Shown here: one piece after another, positions 1-64,000 of the stretch
How positions within the stretch are numbered: position 1 is the stretch's first letter
Layout: every line of letters starts with the position of its first letter
DNA from: an uncultured Methanoregulaceae archaeon
GTDB lineage: Archaea > Halobacteriota > Methanomicrobia > Methanomicrobiales > Methanospirillaceae
Direction of reading: 5' to 3'
NCBI GenBank assembly: GCA_963717525.1
Contig: OY970343.1
Coordinates: forward strand, 2,048,001-2,112,000
Length of the DNA stretch: 64,000 nucleotides
Notes under the pieces: generated by a model
The model's input: only the letters and a program-made list of their open reading frames with translations
Told to the model about the DNA's origin: nothing
Database searches by the model: none
Position numbers and translations under genes: made by a program

Positions 1-79
1 CCTGGTGTGTGATATCTTTTGCCACGCGGTAGGTGTTCAGGAGCGTCCCGGCACTGTCAAAAACCACGGCCACTTTCAT
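1..79 (-). CDS. HAD-superfamily hydrolase, N-terminus (runs off the window edge)
   Basis: Manual translation from ATG at 79: MKVAVVFDSAGTLLNTYRVAKDITHQ, with HAD motif I-like VFDxxGT. Not in the ORF track. Confidence 0.7.
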   Translation of the reverse strand, partial: MKVAVVFDSAGTLLNTYRVAKDITHQ

Positions 80-140
80 CGTCTCACCCGTGTAAGTAAA
101 CTCTATGTAGGTTCCCCTCTCCATTGAAACAGTGATACTG

Positions 141-1106
141 ATGATCGTACCTGAAACTGCAGACAAGATAAAGAGCATGGAAATCCGGGGGGCGGGAAGG
201 ATTGCACGGGCGGTGGCCGAAGCCCTCCGGGATCATGCGCTTGCCCTGCCGGCCAGGGATCCCGGTGCGTTCCGGCAGGAGATGGAGCGTGCCGCCGCGA
301 TGCTCCTTGCCACACGCCCCACGGCCGTTTCGCTGCCCAACGCCGTCCACATCGTCATGGCCGGCCTTGACCGTGCAACGACCGCAGAAGAGGCACGGGC
401 CGGCGTTGCCCGGCGCGCCGACGAGTTCATCAGGTCATCGCAGCACGCGGTGGAGCAGATTGCGCAGTTCGGGGCAAGCCACATCCGCGACGGCGATACG
501 ATCCTCACGCACTGCAACTCGGAGGCCGCGCTCGGGTGCATCATCGAGGCCCACCGGCAGGGAAAGGAGATCGAGGTCTTCGCAACCGAAGTGCGGCCGA
601 GGAACCAGGGGCTCATTACGATAAGGACCTTAAACGAAGCGGGGATTAAAACACATTTTATCGTGGATTCTGCCGTCAGGTCCTTCATCCACGATATCGA
701 TCTCGTGATCGTCGGCGCCGATGCAGTGACCGTGAACGGCGCAGTGGTCAACAAGATCGGGACAGCGCAGGTAGCCCATTCGGCCCGGGAGGCCCGGGTC
801 AACATGATCGTGGCCGCGGAGACGTACAAGTTTGCGCCCCGCACGATCCTCGGGGAACTCGTCCGGATTGAAGAGCGGGCGGCGAGCGAGGTCCTTCCTG
901 ACGAGATCGCCCGGACCCTTCCCTATGTCACCGTGAGAAACCCGGCCTTTGATGTTACACCCGCCGGGTATATCGACCTGATCGTGACCGAGAAAGGCGC
1001 AATCCCGCCGCAGATGGCCTATGTCATCATCCGTGATTACCTCGGGTGGGGGATTGATGAATTTCATCTGGCGTTCGGGCCGGCCACCCTCAACGGGGAG
1101 GAGTGA
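141..1106 (+). CDS. Ribose-1,5-bisphosphate isomerase (eIF-2B-like family)
   Basis: Motifs IRGA, TRPTAVSL, LTHCNS, ETRP-like EVRP, VGADAV...NKIGT and NPAFDVTP. ATG at 141 preferred over GTG at 132. Confidence 0.9.
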   Translation: MIVPETADKIKSMEIRGAGRIARAVAEALRDHALALPARDPGAFRQEMERAAAMLLATRPTAVSLPNAVHIVMAGLDRATTAEEARAGVARRADEFIRSSQHAVEQIAQFGASHIRDGDTILTHCNSEAALGCIIEAHRQGKEIEVFATEVRPRNQGLITIRTLNEAGIKTHFIVDSAVRSFIHDIDLVIVGADAVTVNGAVVNKIGTAQVAHSAREARVNMIVAAETYKFAPRTILGELVRIEERAASEVLPDEIARTLPYVTVRNPAFDVTPAGYIDLIVTEKGAIPPQMAYVIIRDYLGWGIDEFHLAFGPATLNGEE

Positions 1107-1247
1107 ACCCGGCCAGCCCCCGCCGCCGTGGTGGTGCGGGGCGATGCGTTTATTGACGAAAGAATCTCAGGAATGATCAACCGGCATACCGGGCGCATGT
1201 AGCACCCCCGCAAACGAGGATTGCGCCAGGATGCCAGAGGCAACACG

Positions 1248-2066
1248 ATGGAGATACCCTTTACCAAATTACACGGGAACGGCAACGATTTCGTCCTCAT
1301 TGATGAGTATGAAAAGCCTGTCATTCCCGACGACATGAAGGCGCAGTTCGCTGCCCTGTACTGCGACCGGAGGTTCGGCATCGGGGCGGATGGTATCCTG
1401 TACCTCTCAAAGTCTGCAACCAGCGCTATCAGGATGCGGATCTTCCAGCCGGACGAGAGCGAGGCCGGAATGTGCGGGAATGGCGTCCGGTGCCTCGCCA
1501 AGTACGCGTTCGATGTCGGGTACATAAAAGAGCATTTCACCGTGGAAACCATGGCCGGGCCGGTGGGGGTTTCGATCCGGTCCACGGACGAGGAGTTCAC
1601 CGCGACCATCAGCATGCCCACGCCGAAATTTGACCGGAAGGAGATCCCGGCCACCGGTGAGGGCGAATACCATGAGCGGATCGGGGAGTTCGAAGTTTAT
1701 GCGGCAAATACCGGTGTTCCCCATGCGGTTATCCTCGTTGATGCGGTCGACAGCGTGGATATCGGTGCATCCGCCCCGCCCATCCGGCACCATGCCTCAT
1801 TTCCTGACGGCGCAAATGTGAACTTCGTGGAAAAGACCGGCGCTGATTCCCTGAGGATAAGGACGTTCGAGCGTGGCGTAGAGGAAGAGACCCCCTCCTG
1901 CGGGACCGGTGCAACAGCGGCAGCGGCAGTCGTACGCCGGCTCGGCCAGATGGGCGATACGATCCGCGTCGAGACCCGGGGTGGCCCGCTCACAGTTTAC
2001 TTCGCGGAAGGCGTGAAGATGGAAGGCCCTGCGGTTACGGTCTATACCGGTTTTATCAGCTACTGA
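1248..2066 (+). CDS. dapF: Diaminopimelate epimerase
   Basis: KLHGNGNDF, GIGADG, MCGNG, GVPH, ANVNF, ERGV..ET.SCGTG. Confidence 0.95.
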   Translation: MEIPFTKLHGNGNDFVLIDEYEKPVIPDDMKAQFAALYCDRRFGIGADGILYLSKSATSAIRMRIFQPDESEAGMCGNGVRCLAKYAFDVGYIKEHFTVETMAGPVGVSIRSTDEEFTATISMPTPKFDRKEIPATGEGEYHERIGEFEVYAANTGVPHAVILVDAVDSVDIGASAPPIRHHASFPDGANVNFVEKTGADSLRIRTFERGVEEETPSCGTGATAAAAVVRRLGQMGDTIRVETRGGPLTVYFAEGVKMEGPAVTVYTGFISY

Positions 2067-2325
2067 ACTTTTTTTCAATTGCCGTTACCCGAAGCCTGCA
2101 CGGGTTGCCTGCCGAGCCACACAGGGAGATGCAGGATATTATAGCGCACGTTTCCGGCAGGACGCCGGAAGACCGGGGTCCCGGAATGTGCGGATCATCC
2201 GTTATTCCCGGACGCTTATGGTGGCAGGGACAGGAGCGATCGTGACCGGAGGGAATGGTCACCAGTACATTTCAGGGAACCGGTCCTGCATTCTGCCGGC
2301 GTCCTGGCTGTCCTGATGGTCTCGC

Positions 2326-4785
2326 TTATTTGCCGGCTTCCTTCAATTTTGTTATATCTTCGATAAGAGCGAGCGTTGAGACGATGCGGCCTTGCCGGTC
2401 CCTGAGCGGACTGACGGTCAACGCCCCCCAGATAACAGAACCATCCTTCCTGACATACCGCTTTTCCGTGCGGTACCGGGGTATTTCTCCGGCATAGAGT
2501 TTTCTGACCTCGGTCATATCGTGATCCAGGTGCTCAGGGTGGGTTATATCCGCAAACGATCTGGTCAGCAGTTCCTGATCCGTGTATCCCGTTATCTCAC
2601 AGAGCATCCGGTTCACCGAGATAAACCGGAAGTCACTGCCCACGATCGCCATACCCAGCGGCCCGTCCTCGAATATTCTCCGGAACCGCTCCTCGCTCTC
2701 CCGGAGTGCCTCTTCGGCATGTTTGCGTGCGGTAATATCACGGCCCTCAGCAATGAGGAGCAGGACTTTACCGTCGGCACCGAATACCGGTTTGATGGAG
2801 AAGTCGACCAGCATCGTGATGTTGCCGGCTCCCTGCAGTTCAGCCTCGTACCTGACAAAAGCCCCTGAAGCCGCTTCAGCGATGGCTTCCCGCAGCTTGC
2901 GCACCCGCGCGATGTCCCCCCTCCACCAAGAGGCTTCCCCGAAGGGGCGGTTGAGGATATCCTCCCTTTTTATGCCCGCAAATTCCAGTGCGGTACGGTT
3001 GGCGTCGATAATAGTGCCATCGGGGGTCATCATGCCGGTGAACTGGAAGGTGCTGTCAAAGACAGCGCGAAGTTTTTCCCCGCTCTCCCGGAGTGCTTCT
3101 TCGGCACGTTTTTGATCCGTAATATCCCGGATACTTCCCATGCTGGCCGGACCTCCCTGGTACTGGATAAGGCCTACATCGAGGGAGACAAAAACCCGGG
3201 TTGTCCCGTCGCGTTTCAGCAGTCTGCACTCATAGTTTTCCGGTACGGCCTCACCACGATGCCGGCGGTTGCCCCGTTCGAGGACCATATCACGGTCTTC
3301 CGGCGCGATGAAAGCTGCGAAATCGTGCATGATAAAATCCGCCGGTACGCCCCCAAGGATCCGGGCAAAGGCCGAGTTGACATACCGGATCAGCCGGCCC
3401 TGGATGATGAACACCCCGCTCTGGCTGTGCTCGACAAGGATCCGGTACTTCTCTTCCGAGAGGCGCAGCGCTTCCATCAGCTCCCTGCGCCGGGTGATAT
3501 CCCGGAACACCACCTGGACCGCAGGCTCGCCGTTATCGGAAAAACCGGTGGCGACGACCTCCACATTGATGGCTGTCCCGTCGAACCTTACAAATTTTTC
3601 TTCGGCCACCTCGACCGCCATCGGCTCGTTCCGGCTGGCCATCAGGGTCATCCGTTCCCGGACCATGTCCTGGTAATCCGGGTGGACGAAGTCGAAAAGG
3701 TTTCTCCCTATTAGTTCTGCAGGCGACGATGCACCGATAAGACCGGTCGCGGCCCGGTTCGCGAGGGTGACGATGCCATTTTTATGGACGACGACCGCAT
3801 CGAACGAACGCTGCAGGAGCCTCCGGTACCGCTCCTCACTGCTCCGCAATGTCTCTTCTGATTTTTTCCGCTCCGTGATATCACGGGAGACACCAAGGAC
3901 TGCCCGGACCGATCCGTCAGGGTTTTTCAGCGGTACAAGCATGTGGTCGAACCACCGCAGCTCCCCTTTCACCGGCATCGGGCCCTCGCTGTGGGATGAA
4001 ATGCCGGTAACAAAAACATTCTGCAGCATTCTTTCCTGCCGTTCTGCCATTTCGGGAGGGAAAAGGAGCGACCTGACACTTCCTTTCACGTTTCCGGGAG
4101 TTTTTCCGAGGATCTCCGCGGCAAAGCTGTTCACGTACTCGACCCGGTCGTCCTTGCCGATCATAAAGATCAGGTCGCTGGAAATCTCGGCGAGCATGCG
4201 GTACCGCTCTTCGCTCTCTCGCAGCAGCTCGCCAGCCTTCTTTGCGGCGGTGATATCCTCAAGGATGACCGAGACGCCTTTCTGCCCATGGTCAAGTGCC
4301 GTCGGGGCGATCCGGCAGGAGAAGGTAATCCCGCCTTTCACCGGGCCAAGCTCTCCCCGCCACTCGGCGCCGTCCAGTCCCTCTCTCATTCGGGCTAAAA
4401 ATCCGGCAAAAAGATCGTCAAATGCAGTAACCAGCGGCGAATACTCGATATTTTTCCCGACAAGGTCGCCTGCTAGGGTGGCAAGGAAACGCGCAAATGC
4501 ATCGTTGATAAAAACGATCCGGGTGCTGTTGTCCAGCTGCAGGATGAGCTCGGAGGAGATGGAGAGGACCGCGGAGACCGGGACGCGGTTTGCGAGTGCA
4601 TAGATCTTTGCCATGCCGAAGTGGCGCATCTCCACCTGCCCCGAAATGAGCAGTTTTTCGAGATATCTCCCGACAGTATTACGGTTTACATGGACCTCCC
4701 TGACGATATCGGTGATACTCAGGCCCTGCGGGTTCTTTTTGAGGACCTCCTTGATCTGTGCGGAGGTCTGCAGTCTCAATACCAT
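2326..4785 (-). CDS. Winged-HTH plus six tandem PAS/PAC domains, no kinase output domain
   Basis: N-terminal HTH (GLSITDIVREVHVNRNTVGRYL), then repeated ESEERY/F...DIT modules. Ends at EDITKLKEAGK. Confidence 0.85.
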   Translation of the reverse strand: MVLRLQTSAQIKEVLKKNPQGLSITDIVREVHVNRNTVGRYLEKLLISGQVEMRHFGMAKIYALANRVPVSAVLSISSELILQLDNSTRIVFINDAFARFLATLAGDLVGKNIEYSPLVTAFDDLFAGFLARMREGLDGAEWRGELGPVKGGITFSCRIAPTALDHGQKGVSVILEDITAAKKAGELLRESEERYRMLAEISSDLIFMIGKDDRVEYVNSFAAEILGKTPGNVKGSVRSLLFPPEMAERQERMLQNVFVTGISSHSEGPMPVKGELRWFDHMLVPLKNPDGSVRAVLGVSRDITERKKSEETLRSSEERYRRLLQRSFDAVVVHKNGIVTLANRAATGLIGASSPAELIGRNLFDFVHPDYQDMVRERMTLMASRNEPMAVEVAEEKFVRFDGTAINVEVVATGFSDNGEPAVQVVFRDITRRRELMEALRLSEEKYRILVEHSQSGVFIIQGRLIRYVNSAFARILGGVPADFIMHDFAAFIAPEDRDMVLERGNRRHRGEAVPENYECRLLKRDGTTRVFVSLDVGLIQYQGGPASMGSIRDITDQKRAEEALRESGEKLRAVFDSTFQFTGMMTPDGTIIDANRTALEFAGIKREDILNRPFGEASWWRGDIARVRKLREAIAEAASGAFVRYEAELQGAGNITMLVDFSIKPVFGADGKVLLLIAEGRDITARKHAEEALRESEERFRRIFEDGPLGMAIVGSDFRFISVNRMLCEITGYTDQELLTRSFADITHPEHLDHDMTEVRKLYAGEIPRYRTEKRYVRKDGSVIWGALTVSPLRDRQGRIVSTLALIEDITKLKEAGK

Positions 4786-4872
4786 TAATGGAATAATATC
4801 TGTATGGGGAGATATTAATAATCCAGCAGTTTTTGTTTTTGAAAAATGCCGTTACCGGAAGCAATCTGTTGA

Positions 4873-5550
4873 TTATTCCTTTGCTCGAACTCCGTCCTGC
4901 ACGATCTCGAAATCAAATGATGCGCCCTCGGGACGCGACCGGTGCTTGACAAGGGTTGCGCGCCGCCACCCGGGCGCTTCGAGCCGGTCCAGGCGGATGA
5001 TCGCCTTCGAGATATGTTCAAGGGAGGTTCCGCCCAGGCCGGCAAACGTGTTTCGCGTGGTGTCCATGTAGACCTGGTTGGTGACAAGGACTGCCGGCTC
5101 GTACCGTTTGGCGTACCCGAGGATCTGGAGCATCTGCCGGGTGAGCATCTGCATGGCGTCCCGGCCCTTCTCCAGGTCTGTCCGGTAGAGTGCGGTTGCA
5201 GAGTCCAGGACGACGAGACCGGGCTTGTGCTGCCGGAGGACCTTGTCCGCTTCCGTGATCATGCTGCCCTGCTGTTCGAAGTCCACGGGTTCAAAGAGGA
5301 AGAGCCGGTCCGCAATCGCCCCGGTGTCGCTGCCTGCGACCTGCCGGAACCGTTCGATCGAGAACCCTTCGGTGTCTATGAAGACGACCGATCCCCCGGC
5401 CCGAAGGCAGGAGACGGCCGCAACCATGCACAGCGTGCTCTTGCCGCTCGCCGGCCCGCCGTAGATCTGGGTGATGGTGCGCAGTTCGAGCCCCCCTCCC
5501 AGCAGCCGGTCAAGGGCCGCGTTCCCGCTGGTCAGCCGGTCAGCCTTCAT
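4873..5550 (-). CDS. radB: DNA repair and recombination protein RadB
   Basis: Walker A GGPASGKS, IDTEG, VVLDS, TNQV and the RadB KHR motif. About 225 aa with no RadA N-domain. Confidence 0.93.
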   Translation of the reverse strand: MKADRLTSGNAALDRLLGGGLELRTITQIYGGPASGKSTLCMVAAVSCLRAGGSVVFIDTEGFSIERFRQVAGSDTGAIADRLFLFEPVDFEQQGSMITEADKVLRQHKPGLVVLDSATALYRTDLEKGRDAMQMLTRQMLQILGYAKRYEPAVLVTNQVYMDTTRNTFAGLGGTSLEHISKAIIRLDRLEAPGWRRATLVKHRSRPEGASFDFEIVQDGVRAKE

Positions 5551-6767
5551 CGGCCACCCGGATTGTCCCGTTGCCGGCGCTTTCCGGCCTCCTTCTCCGC
5601 TGCGTTCTGTGCGGCGCGGAGCACCTCACGCACCGGCACACCAAGCTCTTCTGCGAGATCGCGTGCGGTATCGAACTCCGCCTTGCACGAGTATATGCTC
5701 CCGTCCATCCACCCGCATTTGACCGGCAGGCGTTTTTTATGCCCGCCGATTATCACATCGACCTCTGAGACGGTTCGCTCTGCGGTAAACCGGTGGATGG
5801 CGGGGATGCACCGGACCCCGAGCGTGCCCAGCTCGCGTGCCATGAGCCGGGCAAGGGAAGCGGCCGATGCCGGCGGCGCAATAACGGTGACAAGGTATCC
5901 CGGCCTGCCTTTCTTCATGAGGATCGGCGTCGCGCTTGCGTCCCGGGCCCCGGCAGCCATAAACTGTGCCAGCGCCTCGCCGATCACTTCCCCGCTCACA
6001 TCGTCCACGTTTGTCTCAAGGAGGTCGACGGTGTCCACCGGCATCGCAGCCGGGGCACCGGCTGTCTCCACCATCATCGCCCGGAGCACGTTCGGGGTAT
6101 GTGGCGGGTCTCGTGTCCCGGCCCCGTACCCCGCTGCGAGAATCGTGTACGCCCCGAGGCTCGCAGGCAACGTGGAGGTAAATTCGGCGAGCAGTGCAGC
6201 ACCGGTGGGCGTGCAGAGCTCGCCTTCGCCCTCCCCGGGGATGGTGACAAGCCCCGATCCTTCAAGGAGGGCTACCGTTGCGGGTGCCGGGATCGGGAAG
6301 CGCCCGTGCGAGCCGGTGGCGGTGCCTGACCCGAGTGCCAGGGGCAGTACCGCTACACCTTCCACCCCAAGCGAGAAGAGTGCGGTGCAGGCGCCGATCA
6401 CGTCCGCAATCGCGTCATCTGCCCCGACTTCGTGGAAATGGACGTGCGCCCCGTGGACTTTCTCCTCTGCCGTGTTGAGCCGCACGAAGACCCGGTGAGC
6501 CATAGCAAGGGCGTCGGCCGGCACCTGCGGGGCTGCGGCATCCAGCCGTTTTTCCACGTCCGCAAGCGTCCGGTGTTCCGGGGTGGCATGGGTGTGTACT
6601 TTGATCGCCTGGATCCCGGCCCGGTCAACCGTTTCTACCGTCGGCTCGGCAACCACAGCCCCCATCGCGGCAACGACCCGCTCCCTGTCCGCCCCGCAGG
6701 CGAGCAGGGCAGCGGTGATCATATCCCCTGCTGCGCCGTGGAACGGGTCAAAAACAAGGACTCGCAT
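5547..6767 (-). CDS. larC: Nickel pincer cofactor biosynthesis protein LarC
   Basis: DPFHGAAGDM, VHFHEVGADDAIADV, PAPAT, ELCTPTGAA, ETNVDD, MKKGRPG. Confidence 0.92.
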   Translation of the reverse strand: MRVLVFDPFHGAAGDMITAALLACGADRERVVAAMGAVVAEPTVETVDRAGIQAIKVHTHATPEHRTLADVEKRLDAAAPQVPADALAMAHRVFVRLNTAEEKVHGAHVHFHEVGADDAIADVIGACTALFSLGVEGVAVLPLALGSGTATGSHGRFPIPAPATVALLEGSGLVTIPGEGEGELCTPTGAALLAEFTSTLPASLGAYTILAAGYGAGTRDPPHTPNVLRAMMVETAGAPAAMPVDTVDLLETNVDDVSGEVIGEALAQFMAAGARDASATPILMKKGRPGYLVTVIAPPASAASLARLMARELGTLGVRCIPAIHRFTAERTVSEVDVIIGGHKKRLPVKCGWMDGSIYSCKAEFDTARDLAEELGVPVREVLRAAQNAAEKEAGKRRQRDNPGGR

Positions 6768-6809
6768 TTACAGTACCTATAAATCCCTGCGTATATGACC
6801 TTTAAGGTA

Positions 6810-9433
6810 ATGCCTGAAGTGCAACTGAAGGTCGATTCCGCGTATCCCGGTGACCAGGGCGGGGGAAAAGCGAGACTCGACCCTGAAACCATGCTCCTTC
6901 TGAAGATTTCACCAGGGGATCTCGTGGTAATCGAAGGGAAGCGCCGTACCGTGGCAAAGGTCTGGAGGTCGCTTGTCGAAGACTGGAACCAGCGCAAGAT
7001 GCGGATCGACAATTTTACCCGGCTCAATGCCGGCGTGAGCATCGGGGATACCGTCAAGGTGTCGACGCTCTCCGAGGAGATCGAGGCAAAGCGTGTGGTG
7101 CTCGCCCCACCCGAGGACCTGCCAAAGAAGATCCCGATTGCCAACAACCCGCATGTCATCAACGGCCTTCTGGATTTCCCGGTCGTAAAGAACGACTCGA
7201 TCCCGATCATGCTGGGTCTGCCCTTTGTCCAACCGCAGATTGTCTCGTTCAAGGTTATCGAGATCGAGCCCGAGGAGGCCGTAATCATCACCAAGAACAC
7301 CTCGGTCGAGTTTTCGGACAAGCCGGCCGCGGGATTCGAAGGTGTGAAAAGGTTTTCGTACGAGGATATCGGGGGGCTGAAAGACGAGCTTCAGCGGCTC
7401 CGCGAGACAATCGAGCTCCCCCTCCGGCACCCGGAGCTCTTCCAGAAGCTTGGGATCGAGCCGCCCAAAGGTGTGCTGCTCTACGGCCCACCGGGGACGG
7501 GCAAGACGCTTATCGCAAAAGCGGTAGCAAACGAAAGCGGTGCGCACTTCATCCCGATCGCCGGCCCCGAGGTCATCTCGAAATATTACGGCGAGAGCGA
7601 GCAACGTCTCCGCGAAGTCTTCGAGGAGGCACGGGAGAACGCGCCCTCGATCATCTTCATCGATGAACTGGACTCGATTGCGCCCCGGCGCGAGGAAGTG
7701 ACCGGGGAGGTCGAGCGTCGGGTCGTCGCCCAGCTCCTGACCATGATGGACGGCCTTGAGGAACGTGGGCAGGTCGTCGTGATCGGTGCCACGAACCGTG
7801 TCGATGCGATCGATGCTGCCCTGCGCCGGCCCGGCAGTTCGACCGGGAGATCGAGATTGGTGTACCCGGAGAGCCAGATCGGATCGATATCCTGAAGATC
7901 CACACACGCAATGTTCCTCTGGATATCGAGGGAATCCGTCTCAACCACGATACCTTGACTACGGATGAAAGAAGCTCCATCAACTCGTTCAAAAAGCAGA
8001 TCGAAGACCTAAAAAAACAGAACGCTCAGGTTCCCGCAGGAGACTATAATTCCCGAGAAAAAACAGAGGATATCGCGAAGAAGATCAATGACACGGAAGC
8101 ACAGCTGCAGGCAACCGAGGACGGGATCAGGAGACGTATTTTCATTGAGCCCTTTGCCCAGCAGACCCACGGGTTTGTCGGTGCTGACCTTGCGGCCCTT
8201 GCACGGGAGGCTGCAATCCGGGCCCTGCGCCGGTACCTTCCTGATCTCGATCTCGACAAAGAGGAGGTTGACCCGGAAACTCTCGACAAGCTCCGCGTGC
8301 TCGCAAGTGACTTCCGGAGCGCCCAGCGGGACGTGGGCCCGAGCGCGATGCGCGAGGTGATGCTCGAGGTTTCGCACGTGAAATGGGATGCGGTTGGCGG
8401 GCTTGACACGGCAAAAACCGAAGTCCGTGAAGCAGTTGAGTACCCCTTAACCCACCATGACCGGTTCGACGAACTCGGCATCGTGCCGCCCCGGGGAGTG
8501 TTACTGTACGGGCCTCCCGGTACGGGCAAGACGCTGATCGCAAAGGCCGTTGCAAGCGAGAGTGGTGCCAATTTCATCCCGGTACGGGGACCGCAGCTCC
8601 TTTCCAAGTGGGTGGGCGAGAGCGAACGGGCAGTGCGCGAGATCTTCAGGAAGGCCCGACAGGTATCGCCATCGATCATCTTCTTTGACGAGATCGATGC
8701 GCTTGCCCCGGCACGGGGGACATCGGGTGACTCCCATGTGATCGACAACGTGCTCAACCAGATCTTAACCGAGATGGATGGCCTTGAGGATCTCAAGGAT
8801 GTCGTGATCATGGGTGCGACCAACCGCCCGGATATCGTGGACCCGGCACTGCTCCGTGCCGGCCGGTTCGACCGGCTCGTCTACATTGGTGAACCTACTT
8901 TAGAAGATCGCAGGAAGATCATCGGCATCCACACGCAGTTCATGCCGCTTGAAGGCTCGGCGCTCGAAGAGATTGTCGGGTTGACCGAAGGGTATACCGA
9001 GGACACGCTTGGAGAGCTGGTCGAGAAACTGGGGAAAGACGCAAAAATTACTGTGGACATTGTAAAAGCGGCCATCGTGCCGGTGAAGGATACAGGTGCA
9101 GGGATCTCCAAAGGAGCACGGCGGCGAAGGCTGGTCGACTTAATGTGCGAGAAGAATCTAACGTTCGAAGACCCGGCCCGGAACAAGGACCTCGCAACCC
9201 TTGCCCAGATGACCGAGGGTTTCGTGGGGGCTGACCTCGAAGCGCTCTGCCGCGAGGCAGGGATGTTTGCCCTGCGGGAAGGTGCAGCGGTGGTGACCCC
9301 GCAGCACTTTGCAGACGCACAAAAGAAGGTCCACCCGACCATGAACGACAACCTGCGGGACTATTACGGCAAGATCCAGCAGCACTTCAAAGGTGGTCTT
9401 CCCACCAAGGTCCAGCCACCGGAGTATCAGTAA
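6810..9433 (+). CDS. cdc48: CDC48/VAT AAA+ ATPase, split by one 1-nt deletion near 7837 (probably a sequencing error)
   Basis: N-domain plus two [11 protein letters not shown] modules. Conserved RRPGRFDREIE reads ggc-ag-ttc-gac, one base short, which joins ORFs 6795-7895 and 7955-9433. Confidence 0.9.
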
Positions 9434-9435
9434 TA

Positions 9436-9460
9436 TTTTTGGGATTTTTCTTTTTTCAAT
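9436..9460 (+). terminator. Oligo-T archaeal-type terminator after cdc48
   Basis: T-tracts (tttttgggatttttcttttttc) immediately after the TAA at 9433. Confidence 0.45.
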
Positions 9461-9476
9461 CGACGTTTAATAATAC

Positions 9477-10367
9477 TTAACTACATTTTTGGCATTCAAC
9501 ATGAACATTAATCTGAGTGAGTCTCTTATTTTTTTGAAATTTTTCATCGAAACTTTTCTGTTTTTTATCAACATATTTATTGAAATCAGTTGTATCGGCG
9601 AGAGAAGTCATTTGATAATATAATTTAATATCCAATTTGGGCGATTGATCGTTGAAATTATTTTGGAATTTCAATTTATTTATTTCATAAATCCTCTCAT
9701 GTTTAGGGATGTATCTCCCCCATTCCTGAATCTCATCACAGATAATTAATAATGCTGAATAGGGATCTTTTACCAAATCAACTTGGTAATTATTTTTGTC
9801 ATGTAGGCAAATGGCAACAAAAGCGTGTATAGCATCAGGAGTCCATTTTCCACTAAAAATTTTGTTCAATCGACTCAATAGTATTTGAGCACTATCTCCT
9901 CCGTGAAGATCATGACGGTTTATATACCCGACATCGTGGTAAAATGCCGTTAGATACCATACAAAATAGAATTTATTCTCACTGTTTGTTACAGCATTAA
10001 TATAACGAGAAAATCCATTGCGATATAGCCAAAGACCTAAGCACCAAACATGAAATGAATGGCAAACATGATCGCGACGTTTTCTATTAGCATTCGCATT
10101 TGATTCAAACTCCCATAAATCTTCTAATAAATCTGGAAAATCTTTTTTATATAATTTCCCGAATTTTTTCATGAAGGTGATAATCGTCTCTTTAGTCTCT
10201 TTCGAACATTTTCCTGAAGATATTTTTTTCAGTTTTTCGCAATCTTCAATGGAAGGACCACCGGTAGAAAGAAATTTTAGCGATTTAATCACTGAAATTG
10301 CTTCATCAATGAACGGGTTCTCTTTGATTAGGAATACCCGATTTACATTTTGAGGATTTTCAATCAT
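9477..10367 (-). CDS. HD-domain metal-dependent phosphohydrolase-like protein, last gene of the hsdMS operon
   Basis: RDHVCHS, AFYHDVGY, HG..SA, CLHD, LLIICDEIQEWGR. ATG at 10367 overlaps the hsdS TGA (ATGA). AT-rich. Confidence 0.7.
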   Translation of the reverse strand: MIENPQNVNRVFLIKENPFIDEAISVIKSLKFLSTGGPSIEDCEKLKKISSGKCSKETKETIITFMKKFGKLYKKDFPDLLEDLWEFESNANANRKRRDHVCHSFHVWCLGLWLYRNGFSRYINAVTNSENKFYFVWYLTAFYHDVGYINRHDLHGGDSAQILLSRLNKIFSGKWTPDAIHAFVAICLHDKNNYQVDLVKDPYSALLIICDEIQEWGRYIPKHERIYEINKLKFQNNFNDQSPKLDIKLYYQMTSLADTTDFNKYVDKKQKSFDEKFQKNKRLTQINVHVECQKCS

Positions 10368-11704
10368 TTCAATTCCCCTCTGAACGCCTTCCCCAGCACC
10401 GCCTGCGTCAACCGCTCGCACCGCCGGCCCGCCACCTCAACTTCGCGATCAATCGCATCCGCGCGCTCAAACAGCAAACCGACACGCCGGACAATCTCGC
10501 GCTGCTCGGCAAGGGTCGGGAGGGGGATTTTAATTTTTTTCACGTCTTTACAATTCAGATGTTTTAAGGTAATTCCTGTCTGAATTTGCCGGGTCGCATT
10601 TTGACCGGTTATTGAGGAAAAATATATTGAAAGATAATGCCCATCTAAACTTTCTCCCTTCGGAGTAATTACGATTAATGCGTGACAATTATGCCCTACG
10701 TGGTCATCATCAACAACAGCGGTTTGTCCAATGTCTCCAGATTGAACAACTAATACATCACCTTTTTTCAGAATTGATTTTCGATTTTTTTGATTAAATT
10801 CTTCAGAAATGAACGTTCTTTGATCAAAAATTATTTTATGTTTTTTTATGTGACGAGCCAGAAGATATGGTATTCCGCTTTCGATGTAAATATCTCGGGT
10901 TGGACCAACATAACCATTAGTCAATCTTGAAACATGATTTTCAATTGCCTCAAGTCTCCAACTCTGTGGCAATGAAACCTCTGTATCTTCGTCATTGATT
11001 GATTTCTTTTCACATGAATCGAGCTGCACCAACCGTCCCTCAATCGCAGATTGCAAAACAGCTTCTCGGAACCGTTTCATGATCAACGGCACCCGGTTCA
11101 GCCGCTCGCGGGTGGCATTGACGTGCGACAGGAGGGCTTCGACACGAGCGACGATGCGCTGCTGTTCGGCGAGCGGGGGGAGTAATATCTGTGTATCCAA
11201 TAACACTTGCCGTCCGACACTGGATTGAGATACGTGGTTATTGCAGACCGATTTGAAATAACCCTCCCGCCATTTTTGATGCAATACCATCGCACAAAAA
11301 ACCGGATCGATCAATTCCTTATTGCATCGCAATCTGGTCATATGGTTGGAAAATGCTCGCGGTTCTGGAAGATTGTAGTACGCCGTTTTTCCAACAAGAG
11401 CGGGGCTATTAGTGTTGTTAAAAATCACATCGCCTTCATTTACAAATCGTTCCGGCTTTGAACATTCGGATTCAGGAACAAATTTTAAATCTGTCAGATC
11501 TATTTGCCCTTTTTCGGTAACATTCATTGGCCGAATATGAGGAATTCCTTGACCGTCACGTGTATTTTTACCACATGCAAACCCCGGTTGGATATCAAGA
11601 ATAAGATCCTCACAAAGTTTTTTGAGTTCCCATCCGTCCGGAACTTCAGACTCATCAAAAAATTGCGGGGAATCTGATGATTCGATCTTTGCCGGCTTCA
11701 TCAT
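10364..11704 (-). CDS. hsdS: Type I restriction-modification specificity subunit
   Basis: Two AT-rich TRDs flanked by conserved VPDGW/LPQSW and PPLAEQQRIV/PTLAEQREIV. C-terminus QAVLGKAFRGEL. Confidence 0.93.
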   Translation of the reverse strand: MMKPAKIESSDSPQFFDESEVPDGWELKKLCEDLILDIQPGFACGKNTRDGQGIPHIRPMNVTEKGQIDLTDLKFVPESECSKPERFVNEGDVIFNNTNSPALVGKTAYYNLPEPRAFSNHMTRLRCNKELIDPVFCAMVLHQKWREGYFKSVCNNHVSQSSVGRQVLLDTQILLPPLAEQQRIVARVEALLSHVNATRERLNRVPLIMKRFREAVLQSAIEGRLVQLDSCEKKSINDEDTEVSLPQSWRLEAIENHVSRLTNGYVGPTRDIYIESGIPYLLARHIKKHKIIFDQRTFISEEFNQKNRKSILKKGDVLVVQSGDIGQTAVVDDDHVGHNCHALIVITPKGESLDGHYLSIYFSSITGQNATRQIQTGITLKHLNCKDVKKIKIPLPTLAEQREIVRRVGLLFERADAIDREVEVAGRRCERLTQAVLGKAFRGELK

Positions 11705-13134
11705 ACCCCATGTGTAGTGTCTGATCCGTTCCCGTTCTCCAGCAGCACCACAACCTTCTGGAGCTCGTCCACCGCCCCCCGCAGTTCCTCTATCGCATCG
11801 GTGGCAAGTTCCTCCGGCTCCGGGAGATCGTCCGCATCATCGAGCGAATCGTCCTTGAGCCACTTGAGCGAATCGATCTTGTAGTTCCGCTCCTTGACCT
11901 CGCTGATGTGGAACGAGTGCCAGCGATCTTCTTTCGAGTCCGCCACATTGCGTTTCGAGCCGCCGTTCGGATCGGCGCCGTATACTTTTTCGAACTCTGC
12001 GAAATATTCCGGTGTTAATGGCCGGTCCTTTTTTGTGATCCCCGGCACGTTCGTCCGGTCGTCGTACACCCAGATCGTTTCTGTCGAGAATCCCTTCGTG
12101 AAGAAGAGGACGTTTGTTTTCGTGCCCGGGGAATAGGGCGTGAAGGTGCCGTTGGGGAGTCTCAGGATCGTGTGCAGGTTGCAGTCCTCGGTCAGCACCT
12201 TGAATACTTCGCCAGCCTGGTCTGCAAAGAGCACGTTGTCCGGCACCACGACCGCCGCCCGTCCGCCGGGTTTGAGGATCGTCATCACATGTTGCACGAA
12301 ATTGAGCTGCTTGTTGGACGTGGAAACCACGAAGTCATCCCGGTCCGGTGCCTGGTTTGCACCTTTTGTCCCAAACGGCGGGTTTGTCAGCACCACATCA
12401 AAGCGCCGGCTGTCCGGGTTCTCGTAGATCGAGTCCCCGAATTTGATCTCCGGCTCAAGGTTGCGCAGGAACAGGTTCATCAGCGCTAAGCGGCGCGGGC
12501 GGGCGACAAGGTCCTGCCCAAAGTAGGTACCTTTCCTCACCCGTTTTGCGAGGTCGCGTTCCAGCGCCCCGCCGGTCTTATCGATCAGCCATTCGTACGA
12601 ACAGATCAAGAACCCGCCGGTCCCACACGCCGGATCGCAGATCGTAAAATCCGCTTTCTTCCGGGGATCGGGTTTCACGCACCGGACAATCGACTGGATC
12701 AGGGTACGCGGCGTGAAGTACTGCCCGGCACCCTTCTTTCCCTCGCTTGCCGCTTTTTCCAGAAGCCCCTCGAACGCCTCGGCCTTCACATCAACGTTGA
12801 GTTCGGTCCATGCCGTCTCATCGATCAGGCCGATCAGTTTCTTTAAATTCACCGGGTTCGTGAACCGCGAGAGCGCCCCGGCAAAAATATCGCCAAGAAG
12901 GCCGGGCTGCTGCCCGAGTGTCCGGAGCACGTCCACGTAATGATCGGAGAGGTTGGTGCCGGACTTCTCCATGAGGGTTTTCCAGTCGCAGCCTTCGGGA
13001 AGTTTCACGCTCCGCTCATCGGCCATCTTGATGAACAGGAGATACGTGATCTGCTCGATGTAATCCCCGTAATCGATCCCGTCATGCCGGAGCGTGTGGC
13101 AGAATCCCCAGAGCTTCTGGACAACGTCGCTCAT
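11701..13134 (-). CDS. hsdM: Type I R-M methyltransferase subunit (m6A)
   Basis: GQYFTPR, DPACGTGGFL, TNPPFG. Likely start MSDVVQKLW at 13134. The stop overlaps the hsdS start. Confidence 0.95.
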   Translation of the reverse strand: MSDVVQKLWGFCHTLRHDGIDYGDYIEQITYLLFIKMADERSVKLPEGCDWKTLMEKSGTNLSDHYVDVLRTLGQQPGLLGDIFAGALSRFTNPVNLKKLIGLIDETAWTELNVDVKAEAFEGLLEKAASEGKKGAGQYFTPRTLIQSIVRCVKPDPRKKADFTICDPACGTGGFLICSYEWLIDKTGGALERDLAKRVRKGTYFGQDLVARPRRLALMNLFLRNLEPEIKFGDSIYENPDSRRFDVVLTNPPFGTKGANQAPDRDDFVVSTSNKQLNFVQHVMTILKPGGRAAVVVPDNVLFADQAGEVFKVLTEDCNLHTILRLPNGTFTPYSPGTKTNVLFFTKGFSTETIWVYDDRTNVPGITKKDRPLTPEYFAEFEKVYGADPNGGSKRNVADSKEDRWHSFHISEVKERNYKIDSLKWLKDDSLDDADDLPEPEELATDAIEELRGAVDELQKVVVLLENGNGSDTTHGV

Positions 13135-13245
13135 ATGTTGTACACTGGTGCAACCGGCTCCCGCATTAACATGATCTTTTCTTCTTTTTGTCGCATCCAT
13201 GCATACACCAGTAGCCTGATATCCTACACCGCACTACACTTGAGC

Positions 13246-13476
13246 ATGGAGAGCATTCCCATCCGGATCCGGAAAGAGACCAAGGAGTCGCTCACGAAAT
13301 TCCGGACGCACCCCCGGGAAACCTATGACGAAGTGATCACCCGGCTCATGGAATCCCAGGTTGACGATCTGATGGTCAGCGAAGACACCCTGCATGCAAT
13401 CGAAGAGGGACTGTCGGATATCCGGAACAAAAAGACCCGCGAGCTCAACGAGTTCTGCGACTCCCATGGGATCTGA
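13246..13476 (+). CDS. Putative antitoxin (small RHH-like protein) of a RelBE-type pair
   Basis: 76 aa: MESIPIRIRKETKESL...ETYDEVITRL...IEEGLSDIR. Directly upstream of the RelE-like ORF. Confidence 0.75.
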   Translation: MESIPIRIRKETKESLTKFRTHPRETYDEVITRLMESQVDDLMVSEDTLHAIEEGLSDIRNKKTRELNEFCDSHGI

Positions 13477-13747
13477 AGTGTACTCCGTTCACCTTTCCCG
13501 CGGAGCGCAGAAAGAACTGCTGGCGCTCCAAAAAAAAGATGCCCGCCGGATCCGGGCTGCTTTAAACGATCTTGCCGCTCTAGAAAATCCGCAAAGTTGC
13601 GTCAAGAAACTCAAAGGCCACGAACACGTGCCACTTTATTCCTATCGCATTGGCACGTACCGGGCGATCCTCACCATCGACAATGGCATCCTCGTGATCT
13701 TTGTCATCACCATCGATCACCGGGGAACCGTGTACCGGAACATCTAG
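13466..13747 (+). CDS. RelE/ParE family toxin
   Basis: YSVHLSRGAQKEL...KKLKG...YSYRIGTYRAI...IDHRGTVY. Start is ATG 13466 or GTG 13478. Confidence 0.85.
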   Translation: MGSEVYSVHLSRGAQKELLALQKKDARRIRAALNDLAALENPQSCVKKLKGHEHVPLYSYRIGTYRAILTIDNGILVIFVITIDHRGTVYRNI

Positions 13748-13750
13748 GCC

Positions 13751-16432
13751 TTACGCTGCGATAGCCTCGTTCCACTGCCGGATCAGGTCGGGCAGCTGCC
13801 CGTCAAAGACCCGGTTCGCTTTGCTCCACCCGCCGACATTCGTGAAGATTGGGATACTATCAAAGTCGTCCATCCTGATTGAGAGGTTCGCAATTAAATG
13901 TTCACGGATTTTGTCAAGCCACTGCTGCTGTTCGGGGGTCAATGTGGTTGAGACGGTCATCTTGTCGAAGACCCGGTGGATCCGCTGCTCTGCGGTACAG
14001 AGCGGCTCCTCCTCGCGGGCTGCATGCTTCACCATCGAGATGATATCCACGAGCGCCTTGTTGTACCGCACCTTGTGAGCCATCTGGAGGTTCTCAACCG
14101 TGAACCGGTACCGGGTTGCCGCCAGTTTCTGCTTTAACTCGGAGAGGGCATCCGTTCCCCAGTCTTTCGGCCGGTCCAGCAGGATCCGGATCGCCTCGAT
14201 ATGCTCCGGATTCTCTTTTACAAACTGTGAGAACGCGAGAAGATAATCCTCCGGCTTGTACTCGTGTCCCGCCGAATCCCGGATTAAATACCGGGAACTG
14301 ACTGTATCCACATTCTCATACGCAACCAGCAGCGAGCGCTCGGGCCGGGGATAGTGGAGTAGCAGGTCCTGGAACGCCGGGTTCCGGAGGAGCGTCATCG
14401 TCCCCGTGAAATCTTGCCCGAAGGCGTGCGGCAGATCGCTTGCATAGCGTTTCAGGTTGCCTTGCGGGACATATGCAGCGAACAGATCACGGGCATGCCC
14501 GCTCATCTCCTTGTCGATCCGCTGGAGTCTCCGGACCAGGATCCGGACATTATAGTCCCGGTCCCGGTTGTCCCAGATATCCTTGATTACCTGCACAATC
14601 GATCGTGTTTCCTTCTCGGGCGGCTCTGCGGTGATCCCGGTTGCCTGCCGGAAATATTCGAGCAGCGTCCCGCCAAAACAGTCGAAGACGACAAAGTGGG
14701 ATTTATCAGTGAACCGTTCGCCTTTGCGGGTCCCCCTCCCGAGCATCTGCTCGAAGAGGATACGGGATTTTACCGGTCGCAGGAACACAATAAACTCAAG
14801 ATCCGGAATATCAACACCGGTTGAAAGCATGTCTACGGTCACCACAACCGCCGGCATCGGCCGGTTCCTGAACTCGCGGATATGCTGGAGTGGCCGGTCA
14901 ACCTTGCCCGTGATCTTCTGGACAAACGAATCTCCCTTCCCGAACACGTCCCGCGCAATATCCACCAATTGATCCGCATGGGAGGTATGCGACAGGTCAT
15001 TCACGGCAAAGATCAGGATTTTCGGGAATCGCCCAAACCGCTGCTCGTGCTCTTCCGCATATTTCCGGATCTCGGAAAGGATCTTCCGGTTGGAATCCGG
15101 GGAGGTGATCGACCGCTCAACTTCAGTCGTATCGAACTGCCGCTCGTCCTCCATATTATCGAATGACTGAGCACCCGATGATGCATTGATCATCCCGACC
15201 TGCTCGCCGGCCTGAAGGAAGATCCCATTCATCCGCACATTTGAATCGAGGGCAACCGCATCGTAGTCCACGAGGAATCCTTCCCCCACGGCCCGGGCAT
15301 AATCGTACCGATACACGATCTCCCGGAAATACGCCATCGTGTGAGCCGCCGGGGTCGCCGTCAGACCGATCTTGATCGCATCGAAATGATCGAGTGTTTT
15401 GCGCCACACCGATTGCTCCGCAGCGGTATATCCCCGGTGACATTCGTCCGCGATGATGAGATCGAAGGCATGGATCGGGATATCCATCTGCTCCGCATCC
15501 TCATCGATCGGTTCATCGCCGGTGCCAAAAACCGCGTTGCGACCGAAGAGGTTGATCGTCATCCGCTGGATCGTGCAGATATAGACAAAAGCATGACCGG
15601 GTTTTGGCTCAAGGAGGTAATTCGAGGGAATCACTTTGGGATCGAACTTCTCATCATCCTCAAAATCCTCCCGGAAAAATCGCTGGCTGTAGACCTCGTA
15701 AGACTTGTCAAACTTCAGCCCCGGCCGCGCTTCAAAGGACGCAAACGCCTTGACTGCCTGCGCAGCAAGAGCCCGGCGATCTACAAGGAACAGGATCCGT
15801 TTTGCAACACCGGATTCCATCAGCCGGAACGTCTCGTTTACCATCGTGTAGGTCTTGCCGGTCCCGGTCGCCATCGCAACGAGCATCTGGCGCTTCCGGT
15901 CCCGGATCGCCTGCTCGATCGCCGCGTTCGCTTCGGCCTGGTAGGGGCGGAGCATCGGGTGAACATTTTCCCATTCAAGAAGGCGCTGACAGGAAATCTC
16001 AAATTTTTCTTTGAGTCGTTCTGCCAGTGCATCGGGTGTATGGAATTTTGCGATCGTGCGTGAACGGCTCAGTGGATTACGGATATCGTGAAACCAGATG
16101 ATTTCGCCATTTGTGGAATAGAGAAAAGGTGCACGAAATCCGGAAAAGTTAAACGGACTTTTCGAAATTCCCTGAGCGTATCGTTCGGCCTGAGTAAGGA
16201 CATTCTGAGGGCCGAGCGTGAGCTTCTTTGCTTCTATCACCGCGACAATTTTTCCCTCAAGACAAAGTGCATAATCTGCCGGTCCGTTATCTGTTGGAAA
16301 TTCTTCAAGAGCGTACTTGGAGTATTGCGAAAGATCCATCCCTGATTGATAAAGTGTAATGGACCAGCCCGCAGATCTCAGCTGCGGATCAATCCTTTTT
16401 TTCCGTGTCACCACTTCAGGTTCTTCGCTCAT
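13751..16432 (-). CDS. hsdR: Type I restriction enzyme R subunit (EcoAI/EcoEI-like architecture)
   Basis: Nuclease motif ADYAL...IEAKK, Q-motif LRPYQ, MATGTGKT, DECHR, LTATP, STGVD, QMLGRGTR. Confidence 0.93.
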   Translation of the reverse strand: MSEEPEVVTRKKRIDPQLRSAGWSITLYQSGMDLSQYSKYALEEFPTDNGPADYALCLEGKIVAVIEAKKLTLGPQNVLTQAERYAQGISKSPFNFSGFRAPFLYSTNGEIIWFHDIRNPLSRSRTIAKFHTPDALAERLKEKFEISCQRLLEWENVHPMLRPYQAEANAAIEQAIRDRKRQMLVAMATGTGKTYTMVNETFRLMESGVAKRILFLVDRRALAAQAVKAFASFEARPGLKFDKSYEVYSQRFFREDFEDDEKFDPKVIPSNYLLEPKPGHAFVYICTIQRMTINLFGRNAVFGTGDEPIDEDAEQMDIPIHAFDLIIADECHRGYTAAEQSVWRKTLDHFDAIKIGLTATPAAHTMAYFREIVYRYDYARAVGEGFLVDYDAVALDSNVRMNGIFLQAGEQVGMINASSGAQSFDNMEDERQFDTTEVERSITSPDSNRKILSEIRKYAEEHEQRFGRFPKILIFAVNDLSHTSHADQLVDIARDVFGKGDSFVQKITGKVDRPLQHIREFRNRPMPAVVVTVDMLSTGVDIPDLEFIVFLRPVKSRILFEQMLGRGTRKGERFTDKSHFVVFDCFGGTLLEYFRQATGITAEPPEKETRSIVQVIKDIWDNRDRDYNVRILVRRLQRIDKEMSGHARDLFAAYVPQGNLKRYASDLPHAFGQDFTGTMTLLRNPAFQDLLLHYPRPERSLLVAYENVDTVSSRYLIRDSAGHEYKPEDYLLAFSQFVKENPEHIEAIRILLDRPKDWGTDALSELKQKLAATRYRFTVENLQMAHKVRYNKALVDIISMVKHAAREEEPLCTAEQRIHRVFDKMTVSTTLTPEQQQWLDKIREHLIANLSIRMDDFDSIPIFTNVGGWSKANRVFDGQLPDLIRQWNEAIAA

Positions 16433-16643
16433 GGAGATTCAAGACCGGTCAATAATATAGAATTTTTATAAATCCTCAAACGTTATGTGTTACGATTCAA
16501 ATTATGAAAATATTCGCTCACACATAATCTTCACGAAAATTTTCTGGAACGCCCCTCATTCAAATCCCTCTCTCTCATCCCCTCCCCCTCCCACCGCCTG
16601 TCTTAAAAACCCCGCCCATATACCGCCCCATTCGCCAAAATAC

Positions 16644-16890
16644 GCCAAAATTGAGCCCCATATAATGCCCGTAATCGGCCCATAGCGGCCTTTCTGCAGC
16701 CTCTTTTTCCGGGATCATACAAAACACAAACGGCCCTGAGATCGGCCAAAGAAACGCGAATACGTGAACCGTTTATTTCGTCCGATTGCAAAAATAAGGC
16801 TGAACTGGGCTTATTTTGAAAAGAATCCCGATACGGGCTCCGTTTGGGTACCGGAAGAGTGAATCCGGGCTCAAATCGGGCCCGGATGAG
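16644..16890. repeat. 247-bp non-coding dispersed repeat, copy A
   Basis: Shares six identical blocks of 11-22 nt, in order and at near-identical spacing, with 36319-36565. Contains several hairpins. Confidence 0.85.
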
Positions 16891-17094
16891 CTCAGCTCAG
16901 GACCAGTCCTGCGGGGGGTTGGCGTGACAGGATATGATACATTTTGTACTCAACCGAATACATTCTCAAGTCGTACGGGAGGCGCCCGCCCGTTCGCGAG
17001 CCCCGAATGCGATCACGGGGCCGCGGTCCCGGCAAAAAAGATCACAGCTGTGCTGGCCGGTCCTGAACGCGAAAAAAAAAATTCTGCAGGATTC

Positions 17095-17427
17095 TTATTC
17101 GTTATACCGCCGCTCGTTGATCTTTGCGGCCATGATAAAATCGTTGAGGGTCAGCCCTCCGGCCGGGTACGTGTAATACCCCACGTCCACGAACCTCCCC
17201 TCCCGCATGGCCAGGTCCGGGATGTGCCCCTCGTCAGTGGACATGGTCAGCACATCGTTTAAGAATTCGATGGACTTGTCGCTGTCATCGAACGTGAACG
17301 TGCGTGTAAGGTGGCCGTTTTCAAGGGACCAGCCGGGCACCTCTTTTAAGATCTCTACCGTATCCTTTCGCGTGAGGGGCGGCGAGCCGGGCTTATAGGT
17401 TGAGCATTTTTTCTGCGCGAGTTCCAT
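17095..17427 (-). CDS. Pterin-4-alpha-carbinolamine dehydratase family protein
   Basis: LAQKKC...W.L...LTRTFTF...EGHIPDL...GGLTLNDFIMAAKI. Confidence 0.85.
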   Translation of the reverse strand: MELAQKKCSTYKPGSPPLTRKDTVEILKEVPGWSLENGHLTRTFTFDDSDKSIEFLNDVLTMSTDEGHIPDLAMREGRFVDVGYYTYPAGGLTLNDFIMAAKINERRYNE

Positions 17428-17616
17428 GGATATGTGTCCACCCTGTAACCAAAAAAGGCTTTTCTAAAAAGAAGCAGGCAGGAACTGGATTGCATCCGGC
17501 AGCCGCCACGGGGAAAACCCTGGCCCCCGGGAACCCGTATCAACTCCTCAGCAATTTCCGGTAACCCTGCACCTGGCAGGCCGGCTGCCCGCAAAGACCA
17601 TAACACGCCCGGCACA

Positions 17617-19787
17617 ATGGAGTACTACGAACAGGCCATCGGTATACGCGAGCCTGCATGAGTCCCTCCGGGCGGTCCTTTCCGAGCGGCTGGGCTGGAG
17701 CGAACTCCGCGAGGTGCAGGAACAGGCGTATGAGGCGATCCGGGGCGGAAGCGACACGCTAATTATCGCACCGACAGCCGGAGGCAAGTCCGAGGCCGCC
17801 CTCATCCCGGTCCTCGACGATATCCTGAAGACCGGTGCAAAAGGTGTGGCCTGCCTCTACCTCTCTCCCTTAAAGGCGCTCATCAACGACCAGGAGGAAC
17901 GGATCGCCACGTTCTGCCGGCCTACCGGGCTCTCCCTTGCCAAATGGCATGGCGACGTTCCCAAGGGTGAACGTGGGTGGAACCCGGATGATGCCCCGCA
18001 GTTTTTGCTGATCACCCCGGAATCGCTCGAAGTCCTGCTGCACGAACACGGGCCTGTCGCAGCTCTGACGCACCTGCGGTACGTTATCGTTGACGAATTG
18101 CACGCGTTTGTGGAATCTGAGCGGGGCGTGCACCTCAGGATACTGCTCGACCGCCTCGACCGGATCGCTGCTGCCCCGGTGCAGCGTATCGGGCTTTCCG
18201 CAACGGTCGGCAACCCCGAGGAGGTGCTCGCGTGGCTCTCGGGTGGGCGGGGCAGCCGCCGGCTCGTCGCCGTGCCGGCGCCGGCCACGGAAAAAAAGTT
18301 CCGGTTTGTGATCGAGCCCGATCCGGGCCGGAGGATCGATGCGCTTGCCGGCCTTGTCTCCGGTAAAAAAGCGCTCGTCTTTGTCAACAGCCGCAGCACG
18401 GCAGAGTCGATCCTGCAGGAGGCGGCCGGTCGGATAAAAAACCTGCATATCCACCATTCATCGGTCGCTCCCGCCAAAAAGAGGGAGGCCGAGGAGGCCT
18501 CCCACGGCGCCGGGGGGGCATGTATTATCTGCACGAGCACGCTCGAACTCGGCATCGATATCGGGGACCTGGACATCGTGGTGCAGGTCGGCCCGCCCGA
18601 CTCGGTCTCCTCGTTTTTGCAGCGGATGGGCCGGAGCGGGCGGCGGGATCAGTCAGCGTTTGTCGCGTGGCTCCTTGCCGACCCGAAGGAACTTCTCACC
18701 AGCTGTGCGGTGATCGAATGCGCACGGGAAAAGAGGATTGAACCCCTCCGGCCTCCGGAAAAACCCTGGAACGTGCTTGTCCAGCAGATCTTCCTCCACG
18801 TCCTTTCTGCGTCCCGGGCCGGCCGGGGAACGATCGTGCGCGATCTTCTCTCGCTCTTTGTCTTTTCGCACTTTTCCGTTGAGGACGTGGACCGGCTCCT
18901 TTCTTCCCTTGTCTCTGCCGGCTACCTTTCTGCCGATGGGGAGATGCTGGTGCTGGGGCCTGAAGCCGAGCGGGTGTTCGGGCGGTCTAATTACCGGGAG
19001 CTGTACTCGGTGATCCCCGGGGGTGGCGAGTACCCGGGTGGTGACACCGGACGGAGAGGTGGTGGGCAGCCTTGACGCCCGGTTTGCACACCGTACGGAA
19101 CCGGGGAATTTCACCCTCGGAGGGGCGACATGGTCAGTGGTAAAGTGCGATGAAAGCCACAACCTCGTGGTGGTGGTGCCGGGCGGTCACAACAAAGGCA
19201 TTTCCCGGGTCTTCTGGTCGGCCGGCGGAGAGGCTGCGCTTTCTCCGGTGATTTGCGGTGCGGTCCAGCGGATTATCGCCCGGGGGGAACTGACCTTCCC
19301 CTTAGCGAGACCGATGCGGAGGCACTCCGCGAAGCGATCGGTGCGTTTCCTGCCAGCATCGGCGAACAGGGCCTCTTTGTCCGGAAGGAACGAGGGCATG
19401 CCGGCCCGGAGGTCGTGGTGTACTCCTTTGCCGGCAGCCGGATAAACCAGGTGCTCGCCCTCCTGCTCCGGGGGGCGCTCGGCCGGGGCAGGGTCAGGTA
19501 TGACGATTACCGTGTCCGTGTCTTTGGGGCCGGAAAAGGCCGGGGTTGCAGAACACGTAGCCGATGCCCTTCACAAGATCCCTGCCCTCCCGCCCGGGGA
19601 AGCATCTGCGTTTCTTCCCCTGCCCGCCCCGGACCCGTGGAAGTTTGCACGGACGCTCACAGAAGAACAGTTCCGGGCCATGGTCAGCACGGATTATTAC
19701 TGCACCGCCGATGTCCTCCAGGCCCTGGCGCGTACCCCGGTCGTCGTTCTGCACGGGGAGGAGCCGGGCCCCGGGGCAGGCGCGTGA
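17617..19787 (+). CDS. Lhr-like DEAD/DEAH-box helicase with 3-4 single-base frameshifts (~17620, ~19034, ~19285, ~19535); sequencing errors or pseudogene
   Basis: APTAGGKSEA, SPLKALINDQ, TPESL, DELH, LSAT, STLELGIDIG, QRMGRSGR. The C-terminus is rebuilt across ORFs 19023, 19253 and 19500. Confidence 0.8.
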
Positions 19788-19879
19788 ATGGCAGCGCCGG
19801 GGATACACAAGCGCTTTTTGCCGTTCCGGATCAGCTTTATCGGTACAGACCTGCGAATGATCTACAGGAGAACTCCGTC

Positions 19880-20326
19880 ATGAAGTACATGGTCATTCTC
19901 TGCACGGCCGCGGCCGCCCTCCTGATCGTCGCCGGGTGCAGCCAGATCTTTCCCCCGCTGCCGGCCCCGGCCACCCCGGCTCCGACCCCCGGCCCGGCAG
20001 CAACCACGCCGGTCGTGATCAATGTCAACCCATCTCCGACGGTCACGTACCCGCCTACGTCGCCCCTGCTCTCGTATACTCAGGTCGTCATCCAGAACAT
20101 GGCATTCAATCCCCCGGTGATCACGGTGAGCGCCGGTTCCATGGTCCGGTGGGTCAACAAGGATACGGTCACCCACTCGGTCCTCTTCCCCGCATCCACG
20201 CACATCAGTATGTTCGGGCTCTCCCCCGGCCAGGCATTTTCCCAGACGTTCTCAACCCCGGGCGTGTACAATTATTCCTGCAGCATCTACCCACAGATGC
20301 AGGGCACGGTCATCGTCACCCAGTGA
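19880..20326 (+). CDS. Cupredoxin (plastocyanin/halocyanin-like) lipoprotein
   Basis: Lipobox-like LIVAGC, Pro/Thr linker, FNPPVITV..G..VRWVN.D..THSV, YNYSCSIYPQMQG. Confidence 0.85.
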   Translation: MKYMVILCTAAAALLIVAGCSQIFPPLPAPATPAPTPGPAATTPVVINVNPSPTVTYPPTSPLLSYTQVVIQNMAFNPPVITVSAGSMVRWVNKDTVTHSVLFPASTHISMFGLSPGQAFSQTFSTPGVYNYSCSIYPQMQGTVIVTQ

Positions 20327-20395
20327 TACCGGCCTCCGCGGCCGGGGTTTTTGGAGAGGAGCGGGAATAACAGAGCGGAAAAAATGCGGTCCCGG

Positions 20396-20599
20396 TCAGA
20401 AGCCGGCCAGCCGGACCATGGCACCGACAATGATGCCAAACATGGAGGAGGACGCCGATAGCATCCCGAGCAGGATGTACCCGGCCACGACCCCTATTTT
20501 AAGCGGTGTATAGGTACGGTTGATGTTGAGGCGCCGTACCGTACGAAAAGGCCTCACATCGGCAGAGATCTTCGGCTTGTTCTTCTTGATCCGGAACAT
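20396..20599 (-). CDS. Small hypothetical membrane protein
   Basis: 67 aa, basic N-terminus, hydrophobic C-terminus. GGAGG RBS-like motif and AT-rich region upstream. Confidence 0.5.
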   Translation of the reverse strand: MFRIKKNKPKISADVRPFRTVRRLNINRTYTPLKIGVVAGYILLGMLSASSSMFGIIVGAMVRLAGF

Positions 20600-20839
20600 G
20601 GTCGTTTTCCTCCGGTGTTTCAATGGGCCGTCCTCTACAGCCCCCGGCCGGGATATCCTGAGATATGCTATACTATGGACAGGACATATTTAATATTTTT
20701 TTATTGGGGTAAATAAAAAAAACGTGAAAATTTTTGATTTTATTCTTATTAAGGGCAGAATTTTCAGTTATTTGTAATGTTTAAGGCGATATACCTGAAT
20801 TAAGGGAGAGTACCCTGAAAAAAAGGGTGTGAATCCATA

Positions 20840-20924
20840 CGCCGAGGGGGAGATTTGAACTCCCGAGGCGCGAAGCGCCAGTAGCTTTCGAGGCTACCGC
20901 CTTCCCGGGCTAGACTACCTCGGC
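20840..20924 (-). tRNA. tRNA-Ser(CGA)
   Basis: Reverse complement GCCGAGG...GTAGC-CT-CGA-AA-GCTAC, long variable arm GGCGC-TTC-GCGCC, GTTCAAATC T-loop, CCTCGGC-G. No encoded CCA. Confidence 0.95.
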
Positions 20925-21082
20925 ACCCGGTTCAGATCATTTTCTTTGCGATTCCACTAATAGTTATCCCTGTATTTTCTCCCGCCCGGCAGAGGCCGGC
21001 ACTTCGTACAGGAACGGGGGTGCCGCTCGATGGTTTGCAAAAACAGACCATTAAAAAGATGGCTGGATATTTTTGCCCGGGC

Positions 21083-22681
21083 CTACGCCATGGGCGGCAT
21101 GGACGGGGCATTCTTGGACTGCGTAATCATCATGTCGTCGACACGGATCAGCATGATGGCAGTCTCGGAGGCACTCTCAATAGACTGGCGCTTTGACCGG
21201 AGCGGTTCAAGCACTCCCTCGCCGAGCATATCGATGATCTCGCCGTTATAGACGTTGAGACCGGCAGTCTTCTTGCCCTTTGCATGGGCGTTCTTGAGCG
21301 CTACCAGCTTGTCGATCGAATTGTACCCGGAGTTCTCTGCAAGAGTACGGGGGATCGTCTCAAAAGCCTTCGCATACCCCTCGATTGCAAGCTGCACACG
21401 GCCTCCGACCGTCTCTGCGTAGTCCCGGATCTTCATCAAAAGCTCGGTCTCGACTGCACCTCCGCCGACAACATAGGTCCCGTCCTCGATTGCGTCCATG
21501 ACCACGCGGGTACCGTCAACGACCGCACGCTCGAGTTCGTCGAGCAGGTAGTCGCTTGTGCCCCGGATGAGGATGGTAATGGCCTTGGGGTTCTTGCAGC
21601 CGGAGATCCGGGTGATGTCGGTGTCGTTGTCCTCTTCGACAACCTCTGCATGACCGAGATCTTTTGCGGTCAGGTCTTCGGGCTTGTTGACAATATTTGC
21701 ATTCAGCGCCCGGGCGGCATACTTGAGATCCTTTTCCGGGACATCCTCAACCGCATAGATGCCGTTCTTGGCAAGGAAGAACTGGACCGGGTCTGCGATG
21801 CCTTTCTGGCAGAACACCACGTTCGCCCCGGCATTAACGATAGCATCGGCGAGCTTCCTCAGGGTTGCCCGCTCCTGTTCGGAGAAGGCAGCAATCTGGT
21901 CGGCAGTCGTGATCTTGATCTTCGCCTTTACCTGCGTTTTTGTGATCTCCATGGGAGTCGCGATGAGCGCGATCCTGGCCGCAGTAACTTTCTTTGGCAT
22001 ATCTTCGCTGACCCGTTTCTTGTCAAGGATGATGCCCCGGACGAGTTCGGCGTCGTTCATCGACCGGCCCTTCTGCTTCTTGATCATCACGTCGTCTTCA
22101 TCGGCGAGGTACTTGCCGTTCGTCTTCTCCGCGATGGCCATCACTGCGTCAACGATGATGCCGTCGAGTTTTTCCTTGACCGATTCGATTGATTTGCCGG
22201 TGATCGCGGTGTCGGCAATCTTCAAGAGCGTCTTTCTGTCCCTGGGATCTACCTTGAAGGAGAGCGCGTCGGTAATTTCGAGCGCCTTTTGCATACCCTG
22301 CCGGTATCCCTGTGCGATTACGGTCGGGTGGATGCCCTGCTCCAGCAGGTCCTCTGCCTGCTCCATCAGCGACCCGGCAATGACAACGGCCGTGGTGGTT
22401 CCGTCCCCGACCTCGTCATCCTGGGTCTTTGCCACTTCGATGACCATCTTCGCACCGGGGTGCTGGACCGAGATTTCCTGTAATATTGTCGCGCCGTCAT
22501 TGGTGATGACAATGTCACCGGTTGAATCGACGAGCATCTTGTCCATGCCCCGGGGGCCCAGCGTTGTCCGGACCGCACCGGCAATCGCTTTTGCGGCCAT
22601 GATATTCGAGCGCTGTGCCTCCTTGCCGGTGTTACGCTCCACATTGTCTCGTAAAATGATGATTGGTTGACCAGATAACAT
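21083..22681 (-). CDS. Thermosome (group II chaperonin) subunit
   Basis: TLGPRGMDKM, ITNDGATIL, GDGTTT, GGGAVE, LIRVDD. Confidence 0.96.
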   Translation of the reverse strand: MLSGQPIIILRDNVERNTGKEAQRSNIMAAKAIAGAVRTTLGPRGMDKMLVDSTGDIVITNDGATILQEISVQHPGAKMVIEVAKTQDDEVGDGTTTAVVIAGSLMEQAEDLLEQGIHPTVIAQGYRQGMQKALEITDALSFKVDPRDRKTLLKIADTAITGKSIESVKEKLDGIIVDAVMAIAEKTNGKYLADEDDVMIKKQKGRSMNDAELVRGIILDKKRVSEDMPKKVTAARIALIATPMEITKTQVKAKIKITTADQIAAFSEQERATLRKLADAIVNAGANVVFCQKGIADPVQFFLAKNGIYAVEDVPEKDLKYAARALNANIVNKPEDLTAKDLGHAEVVEEDNDTDITRISGCKNPKAITILIRGTSDYLLDELERAVVDGTRVVMDAIEDGTYVVGGGAVETELLMKIRDYAETVGGRVQLAIEGYAKAFETIPRTLAENSGYNSIDKLVALKNAHAKGKKTAGLNVYNGEIIDMLGEGVLEPLRSKRQSIESASETAIMLIRVDDMMITQSKNAPSMPPMA

Positions 22682-22720
22682 AGGTGATCCTCTAATGCTG
22701 TAAAAGGTGGAATTGAACTT

Positions 22721-22740
22721 CTATATATATCATTCCCTTA
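22721..22740 (-). promoter_or_regulatory. Probable TATA box and BRE of the thermosome gene
   Basis: On the minus strand, purine-rich TAAGGGAATG is followed by ATATATATAG about 40 nt upstream of ATG 22681. Confidence 0.5.
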
Positions 22741-22742
22741 GT
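22735..22742 (+). repeat. Left target-site duplication CCCTTAGT
   Basis: Identical 8-mer at 29068-29075. Each copy directly abuts a terminal inverted repeat. Confidence 0.92.
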
Positions 22743-22803
22743 GGTTCTGTTGCGTCTTAGGTTGATCGTTGCATTTGCCCCATGCTGTTGCATCGCGGTT
22801 GAT
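22743..22803 (+). repeat. Left terminal inverted repeat (bipartite, 61 bp)
   Basis: GGTTC-TGTTGC-gtctta-GGTTGAT-N19-TGTTGC-atcgc-GGTTGAT. Confidence 0.9.
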
Positions 22804-22876
22804 ATGCGCGCGGGTGTCTTGATGCATTATTCCTATTTTAATAAAAATTATTAAAATAGAAATGGCTATTAGGATT

Positions 22877-23158
22877 ATGAGCTCAATCGAATCATCTTTT
22901 GCTAATGTGTGGGATTCGGTTTGTAAACACGAGGGAGAACTTTTCCATACCAAAACAGGATTGCCATTTACTTACTGGACAAAAGGAACCTCGTTATACG
23001 TCGATAGAACAACATGGGCAATAAATCGCAAAAACCTATTATATGCCTACGGGTTGTGGCCGGTATCTGGACCCGGTGTTTTTAATAATGCTGTTAGAGG
23101 GCCTGCATATGTTTGGGCGATTTTTGCTGATGGTAGGATCATAAAAACCGGAGATTGA
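22877..23158 (+). CDS. Small hypothetical cargo protein (93 aa), co-operonic with the HNH gene
   Basis: Open frame VW...HEGELFHTKTGLPFTY...GPG....RGPAYVWAIF. Stops 1 nt before the HNH ATG. Confidence 0.7.
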   Translation: MSSIESSFANVWDSVCKHEGELFHTKTGLPFTYWTKGTSLYVDRTTWAINRKNLLYAYGLWPVSGPGVFNNAVRGPAYVWAIFADGRIIKTGD

Positions 23159-23159
23159 T

Positions 23160-23933
23160 ATGATTAACGTTATTCTATCGAATTTAGAATCTATCAAGAA
23201 ACGGCATTATGCCCAAAAAGCAAAATCTACCGGTTATTGGGTTGCATTTTATGAAAGTGTATTAAACAGATATAAAGCACAATTCGGAGAGGATTTTAAT
23301 TTAATTATATATGGTGACGAGAATCTCCGAGATGATTTTTTCTCCATTCCTTATATACAACTAAAAGATTTCTTGACAGAACCCCATATAGACGAACAAA
23401 AACGAAGATGGGTTTTCAGCATTGAAAACAACATACTCCGAGCACATCGAAATCCCAAGAGAGTTGATATAATGGAATTTCGTGGGAATATAATTGACAT
23501 TCAACCATTATACCAATATCAAACAGTCAAAGATTTGAATAAACTACAGCAGAGGAAAGAAGATACTTTTCAAAAGGACGCCGAATGGTTAAGCCAAGAA
23601 GAATTGATGAGGCGGATTCAATCGCTAGATAGGGGGGCAACACACAGGGAAGGGACCACAAAATATTATCAAAGAAGAGCGATTGTATCCGAATATGCTA
23701 AGAGAAGGGCAAATGGAATATGTCAATTATGCCAACACCCGGCGCCTTTTGTCGATATAAGGAATAAGCCATATCTTGAAGCCCACCATGTGATTTGGTT
23801 GTCCAGAAATGGGGACGATACACCTGAAAATACTGCGGCATTATGTCCGAATTGCCATAGAAAAATGCACATATTGAATATAACATCTGATCAAGAAATT
23901 ATTTTATCAAGAATTTCTGGTGGGGGAGAATAA
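23160..23933 (+). CDS. HNH endonuclease (McrA-like C-terminal domain)
   Basis: RANGICQLC..PAPF....PYLEAHHVIWLS..G.DT.EN.AALCPNCHRKMH. Confidence 0.88.
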   Translation: MINVILSNLESIKKRHYAQKAKSTGYWVAFYESVLNRYKAQFGEDFNLIIYGDENLRDDFFSIPYIQLKDFLTEPHIDEQKRRWVFSIENNILRAHRNPKRVDIMEFRGNIIDIQPLYQYQTVKDLNKLQQRKEDTFQKDAEWLSQEELMRRIQSLDRGATHREGTTKYYQRRAIVSEYAKRRANGICQLCQHPAPFVDIRNKPYLEAHHVIWLSRNGDDTPENTAALCPNCHRKMHILNITSDQEIILSRISGGGE

Positions 23934-23944
23934 ACAAAACAGTC

Positions 23945-24343
23945 CTATTCTCCCCAGTGACCGAATTCAATTAAGTCGCTTAATAAATCAAGACGGCGCT
24001 TATTCTCAACGGTATTTCGAGAATATCTGCGATATTCTTGGTAAAATTTCTCGGCCTCTTCTCGCGTCTCGATAATATACATGCCTTTATTCTTATTCGA
24101 AGCAATGAATATCCCCTCTCCGCGAAGTTTTCCCAAGACATAAATTTCCCACGAGTGGCGACTTATTTTGTGCCCTCTTTCTTTTAAAACTTTCACGATG
24201 GTGTCTGTGGGAACAGCATTTTTTATTCCAATGGAATTCTCCAACAAATAACCAACAGTATCTGTCATAACATCGACATATTTGTCGTCAGATAATTCAC
24301 CAGCAAATTCGAGAAATTCCTTAGCGGCGGTAACAAATGGCAT
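23945..24343 (-). CDS. Hypothetical protein, probable winged-helix DNA-binding domain
   Basis: GIKNAVPTDTIV..L...ISR......LR.EGIFIAS..KGMYIIETREEA pattern. Last gene of the AbrB-MTase-REase run. Confidence 0.55.
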   Translation of the reverse strand: MPFVTAAKEFLEFAGELSDDKYVDVMTDTVGYLLENSIGIKNAVPTDTIVKVLKERGHKISRHSWEIYVLGKLRGEGIFIASNKNKGMYIIETREEAEKFYQEYRRYSRNTVENKRRLDLLSDLIEFGHWGE

Positions 24344-24358
24344 ATGACCATCCCAATA

Positions 24359-24964
24359 TTAAGATGATGCAATTAGTAAATCCCCGGCATATAAAGCCTT
24401 ATTATTTGAGTTAAATTCTAGCTTTATGTCCATTTGATTAAGAGAATAAAGATCACAAAGTTTCCATCCCACGACTCTCCAATATTTTTCTTTCTCCTCG
24501 ACAATATTCCATGCGATTAACAGATGCCTTGCGGAAGATTTAATTTTGTTTCCATTTGTGTAGTAAAAAGATCTGAATTGGCTATCCCAATCTTTACTAA
24601 TGGCCTTTGATTCGAGATATGTAACCCTACCTGATTGATCTTTTATCATAATATCGGGATATCCAGATTTACTCAACAAAGTTGGTGTAAGTACCGATTT
24701 TTTCAATTCTTCAACAAAGGCCTCTTCTATCCTTTTCCCAACATCATTTATTCTGCCTCCCTCATACCGTTGATGAGTCCTTGTAGTGTATGCGATAAAA
24801 TTCCTCGCCGATTTTACAATCTCTTCGTTAAGGGATTTATCTAATTCCGTATTTAGATCAAGTCTAACAACATCAAGTCCCGTCGTCGATTTTACTAGCT
24901 CGGGGAATGATATTTGCCCGGTTAATTCGGAAACATCACTCATAAGTCCTTGAACGGTCGGCAT
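24359..24964 (-). CDS. Putative type II restriction endonuclease (PD-(D/E)xK)
   Basis: G..IEE...GYPDI...TYLESK motif. Lies 21 nt downstream of the DNA MTase, same strand. Confidence 0.7.
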   Translation of the reverse strand: MPTVQGLMSDVSELTGQISFPELVKSTTGLDVVRLDLNTELDKSLNEEIVKSARNFIAYTTRTHQRYEGGRINDVGKRIEEAFVEELKKSVLTPTLLSKSGYPDIMIKDQSGRVTYLESKAISKDWDSQFRSFYYTNGNKIKSSARHLLIAWNIVEEKEKYWRVVGWKLCDLYSLNQMDIKLEFNSNNKALYAGDLLIASS

Positions 24965-24985
24965 AAAACAATAATAGTATTGTAA

Positions 24986-25843
24986 TTATTTTAAATATTT
25001 TAAAAGACCTTTGCTCTTTTTTAATCGCTCATTTGAAATTCTCTCATTGGCGAGATCGATGTACTCTTTGTCAATTTCAAATCCGATATAGTTGATACCC
25101 AGTCTAACGGCAGCTACGGCTGTTGTTCCAATTCCCATAAATGGATCGAGAACGAGCGTATCTTTGCAGATTCCGTCGTGATCTTTTATACACATCTCGG
25201 GTAATCCAACTGGGAACGCACTGGGGTGGGGCCTTGATTCTTGGATCGTTTCATATGGAATGAACCAGGTATTGCCTCGGTCTCTCAAATCGCCGCCATT
25301 TGTCGATTTCCATCTTTTTATATTGCTTTTATCTTGATAGGGAACACCGATAGCTAATTTGTCTAGAGGGACGCGGCCGGTTTTTGTAAAGTGGAAAATA
25401 AATTCGTGGCAATCGTGGTGAAATCTCTTACTGTTAATTGGCTTATAATGCCCAACGGCAACATCGGCTTTAATGTGTGGGTATTTGCCCATACATTCTT
25501 TTGGTATTGCTATCGATTTCACCCAATGAATCATATTCTGAAGGGCGAAATGTTTCCGAAAGACATTTGCAACATCTATTGGTGTCCAAGGATCCGTGAC
25601 GGTTCCACCAACATTTAGGAAAAACGATCCGTCATTTTTCATTACTTTTTTAGAGGCTATCGCTACATCTTCCATCCATTCAAGATATTCATCCCCCGAT
25701 TTTGTATCCTGATATGTTTTGTAGGCTATTCCAATATTGTAAGGTGGCGACGTTACAATTAAATCAACAGAATCCGCACCCAGTTTTTCAAATCCTTTTA
25801 AACAATCCATTTTGTATATTTTATTGGGGACCAACTTTTCCAT
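24986..25843 (-). CDS. Beta-class amino DNA methyltransferase (probably m4C)
   Basis: N-terminal catalytic TSPPY, HPSAFP, C-terminal DPFMGIGTT and GFEID. From memory it resembles M.MjaV (unverified). Confidence 0.92.
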
Positions 25844-25852
25844 GATTGAACG

Positions 25853-26035
25853 TCACCCCTCCTTTCTGATTGGTTTCACAACTAAATGATCCCCCTCTAT
25901 AATCCATTCAAGAGAATCGCCTTTCTGCAAGTTGAATTGGTTTTTGATAAACGAAGGTACTGTAGTTCTCAGCGAGTCTCCAGAAGATGTTGCTGGATTT
26001 AAGATTGTCTCGTTAGCTCGCGGATTTTTTGGCAT
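25853..26035 (-). CDS. AbrB/MazE/SpoVT-family small DNA-binding protein
   Basis: SLRTTVPSFIKNQFNLQKGDSLEW. Divergent from the transposase. Confidence 0.85.
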   Translation of the reverse strand: MPKNPRANETILNPATSSGDSLRTTVPSFIKNQFNLQKGDSLEWIIEGDHLVVKPIRKEG

Positions 26036-26074
26036 AATGTAATGGTATATCTATCTTATACATTATAAATTTTG

Positions 26075-26181
26075 TTACCTTATATACTATAACTCAATTT
26101 ACCTTATGGATTGTTTATTTACCTAATGGGTTACCAATAAGTTTATTACCTTGTATGACTTATAGGTAAATAGAGAGGTAA
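26075..26181. promoter_or_regulatory. Divergent promoter region with iterated TTACCT/AGGTAA motifs
   Basis: TTACCT at 26075, 26099, 26119 and 26146; TTACCA at 26131; inverted AGGTAA at 26164 and 26176. Confidence 0.55.
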
Positions 26182-26186
26182 ATTAA

Positions 26187-27371
26187 ATGAAGCAACTAAC
26201 CGACCCAAGAGAATTAAGAGGACTGGCAATCATCAGCCAGCCCAACACCGTTATCCAGACCGGTGAAAATGAATGGGACGTTCGATCACAATCAAAGGAT
26301 GCCTATTACGTCGTATCCAGAACTTTCCCGTCAGACCGGAAGGCTCGCATCCTCTCACAGGCAACATGGACATGCTCGTGCCCCGACTTCCAGACCCGCC
26401 ATATGCCGTGCAAACACATCCACGCCGTCATGCTCTCGTTAAAACTCGCCGGGGATGTAGAGGGACACAGCACACCTGCGCAGGTTAAAAATGCCGAGCC
26501 AACGATCCTGTGCCCGGCCTGCAAGTCTGCAAGCGTCAGGAAATGGGGGAGCCGCAAGACCCAGTACGGAACCATCCAGCGGTACGCCTGCCATGAATGC
26601 GGCCATACCTTTGTGATCGATAAAGGATTCTCCAAGATGAAAAACAGCCCCAAAACGATCACCCTCACCCTTGACCTTTACTTCAAGGGGGTATCCCTGA
26701 GGAAGATCGCCGACCATCTTACACAGGTTGAAAGCGTCTCCGTCAATCAGGCAACCATTCTCCGGTGGATTCGCAAGTACCTGAAACTGCTATCGGGATA
26801 TGCTGAGAAGTACAAGGCTGATGTCGGAAACATCTGGCACTGTGATGAGACAACGGTATTCATCAAAAAAGAAGGCGAGAAAAAGTATTACGAGTGGATC
26901 TGGAACCTGATGGATGCAAAGACACGATACCTTCTTGCTTGCCAAGTCACTGAAACCCGGTACATCAAGGATGCGCGCAGACCGCTGAGCAAAGCCAAGG
27001 AAGTTACGGAAGTTCGACCGGATGCGATTGTGACCGATGGACTCATGGCATACAAGGACGCGATAAAGGCAGAATATTTTGGACTCGGCAGAATCCAGAA
27101 CCCCCATATCCGCCTTAAGGACTTTGAAACTAAGCCGAATAACAATATCCTTGAACGCCTGAATGGAACATTCCGAGAGCGCACGAAAGTTATGCGAAGC
27201 TTCGACAGTGGGATTGGCGCGGCGGAATTTGCCGCTGGAATGCAGACATATTACAACTATATCCGCCCCCATCAGGGAATCGGTGGAATGGTACCTGCGC
27301 AGATGGCAAACATTCCACTGGATTTAACCGGTAACCGCTGGATGACAATGATTGGGTTGGCGGTAAAGTGA
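26187..27371 (+). CDS. IS6-like DDE transposase with N-terminal SWIM finger and Zn ribbon
   Basis: WTCSCPDF....PCKH (SWIM), CPAC...CHEC, HTH SLRKIA...TILRWI, catalytic WHCDET, VTDG and NNILER, then YNYIRPH. Confidence 0.92.
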   Translation: MKQLTDPRELRGLAIISQPNTVIQTGENEWDVRSQSKDAYYVVSRTFPSDRKARILSQATWTCSCPDFQTRHMPCKHIHAVMLSLKLAGDVEGHSTPAQVKNAEPTILCPACKSASVRKWGSRKTQYGTIQRYACHECGHTFVIDKGFSKMKNSPKTITLTLDLYFKGVSLRKIADHLTQVESVSVNQATILRWIRKYLKLLSGYAEKYKADVGNIWHCDETTVFIKKEGEKKYYEWIWNLMDAKTRYLLACQVTETRYIKDARRPLSKAKEVTEVRPDAIVTDGLMAYKDAIKAEYFGLGRIQNPHIRLKDFETKPNNNILERLNGTFRERTKVMRSFDSGIGAAEFAAGMQTYYNYIRPHQGIGGMVPAQMANIPLDLTGNRWMTMIGLAVK

Positions 27372-27444
27372 GCTTTAAAGGAAACGTTTAATATTTTGAT
27401 TTTATAATGTTAATTACAAATATACTGTCTGTTAAGGTGCAAAA

Positions 27445-27972
27445 TTGGATTTTTTTATCGATTCTGGAGTTGTTATAGGGTATTCTGACACAGGGGATGA
27501 AAAATTTCATGACCCATGCAAAGAATTTATAAGAAAATTCCCTCCAAAAGAAAACGGGTATCATTCGATAAAATATATTGTAAATGAAGAAATACGGAGT
27601 ACTGAAAAGAAGAGACTCGAACAAAGAAAGAAAAATGCACTCAAACTATTCCCACAACGTGCGAAAATATTTTGTGATTTAATAAACGATGTTGCAAATA
27701 AATCGCATTTGTCATTTGATACTCTTTTTAAACAAATACATGATTATTTAATAGCGGTTCGTACTGACCTTAAAAGAAAAGAACACGATGCGAAATTGTT
27801 AACGAGTGCTTTTATTTGGGCATATGAAGATGGAACCTTACAAAATCCTCATTTCATTACTACGGATTGGACGGATATTTGTAAAAACAAACCTAAACTT
27901 TATAGTTTTGTAACGTCTTGTCTCCCTAAAAACTGTTTAAAGATAAGTTTTGTTATCGACTGCGTCTCTTAA
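27445..27972 (+). CDS. PIN-domain protein (putative RNase toxin)
   Basis: FFIDSGVV, EE, EHDAKLL and FITTD..DI acidic PIN pattern. TTG start. Confidence 0.7.
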   Translation: MDFFIDSGVVIGYSDTGDEKFHDPCKEFIRKFPPKENGYHSIKYIVNEEIRSTEKKRLEQRKKNALKLFPQRAKIFCDLINDVANKSHLSFDTLFKQIHDYLIAVRTDLKRKEHDAKLLTSAFIWAYEDGTLQNPHFITTDWTDICKNKPKLYSFVTSCLPKNCLKISFVIDCVS

Positions 27973-28889
27973 CAGGGTTTTAACAAATTAAGTAACTCTA
28001 TTTTCTCATCTTTATTCATTTGGTTTAAGGATTTTTCAATCTCATAATCCATATCTTCGAGGGTGGGAATTAAATTATATCTTTTCACCTTATCTTTCAG
28101 TGCCGTAAAATTATTGGATAGGCCCTCTATCTTTCTTTGAGAATTGGATTCGTATGCCCCCATCTCATATTCAATATTGTCCCCTTTTAACGTGAGAACA
28201 AATGGGAAAATAAATGTGGATATTTCGTTTTCATACATGTTATTGAAGTCAGAGAGGATTTCTTTTACATGGTTAAAATTGGTGTCTCTGTTTCTACAAA
28301 CCATCAAAACACCTTCAAGTAGATCCATGTAATCAAAATAGAGAGGCAAATATTTTTCGTCAACGTGGTTTAATGTGGAATCGAGATTTGAAATTATATC
28401 CGAAAACGTATCATAGAATTTTCCTATATCAACCTTTTTACATTCTGACGCTTCCCCAATTATATCATGAAAAGCGTCATGCCATTTGTATAATGCTTGA
28501 TATTCTGGGGATATCCTATCCTCGTGTGCATATTTTAAAAATTTTTTCCAAGTTCCTGTCATTATTGGTTTCAAGGTGACGATGATGGGCTTTACCATTT
28601 CAACAATTTCAAAATTCACAATACTTTTGTTGATATTTGCTCCATGAAGAGAGCGCGTTACAAAAATTGGTTTTGTTATGCTATGCGCCTGAAAAGAAAA
28701 TTCTCCATGTTTAAAACACCCGTATGAAATTTGACGATACCCAAGATCTTCAATTGATCTTACAACTAGCTTCACAGCTTTGGTTAGAACAACCTTTTTC
28801 CTTTTAGTGGAATACTCTTCATGAGCGGCAAAAAGGATTGAGTTTATTATAACACTTGGTGGGAGTTTGTTGATATCTTCGATATCCAT
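27969..28889 (-). CDS. Hypothetical protein with a possible Panacea/SocA-like N-terminal domain
   Basis: LTKAVKLV...SYGCFKHGEFS resembles the Panacea KL.Y...HGP pattern. Helical C-terminus. Likely start MDIEDINK. Stop overlaps the convergent PIN gene. Confidence 0.5.
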   Translation of the reverse strand: MDIEDINKLPPSVIINSILFAAHEEYSTKRKKVVLTKAVKLVVRSIEDLGYRQISYGCFKHGEFSFQAHSITKPIFVTRSLHGANINKSIVNFEIVEMVKPIIVTLKPIMTGTWKKFLKYAHEDRISPEYQALYKWHDAFHDIIGEASECKKVDIGKFYDTFSDIISNLDSTLNHVDEKYLPLYFDYMDLLEGVLMVCRNRDTNFNHVKEILSDFNNMYENEISTFIFPFVLTLKGDNIEYEMGAYESNSQRKIEGLSNNFTALKDKVKRYNLIPTLEDMDYEIEKSLNQMNKDEKIELLNLLKPC

Positions 28890-29006
28890 TTTCCACCCGA
28901 AACTATTGTAGACACATTTCTTGAGAGGATAGATAATCCTTTTGATATAATATTTGATATTAAATAGACGCACTGCTGCCCAATATCTCTTGCTTGCGCG
29001 CGAAGG

Positions 29007-29067
29007 ATCAACCTTCATGCAACACCAACCGACAACCCGGTTGATCCACCGCAGACGCAACAGAACC
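29007..29067 (-). repeat. Right terminal inverted repeat (bipartite, 61 bp)
   Basis: Reverse complement GGTTC-TGTTGC-gtctgc-GGTGGAT-N19-TGTTGC-atgaa-GGTTGAT, same spacing as the left end. Confidence 0.9.
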
Positions 29068-29075
29068 CCCTTAGT
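29068..29075 (+). repeat. Right target-site duplication CCCTTAGT
   Basis: Identical to 22735-22742. Confidence 0.92.
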
Positions 29076-29098
29076 GGCTCTCAGGAAAAAGGAATGGA

Positions 29099-29704
29099 TT
29101 AATCGATACGGGAGATCTTGAAGAGCGAATAGACCGGCACGCCATCAATATCCTTTATGCCGCGCTTGTCGAAAATGACCCATATTGCTACCGGGACTGC
29201 CCCGTGTTTCTTGAGATACTTGACGACCTCCCTCATCGTGTTCCCCGAGGTGATCACGTCATCGACAATAATGCAGCGTTCCTTTGCGACAGGAGCAAAG
29301 TTTCCGCTGATCGACCCGACCGGGTGATCGCTCGTGTTCTGCTTCGAAGGATGGTAGATGGCAAGCTGTGCCGCCTCCTGGACAGAGATGATTGTTGCAA
29401 GGGGAATGCCGGAAAGAGCAATTCCCACGATAACGTCTGCTGAGGCTGATGCCGGGTCTTCCTGTGCACCGTAATACCGGTTTAAGAGCATCAGGGCAAT
29501 CCCGTCAAGCAGCGGCGCCTGGCTGCTCACGGCAGTCCAGTCGATATGGACATCCTTTGGCGCTGCCGCCCCGCCGTTTGCCTGGGTTAAAAGCCAGGTC
29601 ACCGTTTCCATGGAAAGGGAGAGCTCGTCTGCAATCTGGCCGGGGCTGTGGCCTTCGGATAAAAGGAGTTTTGCCCGGGCTATCAGATCATCAAGGGAAG
29701 ACAT
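29099..29704 (-). CDS. Orotate phosphoribosyltransferase-like protein with N-terminal HTH (GfcR/PyrE-like)
   Basis: [25 protein letters not shown] plus PRPP loop [11 protein letters not shown]. Confidence 0.88.
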
Positions 29705-29724
29705 GAAAAAAGATTTGTGGTAAT

Positions 29725-30180
29725 CTATTTAAGTTTTCGTTTAATTATTGAGCCGCAGACCGGGCATTCCCCGTCGGTTTTGAAATAACGGCCGCAGCCG
29801 CTGCACCGGTATTTCCAGCGGATTTTTTTTGCCGGCCGCTGCTGGAGCGGCTGTACGGGAATTCCGAGGCCGGCCGCTACGTTCTGGATCGCAAAATCGT
29901 CCGTGAATATGGTCGCCCCGAGCTCCCCGGCAAGGGCGAGGATATCGCAGTCGGTACCCGATATCACGGCAAGATCTCCTGACCTCCCTGCAGCAGCATG
30001 GACCCGGTCAAGTCCTCCGGAGTCCGGCTGGCAGACCCGGAGCCCGGCCTCCACGAGAAGGTCGTACCGGCATTTGCTCGTAAGGTCTTTGAGCTCAGCG
30101 ACTACGGACGGCGTGGTGTAGCACTCCCCGGTCACCGGGTAATCCGAAAAAAAGACCGTGGCATCAAGGACGCATTTCAT
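29725..30180 (-). CDS. nob1: Nob1-family endonuclease
   Basis: PIN motifs VLDAT, SGTD and TDDFAIQN plus Zn ribbon CSGC...CPVCG. Confidence 0.88.
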
Positions 30181-30221
30181 GGTCGCTTCTCACCTGTACC
30201 TGGGGATAACCGGGTACCCGG

Positions 30222-31067
30222 TCAGCTCCTCAGGGCAGCCGCAATGCTTACTGCCGCCGAGAGCCGGCTGCATCCCCGCTCGATGGTATCGCTGCAGAAT
30301 ACGTCCCGGATCCCGCTCGCCTTCAGGTGGACGTATGCGCCTCCGATAAGCACGCCATGGACGCAGCCAGCGTAAACGTCGGTCGCACCCTGTTGGTACA
30401 GCATTTTTGCCGCCGTCGCTATGGTCCCTCCGGTCGAGATGATATCGTCAACGATAACCACCGGGCGCGAGGCAGCACAGAGCTTCTTTGGCGCCATCTT
30501 CACCTCGATACCCGAGAGCCGGGTCTTTTCGAGGTGATCGCAGTCCCATCCTCCCGCGGCTGCGACACCCTGTGCAAAGGCAAGGGCCCCGTCATCGGGA
30601 GCGAGAATCAGGGGATTGGACAGGCCCATGGTCCCGATGCAGGCGCCCATATCCCCCGCGAGCGAAATATTGGTGGCAGGCACCGGGAAATACTTCAGTA
30701 CTGACGGCTCGTGGATGTTGACCGTGATGCAATCCTCCACTCCATTTTTGAAGAGCCGGGCGATGGCGCGGGCGCTGATCGGCTCCCCGTCCCTGAACCG
30801 TTTGTCCTGTCGGGCGTACCCCATGTACGGGAGTACGAGGTGATTTTGTGATCCCTCGCAGGCATCGATCAGCAGGAGCAGCTGGACGAGCGCATCGCTT
30901 TCGGTGACGCTGCCGACAATAACGGTCTCATCGTCGAGCTCTCCGGCCTCAAGGTAGAGCTCGCCATCAGGAAACCGTGAGAATTTCACATCGACCATGG
31001 TCGTGTTCAACGCCGTGGCGATACGGGCCGCAAGAATCTGGGATTTTTCCGTGCTGATCACTTTCAT
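30222..31067 (-). CDS. prs: Ribose-phosphate pyrophosphokinase
   Basis: FPDGE, PYMGYARQD, APDDGA, VDDIISTGGT. Confidence 0.95.
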   Translation of the reverse strand: MKVISTEKSQILAARIATALNTTMVDVKFSRFPDGELYLEAGELDDETVIVGSVTESDALVQLLLLIDACEGSQNHLVLPYMGYARQDKRFRDGEPISARAIARLFKNGVEDCITVNIHEPSVLKYFPVPATNISLAGDMGACIGTMGLSNPLILAPDDGALAFAQGVAAAGGWDCDHLEKTRLSGIEVKMAPKKLCAASRPVVIVDDIISTGGTIATAAKMLYQQGATDVYAGCVHGVLIGGAYVHLKASGIRDVFCSDTIERGCSRLSAAVSIAAALRS

Positions 31068-31258
31068 GATAACGTACCTGTCCCCCGGGATGCTGGGGAG
31101 TACCTTTCCCTGCCATACTATTACACCCTGCCGGTAGTATTATTTTTGCATGGCTTTTCGGAGGCAAAACAGGGATTTTTGCACACTGCTGAAAGTACTT
31201 AAACTATCATGCGTCAAATTATATGCACACTGAAGGGTGGAAAGAGGTAAAATTTCCA

Positions 31259-33250
31259 ATGGAAAATTCAAAACCAGAAGAACCGGTGCATGAAAATGAA
31301 GTTCCTCCGGCCCCGCAGCCGGATCTTGCAGCAGCTGCCGTGCCGGCCGAGCCCGCGCCGGGAGCCACGGTTCAGGCTGCACCTGCTCTAGAAGGGGCAA
31401 CCTCCCAGATTGAGGTCCCGGCAAAGCTGATCGACCAGGTGATCGGCCAGGAGCGTGCGGTCGAAGTGATCCGGAAGGCAGCTATCCAGCGACGGCATGT
31501 CATGATGATCGGAAGCCCGGGAACCGGCAAGTCGATGCTTGCAAAAGCGATGGCCGAGCTCCTGCCAAAAGAGGAGCTCCAGGACATCATGGTCTACCCG
31601 AACTCCGATGATTCCAACAACCCCATCATACGGACGGTCGCCGCGGGACGGGGCAAGCAGATTGTGGCTGCCCACAAGATCGAGGCCAAGAAAAAGATCC
31701 AGTTCAGGAACACCCTTCTCCTGATCCTCATCATCGGCATCATCGGTTATGCGTTCATTACCTACCAATGGCTCATGGGGATCATCGCGGCTGCGTTCGT
31801 CTTCATGGCGCTCCGGTACATGATGCCCCGCGAAGAGACGATGGTGCCCAAGCTGCTTGTCTCAAACGATGTGAAGAGCAATGCGCCGTTCATTGACGGT
31901 ACCGGTACCCATGCCGGCGCCCTTCTGGGAGATGTCAGGCACGACCCGTTCCAGAGTGGCGGCCTTGAGACGCCGGCGCATGACCGGGTAGAGGCCGGGG
32001 CTATCCACCGATCGAACGGCGGGGTGCTCTTTATCGATGAGATCAATACGCTTGACCCCCACTCCCAGCAGAACCTGCTGACCGCCCTCCAGGAAGGGGA
32101 ATTCCCCATAACCGGCCAGAGCGAGCGGTCCAGCGGCGCGATGGTCAGGACCGAGCCGGTTCCCTGCCGGTTCGTGATGGTCGCGGCAGGAAACCTCGAT
32201 GCGATCCAGGGCATGCACCCGGCGCTGCGTTCCCGTATCCGCGGCTACGGGTACGAGGTCTACATGGCCGAGAGCATGGAAGACACGCCCGAGAACCAGC
32301 AGAAGTATATCCGGTTCATTGCGCAGGAGGTCAAAAACGACGGGAAGATCCCGCATTTTGACAAGAGCGCCATCGATGAGATCATCCGCGAGGCCCGCCG
32401 GCGCTCAAACCGCAAGGGGCACCTGACCTTAAAACTCCGTGATATAGGCGGCCTTATCCGGGTTGCCGGAGATATCGCCCGGCAGGAAGGGGCAACACTG
32501 ACAACGGCGGCCCACGTCATCACGGCAAAGAAGACGGCGCGATCGATCGAGGACCAGGTCTCCGACGAGGTCACTCGACACCTCCGCGAGTACGAGATGA
32601 CCGTGGTCGAGGGGACCCGGATCGGCCGGGTGAATGGCCTTGCCGTCACCGGCAGCGACGCCGGATCGGTCCTGCCGATCATGGCGGAAGTGACCCCGGC
32701 CATAGGAAAAGAAGGCGGGGAAGTGATTGCGACGGGCCTGCTCAAGGAGATCGCACAGGAGTCCATCAAGAACGTCAGTGCCATCCTGAAGAAGTTCACC
32801 GGCAAGGATGTAAAGAACATCGACATCCACATCCAGTTCATCGGCACGTACATGGGTGTCGAAGGCGACTCCGCGTCCGTCAGCGTTGCGACCGCCGTGA
32901 TCAGCGCCATCGAGGGGATCCCCGTCCGGCAGGACCTTGCCATGACCGGCTCCCTTTCAGTCCGCGGGGATGTGCTCCCGGTCGGCGGGGTAACCTATAA
33001 GATTGAAGCGGCAGTCAAAGCAGGGATCAAGACCGTGCTCATCCCCCGGATGAACATCAACGATGTCCTGATCGAGGAACAGTACAAATCCATGGTGACG
33101 ATCATCCCGGTCGATACTATCGACGAGGTGCTCAAGCACGCGCTTGTCCCCGAGAACATGGAAGGTTTCCTCTCCAAACTCAAGAAGATGGCGATCCGGT
33201 CGACCTCGGTGTTTGCTGATGCCCCGGCCATAAACACTACGACGGCATGA
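31259..33250 (+). CDS. lonB: Archaeal membrane ATP-dependent protease LonB
   Basis: GSPGTGKS, two TM helices inside the AAA domain, EGDSAS catalytic Ser, GGVTYK catalytic Lys. Confidence 0.95.
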
Positions 33251-34587
33251 TCGAACCTTCCGGTATCCGGTACTATGACCTGCGCCAGGTCAGCGGCCAG
33301 TCCACCCATATCGATGTCGATAAGGGTGTTATAGAATCCGCCGGTACCATTTTTTTCAACAAGGCAGTGATCCGGGTTCTCGGGCCCCGCGGATGGGGGA
33401 TCCTCGAGTTCGATAATTACTCCCATGAGCCCGGGAAAAAATTCGACGAACTGCTTGTGTCGGCCCAAAAACTTGCGCTCGTTGCTGACGATACGGTCAA
33501 TCTTGGCGACGGATCCCGGATAGTACGCCTGGTCCCCCCGGTAAAGGAGGACTGCCGCGACGTCGGGATAGAAGAGAAAGCAGAGCTGCTCCTAGCGATT
33601 GAAAAAGCTGCAGACCTGCCGCTGGTGACCAGCCGGCGGGCAAATTATAGCGAGCGGATTGAGAAGGTCAGGTTCATGGACAGCTCCGGCAATGAATACT
33701 GCTACGAGATCTGCCGGACGGGATTTTCCGTGATGGCTGTTGCATCCCGGAACGGGACGGTCCAGATGGGATACGAACCGGATCACACCATCCACGGGTT
33801 CAACCTCCGGCACCGGGAGGAGATGGGCAGGAAAGCGGCGGCAACAGCCGTCGCCCTGCTGGATGCCGGTGCGGCAAAGGGAGGGAAGATGCATGCCATC
33901 CTTGACCCGGAACTGGCCGGCGTATTCGCCCACGAAGCCGTGGGCCATGCGAGTGAAGGCGACCTTATCGAGGAGGGAAATTCCATCCTCAAAGGCAGGA
34001 CCGGCGAGAAGATCGGCGACGAACGCCTCACGATCGTAGACGACCCGTCCCTTCACGAGTTCGGTTTCGAGCCGGTTGATGCCGAGGGGATCGCGACCGG
34101 CCGGACCGAGATCATCCGGGCCGGGAAGGTCAACGCCTTCCTCCACAACCGGCAGACGCTTGCCGCGATCGGAAACGGCGTTGCCGGCCATGCCCGGGCC
34201 ATGCCCGGGGAACCTCCGCTCGTGCGGATGAGCAACACCTTCATCGAGACCGGCGATGCGACAGAGGATGAGATCCTCTCGGAATGTAAAGACGGGATCT
34301 ATCTTGCCGGTTCGCGGGGCGGGCAGGTTGACCCGGGCCGGGGGGTCTTCCAGTTCAATGCGGAGTACGGCTACCTGATAGAAAACGGGGAGCGGACACG
34401 GATGGTCCGGGACGTTTCGCTCTCGGGCGAGATCCTCAAGACGCTCCACGGGATTGCCCTGTGCGGTAAAAAGCGGGTTATGCATTCGGGGTACTGCGGA
34501 AAGGGTGGGCAGAGCGTACCGGTGAGCGACGGGGCGCCGCTGGTGCTCCTGTGTGATGCGGTGGTGGGTGGCAGTGGCGTGGATTGA
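33247..34587 (+). CDS. tldD: TldD metalloprotease
   Basis: [25 protein letters not shown]. Confidence 0.9.
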
Positions 34588-35863
34588 AGAGCTCTTTACA
34601 GTGGGCGAGCAGCGGGTTGACGAACTCGAGGTGTACGGTTTTTCCGGGACCTCAATCTCTGCTGACCTGAAACAGCGTCGCGTGAGCCTCTGCTCGTCAT
34701 CTGTCGAGACCGGCCTGTGCATCCGCACTATCGACAAAGGAAAGATCGGCTCATCAAGCACCAACGACCCGCAGCAGTGGCAGGCCTGCCTGGATGCTGC
34801 CATCGCCGGCGGCCGGCTTGCCACGCCACAGGAATGGAAAGGTTTACCGGATCCGGTCGCACTCCCGACGACCGATTTTGCCTGGGATCCGGACCTTGTT
34901 GTCGAGCCGACAACGGCACAGGAACTGCTTGTCGGGATGCTCGAAGGAGCCCTGGAGTACCCGGATGCCACGGTCACTTCCGGCGGGGCGGGAGTCGCGG
35001 TCGGCGAGATTACGTTTGCAAACAGCCACGGCGTCCGGTACACGTCCCGGCAATCGGACGTCTCGATCTCGCTCGAGGCGATCAGCGGCCAGTCCACAGG
35101 ATACGAATTCGATCACGCCTTTTCGCGGTCTCAGGTGAACCCGCAGCGTGTCGGTGAGCAGGCTGCGTGTCTGGCATCACGATCGGCAGGCGGGAAGGAT
35201 ATCCCCTCCGGGGAGTACGATGTTGTCCTTTCCCCCATGGCATATGCCGACCTGCTCTCTGGGATCTTTGTCCCGGCTCTCTCCGGGAGGAATGTGCTGC
35301 AGGGTCGTTCGAAGCTGGCCACTAAGATCGGGGAAACCATCACTGCTCCGCTCCTCTCATTCTTCGACGATCCACACCGGGTGGGCGCCACCGGGAGCAC
35401 GTGGTTTGATGCCGAGGGAACACCAACCCGCCGGCTCGATTTTGTCAGGGACGGCGTCCTTACCGGCTTTGCCTACGATCTCAAGACCGCGTACCGGGCC
35501 GGGCTGCAGTCCACCGGGAGTGCGATCCGGGGCGGGTTTGCCGGGCTCCCCGCGATCGGCCACCACAATTTTGTGGTGGACGGAAAGCGGGATGTGGTAT
35601 TCGATGAGCCGGCAATCTATGTCCACAGTGTTGTGGGGGCTCACACGGCAAACCCCCTGAGCGGGGACTTCTCGGTTGAGATGTCCAACCCGTTTTGGGT
35701 GAGAGATGGCGAACTTGCGGAACCGGTCCGGGGAGCGATGCTCACGGGCAATTTCTTCGATCTCCAACGGCAGGTTGCAGCCCTCGGCAAAGAGAGCCGC
35801 GCTGTTGGATCTTACATCCTGCCCCCGGTAAAAATTAATAACGTACGGGTCATTGGTAAGTAA
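34574..35863 (+). CDS. pmbA: PmbA/TldE family protein
   Basis: FDAEG, STGSA, GAHTANPLSGDFS. No HExxH. Overlaps tldD. Confidence 0.88.
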   Translation: MAWIEELFTVGEQRVDELEVYGFSGTSISADLKQRRVSLCSSSVETGLCIRTIDKGKIGSSSTNDPQQWQACLDAAIAGGRLATPQEWKGLPDPVALPTTDFAWDPDLVVEPTTAQELLVGMLEGALEYPDATVTSGGAGVAVGEITFANSHGVRYTSRQSDVSISLEAISGQSTGYEFDHAFSRSQVNPQRVGEQAACLASRSAGGKDIPSGEYDVVLSPMAYADLLSGIFVPALSGRNVLQGRSKLATKIGETITAPLLSFFDDPHRVGATGSTWFDAEGTPTRRLDFVRDGVLTGFAYDLKTAYRAGLQSTGSAIRGGFAGLPAIGHHNFVVDGKRDVVFDEPAIYVHSVVGAHTANPLSGDFSVEMSNPFWVRDGELAEPVRGAMLTGNFFDLQRQVAALGKESRAVGSYILPPVKINNVRVIGK

Positions 35864-35865
35864 CT

Positions 35866-36129
35866 ATGAGTGATATTATTCTTGCCGTCATTCTCATCGT
35901 TGCAATCCTCGCCATCGCGTATTACCTGATAAAAAAAATGGCGGTGCTGGTCGTCAATGCAGTCCTCGGCCTCATCCTGTTGTTTATCTTAAATTTTCTC
36001 CAGGTAATGCAGTGGGTGGGCCGGCCCGATATCGGGTACAGCCTCGCAACGCTCATCATCTGCGGTGTCGGAGGGCTTCCGGGCGTACTCGTCCTTGTCC
36101 TGCTCAATATTTTCGGCATCACGGTCTGA
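35866..36129 (+). CDS. BofA-like small membrane protein
   Basis: NAVLGLILL...GGLPGV, three hydrophobic segments. Confidence 0.75.
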   Translation: MSDIILAVILIVAILAIAYYLIKKMAVLVVNAVLGLILLFILNFLQVMQWVGRPDIGYSLATLIICGVGGLPGVLVLVLLNIFGITV

Positions 36130-36318
36130 TGAAAAAGTACGGATCGTGAAAATGTTTTTGGAAAAATGCTTTTGGGGACGAATGTATCCTGCTGCACCGG
36201 TATCCCTTTAACCAGCGCCAGCCTTTTCTTGCTGCCTCCCTGAAAATACGCCCGTAAAACCGTCCGATTCAGTGTCCGGGAAATTTGGGCCTTTATATCC
36301 GTCCGTTTTTAAAAAAAA

Positions 36319-36565
36319 GCCTAAATTGAGCCCCATATAATGCCTTTTACAGCCCCGTATTCGCGTTCCGGCAGCCTCTTTTTCCGGATCGTCCAAATGG
36401 CAGTTTGACGTGAGATCGGCCAAAATAACCCCATTATGGGGTTCATTTTATTTCGTCCGATTGCCAAAATAAGGCTTATTTGGGGTTATTTTTAAACGGG
36501 GCCCGATACGGGCTCCGTTTAGGTATGAAGGAGGGGAATCGGAAGCCAGATTGGGGCCGGATTAG
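36319..36565. repeat. 247-bp non-coding dispersed repeat, copy B
   Basis: Same orientation and conserved blocks as 16644-16890. Lies between convergent genes. Confidence 0.85.
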
Positions 36566-36604
36566 GAGGAAGTCACTGTGAGATCCCGGAGATACAACAC
36601 GCAA

Positions 36605-37792
36605 TCAATGCATAATAACGAACATCCCAACAGCGATTCCAATTCCGGCAACGACTACCCAGAGAATTTCTGCACCCAGAAGAAGGGAGATGAATGCCCC
36701 TGCCGCAAGAATTCCCGGGAACCACGACCAGGGGACTGCAAGCGCCAGCTTGATGGTCACACTCAGGAGCAGCCCGACAAACGAGAACAGGATTCCCTGG
36801 AACATTCTCTGGTACATCTGCGAACTGCGCAGCCAGTCATAATACGGTACCGTACCGACCACAACCAGAAATGAAGGGATAAAAATCGCTATTGTTGCAA
36901 CGATTCCTCCCCAGAACCCGTAGGTAAGAAAACCGACAAACGTTGCGGTGATAACGATCGGGCCCGGGGTCACCTGGCCCAGGGCAAGCCCGTTGATGAA
37001 GGTTGCACTGTCGAGCCATGCATGCACCACGACAACCTCATTGAACATCAGCGGGAGCGAGGCAAAACCACCTCCGAACGCAAACAGATCAATCCTTGCC
37101 ATGGTAGCGGCGAGGGTGAAGAGATCGGGCTGGAGAAGGTAAAGTACCACGAAAAAGATTACAGCCACGGCAATCAGGATAAAAAAGGAATTTTCCGGAC
37201 GCGGAAACCTACCGGGAGGAGCATCCTGTTTTTTGTCAGGTGCCGGAAGAAGTGCGATCCCGAGCAGGGCCGCAAGAACAATGACCACGATAGGATTCAA
37301 TCCGGCGATGAAAAGCACTGCAGCGATCCCGGCAATAAGTACATGAATCCAGCGTTTGAGTGATGTCCGCCCGAATGAAACCGTCGCATACGCGACCAGC
37401 GCCACAACGATCGCCTGCAAAGCAAGGAATAACGCCTTCACCGGGGGAAGTTCTGAGGTTGAAACATAGAGTGCTGACAGTGCCATCATCAGGAAAAATG
37501 CAGGGAGGCCAAACCCTACAAATGCTGCGAGTGCGCCTGCGGTTCCACGGATACGTAGACCCGTATAAGCGGTGACCTGCATGGCCGTTGCGCCGGGGAT
37601 AGCCTGACAGAGTGCAACACCATCGTCAAAGACCGCATTATCGATCCAACCTTTTTGCCCGACCGCCATCTTCCGTATGTACGGGACCATGGCAGGGCCG
37701 CCGAATGCCGTGATTCCAAGCCGGAAAAACGCAAAAAAGATTGAAGCAAGAGATGGTTGCTGCAATCCGGACGGGGCAGGTTGTTCAGCCAT
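36605..37792 (-). CDS. chrA: Chromate efflux transporter (long-chain CHR)
   Basis: Tandem domains FGGP...QAIPG and FGGG...QVTPGP. Confidence 0.9.
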   Translation of the reverse strand: MAEQPAPSGLQQPSLASIFFAFFRLGITAFGGPAMVPYIRKMAVGQKGWIDNAVFDDGVALCQAIPGATAMQVTAYTGLRIRGTAGALAAFVGFGLPAFFLMMALSALYVSTSELPPVKALFLALQAIVVALVAYATVSFGRTSLKRWIHVLIAGIAAVLFIAGLNPIVVIVLAALLGIALLPAPDKKQDAPPGRFPRPENSFFILIAVAVIFFVVLYLLQPDLFTLAATMARIDLFAFGGGFASLPLMFNEVVVVHAWLDSATFINGLALGQVTPGPIVITATFVGFLTYGFWGGIVATIAIFIPSFLVVVGTVPYYDWLRSSQMYQRMFQGILFSFVGLLLSVTIKLALAVPWSWFPGILAAGAFISLLLGAEILWVVVAGIGIAVGMFVIMH

Positions 37793-38024
37793 ATGATAGG
37801 AGAATTATGATCGTGCATGAGATAATGATACTTGAAACGTTCTCCGATGACTGCGGTGGTTGGGGTTGTTACGGGGAGAGGTGTGCCTGATACCAATCGG
37901 GGCTCTATTGGACTCAGATTAGACCGGATCCTCCTTGGGGTGGATCCCTCCAATTCTGTTTTTCCATCAGCGCTCAGGGTCTATGCAGGTAATTGCCCGG
38001 ACAAAAAAGAGGATATATCAAAAA

Positions 38025-38723
38025 TCAGAAGACGTTTGCTTCCGAGTACACCGTCACCTGTGTCTGCTCGATCTCGTAGGGCTTGATCTCCCGGGAATGG
38101 GAAGACATCCGCATCTTCACCACTTCGAGCGCAAGGTGGACGTCCGTGAGATCGCTCGAACGGACATAGCGGAGCAGGATGACGGTGTCGGCGAGATACT
38201 CGATCAGGCCGTGCCGGCTGGAGAAGACGTTGTCGCTGTCCGTCTCGGACGTCATCATCATAGTGCACTCCTTGTCCCGCAGCCCCTCGATGAACCGGAA
38301 CATCTCGCGGCGCCGTTCCGCATCGCTTCCGAAGAGATCCTCAAAGAGCGAGATCGGGTCGATCACGACCCGGCTTGCCTTGATTTCGCTGATCAGGTTC
38401 GGTAGTTCATTTTTTATCCGGTTGTTTGCCAGGTTGAAATCTGTCGGATCAAGCTTGATGATATAGAGAGACTTGTTGAGGTAAGGCTCCACATCCCAGC
38501 CTTTCTGTTTCATGTACAGGATCAACCTGTCCTCGCGCTCCTCAAGGCTGATATAGATTGCCCGTTCACCGCGTTTGAGCCCGTCCCAGATAAAATCGAG
38601 GGAAAATGTCGTTTTCCCGGTACCGTACGTGCCGATGATGGCGCAGATGCTCCCGGCAAGCAGGCCGCCCCCGAGCATCTCGTCAAGCCCGGAGACCCCC
38701 ACTTTCACACGTTTCCCGTTCAT
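38025..38723 (-). CDS. KaiC-like single-domain RecA-superfamily ATPase
   Basis: GTYGTGKT, SLEE, VIDP, KMR.S.H. Confidence 0.9.
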   Translation of the reverse strand: MNGKRVKVGVSGLDEMLGGGLLAGSICAIIGTYGTGKTTFSLDFIWDGLKRGERAIYISLEEREDRLILYMKQKGWDVEPYLNKSLYIIKLDPTDFNLANNRIKNELPNLISEIKASRVVIDPISLFEDLFGSDAERRREMFRFIEGLRDKECTMMMTSETDSDNVFSSRHGLIEYLADTVILLRYVRSSDLTDVHLALEVVKMRMSSHSREIKPYEIEQTQVTVYSEANVF

Positions 38724-39547
38724 ATGACCATCCTGATATTGCTCACTTCAAATCCTCCGGTTGTGGATATCCTGACGGCAAACTTAACCAGATCCTGCTC
38801 CTCAAGGTGAGGCATGACCCCCCGGAACTTTTCAAAGAACATCACCCGCTGGCGTCGCGAGCCGGTGCTCTCCTCCCAACGGAACAAAAAGACTGCGTCA
38901 GCGATATCAGACAGTTCGATCTCATTGGCCACGTCGATTATCCCCCTGCTGAGCAGGAGGTAGATGGTAAAGTTTTTCGTCTTTGCGAGCCGCTGGAGGC
39001 CCCGGAGAAAGGCGGTCAGGTCTGCCCAGAGATTGGGGAGGGCAGTCTGGGTCGCAATATCGGTGATCGAATCGACGATGATCATACTGTCCGGCTCGGC
39101 TGCGGCAAAGATCTCCGCAAGCCTCATGAAAATATTTGCATGTTCGGAACGTTTCTGGAGCCGGGTCAGTGTATTGCTCCGGCTGTACCAGGAGTCAGGG
39201 ACGATACTGCGGTCAAAATAGAGATCCGAGAGGTCCTCGAAAGAGATACCCTCCTTCTCCGAGGTCACCCAGTCTGCGTGAAACGACTGGACGATCTCGT
39301 GGCGGACGTCGGCCTCCAGCCGGGTAAACGTGATGTACAGGATCTTCTTCGGGCGCAGGATGCCGGGATCAGGAGACCGTTTCATACCCGCGAGCGAGTT
39401 TACTATGGAGCTGTAGGCAAATTCGTAGTGTCCGGCCCCGAGTTCCCCGAGAAGGAGGGTCAGGGTTCCCGGCGGAACACCTCCATCAAGGATAGGATCG
39501 AGCGACGCGACCCCGGTGGGCATCCTGGTTTCCTGTGGTTCCGGCAT
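38720..39547 (-). CDS. RAD55/KaiC-like protein with degenerate Walker A
   Basis: PTGVASLD..LDGG.P, GELGAGHYEF, IVDS, KFRG. Coupled to the KaiC gene. Confidence 0.8.
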   Translation of the reverse strand: MPEPQETRMPTGVASLDPILDGGVPPGTLTLLLGELGAGHYEFAYSSIVNSLAGMKRSPDPGILRPKKILYITFTRLEADVRHEIVQSFHADWVTSEKEGISFEDLSDLYFDRSIVPDSWYSRSNTLTRLQKRSEHANIFMRLAEIFAAAEPDSMIIVDSITDIATQTALPNLWADLTAFLRGLQRLAKTKNFTIYLLLSRGIIDVANEIELSDIADAVFLFRWEESTGSRRQRVMFFEKFRGVMPHLEEQDLVKFAVRISTTGGFEVSNIRMVI

Positions 39548-39770
39548 CTGGTACTCCGTTTATCCAGTGGTCTGGCGTTTTTAGAAACTCTCATGGGCGC
39601 ACACATAAAGATATCTGTCATCCTGCGACGGATGTCCGAAACGCCGAAAAATGCCCCGGAATTCCCGTCCGCACGTCAGGTACTGCGTGCCGTACTCCGT
39701 AAAACACTATTTATATAAGTATCTGCCGAACTATAAACGGGAAACCAGAAGCAATTCCGAGGGCAGGCAG

Positions 39771-41483
39771 ATGGCACTTTCAGAATTTTTTACCAGACTC
39801 AAAGAACACCGGTCCCGGGCTGGGGTGGCCACGGAGGATGCAGGTCTTTCACAGCCGCCGGAGGGGGGTGCCGGCACCGTTCTCCTCTCGTCCGGTAAAC
39901 GCGAGGCCAGCTACCGGTATTATTTCCGGTTTCTCAGGACCCGCGAGAAGATCCCGGACGAGGAGTATGATCCTGCCCGGCATGGCCCTCTCGTGAGCGC
40001 CGAGGTTCCCGCAGGGTACGAGCTGCTCGACCAGTACTGGATCGAGGAGGGCCGGACGCTGGTGTATATCGCCCTCAACCGGAAGACAAACCAGACCGAG
40101 TATCTCCTTTTCGAACCGCCACTGTCGGAGTTTGAGTACGAGCTTCTCGAACGCCTCCACGAGGATCTCCTTGACGTTTTGATCCTGACCTCAGACGAGA
40201 TCAAAAAGGACCGCAAAAAGATCCTGCTTGCAAAGGTGCATGGCCTCCTTGACGATTACGGCCTGGTCCTTGACCAGTCCACGCTTTTCAAGATCGAATA
40301 TTACCTGATACGGAACTTCATCGGCTGGTCACGGATCGATCCGCTGATGAAGGACCCCAATCTCGAGGATATATCGTGCGACGGCAGCCGGGTCCCGCTC
40401 TTTTTGTACCACCGGAAACACCGGAACATCAAGACCAACATCGCGTTCGAATCCGATGTCCTCAACTCGCTCGCCATCACGCTTGCCCAGCGCTCGGGAA
40501 AACACATCTCGAGCGGCTCTCCGATGCTGGATGCGACCCTCCCTGACGGCTCCCGTCTCCAGCTCACACTTGGGACCGAGGTAACCACCCGTGGCACCTC
40601 GTTTACCATCAGGAAGTTCAGGGAAGACCCGTTTTCACCGATCGAGCTCATGGAGTACGGCACGTTTTCGAGCGATGAACTTGCCTATTTCTGGCTGGCC
40701 ATAGAAAACGGCATGAGCCTGCTCTTCATCGGCGGGACTGCATCCGGGAAAACCACGTCTCTCAACGCCGTTTCCCTCTTTATCCCTCCTATCGCGAAGG
40801 TTGTCAGCATCGAGGACACGCGGGAGATCACGCTCTATCACGACAACTGGATCGCAAGCGTCACCCGCGATGCGCTTACCGAGGGTGGCAACGCCATCAA
40901 TATGTTCGATCTCCTCCGTGCCGCCATGAGGCAGCGGCCCGAGTACATCATTGTCGGTGAAGTTCGTGGTCCCGAGGCGCAGACGCTCTTCCAGGCGATG
41001 AACACCGGCCACACCACGTTCTCCACCATGCATGCCGGCAGCATCGATGCGGCCATCCACCGGCTGGAGAACGAACCCCTCAACGTTCCGCGTAATATGG
41101 TCCAGGCATTAAACATTATCAGCGTCCAGGCGCTCATCTACCGGGGGACGGAGAGGGTGCGCCGGGTCCAGGAAGTCGTTGAGGTTGCCGGGATCGATCC
41201 GGCGACGGGGAACCTCCGGGTCAACAATGTCTTTGAGTACGACCCGGTCCATGACCGCACCAGCTATACCGGCCGATCGCAGATTTACAATACGATCGCG
41301 GCAAAACGGGGCTGGACACGGGAAGAGCTCGAAACCGAGATCGCGGTGAGGAAAGGCCTGCTCGATGCGATGCAGACACAGGGCATCCGGGACTATATTT
41401 CGGCCGCATCGCTCTTCCACAATTATAATATCAACCGTGCGGACGTGCTTGCCCACAGCGACGATCTCAGACAGGTACTCTGA
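39771..41483 (+). CDS. Type IV pilus/T2SS assembly ATPase (PilB/ArlI-like)
   Basis: GGTASGKTT, SIEDTRE, RQRPEYIIVGEVRG, TGH..FSTMHA. Confidence 0.92.
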   Translation: MALSEFFTRLKEHRSRAGVATEDAGLSQPPEGGAGTVLLSSGKREASYRYYFRFLRTREKIPDEEYDPARHGPLVSAEVPAGYELLDQYWIEEGRTLVYIALNRKTNQTEYLLFEPPLSEFEYELLERLHEDLLDVLILTSDEIKKDRKKILLAKVHGLLDDYGLVLDQSTLFKIEYYLIRNFIGWSRIDPLMKDPNLEDISCDGSRVPLFLYHRKHRNIKTNIAFESDVLNSLAITLAQRSGKHISSGSPMLDATLPDGSRLQLTLGTEVTTRGTSFTIRKFREDPFSPIELMEYGTFSSDELAYFWLAIENGMSLLFIGGTASGKTTSLNAVSLFIPPIAKVVSIEDTREITLYHDNWIASVTRDALTEGGNAINMFDLLRAAMRQRPEYIIVGEVRGPEAQTLFQAMNTGHTTFSTMHAGSIDAAIHRLENEPLNVPRNMVQALNIISVQALIYRGTERVRRVQEVVEVAGIDPATGNLRVNNVFEYDPVHDRTSYTGRSQIYNTIAAKRGWTREELETEIAVRKGLLDAMQTQGIRDYISAASLFHNYNINRADVLAHSDDLRQVL

Positions 41484-43415
41484 TGAACGTCCGGCATTCC
41501 CTCCAGAAATGGCTGCTGCGAGATCCAATCCGGTACCATGGCATCCACGCCGATCTTGTCTCGTCCCGGTCCGGCCTTACACTCGAACAGTACCTCTGGA
41601 AGTCCATCAGGATATCGATTGTATCCGGCATCCTCTTTGCGATTCTCGGGTACATGGTCAGTGAGTTTTTTGCCCAGGAGGTCCGGTCCGGGAAAGGTGT
41701 CTATAATGTCCTCAACCTCCAGCTGCCCGGGAGTCTCACCCTCCTTTCCAGTCCGACAGTGGTGGTCTCGGCGAGCGTTGTCGTCTCGTTTGCCGTGGGG
41801 GCGTACATCACCTTCCTTCTTCTGCTCCGGCTCCCCCGCATCGAGAAGAATAACCGGAGCGTTAAGATCAACCTGACGCTGCACAACGCAGTCGCCTACA
41901 TGTACGCGATGCGCCGGGGCGGGGCGGAGCTGATGACAATCTTTTATGCCATCTCCGAGAACGCTCCTATCTATGGCGAGGTCGCGCTCGAGTTCCGGCA
42001 GATCACCCGGGATGTCGACTATTTCGGATCCGACGTCCTCACTGCCATCCGGCACCTCTCCGAGACGACACCATCGTCAAAGCTCAAGGATTTCCTTGAA
42101 GACCTCCTCTCCGTTATCGGGGGCGGGGGAGATCTCTCGGAATTCCTTGCAAGCCGGGTGAGGCTGTACCAGGAAGAGGCACGCTTCGAACAGAAACAGT
42201 TTTTAACTATTCTCTCCATGGTGGCGGAGTCGTACGTCACTCTCTTTGTCGCCGGCCCGCTGTTCTTGATCATCATCATGGTAGTTATGGGCATGCTGGG
42301 CGGTTCGGCAGTCCTCCAGCTCTCGCTGGTTATCTATGCGATCATGCCTATCGGGTCGCTGATCTTTATCCTGCTCATCGATCTCATCTCCGGGGAGAGC
42401 GGAGAAGGCCGAGCGGTTTGTCCGGGCAAAGGAGCTCAACACCTACGCAGACGTCCAGCGGATCAAAAAGACCGGGGAAAAACCGCTCTTTGACCAGCTC
42501 GGGAAGTACGACAAGATACGGACGCTGACCAATTACATCAGCCACCCATTCGAGAGTTTTGTCAACGATGTCAACCACACCCTCTATATCACCGTCCCGG
42601 TGGCGATCATCTATCTCATACTGGTTATCGAAAACATCCCCTACTATGCAGACCCGGAACTCTTCATCGAAGTGATCAACGCCCATATCGTCATTGCCCT
42701 CCTGATCGTCCTTGTCCCCTACGCGATCTTCTACGAGATCTGGGCCCGGAAGGTCAAGGGGATCCAGGTCATGATCCCGGACTTCCTGGAACGGATGGCC
42801 GGCATCAACCGTGTCGGCCTGACGATCGCGCAGGCCATCGGGATCATGGTCAACACCAACCTCGGCCTCCTCAGCTACGAGATCCGGCGAATTAAGCGGG
42901 ATATGGACTGGGGGGCGAATTTCTCCGAGGCGCTAATGCGTTTTGAACAGCGGATCAGCACGGCGTCCATCGCCCGGACAGTGACGCTGATCACAAAGGC
43001 AAGCGAGATGAGCGGACAGATCGGGGAGGTGCTCGCCATTGCTGCAAGCGATGCAAAGATGAGCGAAACCCTCAAGAAGGAGCGCCTCGCCGAGATGTTT
43101 ATCTATACTGCGATCGTCTACCTCTCGTTCTTCGTCTTCCTCTTTGTCGTCGCCGTGCTTACTACCCAGTTCCTGCCGGTACTTGCCCACATCGGGACAA
43201 CCGGGATCTCCGGGGCCGGCCCACTCTCCGGGATCGGTTCAGTGCCGGTCAAGGCATTTGACCGGCTCCTCTACCATGCCTGCCTGATCCAGGCGCTCTT
43301 CTCGGGCCTGATCGCCGGCCAGATGGGGGAGGCCTCACTTGCTGCCGGGGTCAAGCACTCCTGTATCCTTTTGATCATCGCCCTTGTCACATTCAGTTTC
43401 ATCATCGTCATCTGA
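41483..43415 (+). CDS. Type IV pilus membrane platform protein (TadC/ArlJ-like, two T2SSF domains), +1 frameshift near 42393
   Basis: Removing one G from ctccggggag gives LISGRAEKAERFV... and joins ORFs 41483-42493 and 42600-43415. Confidence 0.85.
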
Positions 43416-43524
43416 CTGCACCGGATCCGGCTTCCCGTTCATGCACCCGCGAAAGACTCTTCCGGCGGGCGTAAACAAACATAAATAAGAGAATGGGGAG
43501 ATAGGGTAGTGAGGTGATTGGTGC

Positions 43525-43680
43525 ATGTGTAGTGTTGGCGGACCAACGGATATCGATCTCCCTCCTGACCGGGTCACGACAAAAGATTACCGGTGCAAGG
43601 AATGCGGCGAACGGTTCAAGGGGATCGGCAAACGGCCCATGTGTCCCTCCTGCCAGTCCGAAGATGTAACCGAGCTATGA
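43525..43680 (+). CDS. Small Zn-ribbon protein (51 aa, below the ORF-track cutoff)
   Basis: MCSVGGPTDIDLPPDRVTTKDYRCKECGERFKGIGKRPMCPSCQSEDVTEL. GAGGTGA RBS. Stop overlaps the next ATG. Confidence 0.8.
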   Translation: MCSVGGPTDIDLPPDRVTTKDYRCKECGERFKGIGKRPMCPSCQSEDVTEL

Positions 43681-44141
43681 ACGATTCCGCCTGCGACGAC
43701 GTCCTGCTCGTGAAAGGCGCCCACTCTTTTCTCCTTGTTGCACCGGTCAGCGAGGATTTTCCGCTGTGTATTGAAGCGAGTCTCGAAGAATATATCCAGG
43801 GAGTCCATGCCGGCGACGTGGTAGTGGTATCCGCCCCCGGGGGTGGCCCGGTCGAACCTGCCCTGATGCTCCTTGCGCTGGTCAGGACATATCACCTTCC
43901 GCTTATCGTCCTTCCCCGCAACCACCCGGGATCAAAACGGATCCCCTACGTGGTCTCGGTAGCCCCTGAAATCCAGACCAGCTGCTCGATCGTGCGGGGG
44001 ACGCACCCGGAGCAGCACCTTGTCTGTTCATCCGATGAACTTGCCGGCCTGACTATCCGCATGACCCGGGACGGCATAACGATCGCGCCGCTTCCAGCAA
44101 CGCTCACGCTGGAACGGCTCCACCCGGGCATGAGCTGCTGA
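43677..44141 (+). CDS. Hypothetical protein
   Basis: ATGA coupling to the Zn-ribbon gene. 154 aa, containing CSIVRGTHPEQHLVC. Confidence 0.65.
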   Translation: MNDSACDDVLLVKGAHSFLLVAPVSEDFPLCIEASLEEYIQGVHAGDVVVVSAPGGGPVEPALMLLALVRTYHLPLIVLPRNHPGSKRIPYVVSVAPEIQTSCSIVRGTHPEQHLVCSSDELAGLTIRMTRDGITIAPLPATLTLERLHPGMSC

Positions 44142-44263
44142 TTTTCCTTCTGGCACTTTTTCCCGGAGTGTTTCTCCTCTTAAAAACAGACATGAGAACG
44201 TAAATAACAATACATATATTGTGATTTTCACCAAGTATTGTACTGCCGTGAGTGGAGGGTTGG

Positions 44264-44594
44264 ATGAAAACTGAGGTCCTAAACGACATCAAGAAAACTG
44301 AAGTCTGAGTATCAGTCGATGATCAGTACGGCGCAGGAAGAAAAGAAGAAACGACATGCCCATGCCGAGCTGGAAGCTGATAACCTGATAAACAAGGCGC
44401 AGAGCAATGCTGAACAATACAAGAAGCTGAAACTGGAAGAAGCACGGCACCAGGCAGCACAAAAGCACACTGAAATCCTCAAAGAAGGCAATCAGCGTTC
44501 AGCGGCATTGAAAGAGAAGGGCACAAAGAACCTCTCAAAGGCAGTGCAGCTGCTGGTATCGCGGTTTAAGGAGCAGCTGCATGTTAACGGCTAA
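44264..44594 (+). CDS. atpH: A1A0 ATP synthase subunit H, +1 frameshift near 44304
   Basis: MKTEVLNDIKKTE then (A)EYQSMISTAQEE... after removing one base. First gene of the operon, GGAGG RBS. Confidence 0.8.
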
Positions 44595-46551
44595 ACCGAT
44601 GAGCCGTGTGCTCATCGTCGCCTCGCGTGACCAGGCGGTACCTATCATACAGGAACTGTACCGCGGCAACCTGTTCCATATTGAAGACTACGTGGAGCAG
44701 GGTCGCGAGGGATACGAGGGTTTTAAGATCGGTACGCCGCTTGAAGGGGCTACGGAGGCATCCACCGAGCTTATCAAGGTCAGGGCCATCGAGAATGTCT
44801 TTGCCATCCGTGGCGAGGACATCGAGGCAAAAGAAAAACTGGGCCTGCCTCAGATCCGTTCGCAGATCGAAAAAGATCTCCCCGGCATCGAAAAAGAGGT
44901 CGAGGAACTGGCAGGCGCACGCTCGAAACTTGACTCGAAGGTGAAGGAGTACGAGCAGAAAATTGCTGAACTCACACCGTTTTTAGAGATCCCGGTGGAT
45001 CTTGCACTCCTGAAGGGGTTCCGGCATTTCTCTGTCCTCGCCGGTTACGTGAACCGCAACGTGTCCCTTACTGTCCCGCACGAGATGCAGGTGGTAAAGG
45101 GCAAGGACCGGTCGTTTGTGCTCGCAATTGTCCCGGAGAAGAACCGGGCCGAGGCAGAAAGGCTCCTTCAGGATGCGCAGTTCCAGGCAGTCACCATCCC
45201 GGAAGAGAACGGTACTGCCCCGGCACGCACCGCGTATTATACGGAGCAGATCGCAGCGCTGAAAAAAGATATTGATGCGATCAACATAAAACTCGCGGCG
45301 ATCAAGGAGTCCCATACCGGCCTCCTGGTTGCATGTGAGGAAGCGTTCCGGGCAAAGATCGAGCAGGCCGAGGCCCCCTTACGATTTGCCACGACCTCTA
45401 AGGTATTTGTGGCAGAGGGCTGGGTTCCGGCTGACCGCACCAAAGGCGTCAGCGAGGCACTGGACAAGGCGACCGGCGGGAAGGTCTTTGTCACCGAACT
45501 CCCCGTCGACCCGGTGCATGATGCGGTCCCGGTGGAGTACAACAACCCGTCGTTTGCAAAGCCCGCACAGATGCTCATGGATATTTACTCCCGCCCGATG
45601 TACACGGAAGTAGACCCGACGCTGATGCTGGCCATCGTGTTCCCGATCTTCTTCGGGCTCATCCTCGGGGATGTCGGGTACGGCATTCTGCTCCTTATCA
45701 TGTGCTTTGCGCTTCGCAGGGTGCTCAAGGGTGACGATGCCCGCGAATTTCTTGTGGTGCTCAGGAATGCAAGTATATCGAGCATCATCTTTGGTATCCT
45801 GTTCAGCGAATTTTTAGGATTCGAACTGCCCTGGGCACCGATCATCTTCAGCCGGCACCTCAACATCGGGGGAACGGAGGCGGCCGGGCAGGGACCTGCC
45901 ATTGCCGAACTGATGGTTCTTGCCATCTGGATTGGAATCCTGCATATCACGCTCGGGCGGGCGCTGGGCATGATCAACCATGCACGCCAGGATCACGGGG
46001 CACACCGGGTCAAGGCTGTCCTTGCAAACCTCGGATGGATCACCGTTATGTGGGGTATCCTCATTGGCATCTGGTCAATGTTTGCGCTTCCCTTAATGCC
46101 GGACCTGAGCAAGCTTCCCGTTGTTGCAGGGCTTCCAGCCGGTCTTGTTGTCGCCGCCGTCCTTATCGTGATGGGTATCCTCTTCATCGTACGGGACGCG
46201 GTTCTTGAGATCGTCGAACTCCCGACCATTATTTCGCACGTGCTGTCATATGCACGTCTGGTGGCTGTCGGCCTTTCATCCGTGGCCATCGCGATGGTCG
46301 TCAACTACATGTCCATCGGGATGTTCATCGGCCCCGGACTGAAAAATCTCTCGATTCTTGGAATTGTTCTCATTATTGTCGGTGTCATGGTCTTTTTAAT
46401 CGGACATGCGTTCAATCTGGCACTGGGTATTCTGGGTGGCGGACTCCACTCAATCAGGTTACACTACGTCGAATTCTTCACCAAATTCTATAAAGGTGGA
46501 GGCAGGAAGTATATTCCCTTTGGAATGAAACGAAGATTTACGGAGGATTAG
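44581..46551 (+). CDS. atpI: A1A0 ATP synthase subunit I (a)
   Basis: EVDPT, FFG..LGDVGYG, SYARL, HSIRLHYVEFF.KFY. Confidence 0.95.
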   Translation: MLTAKPMSRVLIVASRDQAVPIIQELYRGNLFHIEDYVEQGREGYEGFKIGTPLEGATEASTELIKVRAIENVFAIRGEDIEAKEKLGLPQIRSQIEKDLPGIEKEVEELAGARSKLDSKVKEYEQKIAELTPFLEIPVDLALLKGFRHFSVLAGYVNRNVSLTVPHEMQVVKGKDRSFVLAIVPEKNRAEAERLLQDAQFQAVTIPEENGTAPARTAYYTEQIAALKKDIDAINIKLAAIKESHTGLLVACEEAFRAKIEQAEAPLRFATTSKVFVAEGWVPADRTKGVSEALDKATGGKVFVTELPVDPVHDAVPVEYNNPSFAKPAQMLMDIYSRPMYTEVDPTLMLAIVFPIFFGLILGDVGYGILLLIMCFALRRVLKGDDAREFLVVLRNASISSIIFGILFSEFLGFELPWAPIIFSRHLNIGGTEAAGQGPAIAELMVLAIWIGILHITLGRALGMINHARQDHGAHRVKAVLANLGWITVMWGILIGIWSMFALPLMPDLSKLPVVAGLPAGLVVAAVLIVMGILFIVRDAVLEIVELPTIISHVLSYARLVAVGLSSVAIAMVVNYMSIGMFIGPGLKNLSILGIVLIIVGVMVFLIGHAFNLALGILGGGLHSIRLHYVEFFTKFYKGGGRKYIPFGMKRRFTED

Positions 46552-46554
46552 ATT

Positions 46555-46803
46555 ATGGCAGACGTTAACATGACTCTTGATATGGTACAGGCATCGCAGG
46601 TTGGAATGAAGGCAATCGGAGCCGCTCTTGCTGTTGGTCTCACCGGTCTTGGTACCGGTGTCGCCGAGATGGGCATAGGGGCTGCCGCTGTCGGCGCAAG
46701 CGCGGAGAACAAGGACTTTTTCGGTCTGGGCCTGCTCTTTACGGTCATTCCTGAAACCATCGTCATCTTCGGTCTTGTCATTGCACTTCTGCTCCTGTTC
46801 TAA
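46555..46803 (+). CDS. atpK: A1A0 ATP synthase subunit K (c), single hairpin
   Basis: GAALAVGL.G, AEMGIG, IPETIVIFG. Confidence 0.93.
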   Translation: MADVNMTLDMVQASQVGMKAIGAALAVGLTGLGTGVAEMGIGAAAVGASAENKDFFGLGLLFTVIPETIVIFGLVIALLLLF

Positions 46804-46814
46804 AGAGGCAGACA

Positions 46815-47391
46815 ATGGGACTGGAAGCAGGTACTGGAAGAGATCAGGGAAAAAGGCAAAAAGGAAGCGGATGCGATCCGTGCCGAGTCCACTGCGGACT
46901 CTGATCGGATCCTTGCAGAAGCAAACCGGAAAGTTGGCGGGATCAAGACAGAAGCCGAGGAGGCATCAGCAAAACAGGCGTCCCGGATGATCGCCCAGGA
47001 GATCTCGGCGGCAAACCTCCTTGTCAAGCGCGAAATCCTCAACACGCAGAAAGGGCTCCTTGATGATGTGTACGAGGGCACCCGGAAAGAAATTGCCAAA
47101 CTCCCTGAGAGCTTCCATCGCGAAGCCATCAAAAAACTCCTTACAGAAGCAAAAAAGGAGATCCCCCGGGGCAGTATCCACTGTAACGCACGTGATGTAG
47201 GGGCAGCAAAAGTTGTCCTTGCCGAGAAGGAATTCTCCGGCTATACCTTGGGCGAACCAGTCGATATCGACGGCGGGATCCTGATCGAAGGCGAAGGAGG
47301 CGAGCTGCAGATCGATTACAGCTACCGCACCTTCATGAACAAAGTATGGGAATCCGGGCTCAAGGATGCATCTGATCTCCTCTTCGGATAG
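46815..47391 (+). CDS. atpE: A1A0 ATP synthase subunit E, +1 frameshift near 46830
   Basis: MGLEA-[g]-VLEEIREKG. C-terminal IDGGIL...IDYSY. Confidence 0.88.
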
Positions 47392-47403
47392 GGCGGTACA
47401 GGT

Positions 47404-48459
47404 ATGGCAGGGATGAAAGGCATTTCAGCGCCCACTATCTACGTCTGTACCAGGATGCGGGTGAGGAAGTCAAAGCTTCTGCCCCGCGAAGAGTACCAGC
47501 GAATGCTCAACATGAGCCTTCCCGAGATTACCCGTATCATCGAAGAGACATCCTATAAGCAGGAGATCGACGAGCTGAGCACTACCTTTAAGGGGATCGA
47601 CCTCATTGAGGTGGCCTTAAGCTGGAACCTTGCAAAGGAGTACCAGCAGATCCAGGAGATCACGCCGGGAACCCTCAAGCAGTTCACCCGGGCGTACCTC
47701 CGTTACTGGGATATCCAGAACGTGCTCACCATCCTCCGCGGCAAGTCGCAGGGGGAGAAAGCTGGCAGGATAAAGGAAGTCCTTGTTCCGGCAGGGAGCC
47801 TTGACAAGGTCGTGCTCGACCGGCTCCTTGCCGAGGACAACCCGGACCGTGTCATCGAGGCCCTCAAGGGGCGCCGGCTCTACCCGGTGCTCGCCCGCGA
47901 GTACCAGGTAGCAAAAGAGACCGGTTCGTTTGCCCGGATGGAGAATGAGCTGTACAAGCAGTTCTACGCGGAGATCATCGCGGAATCCAGTGGCGGGGTT
48001 CCCGGGGGCCGGCTGTTCCTTGCCTTCGTCCGGCTGGATATCGACAGTAAAAACATCCTGACGCTCTTCCGGTTGCGGGCCGACAAGACCCAGGAAGATG
48101 CAAAGGAGATGTATATCACCGGCGGAACGATCACCGCGGCAGATTTTGCTGCGTTGAACACGATCCAGGACTACCGGGAGTTTACCGACCAGCTCAGGGC
48201 AAAGGTCCGGACCAAACCGGTGGTTGAACTCTTAAAAGGTCTGGAGACGGAACAGCCGGTTCATGATATTGCATCGCTTCTTGTGCGGGTGCAGATGGAA
48301 CAGATGGAGACACTCTCCAAGCGTAACCCCTTCTCCATCTACCCGATTCTCGTGTATCTCGAGAAGAAGAAGTATGAAGTGTTCAACCTCCGGGCACTGG
48401 CACGGGGGAAGGAATCCAAGCTCTCCCCGGAGATGATCGGGAAATACCTGGTGATGTAA
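47404..48459 (+). CDS. atpC: A1A0 ATP synthase subunit C
   Basis: YVCTRMR...[18 protein letters not shown] and operon position. Confidence 0.9.
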
Positions 48460-48460
48460 C

Positions 48461-48763
48461 ATGGAGATTGCAGTCATCGGCAACAGCGAGTTCATTCTCG
48501 GGTTCCGCCTTGCGGGCATCCGCAAGACCTATGCAGCGGAAAACGACGAGAAGCTCAACGAGTGCATCGCCAGCGTCCTTGCGGACGGACAGGTGGGAAT
48601 CCTGGTATTAAACAGCAGCGACATGGAAAGGCTTCCGCGCCGGCTCCGCGCTACGCTTGATAATTCCGTCAAGCCGACGGTGATTGCTCTCGGCGGCGAA
48701 GAAGGGGGGCTGTCCATGAGAGAGAAAATCAAGAGATCGGTGGGTGTTGATCTGTGGAAATGA
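48461..48763 (+). CDS. atpF: A1A0 ATP synthase subunit F
   Basis: IAVIG...[16 protein letters not shown]. Confidence 0.93.
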
Positions 48764-50520
48764 AGAGTGAAAAAACCAAAGAGGCAAAACAGGGCGTTCT
48801 CAAAAGGATCGCCGGCCCCGTAGTTACGGCAGTCAATCTTGACGCCCACATGTACGATGTGGTCAAGGTCGGAAAGGAAGCGCTGATGGGTGAGGTCATC
48901 AAGATCCAGGGCGAGAATACCATTATCCAGGTATACGAGGACACTTCGGGTATCAGGCCCGGCGAGCCGGTCGTCAACACGGGGCTCTCGCTCGCAGTTG
49001 AGCTCGGCCCCGGGCTCCTCACCAGTATCTATGATGGTATCCAGCGCCCGCTCTCTGTCCTTGTGGAGAAGATGGGAAATTTCATCGAGCGCGGTGTCAC
49101 TGCGCCGGGTCTTTCCCATGAGAAGAAGTGGACATTCAAGCCGCTTGTAAAGACCGGCGACAAGGTTGAACCGGGCGCGATCCTCGGCGAAGTGCAGGAG
49201 ACCAACATCGTCCACAGGGTTATGCTCCCGCCCAACGCGAAGGCAGGCGTGGTAAAGACCATCAGGAGCGGTGACTTCACCGTTGACGAGATCATCTGCA
49301 TTCTCGACGACGGCCGCGAGTACCCGATGATCCAGCGCTGGCCGGTTCGTGTTCCCCGCCCTGTCAGAGAGAAGAAGAACCCGACGATCCCGCTGATCAC
49401 CGGTCAACGTATTCTCGACGGCCTCTTCCCCATTGCAAAGGGTGGCACTGCCGCAATTCCCGGTCCGTTCGGGAGCGGCAAGACGGTCACCCAGCAGCAG
49501 CTGGCCAAATGGTCGGATGCCGAGATCGTGGTCTATATCGGTTGCGGTGAACGCGGCAATGAGATGACCGAAGTGCTCACCGAGTTCCCGCACCTCGAGG
49601 ACCCGAAGTCGGGTAAACCCCTCATGGAGCGGACGGTGCTCATCGCGAACACCTCGAACATGCCGGTGGCAGCCCGTGAAGCATCGGTCTATACCGGTAT
49701 CACGATCGCCGAGTATTTCCGTGATATGGGCTACGATGTCTCCCTGATGGCAGACTCGACCTCCCGCTGGGCAGAAGCCATGCGTGAGATCTCCAGCCGT
49801 CTTGAAGAGATGCCCGGCGAAGAAGGGTACCCGGCGTACCTTGCAGCCCGGCTCTCCGAATTCTACGAGCGTGCCGGTCTTGTTGAGACCCTGAACGGAG
49901 CATCCGGGTCGGTCTCGGTTATCGGGGCCGTATCTCCGCCCGGCGGTGACTTCTCGGAACCGGTTACCCAGAATACCCTGCGTATCGTCAAAGTCTTCTG
50001 GGCACTGGACGCAAAGCTCTCCCAGCGCCGGCACTTCCCGGCGATCAACTGGCTCAACTCGTATTCCCTGTACCTGGAATCCCTCCACGACTGGTACGAT
50101 AAGGAGGTTTCCCCTGACTGGAACAAACTCAGGTCATGGGCCATGGAAGTCCTCCAGAAAGAGGCAGAACTGCAGGAGATCGTGCAGCTCGTTGGATCCG
50201 ATGCCCTGCCGGAATCAGAACAGGTGACCATCGAAGTCGCCCGTATGATCCGTGAGATCTTCCTCCAGCAGAATGCCTACGACGCGGTTGACACCTTCTG
50301 CGACATGAAAAAGCAGTACGACATGATGAAGGCGATCAAGCTCTTCGCGGAGCTTGCCTACTCTGCCCAGATCGCCGGTGTCAGCCCGGCGCAGATCAAC
50401 GGTGTAAAGTCCAAGAACGAGCTGCCCCAGATCAAGTTCATTAAGGACTACAAGCCGGAACTCGCGAAGATCGAGAAGGATATGGACGCTGAGTTCAACA
50501 CACTGAGGTCGGCATCATGA
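48754..50520 (+). CDS. atpA: A1A0 ATP synthase subunit A
   Basis: [22 protein letters not shown]. No intein. Confidence 0.97.
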
Positions 50521-51905
50521 AGGAATACAGGACGATCACAAAGATTGCCGGTCCTCTCGTTTTCGTCGAGAAGACCGAGCCGATTGCCTACGGCGAACTC
50601 GTCAACATTGTCCTTTTCGATGGCACCACCAAGCGCGGCCAGGTACTGGACACGAGTGACGAACTGGTCGTTGTCCAGATCTTCGAGACCACCACCGGTA
50701 TCGGCAGGGACAGCGGCGTCCGGTTCACCGGCGAGACCATCAAGATGCCGGTGGGCAGGGAGATGCTTGGCCGTATCCTCTCAGGTGGCGGTAAGCCTAT
50801 CGATGGTGGCCCGGAGATTGTCCCGGAGAAACGCCTCGACATCACCGGCGCTGCGATCAACCCGTACGCCCGGGGCATGCCGGCCGATTTCATCCAGACC
50901 GGCGTCTCCACCATAGACGGCACCAACACCCTTGTCCGTGGCCAGAAGCTCCCGATCTTCTCGGGTGCAGGTCTCCCGCACAACAACGTGGCGCTGCAGA
51001 TCGCCCGGCAGGCAAAAGTACCCGGCTCGACCGAAAGTTTTGCTGTGGTCTTTGCCGCGATGGGGATCACCAAGGAAGAAGCGAACTACTTCATGCAGGA
51101 CTTCGAGCGCACGGGAGCTCTCGAACGCGCCGTCGTCTTCCTCAACCTTGCGGATGATCCAGCCGTCGAGCGTATCATTACTCCGCGGCTCGCTCTCACG
51201 ACTGCAGAGTACCTCGCCTTCGAGCTGGGTATGCATGTGCTTGTCATCCTCACGGATATGACGAACTACTGTGAAGCGCTCCGCCAGATTGGTGCCGCCC
51301 GTGAAGAAGTTCCAGGACGCCGTGGCTATCCCGGGTACATGTACACGGATCTCGCCTGTATCTACGAGCGTGCCGGTATGATCAAGGGCCAGAAGGGTTC
51401 GGTCACCCAGATCCCAATCCTGACCATGCCCGGTGACGATATCACCCACCCGATCCCTGACCTTACAGGATACATTACTGAAGGCCAGATCGTGGTCAAC
51501 CGTGATCTGCACCGCAAAGGTATCTACCCGCCCATCAACGTACTGCCCTCACTCTCCCGGCTGATGAACCTCGGTATCGGTAAGGGACACACCCGTGAAG
51601 ACCACAAGAAGGTCTCCGACCAGATGTATGCAGGGTACGCGGAAGGAAACGATCTCCGCGGCCTCGTTGCAATTGTCGGTAAGGACGCCCTTTCCGAGCG
51701 TGACCGGCTGCTGTTGGAGTTCGCTGACCTCTTCGAGAACCGTTTTGTCCGGCAGGGCTATGACGAAGACCGCACCATCGAGGACACCTTAAACCTCGGC
51801 TGGGACCTCCTCGCGACGCTGCCGGTCGAACAGCTCACCCGTATTGACCGCGATCTGATCAACAAGTACCACCCGAAGCTCAAGGCCGGTGCAAAGAAGG
51901 AGTAA
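50517..51905 (+). CDS. atpB: A1A0 ATP synthase subunit B
   Basis: [31 protein letters not shown]. Confidence 0.97.
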
Positions 51906-51914
51906 GGGGTATCC

Positions 51915-52544
51915 ATGGCGCTGCGCGATATCAAGCCAACCCGTTCCGAACTGATCAACCTCAAAAGGAAGATCCAGCTTTCTGAACGTGGTTATAAGAT
52001 CCTCAAGATGAAGCGCGATGGACTGATCTTAGAATTTTTCAGGATCCTTTCCGAGGCAAAGGACAGCCGCGGGGAGCTCCTGAAAAAGTACAAGCTGGCC
52101 GTTGACATGATGGCAGTGGCAAACACGGTTGAAGGAGCAATCGGTGTCAAGGCCGCTGCCCTTTCGGTCAAAGAGGTGCCGCAGATCACACTCAGGAGCA
52201 AGAACATCATGGGTGTGGTCGTGCCGGAGATCGAATCCTCGAAAGTGAAAAAGACACTCACCGACCGGGGCTATGGGGTGCTCGGAACCTCCCCGGTGAT
52301 CGACGAAACGGCCTCGGCGTTCGAGGACCTTGTGGAAGCCATCATCGAAAGTGCCGAGATCGAAACCACAATGAAGCGTCTCCTTGACGAGATTGAAAAG
52401 ACCAAGCGCCGGGTCAATGCGCTCGAGTTCAAGGTCATCCCCGAACTCACCGCCGCCCGGGATTTCATCAAGATGCGCCTTGACGAGATGGAACGCGAGG
52501 AGCTTTTCCGGATGAAGAAGATCAAGGCCCGGGGCTCGGCATAA
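51915..52544 (+). CDS. atpD: A1A0 ATP synthase subunit D
   Basis: KPTRSEL, LKMKRD, TKRRVNALE. Confidence 0.95.
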   Translation: MALRDIKPTRSELINLKRKIQLSERGYKILKMKRDGLILEFFRILSEAKDSRGELLKKYKLAVDMMAVANTVEGAIGVKAAALSVKEVPQITLRSKNIMGVVVPEIESSKVKKTLTDRGYGVLGTSPVIDETASAFEDLVEAIIESAEIETTMKRLLDEIEKTKRRVNALEFKVIPELTAARDFIKMRLDEMEREELFRMKKIKARGSA

Positions 52545-52563
52545 CCCCGGGAGGTGTGGCAGC

Positions 52564-53777
52564 ATGCCGATCGGTACCCTCCGGGACCTGGAGTGCAGCA
52601 AAAAGACGGTGCTTCTCCGTCTCGACCTCAACTCACCTATCGATCCCACCTCCCACCTTATTCTCGATGACAAACGGTTCCGCGAACACCTTCCTACGGT
52701 GCGTGCCCTTTCTGATTCCCGGGTTGTGATCGTCACCCACCAGAGCCGGCCGGGAAAGAAGGATTTTACCACGCTTGAAGCCCATGCAGGAAAACTTGAG
52801 GAGCTCCTCGGCACACCGGTCACCTACATCGACAGTATCTTCGGGCACCACGCGAAGGAAGCCGTGCATGCGTCAAAGCCCGGAGATGTCCTGATGCTCG
52901 AGAACGTGCGGTTTGCTGCAGAAGAGAACCTCACCATGAACCCCGGGGAGGCAAAAAAGACCCATCTCGTTAAGAGGCTCTCCGCTATGGCGGATTTCTT
53001 TGTCAACGACGCATTCGGGACTGCCCACCGGTCCCAGCCGACCGTTGTCGGCCTGCCGCTCGCCATGAAATCCGCGGCCGGCCTCCTGATGGAAAAGGAG
53101 GTTGCCACCCTCTCGAAAGTTTTCTCGGGCGCCCCCCGCCCGGTCTGCATGGTGCTCGGCGGCACCAAGATCGATGATTCGATTGAGGTCGCGGGTCACG
53201 TGCTGGAAAACGGCATCGCCGACAACGTGATGGTGATCGGTGTCGTGGCAAACGCCTTCTCTATCGCCGCCGGGTACGATATCGGCAAACCCTCCACCCA
53301 GCTCATCGAGCAGCTGAAGTACCAGGGCGAGATAAAAAAGGCAAAGGAGATTCTCACAAAATTCGGCGACCGGGTGATCATGCCGTCATCGGTTGCGGTG
53401 CGGCAGAACGGCAGGCGTGCCGAGTACCCGGTCGAGCGGATCCCTGCCGATGCGCCGGTGATGGATCTCGGCATGGATGCCCTTCCTGCGCTTATATCGA
53501 TCCTCAGGAAATCCGGGACCGTGGTCTTCAACGGTCCCGCCGGTGTCTTCGAGGAACGGATTTTGCCACGGGCACGTACGAACTGCTCCGGGCTGCGTCA
53601 AAAGTCGAGTTTTCGGTTGTGGGCGGCGGGCATACCGCGGCCGTGATTGAGAAACTCGGGATAGCACGAGACTTCACCCATATTTCCACGGGCGGTGGGG
53701 CCTGTATCGAGTTTTTGACCGGAAAGAAACTTCCGGCAGTTGAAGCGCTCGAAGAGTCATACCAGCTCTTCGGGTGA
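52564..53777 (+). CDS. pgk: Phosphoglycerate kinase, 1-nt deletion near 53557
   Basis: RLDLNSP, HQSRP, LENVRF, NDAFGTAHR, NGPAGVFE. The shifted frame continues with VGGGHT and ISTGGGA to TGA at 53777. Confidence 0.92.
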
Positions 53778-53846
53778 ATGACCGCCCGCCCCTCCTCTCT
53801 TTTGGGATCAGTTCCTGCCCAGTTGGGGCGAATCTAAAAAAAAAGA

Positions 53847-54338
53847 TCAATATTGCCTGAGCAGAGTCTCGATTACTGTGGAGGGGATGCGCCGGACCGG
53901 CTTTGCCTTAGGTGCGACCGGCGATGGCACCTTCACGCCGGCAGTCTTTTCCAGCTGGACCCGTGCCGTCTCGATGGCAACTTCCCGCTCGATTGTAACT
54001 ATATCATCGCGTCTCCTTTTGAGGGAATAGAGTACGGCAAAAGAGAATGCAAGTGCAATGAACAGGAAAAGAACGGTGGCAAAGATCATGGTTACCCCGG
54101 TGATCATCAGCACCCGGTCCTGCTGCAGGACCGCCCAGGTTCCGGACAGGAAAAGAACCCAGAACAGGACAACCGCGATACGGGTGGATTCGATGGGGCT
54201 TGCAAGGCTGTGGATTCGTTCTTTTTCATAGTCGGTCGGATACCGGTCGATCATCGTTCCCAAGGCAAGGAGTGCTCCGCTGCAGGGGACGGAGAACACC
54301 CCGGCAATCCCGAGCATAAAAAGCAGCAGTTCGTTCAC
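53847..54338 (-). CDS. Hypothetical membrane protein
   Basis: Three hydrophobic segments. GAGGTG RBS before the GTG start. Confidence 0.65.
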   Translation of the reverse strand: MNELLLFMLGIAGVFSVPCSGALLALGTMIDRYPTDYEKERIHSLASPIESTRIAVVLFWVLFLSGTWAVLQQDRVLMITGVTMIFATVLFLFIALAFSFAVLYSLKRRRDDIVTIEREVAIETARVQLEKTAGVKVPSPVAPKAKPVRRIPSTVIETLLRQY

Positions 54339-54487
54339 GTCAAAGCACCTCGTTTTAATCTCCTATTACCGGCCGCGCTATAAATAGTATTCCATAAGTA
54401 TTACATAAAGAATAAAACGGTCCCGCGGGTATTACAAAAAGGGCCATGAACAGGCTATTTATAGTATTCTGGCCCATTTTATAGAGA

Positions 54488-54802
54488 ATGGTAGAGAAAG
54501 TACCGGCAAGCCGGGGAGAACGGGTGGCAATCTCCTACAAAATGCCGCCCAATATCTATGAAAAGGTCAATAAGCTCGTGTACGAGGAAAAGAAGTTCTC
54601 CACGATCTCGGATTGCATCACACAAGCTTTATTAGCTTTCGTCGATAATCACCACGATATGGGGCAGTTCAAAGAGCTCCTTAAGGATTACATGGCATCA
54701 GATGAGGGCCGGGAACTCATGAAAAATATGATGAAGGAAGCATTGCTGGACGTGCTCTCGACCCAGAAAATTGATCCCAAAGAACGTAAAAGTAATCCGT
54801 AA
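54488..54802 (+). CDS. Ribbon-helix-helix (CopG-like) protein
   Basis: RVAISYKMP...KVNKLV....FSTISDCITQAL. Confidence 0.7.
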   Translation: MVEKVPASRGERVAISYKMPPNIYEKVNKLVYEEKKFSTISDCITQALLAFVDNHHDMGQFKELLKDYMASDEGRELMKNMMKEALLDVLSTQKIDPKERKSNP

Positions 54803-54882
54803 GTACCACACATCCACCGCTGTAGGGATCGTTAAGAAGCCCGGCGTCCGGCTCGCCCCCCTGTTTTGTAAAGAGATCCCGT

Positions 54883-55362
54883 ATGCAGGTACGTATCATC
54901 GCGGTCGGAAAGATCAAGGAACGTTTTCTCTCTGAAGGTATCGCCGAGTACGAAAAGCGCCTTTTGCCGTACCTGAAACTGTCCATTATGGAAATTGCCG
55001 AAGAGCGGCGGGGTGTCCACGCATCCGGCGGCCAGGAGCAGCTTGTCAAGGATCGCGAAGGTGAGCGTGTCCTCGCCGCGATTCCTGACAGGGCATACGT
55101 GGTGGCACTCGATGTCCGGGGAAAGGAGGTGTCAAGCGAGGCGCTCGCCACACGGATGCACGACTGGCAGCTTGCGGGAACGAACTCGATTGCGGTGATC
55201 ATCGGTGGTGATCTTGGGCTTTCTGACGCGGTGCTTGCCCGGGCCGCTCTCTGGCTCTCGCTTTCACCGATGACGTTCACCCACCAGATGGCGCGGCTGA
55301 TCCTTCTCGAACAACTCTACCGGGCCTGCAGGATCAACAGCGGCGAGCCCTACCATAAATAA
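54883..55362 (+). CDS. rlmH: 23S rRNA pseudouridine1915 N3-methyltransferase RlmH
   Basis: IIAVGKIKE, ALDVRGK..SSE, IGG..GL, TFTHQMARLILLEQLYRA, EPYHK. Confidence 0.93.
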   Translation: MQVRIIAVGKIKERFLSEGIAEYEKRLLPYLKLSIMEIAEERRGVHASGGQEQLVKDREGERVLAAIPDRAYVVALDVRGKEVSSEALATRMHDWQLAGTNSIAVIIGGDLGLSDAVLARAALWLSLSPMTFTHQMARLILLEQLYRACRINSGEPYHK

Positions 55363-55508
55363 CCGCGCCGGTTGCTGCGCCTCATGTCCTTCCGGTATGC
55401 ATTGTCGCTTGCGTTCCGGGAAGTAAGGGTTTGTTTTTAGATCCGGGAAACAACCCGGCGGTTCCCAATCCGCACCTATATCTGCCAGCCAAAAAAGATA
55501 CATTTTCC

Positions 55509-55700
55509 ATGAGTACCAAGGAACACACCACGAAAGTGGTTGATGAGAAGAGTGGCCTGATGGAATGCATCGTCTGCGGGGAGAAGTACCACACCACGAT
55601 GAAGGCGGGCCCGGACGGGAAGTTCCTGCCTGAAAACTGGGAATGCGTCAACAAGTGCCGGCTGATCCATAAAGATGAGAGACCGGCCCCTAGGAAGTAA
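55509..55700 (+). CDS. Small Cys-containing (Zn-finger-like) protein
   Basis: 63 aa with ECIVCG and WECVNKC. Confidence 0.6.
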   Translation: MSTKEHTTKVVDEKSGLMECIVCGEKYHTTMKAGPDGKFLPENWECVNKCRLIHKDERPAPRK

Positions 55701-55759
55701 GGGCCTTATCATTTCGTATCTTTTTTCCGGCTCGCTCTCTTCTTTTGCACTTGTCGTTT

Positions 55760-56030
55760 GAATTCCACTGGAAATAATAACCCACAGGGCGGGGGGTGGT
55801 TCCCTGTTGAAAGAAAAGAGGGGAGGTGGGTGGGGGATCACCCCCCTCTCCACAAATGGGATGCCCGCTGTTTTTGCACGTGAAGTGCAGGGTACTTCGA
55901 GTGGAGTGTCCGACGGAAGATTTCCGGCCGCGACAATCCCGGATGAAAAAAGAAGAACCAGACCGGTCCGGAGGGGGGAGGGGGTACCCCCTGTTGGCCC
56001 GACACATGGGTGGGGGGTAGGGCCATTCCC
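55760..56030. other. G-rich, palindrome-rich intergenic element
   Basis: TTCCACTGGAA, ACAGGG...CCCTGT, GGGGGATCACCCCC, GGGGGTACCCCC and TGGCCC...GGGCCA between convergent genes. Confidence 0.45.
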
Positions 56031-56033
56031 TCC

Positions 56034-56618
56034 CTACGCTTTCCTCAGCACGGCCGCCCGGTTCACGAAGAAGAACCGTGACTCAACCAGCCGGAGCCCG
56101 GCTTTTTCTGCGAGCGCAAGGCTCTCCCGAAATTCGTTACCGGAGACAATGATCGGGGGTTCGGAATAGAAGAACAGGCCGCCGGGCACGAGCATCGCAG
56201 CGATCTCCCGGAAGAGTTTTTCCCGGTCCGGGACTTCGTGGACGACAAAGATGGCAAAGGCGACATCGATCTGCCCGTTCCGGTCCGGAGTAAGATCGAG
56301 CGAATCCGGTTGGCAATGGTGTGTGCTCACCCTGGGCAGGAGGCCTTCGGACCCGAGTTTCCCGCGGAGGATGGCAAGCATCTCCTCCTGCAGGTCGGCG
56401 GCGATCACAAGGCCGTTCTCACCCACGCGTCTGGCAAACTCGCGGGTGAAAAACCCCGGGCCGCAGCCGAAGTCGAGCACCCGGTCGCCGGGCTTCACGT
56501 ATCGTACCGCAAGCCGGTCAGGGTGATAGAGAAAGCGCCGGAACCGGGAGTCGAGGTGCCCGGCGTTTTTTGCGGAGAAGACCTCGTGGTGTTTGTGGGG
56601 TTTTTCGTTGGGGTCCAT
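56034..56618 (-). CDS. Class I SAM-dependent methyltransferase
   Basis: VLDFGCGPGFF, AADLQEEM, VVHEVPD, LVPGG. Confidence 0.88.
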   Translation of the reverse strand: MDPNEKPHKHHEVFSAKNAGHLDSRFRRFLYHPDRLAVRYVKPGDRVLDFGCGPGFFTREFARRVGENGLVIAADLQEEMLAILRGKLGSEGLLPRVSTHHCQPDSLDLTPDRNGQIDVAFAIFVVHEVPDREKLFREIAAMLVPGGLFFYSEPPIIVSGNEFRESLALAEKAGLRLVESRFFFVNRAAVLRKA

Positions 56619-56756
56619 TGGAGGAGTGGTTGGGGGTGGGGTGAGATATGGGTTGCGGGGGTGATCTCATCCCGCAGGCGATGCCGCACATACGCAGGCA
56701 GCCAACGTCTCCCTCGCGATCACAATGTTGATGCATGCAGTCGCCCATGATTGTCC

Positions 56757-57128
56757 ATGATTCCGGATGCGGATGACGATCCGTTTCCCCATGTCTTTTT
56801 GGTCGACCGGCTCTATCCGGAAGAGCAGGATTTTGTTGCCGATGATATATCCCCGCTCTCCCCGTACGAGATGGCAGATCTCGATGAACCGGCAACGAGG
56901 ATCGACTTAACTCCGCTGCTGCCCGGGGAAGATCCCAACCCCCCCGCAGAAAAAGTTGCAGGTCGTGCCGGTCCCCTGGACGAACCTGCTATGTCAAGGG
57001 ATATGAAAAAAGCTGACGATCAGGTGACACTTTCTTTTTTCAAAAAGGATAAGGAGAAGCTTCGCCGCCCGTGGGACGGGCCTGACCTTTCCCCAGTAGA
57101 AATTACGGACGCACAAAAGAAAGCATAG
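56757..57128 (+). CDS. Hypothetical acidic Pro-rich protein
   Basis: Open frame ending 3 nt before the next ATG. No recognisable motif. Confidence 0.5.
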   Translation: MIPDADDDPFPHVFLVDRLYPEEQDFVADDISPLSPYEMADLDEPATRIDLTPLLPGEDPNPPAEKVAGRAGPLDEPAMSRDMKKADDQVTLSFFKKDKEKLRRPWDGPDLSPVEITDAQKKA

Positions 57129-57131
57129 CGC

Positions 57132-57471
57132 ATGTCTCCTCCCATATACAACCCGGCACACAAGGCGATTCTTGATGATCTATTCCTTGCCATCCCCGGG
57201 GTGGAACCGGGAAAGATGTTCGGGTACCCGGCCTATTATGTGAAGGGAAAACTCTTCGCCTGTGTGTACGAAAACGGTGTTGGCATCAGGGTACCGGCCG
57301 CAATGGCAGCAGAGCTCGCAGGACAGCCCGGGATCACCTGGTTTGTACCCCTCGGACGCAGGAAGATGAAGGAATGGATCCGGATCGACCGGGACAAATC
57401 CGATGAGTACCCGGAACGACCGGGAGATCTTTTCGGCTGCGGCTACGTATGTCTCAACGCTCGCACAATAA
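57132..57471 (+). CDS. TfoX/Sxy N-terminal-like protein, +1 frameshift near 57411
   Basis: GKMFGYPAYYVKGKLFA, F.P.GR.KMKEW. Removing one C gives EYRNDREIFSAAATYVSTLAQ* (112 aa). Confidence 0.75.
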
Positions 57472-57515
57472 CCGGCGATAGCCTGCCGGAAAAAAGGGGT
57501 CGATCTGCCGGGCGA

Positions 57516-59060
57516 TCAGTTCTTCGATGCTGGTTCGGTACCCGGTTTATCTTTCCCGGCCGCCTCTTCCCCTTCCGCCTGGACACTCTTCATGGACGGG
57601 AAGAGGATCACTTCCTTGATCGAGTTGTTGCCGGTGAGGAGCATCACGAGCCGGTCGATCCCGATGCCCACCCCCCCGGTCGGCGGCATGCCGTAGCCGA
57701 GCGCGTTGATGTAATCGTAATCGATCATCTGGGCCTCAAGATCGCCAAGCTGGCGTTTCCTGTCCTGGGCTTCGAAGCGCTCCTTCTGATCGATCGGGTC
57801 GTTGAGCTCCGAGAAGCCGTTTGCGATCTCCATCCCATAGATGAAGAGCTCGAAGCGTTCGGTGAACCCCTCTTTTGTCCGGTGGCGCTTTGCAAGCGGG
57901 GAGTTCTCGACAGGGAAGTCGTAGATGAAGGTCGGCTGAACCAGTTTCTCCTCCACCATGTTCTCGAAGAAGTACACGAGGAACTCCCGTTGCGTCTGAG
58001 GTTTGTCGGTATCCTTGAGCCGGTTCTGCACGGCAAGCGCCCGGAGTTCATCGACCGAATGTGCGAAGATGTCGATCCCCGCATACTCCTTCACCGCATC
58101 CGCCATCGAGAGCCTGTGGAGCGGCTTGTTAAACGAGATCGTAATATCCTCGAATTTTATCTCGTGTGAGCCGTGAACCTCCTGCACGAGGGTTGCAAGG
58201 AAATCCTCCGTGAGGTCCATCATGTCGTAGACATCATGGTACGCCCAATAGATCTCCACCATCGTGAATTCCGGGTTGTGGTGGGTGTCGATATCCTCGT
58301 TCCGGAAGTTCCGTGCGATCTCAAAGACCCGTTCGAACCCGCCAACCACGAGGCGCTTGAGGTAGAGTTCGGGTGCGATACGGAGGAAGAGCTTCTGGCC
58401 CAGGCAGTTGTGGAACGTGGTGAACGGCCGGGCGTTTGCGCCGCCGTACACCGGCTGGAGGATCGGGGTCTCGAACTCAAGGAAGTCCCGCTCGGTGAGG
58501 TACCGCCGGATGGACGAGAGGATCCGGCTCCGGTTCCGGAACCCCTGCCGGGTGTCGTCGTTTACAATCAGGTCGACGTACCGCTGCCGGTAGCGTTTCT
58601 CCACATCGGTGAGGCCGTGGAACTTCTCCGGCAGGGAGCAGACCGCCTTGGAGAGCAGGGTGAGCGTGTCCACCCAGATCGTGATCTCGCCCAGTTTTGT
58701 CCGGAAGACATGCCCGGTCACGCCGACAAAGTCGCCCCGCTCGATGAACTGGTTAAAAAAATCGAATGCTTCGTCCCCGAGGTCGGCCTTCCTTATGTAG
58801 AGCTGGATCTTGCCATTCTCGTCCCCGAGGTCGGCAAAGATGGTCTTGCCATGGTTGCGGATGATATACAGCCGCCCGGCGGTGGAGACGCTCTCTTCGC
58901 TCTTCTCGTGGGTGATCCCTGCAAACTTCGTCCTGATATCCGCTATCGTGTTCTTCCGGTCGAAGGTGGGGGGGTAGAGGTCGATACCTTTCTCCCGCAG
59001 TGCACGTACTTTGTCGAGCCGGGTCTGGTCGAATGCAAGGGTTTCACAAGGATCGGTCAC
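57516..59060 (-). CDS. lysS: Lysyl-tRNA synthetase, class II
   Basis: OB-fold anticodon domain, RYRQRY, GGANARPF, LRIAPELYLK, FRNE, HNPEF, YGMPPTGG.GIGIDRL. Start uncertain (59060 or 59099). Confidence 0.95.
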   Translation of the reverse strand: MTDPCETLAFDQTRLDKVRALREKGIDLYPPTFDRKNTIADIRTKFAGITHEKSEESVSTAGRLYIIRNHGKTIFADLGDENGKIQLYIRKADLGDEAFDFFNQFIERGDFVGVTGHVFRTKLGEITIWVDTLTLLSKAVCSLPEKFHGLTDVEKRYRQRYVDLIVNDDTRQGFRNRSRILSSIRRYLTERDFLEFETPILQPVYGGANARPFTTFHNCLGQKLFLRIAPELYLKRLVVGGFERVFEIARNFRNEDIDTHHNPEFTMVEIYWAYHDVYDMMDLTEDFLATLVQEVHGSHEIKFEDITISFNKPLHRLSMADAVKEYAGIDIFAHSVDELRALAVQNRLKDTDKPQTQREFLVYFFENMVEEKLVQPTFIYDFPVENSPLAKRHRTKEGFTERFELFIYGMEIANGFSELNDPIDQKERFEAQDRKRQLGDLEAQMIDYDYINALGYGMPPTGGVGIGIDRLVMLLTGNNSIKEVILFPSMKSVQAEGEEAAGKDKPGTEPASKN

Positions 59061-59239
59061 GGGAATGCTCCGGGGCAGGTTGGTTAAACTGTACCTCATA
59101 CCTTCGATGTCAAGCGTAATAATACCTTCAGGGGCAGCCGTCTACGCCGGCAATAACCGCGAATGGAAGCAAAAAAATCCCTTCCCCGGCACAGAAAACT
59201 CCATGGTGCGGAAGGAGAAAGCGTCCGGGTCCCCGGCTC

Positions 59240-60586
59240 TTACGGGGGGTTATGTTTCCTGAACAATTCCGAGGCGTACTTCGCAAGGCCATAGATCCCG
59301 TCTGATGACGGGTGGACCTCGATGAAATCCTCGAAGTCGTGCACAGAGAAATGCCGCTCCATGAGAAACGCGAGGTACCCGGCGATGACCCCCCCAGCCG
59401 GCCCCGCGGCACACATGCCGGTGATATCTCCCGATGCCGGATCGGCGAAGATCTTTGCAAGCCCGGTGTCGCCGTACGGCACCGACCAGTAGGTCCCCGG
59501 CCCGGCTGGCCCGGGTAGGGCAAGCGATGCGCTCTCCCCGGCACCGCTTCCGCAGAAAGCAAGCTCGTGGGCGAGATAGATCGCCTGTGGGATCCGGGAG
59601 TAATCCATGTGCCGCACTTTTCCCAGAATGTTGTCCGCAGCCACGATCCCTTCGTGCCGGGCGACCGGCGTTAAAAATGGCGCTCCTGCCACGTCCCCGC
59701 AAGCATATATGCCGGGCACGCTCGTCTGCATCCGGTCATTGACAAGAATCTCCCCACCCGGCCCTTTATCGATCCCGCTTGCCATGCCGGAGTTGGGCAC
59801 AAGGCCGGTTGCGAGCAGCACGGTGTCGGCCGGGGACCCGGTTTCCGCCCCCGCCATCCGGTACCGGACTCCCGTGGTAAGGGTAGTCCCGCAGATGCCG
59901 GTCGCCTCAGCACCCTCGTGGATCTCAACGCCGGCGAGTTCTTTCATCGCAACGGCCCGGAGGTGTCGGTCAAGATTTTTCAAAAAGCCGCTCCGGGCAA
60001 GCACCGTCACCTCGCTCCCGAACTCCTGAAATATATATGCAAACTCCGCCGCCATCACGCCCCCTCCCACAATGGCAATCTTCTCCGGGAGCTCGCGGAG
60101 TCTCCAGAGGGAGTGAGGCGTGTGCACTCCCGGGAGAGTAACGCCGGGGATGTCCGGGATATTCGGCCGGGAGCCGGTGGCGATGATCGCGGCCTCCGCA
60201 TCGACCGACTCATCGCCAACATAGACCTGTCGTCCGTCCACCTGGCCTGCCTTGCCGTAGACCACGTCCACCCCGGCGTCTCTGGTCTCTTCGTCAAGAA
60301 TCCCGGCGATCTTCTGCTGGACGGCAAGGGTCTCGTCCATGACCTTTGAAAAACGGAGCGCCGGGACGGTATCAATCATCTCGAGCTCATGGAACCTGCG
60401 TGCGGTGCTGACAATGCGGGCGATATCGTTGAGGGCACAGACCGGCATGCAGCCAAAATGGAGGCACTGCCCGCCGATCCCCCGGGATTTTCCCTTGGGT
60501 TCGACAAGCGTGACTTTCTTTCCTGCCGTCGCAAGCCGTATCGAGGCTATCCGCCCGGCAGGACCTCCGCCAAGAACAACGATCAT
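59240..60586 (-). CDS. Pyridine nucleotide-disulfide oxidoreductase (dihydrolipoamide dehydrogenase-like)
   Basis: GGGPAG, redox motif GGQCLHFGCMP, ATGS.P, GGG..AAE, YACGD, HPS. Confidence 0.88.
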   Translation of the reverse strand: MIVVLGGGPAGRIASIRLATAGKKVTLVEPKGKSRGIGGQCLHFGCMPVCALNDIARIVSTARRFHELEMIDTVPALRFSKVMDETLAVQQKIAGILDEETRDAGVDVVYGKAGQVDGRQVYVGDESVDAEAAIIATGSRPNIPDIPGVTLPGVHTPHSLWRLRELPEKIAIVGGGVMAAEFAYIFQEFGSEVTVLARSGFLKNLDRHLRAVAMKELAGVEIHEGAEATGICGTTLTTGVRYRMAGAETGSPADTVLLATGLVPNSGMASGIDKGPGGEILVNDRMQTSVPGIYACGDVAGAPFLTPVARHEGIVAADNILGKVRHMDYSRIPQAIYLAHELAFCGSGAGESASLALPGPAGPGTYWSVPYGDTGLAKIFADPASGDITGMCAAGPAGGVIAGYLAFLMERHFSVHDFEDFIEVHPSSDGIYGLAKYASELFRKHNPP

Positions 60587-60598
60587 ACGGTTATAAAT

Positions 60599-61555
60599 TC
60601 AGAAGACTTCGACGCCCTCATCCATCGGCTCGGAGAGGAGCTCCCCGGTGAAGGCATTGACCTCGACAATCTTCTTGCCCCGGATCTGCCAGACCGGGAT
60701 GTAGACCTGCCTTGTCTCGACCTTGATGTTCTTGCGGTCAGGCTTGAGGGTCTTCTCTTCGTAGAAGATCGCATCTCCTTTCTCCTGCTTGATCCTGACC
60801 TTCTGGGTGAGCCGTTCGATAAGCTCGGTCACCATCCGCTCTGACGCCTCTTCCTTGGTGATGTGCGCATCGGAGATCTCGGCGTTTGACGGGATCTCGG
60901 AATCCTCGACCTTGGTCCCGTCAAGGTCGAGCTTGATGCCGTTGATGGCATTGATCGCGCCCCAGCCGTCGGCATCGAAGGGGATGCGCCGGTCCTTGTA
61001 CACCTGCTCCCCGGAGCTCGTGTAGTGGATCAGGTAGTAGGGCATAAACCGGAGTTTTGCCGCACCTTGGATCCCCGCGGTGCGGATCGCGGCCTGCTCG
61101 GAAAGCTTGACCGGGAAGTGGAGGATCGAAACACCGGAGTGCTCGTCCTCGGCTGGTGCTTCCGCTTGCGCAGCGGCCGCCTTCTTTGCCTTGCCCGGCG
61201 TGAGGTCGAGGGTGAGTTCGCGCTCAACGATATCAGCGAGCACAGCCTCACCTGCGTACTGGACGAACTCATCGATGCCCCACTGGGTGCAGTTTTCCGT
61301 CGCAATATTCTTTTCAAGCGTGAAGAGCAGCTTTTTGCAGGTCATCTCGTGGTCGTCCACCATGAGGCTGTAGTTGGTCTTGTCAAACTGCCCGATCAGT
61401 TCGGGATCGTTTGAACAGAGCACAAGGACGCAGTCACCGTCCCGGACTGCAGAAAGATCCAGGGGTTCGTCCACCTCTTCGACCTCAAACCGCGCAGCTT
61501 CAAGAATGAGCCTCATCGCATTCTTGGCTTTTTCCCGCATGTCGTGTTCCATCAT
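60599..61555 (-). CDS. Hypothetical protein
   Basis: 318-aa ORF with host-like codon usage. C-terminal YIPVW...VNAFTG. Confidence 0.7.
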   Translation of the reverse strand: MMEHDMREKAKNAMRLILEAARFEVEEVDEPLDLSAVRDGDCVLVLCSNDPELIGQFDKTNYSLMVDDHEMTCKKLLFTLEKNIATENCTQWGIDEFVQYAGEAVLADIVERELTLDLTPGKAKKAAAAQAEAPAEDEHSGVSILHFPVKLSEQAAIRTAGIQGAAKLRFMPYYLIHYTSSGEQVYKDRRIPFDADGWGAINAINGIKLDLDGTKVEDSEIPSNAEISDAHITKEEASERMVTELIERLTQKVRIKQEKGDAIFYEEKTLKPDRKNIKVETRQVYIPVWQIRGKKIVEVNAFTGELLSEPMDEGVEVF

Positions 61556-61615
61556 ATAGAGATTGCCATGGGCTTATAGAACAATTTTTCTATTGCAATC
61601 GCCGAGATCACTACC

Positions 61616-62362
61616 ATGACCCGGCCACTCAAGTTTGTCGATCAGAACATTGACGACTACGCGATGAAAGTGACCTATGATCCCGTCAAAGGGACAGGAA
61701 AACTCGTCTACAACATCTCGCTTGTGAAAAACGAGGATTTCGAGTACGCTGTCTCGGTTCTCAAGGACGCCAGCAAGACCGGGGTTTCCGTCAGCGGCCT
61801 CGTCAAATTCGGCTCTTCGGGAGAGAACATTGCCGGGTACGTGGTGCCTGAAGGATGCACGGCCATCTGCACGGTCTGCAGCATCACCTTCGACGGCCTG
61901 TTGATCCGGCGCGGTATCCCGATCAACCCGATTGGCGGCGGGGTGGTTGAGGTAGAGGATCGTGCCCCGGTCCGGTTCACGCATATCATCCTCTACGAGC
62001 ACACCACCATCGATCCGCTGCAGGTGCTCATCTCCCAGCAGATCACCTCGGTGAACGATGTGATGCGAAAGGGAAGCGGTAATATCCTCGCCAATATCCG
62101 GGAGTTCCACATGGAAGCAGAACCGCTGGTTGGTCGTGTCCTTGACGAGCTTGCGGACAGCAGCTTCACCGGGATCCTCGAGGTAGGGGTGCCTAACATC
62201 CCGCTGCTTGGCGTTCCCGGCAGCCCGCAGTATATCTCCATCGTCGCGGTGGGTGGCACAAACCCGATGGCGGCGATCCGTGAAGGCGGGCGCTGGGTCC
62301 AGACCCAGGCTATGAAAGGGCTCATGGATGTCCGGGAGTTCGTGGAGATCCGGGATTACTAA
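61616..62362 (+). CDS. NrpR regulatory-domain (DUF128) protein without HTH (NrpRII-like)
   Basis: TVCSITFDG.L...GIP, GGG, TIDP, G.ILANIREF, GGTNP.A. Confidence 0.8.
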   Translation: MTRPLKFVDQNIDDYAMKVTYDPVKGTGKLVYNISLVKNEDFEYAVSVLKDASKTGVSVSGLVKFGSSGENIAGYVVPEGCTAICTVCSITFDGLLIRRGIPINPIGGGVVEVEDRAPVRFTHIILYEHTTIDPLQVLISQQITSVNDVMRKGSGNILANIREFHMEAEPLVGRVLDELADSSFTGILEVGVPNIPLLGVPGSPQYISIVAVGGTNPMAAIREGGRWVQTQAMKGLMDVREFVEIRDY

Positions 62363-62476
62363 AGACCGGCATCATCTACTCCCCCCACAGGCTCGGCTTG
62401 TACCCGTCCGCCACCTCGCATCGATTTATATGATCCCGCAGAAATGTGTACCAGTAACACCTGCACGTGATTCCCG

Positions 62477-63770
62477 ATGAGATACCATATCACAATTGCA
62501 CTCCTACTTCTCGTGGCAGCCCTGTGCGTTATACCCGTCTTGGGCCAGGAGAAATACCAGGGGGGCTCCCCGCAGATATCGGCCTACATTGCCGGGACAA
62601 ACGAGTTTTCCCCGGGCCAGGATGCCACGATCACGGTGGTCATCCAGAACAGCGGGACAGCCGCGGTGATGTTCATCAACCAGGGAACCCTGCCACAGGC
62701 CGATCTCCCCACGACTGCCAAGCTGGTCACGGTGGGCCTTTCTTCAGGTGGGGCGCCGATCAACATCACGACCGGCACCCAGACCCTGGGAGATATCCAG
62801 AGTCCCGGGATCACCAGTGCCAGTTTCTCGGCCACGATCACGTCTGACGCGAACCTTGGGTCCTACACGCTCCCCCTGACCGTGCAGTACCTCGTACCTT
62901 TCCAACAGCCTCGCCAACCAGCCCACGAGTGACCAGGTCCAGTCCGTGTACACCCCCGTGACCGTAACGATCCCGCTCAATATTACGATAGAACCGGTCG
63001 TCCAGATCGACGTGCTTGATGCCGAGGCGTCGGGCCTGGCCGTGGGAACTGAGGGCTACATCAACCTGACGATCCAGAATACCGGGTACCAGGACGGGAC
63101 ACAGGCCACTGTTCAGATCCTGCAGCACGGTGCCAGCGCGATCATCCCGACCGATGACAGCGTCTATATTGGGGACTTCCCGCGGGGCGGGATTGTCACC
63201 TGCCTGTACAAGGTCGCCGTCTCCAGCGATGCGCAGCAGCAGACTTACCCGGTCGATGTGGAGGTGACCTACACGAACTCGGATGGTAATACGGTGACCT
63301 CTGCGATCGATACGGTCGGCATCCCGGTGGCTGCCAGACTCTCCTTTGCGGTCATCTCGCCCCCGGCGGTGATTACCCAGGGTTCCGATAGCATGATCGA
63401 TGTGGTATACCAGAATACGGGCGCGATCACCGCAAACAACGCCGAGGCACGGCTCTCGACCTACGGACCGCTTTCCAGCGCGGATACCCTCGCCTACCTC
63501 GGCGATATCCCGCCCGGCGGGAACGTGACCGCCCATTACGCAATCAGCGTTGCAAGCGATGCGGCTCCCGGAACCTATCCCCTGAATACCGAAGTCAGGT
63601 ACCGCGATGCCCTCGATAACAGCCAGGTCTCCGATACCTTCACCGCAAACGTTCAGGTGAACGCCCGCCCGCCCGCATCACCCCTCATCCTGATCGTTGA
63701 GATCTTCATTGTCGCAATGGTGATCGTGGCTGCCGGCTACTATGTGGTTGTCGTGAGGAAGAAGCGGTGA
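62477..63770 (+). CDS. COG1361 S-layer-domain protein, +1 frameshift near 62891
   Basis: Signal peptide, repeated Ig-like I.N.G/YxGD units, C-terminal TM plus RKKR. Removing one C gives VQYSYLSN. Confidence 0.8.
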
Positions 63771-64000
63771 AGTTTGGTTGGAATGGGGCGCTCCCGGCGC
63801 CCGGCATACGGACGATCCGGGATATGCGTGGCGTCCTGGCAAATCCGCGCTGCCCGGCAAGCGGGCCCCTCTATTACATGTATCGCGACCTCGCCCGATC
63901 AGCGGCGGACCGGCGCTGGCTTGCCGACCAGCAGCTCCGTTACGACATCACCGTTATTCCTCCCTTTGATCTCTGTGGTGAGTACGTCAAGACCAAGGGG
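63767..64000 (+). CDS. Cupin-type glucose-6-phosphate isomerase family, partial
   Basis: GTG at 63767 overlaps the upstream TGA. PLYYMYRDL...LRYDITVIPP...GEYVKTKG runs off the window. Confidence 0.85.
   Translation, partial: MKFGWNGALPAPGIRTIRDMRGVLANPRCPASGPLYYMYRDLARSAADRRWLADQQLRYDITVIPPFDLCGEYVKTKG

Follow-up and report, generated by a model that had tools for sequence, protein, structure and literature searches.

Insertion sequences of the IS6/IS26 family measure about 0.7-0.9 kb and are filled by a transposase of 213-254 aa; the long ones reach 1.2-1.8 kb, and one passenger-carrying member, ISDsp3, is on record (PMC7986276, PMC6807381). Their catalytic signatures are E-DH---K in bacteria and E--F---K-R in archaea (PMC6807381). 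Insertion at a set distance from promoters has been described for the DDE elements TnGBS, ISLre2 and ISKra4 (p-MULT 3 and 4), which land upstream of the sigma-A -35 box at a distance of 15-17 bp and some of which carry cargo; for the archaeal ISH6 only an AT-rich duplicated motif is mentioned (PMC3942029). In eukaryotes, the integrase of the LTR retroelement Ty3 contacts TBP in TFIIIB (bioRxiv 10.1101/2021.07.27.453949). Thaumarchaeal integrated elements and casposons resemble the family described here in being archaeal, in having TIRs, TSDs and cargo, and in inserting in tandem at a single site, and casposons differ from it by their Cas1 and PolB; a 2019 survey of them places passenger-carrying composite transposons among the classes undetected in archaea (PMC6563490).

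The window analysed here, 64,000 nucleotides of a 2.29-Mb archaeal genome, holds a unit transposon of 6,325 bp (22743-29067), in which one transposase lies inside a single pair of ends. Copies of CCCTTAGT at 22735-22742 and 29068-29075 each abut a perfect 15-bp inverted repeat (22743-22757 and 29053-29067), exactly as the earlier note had reported. The terminal repeat is in fact longer, about 24-25 nt with an 88% match over 25 nt, and both ends are bipartite, a related second site beginning at nt 44 (22786-22804 and 29006-29024). Besides the one intact 394-aa transposase, the element encodes eight other ORFs. The features of the locus are as follows.

21083..22681, minus strand: host thermosome (group II chaperonin), owner of the targeted promoter (Pfam Cpn60_TCP1, E=4e-172)
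22722..22729, minus strand: predicted TATA box of the thermosome promoter, 5 nt beyond the TSD (sequence; offset shared across the family)
22730..22734, minus strand: 5-nt spacer, probable BRE (TFB site), from base counts across elements
22735..22742, no strand: left target-site duplication, 8 bp (sequence)
22743..22767, plus strand: left terminal inverted repeat, perfect over 15 bp and matching at 88% over 25 bp
22786..22804, plus strand: left-end second site (nt 44), putatively transposase-binding, kept in family ends
22862..23158, plus strand: 98-aa cargo ORF with homologues in 2 other elements
23160..23933, plus strand: HNH endonuclease resembling Type IV (methyl-directed) restriction enzymes (Pfam HNH, E=8e-10)
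23945..24343, minus strand: 132-aa protein downstream of the R-M pair, putative helix-turn-helix (phrog_2113, E=9e-4; family in 5 elements)
24359..24964, minus strand: Type II restriction endonuclease (PADLOC REase_II, E=3e-17, almost whole length)
24986..25843, minus strand: N6/N4 DNA methyltransferase, Type II (Pfam N6_N4_Mtase, E=9e-48; PADLOC MTase_II, E=2e-121)
25853..26035, minus strand: AbrB/MazE-fold gene, divergent from the transposase (Pfam MazE_antitoxin, E=3e-6)
26187..27371, plus strand: transposase, 394 aa (Pfam SWIM and DDE_Tnp_IS240)
27445..27972, plus strand: PIN-like protein, a lead only (Atlas features, 0.90 to a cluster with PIN in 28%)
27969..28889, minus strand: 306-aa archaeal protein of DUF8098-type clusters (Atlas 0.96; DUF8098 in 11-17% of members)
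29006..29024, minus strand: right-end second internal site
29043..29067, minus strand: right terminal inverted repeat
29068..29075, no strand: right target-site duplication, 8 bp (sequence)
29099..29704, minus strand: host pyrE-like phosphoribosyltransferase, its end 23 nt from the TSD (Pfam Pribosyltran, E=3e-16)

The genome contains 312 perfect 15-mer inverted pairs spaced 0.5-20 kb apart, and an 8-bp direct repeat flanks only this one. The element has a GC content of 39% against 54.5% for the genome, contigs of sequencing run X10, whose study carries no flag as a possible source, span both junctions with zero differences, and no internal ends were found within it at a PWM score of at least 15. 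The comparison with relatives that the earlier note had proposed gave an empty site at all 19 loci, at each of which the thermosome gene adjoins the pyrE-like gene. Two of the empty-site loci (L003 and L004) bear an end-like motif at the insertion position. Genome comparison, including that of the family below, shows the element to be a unit transposon that is autonomous and belongs to a family widespread in archaea. The single-transposase unit with IS6-like ends and 8-bp TSD originally suggested was borne out.

The transposase consists of a SWIM finger (C63, C65, C75, H77), a zinc ribbon (C109, C112, C135, C138), a helical region and a DDE core (D220, D284, E323), and these motif residues are invariant or nearly so in the family alignment. 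Its structure model (pLDDT 91.8) matches the folds of ISCth4, intasomes and TnsB. Several traits are those of IS6/IS26: the ends begin GG and have G at position 7, in both ends of this element and in the family end profile, the TSD is 8 bp, and the core is of IS240 type (Pfam DDE_Tnp_IS240, E=1e-14). IS6 was the top family by profile, the NCBIfam model NF033587 giving 113.6 bits for the window protein against a cut-off of 125 (several relatives reach 125-147), and the IS256 model gave 42.9 bits, below its cut-off of 150. The closest named match, ISCpe7, belongs to the long, zinc-finger clade VII and has 29.6% identity over residues 109-386; ISCpe7-type proteins likewise have an N-terminal zinc finger. 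However, the catalytic stretch E323-R-L-N-G-T-F-R330 (family consensus ERLHGTxR) fits neither published IS6 signature, and in trees the long-element transposases form a clade separate from compact archaeal IS6. In contrast to IS6/IS26, the family measures 2.2-11 kb, its cargo lies within one end pair served by a single transposase rather than between two directly repeated IS copies, and it has an extra SWIM finger, bipartite ends and a fixed promoter target. By these sequence measures the element is a relative of IS6 rather than one of the compact IS6/IS26 type, and the original assignment to IS6/IS26 proper was not supported. The NCBI label for such proteins is only 'IS1/IS6 family transposase'.

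In a first set of 130 loci, a calling procedure that ignored both TATA and end sequence gave 56 unique elements, 52 with host flank, and an out-of-sample set of 71 new loci gave 46 elements, 45 with host flank, of which L391 duplicates L147; 49 of 118 full-length transposase matches yielded no call, mostly close to contig ends. About 120 elements were called, with highly variable and defence-rich cargo, from Halobacteriota, Bathyarchaeia, Nitrososphaeria, Thermoplasmata and Asgard archaea, well past the methanogens to which they had been assigned. The inverted repeats of transposase homologues lie far from the gene, as had been predicted, rather than flanking it closely. Of 112 family ends, 106 have a second site, and in 96 its position is nt 44. 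The TSD was 8 bp in 42 of the 46 out-of-sample elements and 9 bp in the remaining 4 and in a SWIM-less subfamily. One genome has two identical copies of a 2,234-bp element, each at its own site and with its own TSD, and 27 of the 56 first-set elements have another end next to them at a distance of 8 bp, with the same TSD. GenBank phages gave no match, and no circle or cointegrate joint was found among the assembled contigs, which alone are uninformative on chemistry. The genome also holds 32 mini-units of end sequence with no adjoining 8-bp duplication; a role for them as gene-cassette sites was unsupported, as homologues of one of the enclosed genes occur in four other genomes without such units. 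No description of the family was found in the literature searched, and it is apparently previously undescribed.

The cargo of the window element agrees with the idea of a mobile defence island, R-M and defence genes being enriched in cargo, and the HNH, endonuclease, methyltransferase and AbrB labels given in the earlier note were upheld, the endonuclease being of Type II, the methyltransferase of N6/N4 type and the AbrB protein of AbrB/MazE type. The HNH protein matched PADLOC mREase_IV (E=2e-18) over its HNH part only, and the 98-aa ORF had no match in Pfam, NCBIfam or PADLOC. The remaining labels fared less well: 'wHTH' for the 132-aa protein found no Pfam match at E<=0.1, Pfam gave no PIN match for the PIN-like protein, and 'Panacea-like' is weak, as the SocA_Panacea cluster scored 0.78 against the 306-aa protein, below the 0.96 of DUF8098-type clusters, and a related cargo protein compared at E=0.43. 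Delivery of toxin-antitoxin genes was not upheld either. An AbrB-PIN pair is ruled out, the genes being non-adjacent, and the PIN-like and DUF8098 genes run towards each other and do not form an operon. The AbrB/MazE-fold gene is more probably a regulator of the element, since it sits in divergent orientation before the transposase and well away from the PIN-like gene; of 12 elements with an AbrB gene, 7 have it in this orientation, 293-335 nt upstream of the transposase.

Comparison of flanks established that insertion is anchored at a fixed distance upstream of predicted TATA promoters, the main feature of the family and one missed in the earlier note, whose interpretation overall was only partly supported. 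At offset 5 past the TSD, the TATA consensus was matched exactly in 25 of 52 first-set flanks, with at most one mismatch in 39 and at most two in 48 (0.02, 0.28 and 2.4% of non-coding background positions), although this set is not independent, as it holds the elements from which the idea arose and two thermosome promoters account for 29 of the 52. With thermosome targets excluded, 12 of 23 retained the motif (at most one mismatch). The 45 out-of-sample flanks gave 18 and 28 at one and two mismatches, respectively, against backgrounds of 0.33% and 3.1% (17 and 27 of 44 without L391), and 16 of 20 hand-picked elements of further families had the offset. Across 79 host flanks, exact matches occurred at offset 5 only among offsets 0-40. 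Targeting is leaky: 17 of the 45 out-of-sample elements have more than two mismatches at offset 5, and L194, L399, L403, L412, L413 and the viral-contig copy L414 are clearly off-promoter. The offset as a general IS6 trait was rejected on a small control, in which none of the 6 compact elements with a TSD (695-701 bp) had TATA at offset 5; these came from 30 loci, 7 of them long-family members. Of 33 distinct spacers, 27 and 25 have A at -4 and -3, and position -6, where the TSD ends, is a purine in 37 of 42; by the BRE consensus, the spacer is the probable BRE.

Host-family targets showed a marked bias to promoters of heat-shock appearance, 44 of 52 being thermosome (29) or HSR1-type box (15) promoters, with gene identities confirmed on representatives; of the genome's 48 strong-TATA promoters, about 4 look heat-shock-related; the window element's own target is predicted to be a thermosome promoter. 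HSR1 recognises CTAAC-N5-GTTAG, and Phr stops RNA polymerase at the TBP/TFB complex (PMC9133787). HSR1-box targets recur in other families; the bias was absent in Bathyarchaeia and Nitrososphaeria elements, and it could partly be a product of survival. One target gene is of ArsR type, a candidate HSR1 orthologue only. Targets without the box include sufB, proteasome, valS, ammonium transporter and rpoH (by Pfam) genes, and varied genes elsewhere. Those of the SWIM-less group include ammonium transporter and ferredoxin promoters, which may be NrpR-repressed, an idea left unconfirmed by the literature, and an Rfam search at these targets found no sRNA. SWIM as a TATA-targeting domain was ruled out, as five SWIM-less elements retain the offset (4 of 5 with at most one mismatch), and its involvement in the heat-shock bias is doubtful, since SWIM-bearing relatives in other phyla use varied promoters.

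Genome comparison shows that one IS6-related DDE transposase mobilises everything between two bipartite ends with an 8-bp (in some members 9-bp) duplication, that the TSD of an inserted element, whichever way it faces, ends 5 nt upstream of a predicted TATA box, and that later elements reuse the same spot to form stacks. The host's promoter-bound TBP-TFB may position the transpososome, with the cut made just outside the BRE and the promoter left intact as a safe harbour; landing just upstream of promoters would permit insertion without breaking host genes. The TATA motif is one-sided and outside the TSD, TSD base preferences are loose and orientation is unbiased (25 L, 23 R), in keeping with a symmetric transpososome that docks on a protein complex lacking symmetry. 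In the host's family, heat-shock promoters may be favoured because a downstream HSR1/Phr-type repressor can keep TBP-TFB bound while excluding RNA polymerase. Docking of the transposase on promoter-bound TBP/TFB, as Ty3 docks on TFIIIB, is most likely; a complex prediction with TBP and the TFB core without DNA scored 0.00, which weighs neither way on binding. Taken whole, a unit transposon with promoter-anchored insertion and TBP-TFB positioning is probably the best explanation.

That the transposase needs no host protein and itself reads TATA-box DNA from a set distance, through the sequence or the bendability of that DNA, is unlikely. No feature is more constant than the TATA motif, and DDE transposases often favour bendable targets, but a one-sided motif with unbiased orientation speaks against such reading, as do L025 and L036, which have degenerate TATA boxes at apparently regulated promoters, with the HSR1-type box still at its usual distance, and remain in register; moreover, for most of the genome's strong TATA promoters there is no counterpart in the set of targets. 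The boxes and thermosome promoters among host-family targets, and the box targets of other families, would suit a promoter-bound regulator (an HSR1/Phr-type repressor) or RNA polymerase as primary tether with the TATA offset a by-product. We regard this as improbable, since the distance from TSD to box is either 22 or 23 nt and that to TATA is constant at 5, and many targets (sufB, proteasome, valS and others) lack it.

IS911 and IS30 insert at end-like sequences, and the abutting ends, together with the motifs at L003 and L004, could be read as targeting of pre-existing end-like sequences, TATA proximity being inherited from one old insertion; but 29 of the 56 elements have no neighbouring end, the same offset recurs at many unrelated promoters in several phyla, and none of the 32 mini-units has an 8-bp duplication alongside, which leaves this very improbable. 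Random insertion, with survivors sparing genes and promoters, is hardly credible. All data are natural, selected insertions, at a site placed between the end of a gene and a promoter, but selection would permit any distance past the BRE, and exact TATA occurs at 1 of 41 offsets; elements also stack with the same TSD.

TBP-TFB positioning would set the family beside two known systems. Like p-MULT elements it lands a fixed distance upstream of promoters, here archaeal TATA boxes and there sigma-A promoters; p-MULT elements are bacterial, with Mutator-like (IS256-related) transposases and mostly oriented insertion, whereas this family has an archaeal TATA/BRE target, an IS6-like enzyme below the Mutator/IS256 cut-off and both orientations. 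The likeness to Ty3 is that of a DDE integrase placed precisely, and harmlessly, by a TBP-containing general transcription factor, a contact demonstrated for Ty3 and proposed here; Ty3 differs in being a eukaryotic LTR retroelement with a chromodomain that targets Pol III genes. We are inclined to see these elements as pan-archaeal single-enzyme cargo transposons that use TBP-TFB as a base-precise landing pad, a counterpart of Ty3-TFIIIB, and that in some methanogens prefer repressor-poised heat-shock promoters and build tandem defence-gene arrays there. The family is a common vehicle of archaeal defence genes, against the listing in the 2019 survey (PMC6563490). If tethering is true, a prokaryotic transposase would have co-opted TATA-type general transcription factors, in convergence with Ty3 and bacterial TnGBS. 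The family marks archaeal TATA boxes to the base, uncultured lineages included, and may offer archaeal genetics a tool for single-protein, multi-kilobase, safe-harbour integration.

The 6,325-bp element of the window (22743-29067) is a real, intact unit transposon. The earlier note had described its ends and the 8-bp target-site duplication (TSD) abutting them (22735-22742 and 29068-29075), and re-reading of the sequence matched that description exactly. The terminal inverted repeat was found to be 25 nt long at 88% identity, with a second copy of its core at nucleotide 44 inside each end, and among 312 perfect 15-mer inverted pairs lying 0.5-20 kb apart in the 2.29-Mb genome this pair alone was flanked by an 8-bp direct repeat. 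Contigs of sequencing run X10, which belongs to a study without a flag as a source, spanned both junctions without change. A contig of run X14 joined the two host flanks with 26 other letters in between, and this joint is an empty site in a relative. In a comparison of the best 19 of 40 relatives, the thermosome and pyrE-like flanks adjoined in all 19 loci; two TSD copies or both ends were present in none of the 15 relative loci with the junction in register, the other four, three of them anchored at a wrong position, being left out of that count. One of the empty sites (L004) contained a 10-nt end-like motif and another (L003) one end plus about 90 nt, and these sequences suggest that the same spot had been visited earlier.

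The element apparently represents an archaeal family without earlier description. Elements were called on one requirement alone, an 8-bp direct repeat abutting an inverted repeat with 11 of 14 positions matching. Applied to 130 loci with 144 transposase matches (118 full length), the caller returned 79 calls; once two with non-GGT ends had been removed and nested and duplicate calls collapsed, there were 56 unique elements, 2.3-11.0 kb in length with a median of 5.0. The 49 uncalled full-length matches lay mostly close to contig ends, and elements that the caller missed in two loci (L026 and L037) were found by hand. One identical element occurred at two sites, another end adjoined 27 of the 56 elements, and one TSD was repeated through tandem arrays. 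The host genome holds a second member (C1:1834962-1838924, 3,963 bp, transposase 76% identical), which occupies the promoter of the other thermosome gene and is stacked on an older element, whose orphan end lies 8 bp away at C1:1838933. In two other loci (left flank of L034, right flank of L106) the same unrelated sequence, starting GGGGCTTTGCACC, lay directly beyond the TSD and, as far as its sequence indicates, is possibly the end of another element using the same site.

Outside the window, the same contig carries 32 MITE-like units, each 72-111 bp long (in most cases 79-80 or 91-93) and built from two family ends that face inward; they cluster near 0.14, 0.48-0.52, 0.79, 1.02, 1.10-1.14, 1.29-1.31 and 1.69-1.72 Mb; single genes are flanked by several of them. 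An 8-bp duplication was seen at none of the 32, and no clear TATA box stood at the offset described below, with at most one mismatch in 1 of 64 flanks.

The 394-residue window transposase showed SWIM (an N-terminal zinc finger), Zn-ribbon and IS240-type DDE domains in a domain search, scored 113.6 against the NCBIfam IS6 model, just below its cut-off of 125, and gave a confident structure model (pLDDT 91.8) whose fold matches, at low identity, were ISCth4, retroviral integrases and TnsB. Among 50%-identity representatives there were 317 relatives at E≤1e-30, the named ones mostly from Methanoregula and Methanoregulaceae; the closest named plasmid match was ISCpe7-type (29.6%). A midpoint-rooted tree of 39 rows, bacterial rows being absent, set 27 long transposases apart from 12 compact archaeal IS6 proteins with support of 100/100. 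Elsewhere on the contig lie a stand-alone remnant comprising an AbrB-like gene and the SWIM part of a transposase (C1:288401-288944) and a further transposase fragment (C1:536051-536294).

The striking property of the family is that its members insert upstream of TATA boxes with single-base precision. A box starting 5 nt beyond the TSD (offset 5), first seen in the initial elements, was scored against the TATA consensus TTTAWATA. Four of the 56 elements had other ends on both sides; in the remaining 52, a set that includes those from which the idea arose and in which 29 share two thermosome promoters, the match was exact in 25, within one mismatch in 39 and within two in 48, the background rates at non-coding positions being 0.02%, 0.28% and 2.4%. 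With the thermosome promoters removed, 12 of 23 elements were still within one mismatch. When the side was not chosen, all 24 exact matches in 79 host flanks of at least 50 nt fell at offset 5 (offsets 0-40). The promoter lay to the left of the element in 25 cases and to the right in 23. A further 20 elements from Nitrososphaerota and other families of Halobacteriota, chosen by hand because their ends resembled those of the family, included 16 within one mismatch. Five of the 20 lacked SWIM and had 9-bp TSDs, and the offset was kept in four of these five. An out-of-sample test of 77 loci, less 6 already seen, yielded 46 elements (2.4-8.1 kb) from Bathyarchaeia, Nitrososphaeria, Thermoplasmata, Atabeyarchaeia and Methanoperedens. 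A host flank was present for 45 of them; of these, 5 matched exactly, 18 within one mismatch and 28 within two (4, 17 and 27 of 44 once the duplicate L391 was removed; background in the same loci 0.02%, 0.33% and 3.1%), and the other 17 include some that resemble divergent TATA boxes and some that are off-target. No TATA box stood at offset 5 in six compact IS6 controls.

The targets of the first 52 comprised one thermosome gene's promoter (21), the other thermosome promoter (8), sites with a box, 22 or 23 nt out, that loosely resembles CTAAC-N5-GTTAG (15) and others (8). Representative target genes are Cdc48, Hsp20, ClpB and an ArsR-family regulator; in L036 the box was present and a heat-shock gene absent, and in other phyla the target genes varied. 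About 48 distinct strong-TATA promoters were counted in the window's genome, and on inspection about 4 of them look related to heat shock. According to a review (PMC9133787), HSR1 recognises the CTAAC-N5-GTTAG motif and Phr keeps RNA polymerase off the TBP/TFB complex. GAA directly follows the TATA box in three promoters (C1:867115, 1834948 and 2070729, all minus strand), those of both thermosome genes and, probably, of grpE; GAACCAC is common to two of them, which suggests a heat-shock motif separate from the HSR1 box. Three SWIM-less elements (L186, L188 and L169) sit at promoters with a common TAGG(A/T)(T/A)TCC-like motif; the genes behind two of these promoters encode an ammonium transporter and a 2Fe-2S ferredoxin and are possibly nitrogen-repressed.

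The TATA-like motifs would be working promoters; A at -4/-3 and a purine at -6 fit the BRE consensus. Promoter-bound TBP-TFB probably positions the transpososome, repressor-poised promoters may be preferred as targets, and AbrB would control the transposase. The host genome has 2 TFB and 4 TBP genes, an extra TFB gene adjoining an extra TBP gene at C1:502415-504202; one TFB match was obtained in each of 40 other genomes searched.

The window cargo consists of a Type II REase-MTase pair, an HNH nuclease, an AbrB-fold gene and four weakly assigned ORFs. In the 56-element set, the 312 cargo ORFs sorted into 203 families; 157 families had a single member, and one cluster of MTases was present in 20 elements. 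Because 27 of 108 family representatives of at least 110 aa matched PADLOC at E≤1e-5, 'defence-enriched' is a fair description, though most cargo is without assignment. A 3.2-kb SWIM-less element of Methanolobus contains a tRNA gene (L187:9762-9836). A second AT-rich block of the window (9477-13200, on to about 17000), following a Cdc48-like gene, has ORFs that by inspection resemble genes for the specificity and methylase subunits of Type I R-M systems.

The accessible parts of two IS6 reviews (PMC7986276, PMC6807381) describe compact elements with a single passenger-carrying member, and the SWIM-bearing archaeal clade was not found in those parts. Portions of other papers report promoter targeting at a fixed distance by bacterial p-MULT elements (PMC3942029), tethering of Ty3 through a TBP-containing complex (bioRxiv 10.1101/2021.07.27.453949) and passenger-carrying transposons among the classes undetected in archaea (PMC6563490); some family members could be listed in the supplementary tables of the last. 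In the full-text literature, with few subscription papers and with ISfinder, TnCentral and supplements outside it, neither this family nor an archaeal insertion anchored to TATA boxes was found described. That such a family exists and keeps a fixed distance to TATA boxes is, taken together, close to certain. A complete 2.6-kb member with its TSD, off a TATA box, lies on a 55-kb viral contig (L414:6555-9138), and viruses may ferry these elements between hosts.
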